The position numbers and the translations under genes were made by a program. From NCBI GenBank assembly GCA_049976845.1, contig JBMFHL010000024.1:1-11043 (forward strand): a stretch of 11,043 bases of DNA, given 5' to 3'. The DNA comes from Candidatus Micrarchaeia archaeon. Lineage in GTDB: Archaea; Micrarchaeota; Micrarchaeia; Micrarchaeales; CABMGC01. The notes beneath the pieces were generated by a model, which saw only the letters and a list, made by a program, of their open reading frames with translations, had not been told where the DNA came from and made no database searches. Of this stretch, positions 1 through 11,043 are shown one piece after another (within the stretch, counting starts at the first letter, position 1; every line of letters starts with the position of its first letter).

Positions 1-903
1 ATTTAATTTCGGTATTACTGTAGCCACGTCTCTAACGTAAATTGCGTTCTTGAGCCTTGATTTCTTGTAAACATCTACATATGCATAGTTATCCCTAATT
101 TTTGTTATTACTACATGCTCGCCCTTCTCAACAATTTTCTTGTAAAGCTCATCTAACCTCATGCCTGAATCTACAATGATAAAATGCTTTGTAATCGCAT
201 CATTCAAATGCAAGCCTGCAGTATCCCTCTTTATCTTTGCACTCTGCTCTTCAGCTTGTGCGCCGCTCCACAAGAACATGACTATTATCAAGTCCCAGAA
301 TGTCATAAACTCCCTATAAGCAAATGAGAATGAAGTACCAAATGCAAAGAATGCGAAAGTGCTAATAACTATTGCGCCCATCAGATATTTGCTCACACGC
401 ACAGTAAGCATTGTTGCATCAAAATAATTCCTCTTCTTCTGCAGATAACTTCTGAATACCCTGCCTCCATCCATTGGGAAAGCCGGAAGCAGGTTGAATA
501 TGCCGAGCAGTATATTCATCTCAAACATTAGCTGTAGCGTCTGCGTTATTATGCCTGGCGGAGAAAAAATCACGAGAATTCCAAAAATACCTCCTAGGAA
601 GAGGCTCATTATAGGGCCTGCAATCGCTATGTTGAATTCAACCTTCGGGTTTATCCTAATATCATCTATTATCGAAGCCCCGCCTATAGGAAGCAGTATT
701 ATCTTTTTTACCTTTATGCCATTCCTAAGTGATGTTATGGAGTGCGCGAGCTCGTGGATTAGCACGCAGACAAAAAGCAGCACTATCAAAATGAACACAA
801 ATGCGCTTATAAGCAGCGTGAATAGAAGCAGCAGTAGAAACGTCCAGTGAAGTTCAATTTCTATTCCGAAGATTTTGCCTATACCCAAGGATTGAACTGC
901 CAT
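1..903 (-). CDS. Site-2 protease, peptidase M50 family intramembrane zinc metalloprotease, probably with degenerate C-terminal CBS-like region (partial, 3' end beyond window)
   Basis: Hand-translated from ATG at 903-901, open to the window edge: MAVQSLGIGKIFGIEIELHWTFLLLLLF...LIHELAHS...ILLPIGGAS...IAIAGP...FNLLPAFPMDGGR. Has HExxH (756-742) and NxxPxxxxDGG motifs plus several hydrophobic segments. Not in the ORF track because the stop is outside the window. Confidence 0.95.
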   Translation of the reverse strand, partial: MAVQSLGIGKIFGIEIELHWTFLLLLLFTLLISAFVFILIVLLFVCVLIHELAHSITSLRNGIKVKKIILLPIGGASIIDDIRINPKVEFNIAIAGPIMSLFLGGIFGILVIFSPPGIITQTLQLMFEMNILLGIFNLLPAFPMDGGRVFRSYLQKKRNYFDATMLTVRVSKYLMGAIVISTFAFFAFGTSFSFAYREFMTFWDLIIVMFLWSGAQAEEQSAKIKRDTAGLHLNDAITKHFIIVDSGMRLDELYKKIVEKGEHVVITKIRDNYAYVDVYKKSRLKNAIYVRDVATVIPKLN

Positions 904-928
904 ATAAACACTGCCAACCAAACTGCCA
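896..928. repeat. Three ACTGCCA direct repeats
   Basis: Exact 7-mers at 896-902, 910-916 and 922-928. Confidence 0.7.
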
Positions 929-932
929 ATGC

Positions 933-967
933 TAAATATATATTTTATAAACTAATTTATATATAAT
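933..967. promoter_or_regulatory. AT-rich divergent promoter region with TATA-like elements
   Basis: TAAATATATATTTTATAA (933-950) and TTTATATATAAT (956-967) lie between the head-to-head starts at 903 and 1057. Confidence 0.5.
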
Positions 968-1056
968 TCATATAAGGCTAATGCGTGCTTATTAGAGCCC
1001 AAGGGCTTTTTAAGCTCTACGATATAAATGCATTGTAAATAAAATATGGTCCTTTT

Positions 1057-1755
1057 ATGCCAAAGGTTAGCGTTATTGTACCCGCACTCAACGAGGAGAA
1101 ATATATAAGATACGTAGAAGAAGGGCTGAAAGAGCAGACCTTCAAGGATTTTGAGGTAATAGTTGTCGATGCTGGCAGCAAAGACCGTACAAGAGAGATT
1201 GCGAGAAAATTTGCAAAGGTAATAGTTGAAAAGAGAAAGGGCATAAGCGTCGGCAGGAATGCAGGAGCCAAAAAGGCGAAAGGTGATATACTGGTTTTCA
1301 TAGATGCAGATACAAGGCCTTCGCCTCAGCTAATAAGCGAATATGCAAAAGCATTCAAGGGAAATATCGTAGCAGCAACAGGTCCAATATTGCCGCTTGA
1401 GAAAACAAGCAAAAAAGTAGAATTGGGATACAAATTCGTTTCAATACTTTTCGTAAAAGTTGCAATATTGATAGGAAAGCCCTCTGTTGTGGGCTCCAAC
1501 TTTGCAGTGAAGCGCAATACCTTCAATAAGATAGGTGGCTTCAATGAAAACTTTGCGACTTACGAGGATTGGGATCTCTCAAACAGGCTAAAAAAATTTG
1601 GGAAAATAGTATATGTAAATAATGCCATAGTGCACACCAGCACCAGAAGAATAAAAGCTTGGGGCATACACGGCTATTTCAACTACCATGTGGGCAACAT
1701 GATAAGGTACCATCTTTTCAAGAAGCCCAAAGAGGACTACGAGCCCGTAAGATAA
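1057..1755 (+). CDS. Glycosyltransferase family 2 (GT-A fold)
   Basis: VSVIVPALNEE, EVIVVDAGSKD, GRNAGA, FIDAD (DxD), GGFNE and EDWDL motifs; 232 aa. Confidence 0.95.
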   Translation: MPKVSVIVPALNEEKYIRYVEEGLKEQTFKDFEVIVVDAGSKDRTREIARKFAKVIVEKRKGISVGRNAGAKKAKGDILVFIDADTRPSPQLISEYAKAFKGNIVAATGPILPLEKTSKKVELGYKFVSILFVKVAILIGKPSVVGSNFAVKRNTFNKIGGFNENFATYEDWDLSNRLKKFGKIVYVNNAIVHTSTRRIKAWGIHGYFNYHVGNMIRYHLFKKPKEDYEPVR

Positions 1756-1825
1756 AAAATGAAAAATATAAAAAATAATAAATATACAGTAATGATAATG
1801 AAAGAATTGAAAGAAGACTGATTTA

Positions 1826-2935
1826 ATGGAGCATAAAGAGTGGCAAGGTAAAGCCGAGAAGGCACTAACGCGCCTTTCGCATCCGGGGAAAAAGCTCAGC
1901 CCAGAAGAAGTGAAAGAGGCGTTGCAGCTGCTGCAGGATAATGGCGATTATGTTGTAGGCAAGCTATATAAACGATTCATAAATGCAGAAAACCTTAAAG
2001 GCAAACTAGACCTTTACTTGAGCGAAAGAACTACAGAGGATGCAGATGATGTAAAAATTAAGAAGGAGTTAAGCGAAACAATAATGCGCATATCAAATCC
2101 TGATTATCTTGAGCGCAATTTCAACATAAGCATAAAAGGTGCAATGGTCGAGCACTACCGCGCAGGCACTTTTTATCCATATGACATGCTGTCCCTAATG
2201 CACTTAGTGGTTATAGATTCCGTAAAAAACTGGTACTACGAAAATTTTAATGACAACACACAAGCAAGCCTGTTGGACAATATAAGCCCCATAGAGAAGA
2301 ATATAAAGCTATCCGGGATCGATGGTAAATCAAGCACAGCTCTCGCTTTTTCAATAATACTCCTTCTCACGTACCAAGAGGATAGTTACAAGGATAAAAT
2401 GGATATGGAAATAAAATCTTCTAAATTTATTGAAAATCCAAGCGAATTTATCAATGAGCCCATAGGCAGTGTTAGAATCGAAGTCTTCGAAAAGGACAAA
2501 AAAAAGATGCATGCACTTGCAGAAGAGATGTATAAAAGCATGAAAAAACAAGGCTACTTTGGAGAGCTATTTCCATCATATACCGAATTCTTAAAAAGAT
2601 TTCAGTACTTCGAGGACGAGTTCATAGGCGGCATAAAAGACGTCTACAATTACCTTCCAAGCATCAAATTCTCAACAGTAATGATGCTCACATACTATGC
2701 AGATGTAATAGCATACATTTTGGCTGAGGCAGAAAAGGCAAAAAATCCAATTACCCAAGGAGAGCTTGAGGACAAGGCTGAGAAAATAAACAGTGTCATA
2801 CAAAAATTAGTATTGAAGAACTCAATAGAATCAGAAGAAATAGAGCAGGCAAATACGCTGCTTATTTTTGTAAAAGGCCTAGAAGCGGCAGCGCCCTTGA
2901 ACAAGAACGGTGAAGTACAGGAAGGCTATGGATAA
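1826..2935 (+). CDS. Hypothetical protein, probably soluble and alpha-helical
   Basis: 369-aa ORF filling the gap between GT2 and rpoK; E/K/I/L-rich; no motif recognised. Confidence 0.8.
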   Translation: MEHKEWQGKAEKALTRLSHPGKKLSPEEVKEALQLLQDNGDYVVGKLYKRFINAENLKGKLDLYLSERTTEDADDVKIKKELSETIMRISNPDYLERNFNISIKGAMVEHYRAGTFYPYDMLSLMHLVVIDSVKNWYYENFNDNTQASLLDNISPIEKNIKLSGIDGKSSTALAFSIILLLTYQEDSYKDKMDMEIKSSKFIENPSEFINEPIGSVRIEVFEKDKKKMHALAEEMYKSMKKQGYFGELFPSYTEFLKRFQYFEDEFIGGIKDVYNYLPSIKFSTVMMLTYYADVIAYILAEAEKAKNPITQGELEDKAEKINSVIQKLVLKNSIESEEIEQANTLLIFVKGLEAAAPLNKNGEVQEGYG

Positions 2936-2955
2936 TCTTGATTAAAATTCTAACC

Positions 2956-2965
2956 TTTTTTATAT
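2956..2965 (+). promoter_or_regulatory. Putative TATA box for rpoK-GGR; the T-run may also terminate the upstream gene
   Basis: TTTTTTATAT about 40 nt upstream of the rpoK ATG; SD-like GTGGT at 2993-2997. Confidence 0.5.
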
Positions 2966-3000
2966 TTTCCGTTTCATATTAATATTCTAGCAGTGGTCAA

Positions 3001-3174
3001 ATGGAAGAATATACTAAATTCGAGAAAGCAAGAATAATAGGGGCAAGGGCTCTTCAGCTCGCTTATGGGGCGCCACCTCTAATTGCAGTGCCTGAAGGCG
3101 TTTACGAGCCCCTGCGTCTGGCAGAGATAGAGTTCGAGAAGGGAGTAATCCCAATAGTGGTAGTTAAGAAATAG
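3001..3174 (+). CDS. rpoK: DNA-directed RNA polymerase subunit K (Rpo6, RPB6/omega family)
   Basis: Hand translation MEEYTKFEKARIIGARALQLAYGAPPLIAVPEGVYEPLRLAEIEFEKGVIPIVVVKK* (57 aa) carries the TxFExARIIGARALQL signature. Below the ORF-track size cutoff. Confidence 0.97.
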   Translation: MEEYTKFEKARIIGARALQLAYGAPPLIAVPEGVYEPLRLAEIEFEKGVIPIVVVKK

Positions 3175-3187
3175 GGGTAGAATATTT

Positions 3188-4627
3188 ATGGATGAAAAAT
3201 ATGATGTCATAGTAGCAGGCGCAGGTGTTGCTGGGGCTTTGGCTGCAGCCTCTGCTTCGCAAAACGGCGCAAAAACCCTGCTTTTGGACAGAAATGAAGA
3301 ATCAAGCGTGGGCAAGAAAACAAACTGGGGTTGGGTTTGTGGCGATGCTGTAGCTCAGGACCATATCACCTTCGCAGAGCATGAACTCCATACCAGTTTT
3401 GGCAAGCCAGAGCTAAACCTAAAAGTAGATGGCGTATATGTAGTAAGCCCTAGCATGAAGAAGAAGGTAAAATTCGAGGGTGCAGGCTACAGCCTAGACA
3501 GGCCGTCTTTTGCGCGCAAGCTGCTCTCAATAGCAAAAAAGAGCGGTGTAGAATACATGCCCGGCATGGAAGTTGAAGGCCCTATCATAGAAAATGGCGA
3601 AATAAAAGGCGTCTTCGGCAAGGATGCAAGCAAAAGGGATTTCAGAGTAAAGGCAAAAATAGTCATAGACTCACTGGGCATGGCAAGCACAATAAGGAGG
3701 AAGTTGCCTGAAAACAAGTTCATAGAAAGAAACGTAGATATTCATGACATAGAGTCTACTGGGAGATACATACTTGATTTTGAACAGAATGGCGAAAACG
3801 AATATTACTATGATCCAAAGAATGCAATAATACACTTAAATCAGACCATGGCTCCAGGAGGCTATGGCTGGGTATTTCCTAAGGAAGGAAAGGTTGTAAA
3901 TGTGGGAATAGGCGTCGAGAAGGCAAGCCTCGAAATAAGAAACAGCAAACTCGGCAAGAAGGACACGCTTCATAGCTTAATAGATCAGTATGTCGAATGG
4001 AATCCGCTGCTAAAGGACACAAAAATAAACAGCAAAGATGCCAACGGAAAAGGGTACTGGTCTGTATCGGTGAAGAGGCAGCAGGATAGTCTAGTATATA
4101 AAAATTACATGGGCGCTGGAGACAGCATGTCTATGCCAAATCCAATAAGCGCAGGCGGCATAGGCCCAGCAATGACATCTGGCATACTCGCAGGCAAGGT
4201 TGCTGCTGAAGCAGTGGCGAAAAATGACACGAGCATAGAAATGCTCTGGAAATACAATATACTATATAATGAGAAATATGGAAAGAAGACAGCTTCCCTT
4301 GAAGCCTTTAGGATATATTTGCAGTCGCTCAATAACGAGCTGATAGACTATGGTATAGAGCACTTCTTGACAGACGAAGAAGCCATACAAATGAGCTATG
4401 GCATAACGCCAGAATTGAGCTTTGCAAGCACACTGAAGAAAGCGATAAGCGGCATCGCCAATATAAACGCTTTCAAGAATCTCATATTTGTAGTAGGCAA
4501 AATGAAGAACCTCAATAAGCTTTATGAAAATTATCCAAAAACTCCAAATGAATTTGATGCATGGCAAAAACTCGTAAGAAACGAGATAAAAGAGGTAAAG
4601 GAGAGATTTGCTCCGAATCCAGTATAA
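3188..4627 (+). CDS. Geranylgeranyl reductase family flavoprotein (digeranylgeranylglycerophospholipid reductase-like)
   Basis: Rossmann GAGVAG, CGDAV with active-site Cys, PGGYGWVFP (GGR PxxYxWxFP motif), VNVGIG, GDS...NPISAGGIG, and a long helical C-terminus (ASLEAFRIYLQSL...LYENYPKTP); 479 aa. Confidence 0.9.
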   Translation: MDEKYDVIVAGAGVAGALAAASASQNGAKTLLLDRNEESSVGKKTNWGWVCGDAVAQDHITFAEHELHTSFGKPELNLKVDGVYVVSPSMKKKVKFEGAGYSLDRPSFARKLLSIAKKSGVEYMPGMEVEGPIIENGEIKGVFGKDASKRDFRVKAKIVIDSLGMASTIRRKLPENKFIERNVDIHDIESTGRYILDFEQNGENEYYYDPKNAIIHLNQTMAPGGYGWVFPKEGKVVNVGIGVEKASLEIRNSKLGKKDTLHSLIDQYVEWNPLLKDTKINSKDANGKGYWSVSVKRQQDSLVYKNYMGAGDSMSMPNPISAGGIGPAMTSGILAGKVAAEAVAKNDTSIEMLWKYNILYNEKYGKKTASLEAFRIYLQSLNNELIDYGIEHFLTDEEAIQMSYGITPELSFASTLKKAISGIANINAFKNLIFVVGKMKNLNKLYENYPKTPNEFDAWQKLVRNEIKEVKERFAPNPV

Positions 4628-4717
4628 AATTTAGCTGCTCAGTAAAAAATTTACAAGATTAAAAAACAGCTGGCAGTACAGAAAAGCCAGCAAAGACTAT
4701 GATAAGAATCACCAAAG

Positions 4718-4752
4718 TTTTCTCGCAAGAGTTAAATACCTTTGCGTGAAAA
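4718..4752. promoter_or_regulatory. Imperfect inverted repeat centred on TATA-like TTAAATA upstream of the ribosomal cluster
   Basis: TTTTCtCGCAA-gag-TTAAATA-cct-TTGCGtGAAAA; a second TATA-like TTTAAA lies at 4777-4782. Confidence 0.55.
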
Positions 4753-4823
4753 TATCTATCACATTTGTCGTTACTATTTAAATTTTTGTAGGCTAATATT
4801 ATTGGCTATATTCTAGTGGTTTT

Positions 4824-5123
4824 ATGGCTGATCTAGCTAGGGACATAAGGCTTGCAGTGGATACGGGCAAGGTAGCCCTCGGTTACCGAGAGGTAGCAAA
4901 GTCTATAAGCGAAGACAAGGCGAAGGTTGTAATTATAGCAGAGAAAGGCGACAAAAATAGGATAAACGACCTGATACACCTGTGCAACATATCTGGCATA
5001 AAACTATGGAAGTACAACAGCGGCTCGATAGAGCTTGGAACAGTCTGCGGAAAGCCTTATTCAGTGAATGCTGTAGCCGTAATAGACCAGGGTCATTCAA
5101 ATATATTAAATGAAAGTTATTAA
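4824..5123 (+). CDS. rpl30e: 50S ribosomal protein L30e (eL30)
   Basis: AVDTGKVALG, KAKVVIIA, ELGTVCGKPY and IDQGHSNIL match eL30; 99 aa. Confidence 0.97.
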   Translation: MADLARDIRLAVDTGKVALGYREVAKSISEDKAKVVIIAEKGDKNRINDLIHLCNISGIKLWKYNSGSIELGTVCGKPYSVNAVAVIDQGHSNILNESY

Positions 5124-5141
5124 TTTGATTAGGTGCATCAT

Positions 5142-5570
5142 GTGCCACGAGGAGAATTTGCAGCAAAAGAAATCCTGAAGAAGAGGAAAAGGCAGCGTAT
5201 GCTTAAGAAATGGTGGAAAAGGAAATATTTCAAGCTCAAGGCAAAGCATGACCCTGTAGGGACTGTGCCTATGGCAAAGGGTATAGTATTGCAGAAGTTC
5301 ATGCTTCAGCAGAAGCAGCCACACAGCGGTCTGATAAAATGCGTGAGGGTGCAGCTTATTAAGAACGGGAAAGTTGTTGGCGTTTATGTGCCTGAAGATG
5401 GCGCAATAAACTTTATAGACGAGCACGACGAGGTAACAATACAAGGCCTTGGCGGCTCGCAAAGAGGCCAGATGGGATGTATTCCTGGACTTAAGTATAG
5501 AGCTATAGCAATAAACGGCATAGATCTAAGACAGATTGTAAAAGGCAAGAAGGAGAAGCCGAAGAGGTAA
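5142..5570 (+). CDS. rps12: 30S ribosomal protein S12 (uS12, archaeal/eukaryotic type), divergent
   Basis: MPRGEFAA..., PMAKGIVL, KCVRVQLIKNGK, DGAINFIDEHDEV, GKKEKPKR. GTG at 5142 is preferred because AGGTG (5131-5135) is positioned as its SD. Confidence 0.97.
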   Translation: MPRGEFAAKEILKKRKRQRMLKKWWKRKYFKLKAKHDPVGTVPMAKGIVLQKFMLQQKQPHSGLIKCVRVQLIKNGKVVGVYVPEDGAINFIDEHDEVTIQGLGGSQRGQMGCIPGLKYRAIAINGIDLRQIVKGKKEKPKR

Positions 5571-5574
5571 TTTG

Positions 5575-6375
5575 ATGGCTGATGATAATGCAACTGATAA
5601 AGGAAGAGAGCAGGCAAGCAGTGTAGCTCCAACAGAGAATGCTGCAGTTAAGGCTAAGCGCAGCGCAAAGAATATTCAGAGCGTAAATCCACCTGCGCAG
5701 GAAGGCGAAGCAGCAACAGCTAAGCAAGCTGCAAAGCCGAAGCGCTCAAGGAAAACCGATGCAGTAGCAGAGGAACAGCTCCTGTTCGGAAAATATTCTT
5801 TTTCAGGCATAACAATTGCAGACCAAAGCTTCTCTAATTATCTAAGTTTAATGCCAATGAAATATCCAAACATATATGGGAGAAGGAAGCAGCAAGCTTA
5901 CTACTTCTCACATGCAAATGTTATTGAAAGGCTCATGAACAAGCTCATGCGAGGCGGTACAGGCAAGAAAGTCGGCGGCAGGGTCATAAGGACAGAAGGC
6001 AAGCTGCAGGGCAAAAAAATAAAAGTGATGCACATAGTAGAGCAGGCATTTGACACAATAAACAAACAGACAGGAAAGAATCCGATACAACTGCTCGTAG
6101 AAGCGATAGAGAATGTGGCCCCGATAGAAGATACAACCAGAGTTAGATACGGAGGCATAAACTACAATGTCGCTGTTGACGTTAGTTCGCTGAGAAGGCT
6201 CAATATAGCGCTTAAGAATCTCGCTCTTGCGGCGATAATGGGTAGCTTTAAAAACAGGAAGTCAATTGCTGATGCGCTTGCTAATGAGATTATGCTAGCT
6301 GCAAGCAAGAGTCCTGAAAGCTATGCCATAAAGAAAAAGATTGATGCAGAGCGCATGGCCAGGAGTGCAAGGTAA
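5575..6375 (+). CDS. rps7: 30S ribosomal protein S7 (uS7) with long N-terminal extension
   Basis: LFGKY, IERLMNKLM, NPIQLLVEAIENVAPIED, AVDVSSLRR, LANEI, ERMARSAR; SD GAGGT at 5564-5568 before ATG 5575. Confidence 0.97.
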   Translation: MADDNATDKGREQASSVAPTENAAVKAKRSAKNIQSVNPPAQEGEAATAKQAAKPKRSRKTDAVAEEQLLFGKYSFSGITIADQSFSNYLSLMPMKYPNIYGRRKQQAYYFSHANVIERLMNKLMRGGTGKKVGGRVIRTEGKLQGKKIKVMHIVEQAFDTINKQTGKNPIQLLVEAIENVAPIEDTTRVRYGGINYNVAVDVSSLRRLNIALKNLALAAIMGSFKNRKSIADALANEIMLAASKSPESYAIKKKIDAERMARSAR

Positions 6376-6380
6376 TTTTT

Positions 6381-8573
6381 ATGGTTAAGAAAGAATTTGT
6401 TGCGGAAGAAGTAGCAAAAATCATGGACACTCCTGACAGGATAAGGAACGTAGCAATAGTTGCACATGTTCACCATGGGAAGACAACCCTTACCGATTCC
6501 CTTCTTGCGAAGGCAGGCATAATATCTAAAAGTGTGGCAGGCGAAGTGCTCTACACAAATTACGACGAGATAGAGAAGGAAAGAAGGATAACAATAAAAT
6601 CGGCCAACATCTCGCTTGCTTTTACCTACAGTGGCAGCGATTACATTATAAACCTGATAGACACTCCAGGGCACGTAGATTTTGGCGGCCACGTAACAAG
6701 GTCGATGCGCGCAGTCGACGGAATAGTTTTAGTTGTTGATCCGGTAGAAGGCGTCATGCCGCAGACAGAAACGGTCATGAGGCAAGCGCTGAAGGAGAAG
6801 GCGAAGCCGGTGCTTTTCGTCAACAAGGTTGACAGGCTCCTTAACGAGCTCAGGCTTACCCCGGAGCAAACATTCGAGAGGCTGCAGAAGCTCATAGAAG
6901 ATGTTAACAAGCTTATAAGGAAATATGCGCCTGAGGATGTCGCCGAAAAGTGGGCAGTGAAAGTCGAAAATGGCAGCGTGTGCTTAGGATCAGCTTATAA
7001 AAAATGGGCGATTTCAAAGAGGATAATGGACAAATATAAGGTCACTTTCAAGGATATATTTGCACTCACCGCAGCAAATGACGAGGCTAAGCTGCAGGAG
7101 GTTGCCCCAATAGACGAGGCAGTGCTGTCGATGATAATAGAGCATCTGCCGAATCCGAAGGAGGCTCAGCCATACAGAATACCTAATCTGTGGCACGGCG
7201 ATCTTTCTAGCGAAGAGGGCAAGGCAATGGTAAATGTGGATAGATCCGCAAAGGTCGCGATGGTGATTTTCGGTATAACTTATGATCAGCATGGCGGAGA
7301 GGTTGCAATAGGCAGGGTTTTTGCCGGCACAGTGAGAAAAGGCACGCTGCTCAACATATCTGGAAGAGTGGAGCCGCAGCGCGTGCAACAAGTTGGCTTG
7401 TATATGGGTCCAGACAGGGTGCCTGTTGAAGAAGTGCCAGCTGGCAACATAGCCGCTGTAGTAGGATTGAAAGACATAACAATAGGAGATACAGCAAGCG
7501 AATCCGAAATGGAGCCTTTTGAGCAGATTAAGCACTATTCACAGCCTGTGGTCACAAAGGCGGTAGAGGCAAAAGATCCAAGGGATACATCAAAGCTCAT
7601 AGAGGCATTGAGGGAGCTGTCAAAAGAGGATCCTACAATAGCCGTAGAGATAAATCAGGAAACTGGAGAGCATTTGGTCAAGGGTATGGGCGAGCTTCAT
7701 TTAGAGATAATAGAAACAAAGCTCAAAGATGAGTACAAAATACCAATAACAACAAGCGAGCCTATAGTGGTTTACAGGGAAACAATAGAAGGTACGGTAA
7801 AGGATGTTGAAGGCAAATCACCCAATAGGCATTCCAGATTCTATGTTACCGTTTCGCCACTCGAGCAGGGTGTTGTAGACCTTATCGAAAGCGGCACAAT
7901 GAGGGAAGGAAAGCCTAAAGGAAAGGCTTACGTGGAGGATTTGATAAAAGCTGGCATGGTCAGGGAAGAGGCAAAGGAGCTTGTTGATATTTCAAGCAAT
8001 AGCGTGCTTCTAGACATGACACACGGAGTACAGTACATTAACGAGGTCATGGAGCTGCTTATAGAGGGATTTGAGGAGGCTGTTAACGATGGCCCATTGG
8101 CAAGGGAGAAGTGCTCAGGCATAAAAGTAATAATAACTGATGCCACGATACACGAGGATCCTGTGCACAGGGGTCCTGCGCAGATAATACCTGCAATGAG
8201 AAGGCCGATATACGCCGGCATGCTGCAGGCAGGGGTTGTATTGCTTGAGCCAAAGCAGAAATTCACGATAAACATACCTCAAGAATACATGTCAGATGTA
8301 ATATCATTGCTTCAGGGCAAGCGCGGCCAGATACTCGAGATAGAGCAAGAAAACGAACAGGCAACAATAATAGCAAAAATGCCAGTGGCAGAGGTAATAA
8401 AAGGATTCTCTAACGAGCTAAGGGGCTTGACGCAGGGAAGAGCGATATGGTATTTCGAGTATGCAGGTTTTGAGAAGCTGTCAAAGGACCTGCAGGCTGA
8501 GGTAGTTCGTGAGATAAGGACTAGAAAAGGACAGCCTCCAGAGCCGCCAAGGCCGGAGCAGTTTATGGATTAA
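6381..8573 (+). CDS. fusA: Translation elongation factor EF-2 (aEF-2) with atypical G1 and switch I motifs
   Basis: 730 aa; INLIDTPGHVDFGG, NKVDR, GMGELHLEI, EPIVVYRE, diphthamide loop HEDPVHRGPAQ (His596 at 8166-8168), LLEP; canonical position after rps12-rps7. Confidence 0.98.
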   Translation: MVKKEFVAEEVAKIMDTPDRIRNVAIVAHVHHGKTTLTDSLLAKAGIISKSVAGEVLYTNYDEIEKERRITIKSANISLAFTYSGSDYIINLIDTPGHVDFGGHVTRSMRAVDGIVLVVDPVEGVMPQTETVMRQALKEKAKPVLFVNKVDRLLNELRLTPEQTFERLQKLIEDVNKLIRKYAPEDVAEKWAVKVENGSVCLGSAYKKWAISKRIMDKYKVTFKDIFALTAANDEAKLQEVAPIDEAVLSMIIEHLPNPKEAQPYRIPNLWHGDLSSEEGKAMVNVDRSAKVAMVIFGITYDQHGGEVAIGRVFAGTVRKGTLLNISGRVEPQRVQQVGLYMGPDRVPVEEVPAGNIAAVVGLKDITIGDTASESEMEPFEQIKHYSQPVVTKAVEAKDPRDTSKLIEALRELSKEDPTIAVEINQETGEHLVKGMGELHLEIIETKLKDEYKIPITTSEPIVVYRETIEGTVKDVEGKSPNRHSRFYVTVSPLEQGVVDLIESGTMREGKPKGKAYVEDLIKAGMVREEAKELVDISSNSVLLDMTHGVQYINEVMELLIEGFEEAVNDGPLAREKCSGIKVIITDATIHEDPVHRGPAQIIPAMRRPIYAGMLQAGVVLLEPKQKFTINIPQEYMSDVISLLQGKRGQILEIEQENEQATIIAKMPVAEVIKGFSNELRGLTQGRAIWYFEYAGFEKLSKDLQAEVVREIRTRKGQPPEPPRPEQFMD

Positions 8574-8581
8574 GCATAGCC

Positions 8582-8589
8582 TTTTATAT
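8582..8589 (+). promoter_or_regulatory. Putative internal TATA box for rpl7ae-rps28e-rpl24e
   Basis: TTTTATAT, with a TA dinucleotide at 8613-8614 at typical archaeal start-site spacing; upstream BRE is weak. Confidence 0.5.
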
Positions 8590-8620
8590 TTTGACAGAGA
8601 AGAAATTGCAACTAATCGTT

Positions 8621-8640
8621 GCACCAATGAAACGAGGTGT
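8621..8640 (+). promoter_or_regulatory. Kink-turn/k-loop element in the rpl7ae 5' UTR (candidate L7Ae autoregulatory site)
   Basis: GCACC-AAU-GA-AAC-GA-GGUGU: 5-bp stem, 3-nt bulge ending in U, tandem G-A/A-G pairs; contains the SD GAGGUG (8634-8639). Confidence 0.7.
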
Positions 8641-8644
8641 TTTT

Positions 8645-9100
8645 ATGGCAAAAGCATATGTGAAATTCGAAGTGTCAAAGGAAGTAGCAGATAAAATAGT
8701 CGAAGCAATAAGGTTAGCAAAGCAGAGCGGCGCCGTTAAGAAAGGCGCAAATGAAGTGACGAAAAGCATAGAGCGCGGCTTAGCAAGTTTTGTTGTAATT
8801 GCCGAGGACGTGGAACCGGAGGAAGTAGTAATGCACATCCCAATGCTCTGCGAGCAGAAAAAGATAACATTTGCATACCTGCCGACAAAAGAGATTCTTG
8901 GAAAGGCGGCGGGGCTTAATGTGCCTTGTACAGCAGTTGCAGTTGAGAAAATGGGGCAGGCGGAAGGGGCAATAAAGGAAATTGCTTCTAGGATAACAGG
9001 CAAACCACAGGAGAAAGCAGAGCCAAAGGAGAAGGCGGAGCAAAAGCCTCAGCCGAAGCCAAAGGCAGATGCGCAAGGCAAGCAGCAGCAAAAGAATTAA
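8645..9100 (+). CDS. rpl7ae: 50S ribosomal protein L7Ae (eL8) with charged C-terminal tail
   Basis: MAKAYVKFEV, KKGANEVTKSIERG, VVIAEDVEPEEVVMHIPMLCE, LGKAAGLNV; ATG 8645 follows SD GAGGTG; 151 aa. Confidence 0.97.
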   Translation: MAKAYVKFEVSKEVADKIVEAIRLAKQSGAVKKGANEVTKSIERGLASFVVIAEDVEPEEVVMHIPMLCEQKKITFAYLPTKEILGKAAGLNVPCTAVAVEKMGQAEGAIKEIASRITGKPQEKAEPKEKAEQKPQPKPKADAQGKQQQKN

Positions 9101-9115
9101 TGAAATGTGATAAGA

Positions 9116-9343
9116 ATGCCAGAAGAGGAAGACCAATTTGATGGCTTTTTAGCAGAGGTAGTAGAAGTGCCTAGGGTAAGAACAGGAATATTTGGCGAAG
9201 CAGAACACGTAATGTGCAAGATACTCCAGGGCAAAGACAAAGGTAGGGTAATAAGGCGCAATATGGTGGGTTTCGTCAAAGTTGGCGATTACGTCAGGCT
9301 GCCTGATACGACAAGAGAAGCAAAGCCCATAAGGGCAAGGTGA
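9116..9343 (+). CDS. rps28e: 30S ribosomal protein S28e (eS28)
   Basis: AEVVEV..RTGIFGE..VMCKILQGKDKGRVIRRN..G.VKVGD....TTREA; ATG 9116 preferred over GTG 9107, which overlaps the SD-like TGTGA. Confidence 0.95.
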   Translation: MPEEEDQFDGFLAEVVEVPRVRTGIFGEAEHVMCKILQGKDKGRVIRRNMVGFVKVGDYVRLPDTTREAKPIRAR

Positions 9344-9348
9344 ATCAG

Positions 9349-9513
9349 ATGCCGAAATGTTCTTATTGCTTAAAAGAAATAGAGAAAGGCACTGGCATGA
9401 TGTACGTGAAAAGGAACGGCGCTATAAGGTATTATTGCTCGACAAGGTGCTATAAGCTTGATGTTATATATGGAAAGAAGCCTAATGCCAAGGAGATTTC
9501 AAAATCCTATTGA
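9349..9513 (+). CDS. rpl24e: 50S ribosomal protein L24e (eL24)
   Basis: Hand translation MPKCSYCLKEIEKGTGMMYVKRNGAIRYYCSTRCYKLDVIYGKKPNAKEISKSY* (54 aa): CxxC...GTG...CSxxC TRASH motif; SD AGGTGA at 9338-9343; conserved order after rps28e. Confidence 0.95.
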   Translation: MPKCSYCLKEIEKGTGMMYVKRNGAIRYYCSTRCYKLDVIYGKKPNAKEISKSY

Positions 9514-9524
9514 AAAAGTGTTAA

Positions 9525-9815
9525 ATGCCTATGTCTGAAGAAGAAGAATTTAAGCTGCTTTTGAAAGAGTCAAGGCGCAGCAGCGATTATAATGCATTTG
9601 GTTCATTGTTGGAATATGTATCCAAAGACCCCAAGAAATACGCTGGCGACGTACTGGTTCTTGCTGCAGAGCTTACAAAAAGGAAAGCAATGTCGTCAAG
9701 CGAAGAGGGCGCAAAAGAAATAGCGTCTGCATTCATGAACCTCTACAATATATACAAAGAGTATGCTAGCGAAGAAACGCTGGAAAAGGTGCGTGAGATA
9801 CTCAAAACCATATAG
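9525..9815 (+). CDS. Hypothetical small helical protein
   Basis: 96-aa ORF 11 nt after the rpl24e stop, same strand, with amphipathic helical pattern; start could be 9531. Confidence 0.75.
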   Translation: MPMSEEEEFKLLLKESRRSSDYNAFGSLLEYVSKDPKKYAGDVLVLAAELTKRKAMSSSEEGAKEIASAFMNLYNIYKEYASEETLEKVREILKTI

Positions 9816-9851
9816 CAATGAAAAAAGGCGAATTTTTAAAAAAACAAACAT

Positions 9852-9870
9852 AAAGCAAAGTATTTAAATT
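9852..9870 (+). promoter_or_regulatory. Putative BRE/TATA promoter for the last ORF
   Basis: Purine-rich AAAGCAAAG followed by TTTAAATT (9863-9870); alternative TTTTATAA at 9907-9914. Confidence 0.4.
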
Positions 9871-9965
9871 ACCTTCCCTCAATTCTTTCTTTAAGTATAT
9901 AATCAATTTTATAATGGGCTTGCAGTTGCAATGCCTGCACTCAAAAATATTTATATGGTGTAACA

Positions 9966-11043
9966 ATGGAAATCAAAGAAAAAGCTGTTAATAAGAGCCG
10001 ACAACAAGACAGCATACAAATACCAAAATTTGATGTCGCAAAAGAAAGCATACGCCAATCTGTAAACTACTTCAGCGACGTGACATCGTCTGCACGCAAG
10101 CTTAAAAAAGAGCTTAAATATAGAGACATAATTATATTCAATTCGAACTGGGTTGCAACCTATCATGTAGCAGAAACCCTTGCTCGTGCGACTAAAGACA
10201 AAGAGACACTAGATAAGCTTGAAGAGATAAATGAAAATATAAGGAAAAATGCGGCAGAGTTAGGCTATGAGACAAGCAACTACTCTACAAAGAAGCTCAG
10301 GGGAAAAAACTATCAAAGTGTAAAGGACATAATCGAAGCAGATCTTAAATTCAGGCCTACAGTTTTCGATGATATTGATTCAGCAACAATTGACTATATA
10401 CTCGAAATAAAGAGTCTTTTGAGGCAATTGGTCTTGCCAGACAATGTAGGTTCTAGCGTTGCAGCTAAGCCAGATGCCGAAGAGCAAAAAAGGAAAGAAG
10501 AACAAAAAAAGAAGGAAGAGCAAGACGCAAAAGACGCAGAAGAAAAGGAGAAGCAAAAGCAAGAGAAGAAAGATAAAAAGCTTAAGGGAAAGAATTCAGC
10601 TGTAATAATAAATGAGCAACAACCAGCTGAGAATCCGAAAAAAAAGGTTCAATCTGGTCCTGCGATAATAAAAGAAAAGATAAACAACGAGAACAAGGAG
10701 AATGAAGCTGCAAAGCTAAAAGAACAAAAGAGGCTGCTTAGGGTTCAAAAACCTCAGGAACAAACAGCGCAGAACGAGCAGAAGAAAATTGAGATACAGC
10801 AGCATAACAAAATAAGAAACGTAGGTGCAAGGCTTACGCAAATTGGCGTAGCATTAGATGTGGCAGGTGCAGCCGTAGCCTGGGTGTTTGGGCCTGTAGG
10901 TGTATTGCCTGGCATAATATTGGGCACAATAGGTGTGCCCTCTTTGGCAGCGGGTATACCAATGTGGCTTGCCGGGGTTTTTATAGACGATCATAGGAGC
11001 AAGAAAGCAGCAAAATCTGCAGTATCAAAGCAGCAGCAGCAAC
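9966..11043 (+). CDS. Hypothetical membrane-anchored protein: helical N-domain, K/E/Q-rich linker, Gly-rich hydrophobic hairpin (partial, 3' end beyond window)
   Basis: ATG 9966 after SD GGTG (9957-9960); open for 359 codons to the edge: MEIKEKAVNK...EEQKRKEEQKKKEEQ...IGVALDVAGAAVAWVFGPVGVLPGIILGTIGVPSLAAGIPMWLAGVFIDDHRSKK. Not in the ORF track. Confidence 0.88.
   Translation, partial: MEIKEKAVNKSRQQDSIQIPKFDVAKESIRQSVNYFSDVTSSARKLKKELKYRDIIIFNSNWVATYHVAETLARATKDKETLDKLEEINENIRKNAAELGYETSNYSTKKLRGKNYQSVKDIIEADLKFRPTVFDDIDSATIDYILEIKSLLRQLVLPDNVGSSVAAKPDAEEQKRKEEQKKKEEQDAKDAEEKEKQKQEKKDKKLKGKNSAVIINEQQPAENPKKKVQSGPAIIKEKINNENKENEAAKLKEQKRLLRVQKPQEQTAQNEQKKIEIQQHNKIRNVGARLTQIGVALDVAGAAVAWVFGPVGVLPGIILGTIGVPSLAAGIPMWLAGVFIDDHRSKKAAKSAVSKQQQQ

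Follow-up and report, generated by a model that had tools for sequence, protein, structure and literature searches.

The uS12 gene of a Micrarchaeota archaeon encodes a cysteine at the position of Asp88 (E. coli numbering), a residue that, according to a review, no known homologue from bacteria, archaea or eukaryotes lacks (PMC3347575). This cysteine, Cys116 of the protein, is no one-off but a local variant of a phylum-wide loss of Asp88: none of 169 Micrarchaeota genomes, which belong to one class and 26 GTDB families (f1-f26), has Asp at the site. The gene lies in a stretch of 11,043 nucleotides (GCA_049976845.1 JBMFHL010000024.1:1-11043), the whole of which was analysed and is called the window here. 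The explanation that we consider likely, taken as a whole, is that the window holds the sole uS12 gene, a functional one, of an archaeon of the phylum Micrarchaeota (DPANN), that Cys116 is a residue typical of its lineage in a decoding-centre pocket remodelled at the phylum's root, and that the cysteine serves there as a small, Ser-like filler.

The uS12 (rps12) coding sequence occupies 5133..5570 on the plus strand as an open reading frame of 145 aa from a GTG at 5133; because the database copies run to 142 aa, the true start is probably the GTG at 5142 rather than that at 5133. Its translation includes ...GSQRGQMGCIPGLKY..., and the protein stretch was also read as ...GGSQRGQMGCIPGLKY.... 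Positions 5472-5489 read ATG GGA TGT ATT CCT GGA in frame with this ORF, and the TGT at 5478..5480 (+) encodes Cys116. The sequence-only reading carried this feature on to 5495, which takes in two further codons, CTT AAG (Leu Lys). Cys116 lies in loop 2, GGSQRGQMGCIPG (residues 107-119; 5451..5489, +), which also has Arg111 where other archaea have Gly. Loop 1, KQPHSGLIKC (residues 61-70; 5313..5342, +), contains His64 (CAC, 5322-5324, +), Ile68 (ATA, 5334-5336, +) and Cys70 (TGC, 5340-5342, +), which are the equivalents of Asn45, of Arg49 and of the cysteine of KCVR, respectively.

These equivalences come from a phmmer alignment without gaps to the uS12 proteins of Pyrococcus and Thermococcus (4v6u, 6skf), in which Cys116 falls on the Asp of MGDIPG, and His64 and Ile68 on the Asn and Arg of PNSGMRK. 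Translation and gapless alignment to solved archaeal uS12 confirm both the MGCIPG codons given by the sequence-only reading and its placement of the cysteine at the Asp of the GDIPG motif of archaea and eukaryotes. The E. coli numbers for Asp88, Asn45 and Arg49 were assigned by motif and are consistent with the numbering of Lys87, Leu89, Pro90, Gly91 and Arg93 in a review (PMC3347575).

All three canonical residues, Asn45, Arg49 and Asp88, are replaced in the window's protein. They lie outside the formal definition of the uS12 family, and the protein is a uS12 variant whose family membership is left intact by their loss. The ORF matches Pfam PF00164 (Ribosom_S12_S23) with 117.3 bits (cut-off 22.3) over profile positions 2-110 of 110 and NCBIfam TIGR00982 (uS12_E_A) with 166.8 bits (cut-off 140.2), and scores 181.5 against NF003254, slightly below the cut-off of 196. 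An AlphaFold2 model has a mean pLDDT of 77, with a block pLDDT of about 61 for the loop that carries Cys116, folded without rRNA; the best 50 Foldseek matches of the model in the PDB are all uS12/RPS23 chains, with TM scores of 0.63-0.70.

The gene order around uS12, S12-S7-EF2, is the usual one. Directly upstream lies a gene for an L7Ae/L30e-family ribosomal protein (4824..5123, +; PF01248), whose product is probably L30e, judging by size and position. Directly downstream follow uS7 (5572..6375, +), in which PF00177 matches residues 114-267, and elongation factor 2 (aEF-2; 6381..8573, +), with the domains GTP_EFTU, EFG_III, EFG_IV and EFG_C. The uS7 protein carries a long N-terminal extension.

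We see next to no prospect that the cysteine is an artefact, whether the cause were an error of sequencing or assembly, a pseudogene or a further paralogue outside the ribosome. The ORF is unbroken and stands in S12-S7-EF2 order, and it is the single uS12 match in the window's genome (G000; 731 kb in 52 contigs, about 90% complete). A database protein of 142 aa, P0002, is 100% identical to the window's uS12 and is recorded from three contigs. Of the 120 closest homologues in the database, 69 have Cys at site 88, 49 Ser, two Ala and none Asp; Cys also occupies the site in 50 of the 95 genomes of the window's order. Readings of the site as a sequencing error or of the gene as a pseudogene were accordingly rejected, the ORF being intact, the gene single-copy and the cysteine recurrent in relatives. 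The sequence-only reading had dismissed a sequencing error on the ground that a change from Asp to Cys needs at least two base changes. That arithmetic is right and its conclusion holds, yet the argument is beside the point because the immediate ancestors appear to have had Ser or Cys, not Asp. The same GCIPG occurs in P0110, a uS12 recorded under the name Ca. Mancarchaeum acidiphilum, so that material for mass spectrometry or cryo-EM may be obtainable.

For the survey of the phylum, a search for relatives was combined with 200 genomes spread evenly over Micrarchaeota and a follow-up of 30 genomes. Three genomes that are 84-88% complete (G011, G019, G200) gave no uS12 match and stand outside the counts, as do G215 and G211 for uS12. 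G077, with the loop GSIAG, was counted as Ser, and the partial protein of G067 (81 aa) is counted as Ser and is absent from the tree. The counts take in the unpublished genome G050 (Cys; G518 and A527 in its 16S rRNA), and those for 16S rRNA also the unpublished G215; dropping either shifts each tally by one, and no claim depends on either alone.

Outside the window's order, in families f4-f26, site 88 is Ser in 74 of 74 genomes, encoded by TCN in 70 and by AGC in four. Within the order (f1-f3, 95 genomes) it is Cys in 50, Ser in 36, His in five, Ala in two, and Arg and Trp in one each. The cysteine codons there are TGC (42) and TGT (8), and the serine codons are mostly AGY (28, against seven TCN). 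The six other genomes of the window's genus all have Ser, encoded by AGC. Thr was found at the site in none of the 169 Micrarchaeota genomes.

Other archaea keep the canonical residues. The outgroup comprised 162 loci from Thermoproteota, Nitrososphaeria, Bathyarchaeia, Hadarchaeota, Thermococci and Methanomethylicia, together with Asgard, Poseidoniales/Thermoplasmatota, Methanomassiliicoccales and others. Arg49 is retained in all 162, and Asp88 is aligned in 161; the exception, L252, has the Asp in a disrupted loop, where GD.P runs into an in-frame stop and an insert. The Asn45 position is conserved in 160 loci, and in a Thermoproteota locus (L257) it holds His, with Arg49 and Asp88 both retained. 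Among the best 150 cluster representatives of a HMMER search, loop 2 was readable in 130, with Asp in 126 and Ser in four, all four bearing the Micrarchaeota loop signature; since these representatives are mostly long, eukaryote-like gene models, they make a weak census of Asp88. In the material examined, in which Micrarchaeota were the one DPANN phylum covered, the loss of Asp88 and Arg49 is confined to Micrarchaeota.

To describe the phylum signature, 167 Micrarchaeota rows were compared with 161 outgroup sequences; a column was called conserved if at least 90% of the outgroup shared a residue, and replaced phylum-wide if that residue was kept in at most 5% of Micrarchaeota. Five of 65 conserved columns are replaced in this sense: 64 (N to H), 68 (R to I), 106 (I to L), 111 (G to R) and 116 (D to S/C). 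The two decoding-centre loops contain four of them, and loop 2 has the fifth at its base. At column 111, 99% of the outgroup have Gly, and 160 of the 167 Micrarchaeota have Arg. Arg49 is replaced in every row, by Ile (152), Val (10) or Leu (5), and the Asn45 position holds His in 152 rows, Asn in eight and Ser in seven, the 15 rows other than His all falling within f1 and f3. Because the replaced columns are so few and so concentrated in these loops, the change to uS12 in Micrarchaeota appears to be targeted rather than a matter of general drift.

The history of the site was followed on an IQ-TREE tree, built in 'quick' mode from 167 uS12 proteins after column 116 had been removed; given the quick search and the single short gene (about 140 columns), ancestral states and numbers of changes are to be taken as approximate. 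On this tree, the 93 rows of families f1 and f3 group in a single clade (support 99). Outside it, the site-88 codon has undergone about 44 nucleotide substitutions (85 over the full tree, of which 41 fall inside the clade) and TCA, TCC, TCG, TCT and AGC are all in use, yet every tip is Ser; for this reason the new state of the site appears to be under selection there. Inside the clade, column 116 changes 14 times and ranks 26th of 145 columns; in a separate count over the 84 rows that have Cys or Ser, at least nine switches between these two residues occur. The flanking columns, 109-115 and 117-119, change zero times or once.

These figures bear on the view that the pocket has become unimportant in reduced, host-dependent, fast-evolving archaea and that the site merely drifts. 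The sequence-only reading had named a variety of residues among relatives as the sign of such relaxed selection, and part of this is seen: six residues occupy the site in f1 and f3, where the column ranks high for change, and other rRNA positions have changed as well, with G, C and A at position 518 over the phylum and C1404U and G1497A in G000. The variety is limited to the window's order, however. Drift is hard to square with 74 serines in 74 genomes elsewhere despite the many codon changes, with neighbouring loop residues that are invariant or nearly so, and with so small and clustered a set of replaced columns. The replacements are moreover conserved in their own right (Ile, Val or Leu in 167/167; His in 152/167; Cys or Ser in 84/93 rows of f1 and f3). 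We regard relaxed selection as an unlikely account of the site.

Codon-level Sankoff parsimony gives TGC as ancestral for f1 and f3 together, and TGC tied with TGG for f1. Cysteine encoded by TGC was probably the ancestral state of this clade, and it is dominant and long-lived in family f3, where most genera have TGC. G000 is sister to its six congeners with AGC serine, and the window's TGT is most likely a retained cysteine, since the next branches outside this group carry TGC Cys; the step from TGC to TGT would be synonymous. As the order is rich in AGY, the genomes outside it use TCN in 70 of 74 cases and Thr is found in none, a path from TCN Ser through TGY Cys to AGY Ser is the economical one.

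The 16S rRNA gene of G000 lies on another contig, and its 515-533 segment reads GTGGCAGCCGCCACGGTAA. Relative to the Rfam archaeal consensus, it has C518 changed to G and G527 changed to A; in the Infernal output the pair 522-527 counts as non-standard, C522-A527 being uncompensated. Position 518 ordinarily holds a pyrimidine (C or U). The same rRNA carries C1404U and G1497A, a compensated pair that, in our mapping of the numbering, lies beside A1492/A1493. A pattern scan for the 515-533 segment in 201 genomes of the phylum found it in 138. All 63 of these from the window's order have A527, with G at 518 in 59 and C in four. The 75 from other orders have G (73) or A (2) at 527, and G (41), C (30) or A (4) at 518. 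The two with A527 (G150 and G180) belong to another family and both have Ser88.

Since the uS12 changes are also present in orders whose 515-533 segment is unchanged, they do not need G527A or C518G, and the protein changes appear to be older than the changes at 518 and 527 and independent of them. G527A apparently marks the clade in which site 88 begins to vary, a coupling with essentially one origin. The four C518 genomes of the order (three of genus g32 and G042) are among those with Ser45 and with His or Arg at site 88; from only two lineages, this hints at a three-way link between 518, 45 and 88. Widely used universal primers target the 515-533 segment, and the G518/A527 version differs at two positions from the canonical primer-target sequence. 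Mismatches of DPANN archaea to 16S primers in general have already been reported (PMC8407392), and Fig. S6 of that paper, on primer mismatches, may show changes in 515-533; full-text searches of the literature turned up no earlier description of the loss of uS12 Asp88.

According to the sequence-only reading, the cysteine may co-vary with the changes from Arg to Ile and from Asn to His in loop 1. The joint change itself is borne out: every one of the Micrarchaeota examined lacks both Asp88 and Arg49, and most of them have His45 as well, a combination found in none of the 162 loci of other archaea, a pattern that supports a tie between the loss of Asp88 and the loop-1 changes and that rests on one phylum-level event. 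Statistical covariation is another matter. A comparison of His45 with Cys or Ser at site 88 over phylogenetically independent pairs gives only three supported pairs (sign test, p = 1), and Cys against Ser gives only four independent pairs with residue 92 or residue 48 (p about 1), numbers too small to give the test power. In the raw counts, the f1 and f3 rows with His45 (n = 78) have Cys in 45 and Ser in 33, and those without it (n = 15) have Cys in five, His in five, Ala in two, and Arg, Ser and Trp in one each; this association between 45 and 88 is suggestive, a lead rather than a result.

The same counts touch on the possibility that the thiol itself is selected on the A527 background, through a modification (for example S-methylation to a thioether), through redox sensing at the decoding centre, or through a His/Cys contact or a metal site with loop 1, as the sequence-only reading also suggested. 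It would fit that rows with His45 always have Cys or Ser (78/78), the nine odd residues all falling in the 15 rows without it. Against a required His-Cys pair, however, Ser occupies 33 of the 78 His45 rows. Five rows have Cys88 where the cysteine of KCVR is Gly or Thr, which argues against an obligatory Cys-Cys site. The distribution of the codons also has two sides. Cysteine is found only in the A527 clade and is absent from the 74 Ser genomes outside the order, though TCY and TGY are one transversion apart, and TGC has been retained across most genera of f3. Ser has nevertheless repeatedly replaced Cys, in at least nine switches between the two that include the six congeners of the window's genome.

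Chemistry offers a further parallel: the sulfur of cysteine sits on the beta-carbon, the same atom that RimO thiolates, and so occupies the place that it has in bacterial methylthio-Asp. The statements of the sequence-only reading that RimO methylthiolates this Asp in bacteria and that the residue lies near the 530 loop agree with published accounts (PMC3347575, PMC7550191). RimO is described as exclusively bacterial in a passage of PMC10702137. Our search for a modifying enzyme covered the MiaB/RimO family. G000 has one methylthiotransferase match (PF00919), which scores 400 bits against TIGR01578, the tRNA e-MtaB type (cut-off 314.7), and 195.3 against TIGR01125, RimO (cut-off 356.95); the profile search found no RimO-type enzyme in this genome, which is about 90% complete. 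Nor is an Asp substrate for RimO present at position 88 in the window or in the 169 Micrarchaeota genomes.

The idea put forward from the sequence alone, that a genetically encoded sulfur is kept at the site that bacteria modify with sulfur, does not fare well against this record: other orders have only Ser, the congeners have Ser, Cys and Ser have exchanged at least nine times, His, Ala, Arg and Trp also occur, and RimO is absent. The parallel with methylthio-Asp in the position of the sulfur is real, and the evidence does not show that the sulfur is what selection keeps. Selection on the thiol on the A527 background seems to us quite improbable. The long life of Cys in f3 also fits a specific advantage of the thiol on that background, which is a counterpoint to reading the residue as a filler.

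Ser50 of Thermus uS12 we take to be the residue adjoining Asn45, and Arg67 of human RPS23, by the motif KQPNSAIRK, to be the equivalent of Arg49. In Thermus, A1492 hydrogen-bonds C518 and Ser50 of S12 (PMC5270523), and the human variant RPS23 p.Arg67Lys is reported to alter fidelity (PMC6954397). A review reports that residues 44-51 of uS12 and nucleotides 522-528 of 16S rRNA form a pocket for Asp88, that attempts to obtain E. coli Asp88 mutants were unsuccessful, and that streptomycin resistance or dependence maps to Lys87, Leu89, Pro90, Gly91 and Arg93 (PMC3347575). In an E. coli ribosome structure at 2 Å, m7G527 has its methyl group in a pocket formed with uS12, beside beta-methylthio-Asp89 (PMC7550191). 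Given this published geometry, the residues changed in Micrarchaeota would be the buried Asp and those of the loop around it.

We can now restate the explanation that we favour as a sequence of events. Its observed basis is the residue pattern with its spread over the phylogeny, together with the changes in 16S rRNA and the routes between codons described above; the geometry of the pocket is taken from the literature. Elsewhere, Asp88 would be buried in a pocket walled by the uS12 loop 44-51 and 16S nucleotides 522-528. At the root of Micrarchaeota, an acidic residue (Asp88) and a basic one (Arg49) would have been lost jointly, giving way to Ser and Ile, and at the same root Asn45 would have become His and the Gly of loop 2 Arg. 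We infer that Asp88 and Arg49 form a charge pair; a buried charged pair would then have been swapped for a small polar residue beside a hydrophobic one. Later, in the f1 and f3 clade, the RNA wall would have been altered by G527 to A, leaving the uncompensated C522-A527 mismatch, and by C518 to G. Thereafter site 88 would tolerate Cys, one base change from Ser (TCY to TGY). The window would have kept the ancestral TGC cysteine, as TGT, and the six congeners would have gone to AGC Ser.

In this scheme the thiol would behave much like Ser, as a small side chain without charge that packs against the changed 530 loop, and would not substitute for beta-methylthio-Asp. We read Cys as Ser-like because Cys and Ser have switched at least nine times with the flanks almost unchanged and because AGY is one step from TGY.

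If the rebuilt pocket is what we take it to be, a phylum without Asp88 amounts to a natural multi-site suppressor experiment for this residue, and the joint pattern names the partners that change with it: Arg49 and Asn45 and, later, G527 and C518. The role of Asp88, Arg49 and Asp88 as a functional pair, and the co-evolution of the 530 loop with uS12 become testable now. A bolder proposal, which we hold to be very doubtful, is that Micrarchaeota decode with a co-evolved pocket of protein and RNA unlike that of every other archaeon sampled, and that the Cys clade uses its thiol chemically, as a thioether or a redox switch, to set a distinct fidelity or speed. Were it true, a methylated cysteine would be a genetically seeded counterpart of bacterial methylthio-Asp in host-dependent cells.

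The closest known system is the canonical uS12 of archaea and eukaryotes (RPS23; Pyrococcus 4v6u and 9qf5, T. kodakarensis 6skf, Saccharolobus 9fhl), which belongs to the same family and has the same length and predicted fold. With the archaeal proteins the window's uS12 shares 49-52% identity, a TM score of about 0.7 and the same gene neighbourhood, and canonical uS12 has Pro44, Ser46, Lys50 and the IPG of loop 2 in common with the window's protein. The latter differs in having His for Asn45, Ile for Arg49, Cys for Asp88 and Arg for the Gly five residues before site 88, and its partner 16S rRNA carries G527A and C518G. In bacterial uS12 with beta-methylthio-Asp88, the residue has the same position by nucleotide 527 and sulfur is on the beta-carbon in both. 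The bacterial protein, however, keeps the carboxylate and receives its thioether after translation from the radical-SAM enzyme RimO, whereas the window encodes a thiol, has neither the Asp nor RimO, and belongs to a lineage in which that residue alternates with Ser.

Laboratory and clinical mutants of uS12 affect the same two loops, through single changes that carry a phenotypic cost; in Micrarchaeota, by contrast, several residues of the pocket are replaced jointly, fixed in the phylum and conserved anew. Serine codons can switch from one set to the other (TCN and AGY) by way of Cys or Thr intermediates. The Micrarchaeota pattern resembles such a switch, with TCN outside the window's order, TGY Cys and AGY inside it, and no Thr. 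Unlike the short-lived intermediates of those switches, however, Cys is found in the majority of family f3 and is the probable ancestral state of the f1 and f3 clade.

Of the 201 Micrarchaeota genomes searched by pattern scan, 138 gave a match to the 16S segment 515-533, and position 518 within it is G in 100/138, C in 34/138 and A in 4/138. Since G, C and A all occur at this site, a decoding-centre nucleotide is variable inside a single phylum. One genome, G186, carries the segment in two versions, G518 and C518, located on contigs C6 and C110, which could reflect two rRNA operons or contamination.

The 16S rRNA gene of the genome from which the window derives is located outside the window, at locus L140 on the minus strand of contig C20. 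It is 1987 nt long, compared with the 1478 positions of the Rfam model, and contains a single insertion of 501 nt (L140 about 1945-2445, minus strand) after model position ~1033. The insertion is directly preceded by GUUAAG and is probably an rRNA intron. In helix 44, beside A1492/A1493, the gene carries C1404U together with G1497A (L140 1623-1640 and 1530-1549, minus strand; E. coli numbering according to our own mapping). This is a compensated change in a pair that is normally conserved.

Two plus-strand genes of the window encode products that extend past their Pfam domains. The 267-residue uS7 (window 5572-6375) matches Pfam S7 only over residues 114-267, and the ~110 residues at its N-terminus are an extension rich in Ala, Lys, Glu and Gln. 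The L7Ae-family protein (169 residues; 8591-9100) has its Pfam match at residues 35-125, followed by a C-terminal tail, about 45 residues long, with a high content of Lys, Pro, Gln and Glu. Three further plus-strand ORFs of the window (1826-2935, 9525-9815 and 9966-11042) have no Pfam match. The last of these continues beyond the window edge. Lys, Glu and Gln are very abundant in it, and at its end lies a hydrophobic stretch, rich in Gly and Ala, that looks like a membrane anchor.

Variation in the uS12 loops is also found outside Micrarchaeota (uS12 sites in E. coli numbering). Protein P0127, whose closest named locus belongs to a Njordarchaeota MAG (79% identity), has Cys at the Asn45 site (RKPCSGLRK), and L257 from a Thermoproteota MAG has His there (RQPHSGLRK); both retain Arg49 and Asp88. 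In L252, from a Njordarchaeota MAG, the uS12 reading frame meets a stop and gains 11 inserted residues precisely at the GD.PG loop (GDMPAVA*SRAPQIPG, asterisk marking the stop), which may reflect either an artefact of assembly or disruption of the gene.

Within Micrarchaeota, loop 2, which reads GDIPG in other archaea, also varies at the Pro90 equivalent. This residue is Ser (GSISG) in L059, from genome G037 of family f2, and in L166, L168 and L169 of family f12, and Ala (GSIAG) in L211 (genome G077). In the uS12 tree, G037 clusters with f12 and not with its own order, which is that of the window. Bacterial Pro90 is listed as a site of streptomycin resistance or dependence (PMC3347575).

Follow-up and report, generated by a model that had tools for sequence, protein, structure and literature searches.

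A histidine in place of the P-loop aspartate in an archaeal elongation factor 2, and its recurrence across archaea

Ribosome-activated translational GTPases are reviewed as all conserving an aspartate in the P-loop that serves as a second catalytic residue (PMC5084732 and PMC9825190, both in part; sources so marked are cited from excerpts). Whether this residue acts via a monovalent cation, via a Mg2+ ion that connects it to the sarcin-ricin loop (SRL), or through electrostatics is debated. The 11,043-nucleotide contig stretch from a Micrarchaeia archaeon analysed here (the window) encodes an archaeal elongation factor 2 (aEF-2) with histidine at this position, and raises the question of how a translocase may operate without the aspartate and how far the substitution extends beyond one genome.

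The EF-2 of the window and its GTPase centre

The aEF-2 gene and its neighbours, all on the forward strand, comprise the following features.

4824–5123, +, L30e (Pfam), upstream of EF-2
5133–5570, +, S12 (Pfam), upstream of EF-2
5572–6375, +, S7 (Pfam), upstream of EF-2
6381–8573, +, aEF-2 gene, an open reading frame of 730 aa and the only EF-2 found in the genome
6462–6485, +, G1 (P-loop) AHVHHGKT, residues 28–35, aligning to ahidhgkt of 5h7j
6471–6473, +, His31 codon CAC, replacing the P-loop Asp (translation, alignment)
6531–6596, +, remodelled switch I, residues 51–72, holding 9 of 23 clade-diagnostic columns (51, 52, 56–60, 66, 69)
6558–6560, +, Asn60 codon, replacing an Asp conserved in switch I; the Mg-binding Thr lies 11 residues further on
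6585–6587, +, Arg69 codon AGG, replacing the switch I Gly that carries the cation-site carbonyl
6591–6593, +, Thr71, the Mg-binding switch I Thr, kept (Thr71 of MnEF-2, source in part)
6660–6674, +, G3 DTPGH, residues 94–98, catalytic His98 kept
6822–6833, +, G4 NKVD, residues 148–151, kept
8151–8174, +, diphthamide loop HEDPVHRG of domain IV, residues 591–598, kept
8591–9100, +, L7Ae (Pfam), downstream of EF-2
9107–9343, +, S28e (Pfam), downstream of EF-2

The protein passes the NCBIfam aEF-2 equivalog TIGR00490 (975.4 bits, where the cut-off is 738.45) and has the five-domain aEF-2 architecture (G, II, III, IV, V), with the Pfam families GTP_EFTU, GTP_EFTU_D2/EF-G_D2, EFG_III, EFG_IV and EFG_C all above cut-off, while L30e, S12 and S7 (4824..6375, +) give it a canonical str-type context. 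Canonical aEF-2 proteins, such as those of Pyrococcus horikoshii (5h7j) and M. nitroreducens (6u45), share its family, length, five domains and gene context as well as the catalytic His, the Mg-binding Thr residues and the diphthamide loop, and the alignment spans 722 residues with only two small gaps. A search of its own genome, which is 90% complete, found no second EF-2, canonical or other, and since it is the only one there, ribosome-dependent GTPase and translocation activity may be inferred; the protein is presumably the organism's single working translocase.

Membership of two other groups was considered and rejected. Some aEF-2p paralogs carry Arg69 and a similar EKERRMT stretch (P0046, P0054), yet these aEF-2p-like sequences keep Asp31; moreover, the aEF-2p class is without diphthamide loops and coexists with a bona fide EF-2 (PMC6143161; Narrowe et al. 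2018), whereas the window EF-2 has the HxDxxHRG loop and no second EF-2 was found in its genome. The spliceosomal Snu114 has, as the initial annotation stated, a His at the P-loop Asp position (yeast H143-S144-G145-K146-T147, by position; PMC7192624), and its switch I cation residue is likewise not conserved (PMC4342817). However, Snu114 is eukaryotic and GTP-bound, whereas the window protein is a sole archaeal EF-2 with domain IV translocase loops, and among solved structures it is closest to archaeal EF-2 (E 6e-251), with Snu114 chains of 853–972 residues at E about 1e-81.

Within this canonical frame, the initial annotation had read AHVHHGKT with His31 (CAC), Asn60 and Arg69, which the ORF translation reproduces to the base; translation and Pfam likewise bear out its intact DTPGH, NKVD and diphthamide HRG motifs and the str position. 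Ungapped alignment to 5h7j sets Asp against His31, Asp against Asn60 and Gly against Arg69, the latter two lying in the switch I core YTNYDEIEKERRITI (residues 58–72, 6552–6596), and canonical aEF-2 in general has Asp31, Asp60 and Gly69 where the window EF-2 has His, Asn and Arg. The rest of the catalytic set is intact: GKT at 33–35 (with Thr35), ITI at 70–72, DTPGH at 94–98 and NKVD at 148–151. The SRL core in the organism's own 23S rRNA is unchanged.

The residue numbers match Asp31 and Gly69 of Methanoperedens EF-2, and the nascent cation site of MnEF-2 is made of the Asp31 carboxylate and the Gly69 carbonyl (PMC8244253, in part). By the Kuhle-Ficner definition of this site (taken from PMC8244253 and PMC4342817, both in part), the window EF-2 has His31 for the P-loop Asp and Arg69 for the switch I Gly, so the earlier description of a concerted change at the EF-2 monovalent-cation residues holds. 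The claim that both cation ligands are replaced needs correction: the Asp31 carboxylate is gone, but Gly69 supplies a backbone carbonyl rather than a side chain, and its replacement therefore deletes no ligand atom (PMC8244253, in part). For the same reason, Arg69 by itself is weak evidence of site loss. Position 69 is indeed non-Gly here, yet poor conservation of the switch I Gly has been described before, for eEF2, Snu114, Ria1 and EFGII (PMC4342817), and 18 of 93 parsed EF-2-family representatives are non-Gly at this position, some of them keeping Asp31.

Conservation within the order and restriction to EF-2

The combination is order-wide. His31, Asn60 and Arg or Lys69 are found together in 62 of 64 EF-2 rows from f1 and f3, two families of one order (Micrarchaeota, going by source names), which answers positively whether HHGKT and RxIT co-occur in a clade, while Asp31 and Asp60 stand in each of the 39 rows sampled from a further 25 families of the class. 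In the class sample, His31 is present in 62/62 rows of this H clade and Asp in the 41/41 remaining rows. A signature analysis of 103 EF-2 sequences gave 23 clade-diagnostic columns, of which 11 fall within residues 31–69; the H clade has gained Lys66 and lost Asp31, Asp60 and Glu51, and position 69 is Arg in 50 and Lys in 12 of its 62 rows.

Each change in the window is one base from the canonical codon, as a sequencing or assembly error would be. However, the frame is open over its full length, His31 occurs in 120 of the 120 best independent database relatives of residues 1–120 (the Thr-Asn plus Arg/Lys pattern in 119, the pattern read having failed on one), the full state is present in 62 related genomes, and an identical EF-2 protein is on record from two contigs. 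The codons have also turned over synonymously among 63 related loci, being CAC in 51 and CAT in 12 at position 31, AAC in 47 and AAT in 16 at position 60, and any of seven Arg/Lys codons at position 69. Because relatives share the residues while their codons drift synonymously, the pattern exceeds what chance or error would give, and the probability of an error or a pseudogene is negligible. Close relatives with GAC or GGG would have spoken for an error; the 120 best relatives instead all carry His31, read together with Arg or Lys69 in 119. With the state kept strictly across 67–88% overall identity, these comparisons demonstrate that purifying selection holds it across two Micrarchaeota families.

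The genomes matched in the relatives search (39 of 41) carry the gene once: 38 had one match and in the other (G005) one gene was split over two contigs. Meanwhile, aIF5B, EF-1alpha and one EF-1alpha-like GTPase of the same genome as the window EF-2 keep both Asp and Gly, and two to four P-loops of the form Gly-His-[IVM]-Asp-His-Gly-Lys are found per genome in 41/41 related genomes. Among the translational GTPases of these genomes, the survey thus establishes the H-type state as specific to EF-2.

Recurrence across archaea and coupling of the sites

Among the matches listed in a scan of species genomes, the His31 P-loop was found also in lineages of Thermoplasmata and Nanoarchaeota, including the named genome Nanopusillus acidilobi; of the 201 Nanoarchaeota genomes, 21 fitted neither of the two patterns. 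Judged by these matches, the variant is not peculiar to the source genome but recurrent across archaea. The H-type gene was the only EF-2 in 5/5 other genomes tested; many carriers have genomes of 0.5–1.1 Mb, and those in Thermoplasmata have 0.9–2.3 Mb.

Among the matches listed, Asp60 and Gly69 are both lost in 77/77 readable His31 loci of these other lineages, with Asn or Trp at position 60 and Leu, Arg, Lys, Glu or Cys at position 69 (Leu in 60 loci, Glu in one and Cys in one); Gln or Lys is also found at 69 in Thermoplasmata, where the H-type differs from canonical relatives by nearly only D31H, D60N, G69(L/Q/K), I70L and A75N. In an 88-sequence set, Gly69 is absent from 41/41 His31 rows and Asp60 from 40/41; in P0029, a representative of 623 aa, Asp60 persists beside His31, so this coupling is not absolute. 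The 47 Asp31 rows of the set all keep Asp60, and seven of them, from several lineages, are non-Gly at 69. A tree built without the trait columns calls for eight state changes, seven on well-supported branches (at least seven, therefore), and in seven independent pairs Asp60 was lost in the same direction as His31 arose in six and in the opposite direction in none (p 0.031); all trees came from short searches with SH-aLRT support only. Taken together, the trees and alignments demonstrate that the core (His31, no Asp60, no Gly69) evolved repeatedly in unrelated archaea, and the constant companions of His31, on the rows compared, are the loss of Asp60 and the absence of Gly69. A coupled rewiring of the GTPase centre is thereby supported.

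These lineages bear directly on the idea, proposed in the initial annotation, that Arg69 is a built-in arginine finger reaching the gamma-phosphate in place of the cation. The always basic position 69 in the H clade would fit such a finger, the seven codons used there argue for selection for charge, and the pocket has become more positive through the gain of Lys66 and the losses of Asp31, Asp60 and Glu51. Yet other H-type lineages have Leu, Glu, Cys or Gln at 69, so a basic residue is unnecessary for the H-type state; Arg69 also occurs where Asp31 is kept, in the divergent, paralog-like P0046 and P0054, and residue 69 of canonical EF-2 turns its backbone carbonyl towards the cation site (PMC8244253, in part). 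A finger is therefore not a general feature of the state, and we regard it as an unlikely explanation.

The recurrence could also be ascribed to nearly neutral drift, in which a slightly deleterious change was fixed in small populations and then compensated, with no new property. DPANN lineages evolve fast, and the Asp31 rows without Gly69 suggest a permissive first step. On the other hand, the seven or more state changes share one core, conservation within each clade is strict over 67–88% overall identity, and the return to the canonical state apparently came through exchange of the G domain, not through a gradual shift. The initial annotation had allowed that the variant might prove widespread and neutral; widespread it is, but a variant so strictly conserved and repeatedly co-evolved is not neutral, and drift appears very unlikely.

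The apparent regain concerns two D-type genes of the canonical genera g7 and g34 (L028, L059), which resemble G-domain chimeras. The full-length tree excludes them from the H clade, as does a tree of 31 rows from which the trait columns were removed (support 98). They nest in family f1, however, when the 88 rows are analysed with those columns removed (97) and when a quick tree is built from domains II–V (94/90/84), and the remainder of the G domain places them as the sister group of the H clade (97). An AU test on domains II–V, for a group chosen after seeing a tree, rejected H monophyly only marginally (delta lnL 32.1, p 0.040). Because the placements conflict and the rejection is marginal, replacement of the G domain in g7 and g34 is graded as likely rather than demonstrated. 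The possibility that Micrarchaeota acquired their H-type G domain from a different H-type lineage was also considered and rejected: with the cassette removed, this domain falls within the class (99).

A possible metal-free centre and its meaning

The role of the aspartate has been described for other factors. The EF-Tu Asp21Ala variant has a ribosome-stimulated GTPase about 1000-fold lower, K+ stimulation is lost in Asp mutants of eIF5B and EF-Tu, and in ribosome-bound EF-G the equivalent Asp holds a Mg2+ near A2662 (PMC5084732, in part). According to the same source, no K+ stimulation was seen for the EF-Tu GTPase on the ribosome, and any cation independence of the window EF-2 may for that reason count only off the ribosome.

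The reading we favour, with moderate confidence, is that His31 replaces the pair of Asp and metal, giving an H-type centre in an otherwise canonical, sole aEF-2. Here, H-type denotes the joint exchange of Asp31, Asp60 and Gly69 for His, Asn and Arg/Lys, together with about eight more switch I changes. Loss of the Asp31 carboxylate would abolish the monovalent-cation site and, on the ribosome, would also remove the Asp-held Mg2+ beside A2662 of the SRL. His31 may instead use its imidazole or imidazolium to provide positive charge or a hydrogen bond directly to the alpha- and gamma-phosphates, to the SRL backbone or to both, while the removal of Asp60, and in this clade the addition of Arg/Lys69 and Lys66, would rebalance the pocket's charge. 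The trigger for GTP hydrolysis would be the usual one, with His98 of DTPGH acting together with an unchanged SRL, and the outcome would be a translocase needing no diffusible cation at this site. The position of His31, its protonation and the absence of the cation are predictions from sequence.

Comparison with other GTPases places such a centre among known solutions. K+-activated GTPases (MnmE, FeoB) and arginine-finger GTPases fill one phosphate-side position with a cation or a protein-borne positive group, respectively (PMC6310460, PMC5084732, both in part); unlike either, the proposed substitute in the window EF-2 is a P-loop His in cis, which we did not find described as an activating group in the literature searched. 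Nor did that literature yield a description of a His31-type aEF-2 variant. Natural losses of the P-loop Asp and the switch I Gly are also seen in eIF2-gamma and bacterial EFGII (PMC4342817, PMC8244253, both in part), with Ala or Gly at the Asp position, in contrast to the His of the window EF-2. Furthermore, eIF2-gamma is protein-activated rather than ribosome-activated (PMC5084732, in part), and EF-G-2 is without the catalytic His (PMC8244253, in part), which the window EF-2 keeps.

Alternatively, the loss of the catalytic Asp may simply slow hydrolysis, an attenuation either tolerated or useful for slow, accurate translocation in slow growers. The EF-Tu mutant and the small genomes of many carriers are in line with this, and so is yeast Snu114, the one protein already described with His at this position, in which the His143 backbone NH touches the phosphates and GTP is held unhydrolysed in the complexes studied (PMC7192624), making a His at this position compatible with low activity too. 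However, the attenuated enzyme would be the sole EF-2, every other catalytic element is kept, and the state also occurs in Thermoplasmata with their larger genomes. Fixation of the same specific partners on every occasion resembles compensation more than decay, and attenuation is thus considered not very likely.

It could also be speculated that a toxin or regulator modifies an exposed P-loop Asp, that His31 escapes and that switch I compensates. In EF-Tu, precisely this residue (D21) is the target of an ADP-ribosylating bacterial toxin, and D21A/E/N variants escape the modification (PMC9825190). Carriers of the H-type state include episymbionts and a lineage of Thermoplasmata. Thermoplasmata supply hosts to Micrarchaeota. 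Such a toxin is not, however, known to act on archaeal EF-2, and the Asp is retained by two other factors encoded in these genomes, EF-1alpha and aIF5B, so removal of a target seems highly improbable. Acidophily, or low pH, was likewise considered as a reason for His31 and dropped; many of the carriers among Woesearchaeota and Pacearchaeota are from waters of neutral pH.

With His31 as the preferred substitute for Asp and metal, a broader scheme can be put forward tentatively, at somewhat less than even confidence: archaeal translocases may come in two discrete GTPase-centre designs, one with Asp plus metal and one metal-free with His (His31, no Asp60, no Gly69), the latter having independent origins in Micrarchaeota and Thermoplasmata and at least two in Nanoarchaeota, and forming an all-or-none module reversible by whole G-domain recombination.

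For the biology of these archaea, the finding means that an essential single-copy translocase does without the P-loop Asp in whole clades, with the same partner sites changing each time. Natural double and triple mutants as well as revertant chimeras are available to test the role of the Asp and the cation, and Nanopusillus acidilobi is grown in co-culture. A caution also follows for phylogenetics, where EF-2 is a common marker: its G domain is convergent and may recombine. Finally, if the scheme of two designs is true, the 'invariant' P-loop Asp and its cation would be inessential for ribosome-activated GTP hydrolysis, and these lineages would constitute a natural mutant cycle.

The EF-2 gene of the window

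The EF-2 gene is preceded by genes for L30e, S12 and S7 and followed by those for L7Ae and S28e. All five EF-2 domains were detected in its product, whose score of 975.4 bits clears the 738.45 cut-off of the NCBI aEF-2 equivalog model.

Features of the EF-2 gene (window coordinates, or residues of the protein)
6381-8573, + strand: EF-2 open reading frame, 730 aa
6462-6485, + strand: G1 motif AHVHHGKT, residues 28-35
6471-6473, + strand: His31 codon CAC, within G1
6552-6596, + strand: switch I YTNYDEIEKERRITI, residues 58-72
6558-6560, + strand: Asn60 codon, in switch I
6585-6587, + strand: Arg69 codon AGG, in switch I
Residues 94-98: DTPGH, intact
Residues 148-151: NKVD, intact
Residues 591-598: diphthamide loop HEDPVHRG, intact

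Alignment with the solved P. horikoshii aEF-2 (5h7j) is near-gapless, and gap-free in the P-loop/switch I stretch, placing His31 opposite Asp, Asn60 opposite Asp and Arg69 opposite Gly; motif reading also finds Thr71 in switch I. Codons, translation and alignment agree in every detail with the residue description in the initial annotation. EF-2s with His31 that lack Asp60 and Gly69 are called H-type here, and those keeping Asp31 D-type or canonical.

Among neighbouring genes, S7 (5572-6375; 267 aa) matches the Pfam S7 family only over residues 114-267, preceded by an Ala/Lys/Gln-rich N-terminal extension of ~110 aa, while L7Ae (8591-9100; 169 aa; Pfam match 35-125) carries a Lys/Pro/Gln-rich C-terminal tail. 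The frames 1826-2935 (369 aa) and 9966-11042 (>359 aa) gave no Pfam or NCBIfam family match; the latter runs past the window end and combines an extended Lys/Glu-rich stretch with a C-terminal segment that is hydrophobic.

A search of the organism's own genome (731 kb, 52 contigs, 90% complete) returned a single EF-2 match, and the second, canonical EF-2 that the initial annotation had proposed looking for was not found there. The three further hits are weak (E 3e-8 to 7e-4) and belong to other translational GTPases. Since the aIF5B-type protein (GHVDHGKT, GGIT), EF-1alpha (GHIDHGKS, RGIT) and an EF-1alpha-like protein (GHKDHGKS, GGLT) keep both Asp and Gly, their loss in this genome is confined to EF-2. 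P-loops of the form Gly-His-[IVM]-Asp-His-Gly-Lys occur two to four times per genome in all 41 relatives (reversed-pattern control, 0), and the H-type gene is the sole EF-2 in five other H-type genomes (E <= 1e-20). The EF-1alpha-like protein with the GHKDHGKS P-loop, encoded on contig C12 (L004:724-1953, - strand), is a divergent 409-aa GTPase of EF-1alpha/CysN-like type. Its top NCBIfam hit, EF-1alpha, scores 289.6 bits where the cut-off is 502, and the protein is a second EF-1-family member in this 0.73-Mb genome.

Distribution in the order and class

Near-identical proteins carry source names that put the window's lineage in Candidatus Micrarchaeota (Micrarchaeia, Micrarchaeaceae). Of 41 genomes from the genus, family and order, 39 gave an EF-2 match at E <= 1e-30 (the other two are 88% and 84% complete), and 197 genomes of a 201-genome class sample had a match. 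Both sets together gave 103 full-length sequences, with residues 31/69 being His/Arg in 50, His/Lys in 12, Asp/Gly in 36 and Asp/Ser in 5. HHGKT and Arg or Lys69 thus co-occur in a clade, the outcome for which an alignment had been suggested, in 62/62 His31 rows; the genome behind one of these, L030, is marked as unpublished, and no conclusion depends on that row. The His31 rows are confined to families f1 (31/33 rows) and f3 (31/31) of the order, the f1 exceptions being genera g7 and g34, both fully canonical. Asp31 and Asp60 are found in the third family, f2, and in 38/38 rows of 24 further families. Twenty-three alignment columns cleanly split the His rows from the remaining class, 11 of them within residues 31-69: D31H, V42L, E51(S/T/A), L52V, Q56(V/A), R57L, V58Y, (M/L)59T, D60N, Q66K and G69(R/K).

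The best database matches to residues 1-120 all have His31 (120/120), with Thr-Asn plus Arg/Lys recognised by pattern in 119 and one unparsed. Sequencing error behind the H-type state is ruled out, because relatives share His31, Asn60 and Arg or Lys69. Across 63 loci, His31 is encoded by CAC (51) or CAT (12), Asn60 by AAC (47) or AAT (16), and position 69 by AGG (26), AGA (16), AAG (10), CGC (5), AAA (2), CGT (2) or CGA (2), a synonymous turnover indicating that long-term purifying selection maintains the amino-acid state at all three sites.

Switch I reads RSMT in place of RGIT, with Asp31 and Asp60 kept, in L058 (genome G025, family f2) and in four loci of genus g62, family f8 (L071, L072, L073, L102). 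The two occurrences are independent, and RSMT may be a first step to the H-type state.

Recurrence, coupling and chimeric genes

Of the best 150 representatives at 50% identity plus the query, 98 had a recognisable P-loop, with Asp in 94, His in 3 (query included) and Ser in 1; the switch I Gly was present in only 75 of 93 parsed. Ten EF-2 frames of 916-1250 aa (L095 of G168:C39 and representatives P0003, P0005-P0008, P0010, P0011, P0013 and P0019) lack a contiguous P-loop motif and probably contain inteins in or near G1.

A DNA scan for Ala-His-[IVM]-His-His-Gly-Lys-Thr, with one genome per species, gave at least 120 matches, of which 80 loci were retrieved and 77 were readable. Among these listed matches, 77/77 are EF-2 N-termini, labelled as Micrarchaeota, Thermoplasmata (including a Lutacidiplasmatales MAG), Woesearchaeota, Pacearchaeota and other Nanoarchaeota, among other labels; they include the EF-2 of Candidatus Nanopusillus acidilobi, whose genome is complete. 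All 77 lack Asp 11 residues before the Mg-binding Thr (Asn 29, Trp 48) and Gly two residues before it (Leu 60, Arg 12, Lys 3, Glu 1, Cys 1). By pattern tally, 50 of 201 Nanoarchaeota genomes have H-type and 131 D-type genes (one genome has both, 21 have neither), and 18 of 151 Thermoplasmata genomes, including one unpublished, are H-type. The variant is real and broader than the initial annotation thought, extending over families of the order and to Thermoplasmata and Nanoarchaeota. Thermoplasmata are the clearest case outside Micrarchaeota: the H-type genes (AHIHHGKTT...LN[FY]DEQEQ.R[LQK]LTINNA) differ from canonical relatives (AHIDHGKTT...LD[YF]DEQEQARGITINAA) in this region almost only by D31H, D60N, G69X, I70L and A75N. 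A few His31 records probably carry wrong taxon labels: the EF-2 N-termini of L183 (a JABAZZJ-type contig of 2.6 kb that is labelled Paceibacterota bacterium) and of L112, L123 and L145 (labelled Methanosarcinales) are of Woesearchaeota/Pacearchaeota type, which suggests mislabelling or contaminated bins.

In a set of 88 sequences, Gly69 is missing in 41/41 His31 rows and Asp60 in 40/41 (the exception being P0029, a 623-aa representative), while the 47 Asp31 rows all keep Asp60; Gly69 is absent from 7 of the 47, in most of which Met replaces Ile70. These co-occurrence counts suggest the order Gly69 loss, D31H, Asp60 loss. A tree built without columns 26-76 (short-search LG+G4, SH-aLRT support) needs eight changes between states, seven forced by branches with support >= 95. 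Among 7 independent pairs, six show Asp60 loss together with His31 and none the opposite (p 0.031), and Gly69 loss accompanies His31 in six to seven (p 0.016). The concerted change first proposed for one gene is both tight and recurrent. The Micrarchaeota H-type nests in its own class, and those of Thermoplasmata and Nanoarchaeota stand next to canonical relatives of their own, with supports of 99-100; the phylogenetic placement points to at least three origins, one in each of these groups, as a robust minimum. Import of the state into Micrarchaeota was rejected, as the G-domain remainder (residues 77-262) also groups inside the class (support 99), pointing to an origin in place.

Some EF-2 genes appear to combine both types. 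The D-type Nanoarchaeota gene L247 (G307:C1:67012-69382) is sister to the H-type L234 (support 100) with the region of P-loop plus switch I left out. In sliding windows, its residues 1-270 are nearest D-type genes (mean identity 0.63-0.79 vs 0.42-0.92 to L234) and residues 360-730 nearest L234 (0.65-0.88 vs 0.45-0.74); domains III-V are thus closest to L234 and the G domain to canonical Nanoarchaeota genes, the pattern of a chimera with the entire G domain of the other type. Less clearly, g7 and g34 look similar, with residues 1-90 at 0.69-0.75 to canonical class members vs 0.55-0.63, and domains II-V at 0.712 to f1 (0.725 within f1) and 0.643 to f3. Their tree position varies with the data set, and an AU test on domains II-V, chosen post hoc, rejects H monophyly only marginally (p 0.040). 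The Woesearchaeota-type genome G331 holds two EF-2 genes ~0.8 kb apart on one strand (L235:1286-3532 and L235:4312-6456, both -), the H-type with the diphthamide loop HEDAIHRG and the D-type, which looks like an aEF-2p paralog, without an HRG loop. Such a pair could be a setting for G-domain exchanges.

Possible roles of the exchanged residues

[quoted passage not shown] As reviewed by Maracci and Rodnina (PMC5084732), EF-Tu Asp21Ala lowers ribosome-stimulated GTPase activity by three orders of magnitude, K+ stimulation is lost in Asp mutants of eIF5B and EF-Tu and is described as not seen on the ribosome, where the Asp of EF-G holds Mg2+ near A2662. On the ribosome, the EF-Tu Asp side chain lies in a sarcin-ricin loop pocket (PMC9825190); the core of this loop is unchanged in the organism's own 23S rRNA. 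Judged from sequence, the exchange around the cation site is conserved, EF-2-specific, recurrent and tightly coupled, and H-type EF-2s are sole-copy, otherwise intact translocases. Cation binding would be lost at the H-type site, with His31 replacing the Asp-metal pair and acting on phosphates or the sarcin-ricin loop backbone, while Asp60 loss and, in the window's clade alone, newly gained Arg/Lys69 and Lys66 would tune charge.

The initial annotation had proposed Arg69 as a built-in arginine finger. This is possible for the window's clade, but it fails as a general principle because position 69 is Leu, Gln, Glu or Cys in other H-type lineages. An attenuated GTPase resembling yeast Snu114, which has His143 at the position of His31 and keeps GTP unhydrolysed (PMC7192624), is unlikely; the catalytic DTPGH of the window protein is intact. 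Drift with compensation is quite improbable, the same sites having changed together in separate lineages. Still less probable is escape from an Asp-directed modifier, for which the ADP-ribosylation of the EF-Tu Asp by a bacterial toxin (PMC9825190) offers a precedent; the EF-1alpha and aIF5B-type proteins of the genome keep their Asp.

Loss of cation binding, with a His-based contact in place of the Asp-metal pair, stays the favoured reading. Passages of Atkinson 2015 (PMC4342817) report the P-loop Asp replaced by Ala in eIF2-gamma and Gly in EFGII, leaving His in aEF-2 unmentioned, and the switch I residue unconserved in EFGII, Ria1, Snu114, eEF2 and aIF5B. The text of Narrowe et al. 2018, which deals with how EF-2 evolved in archaea, does not use the word 'switch', and full-text searches of a collection with few subscription journals found no account of an archaeal EF-2 with His here. 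A His-based EF-2 variant is of interest to the translation-GTPase field.
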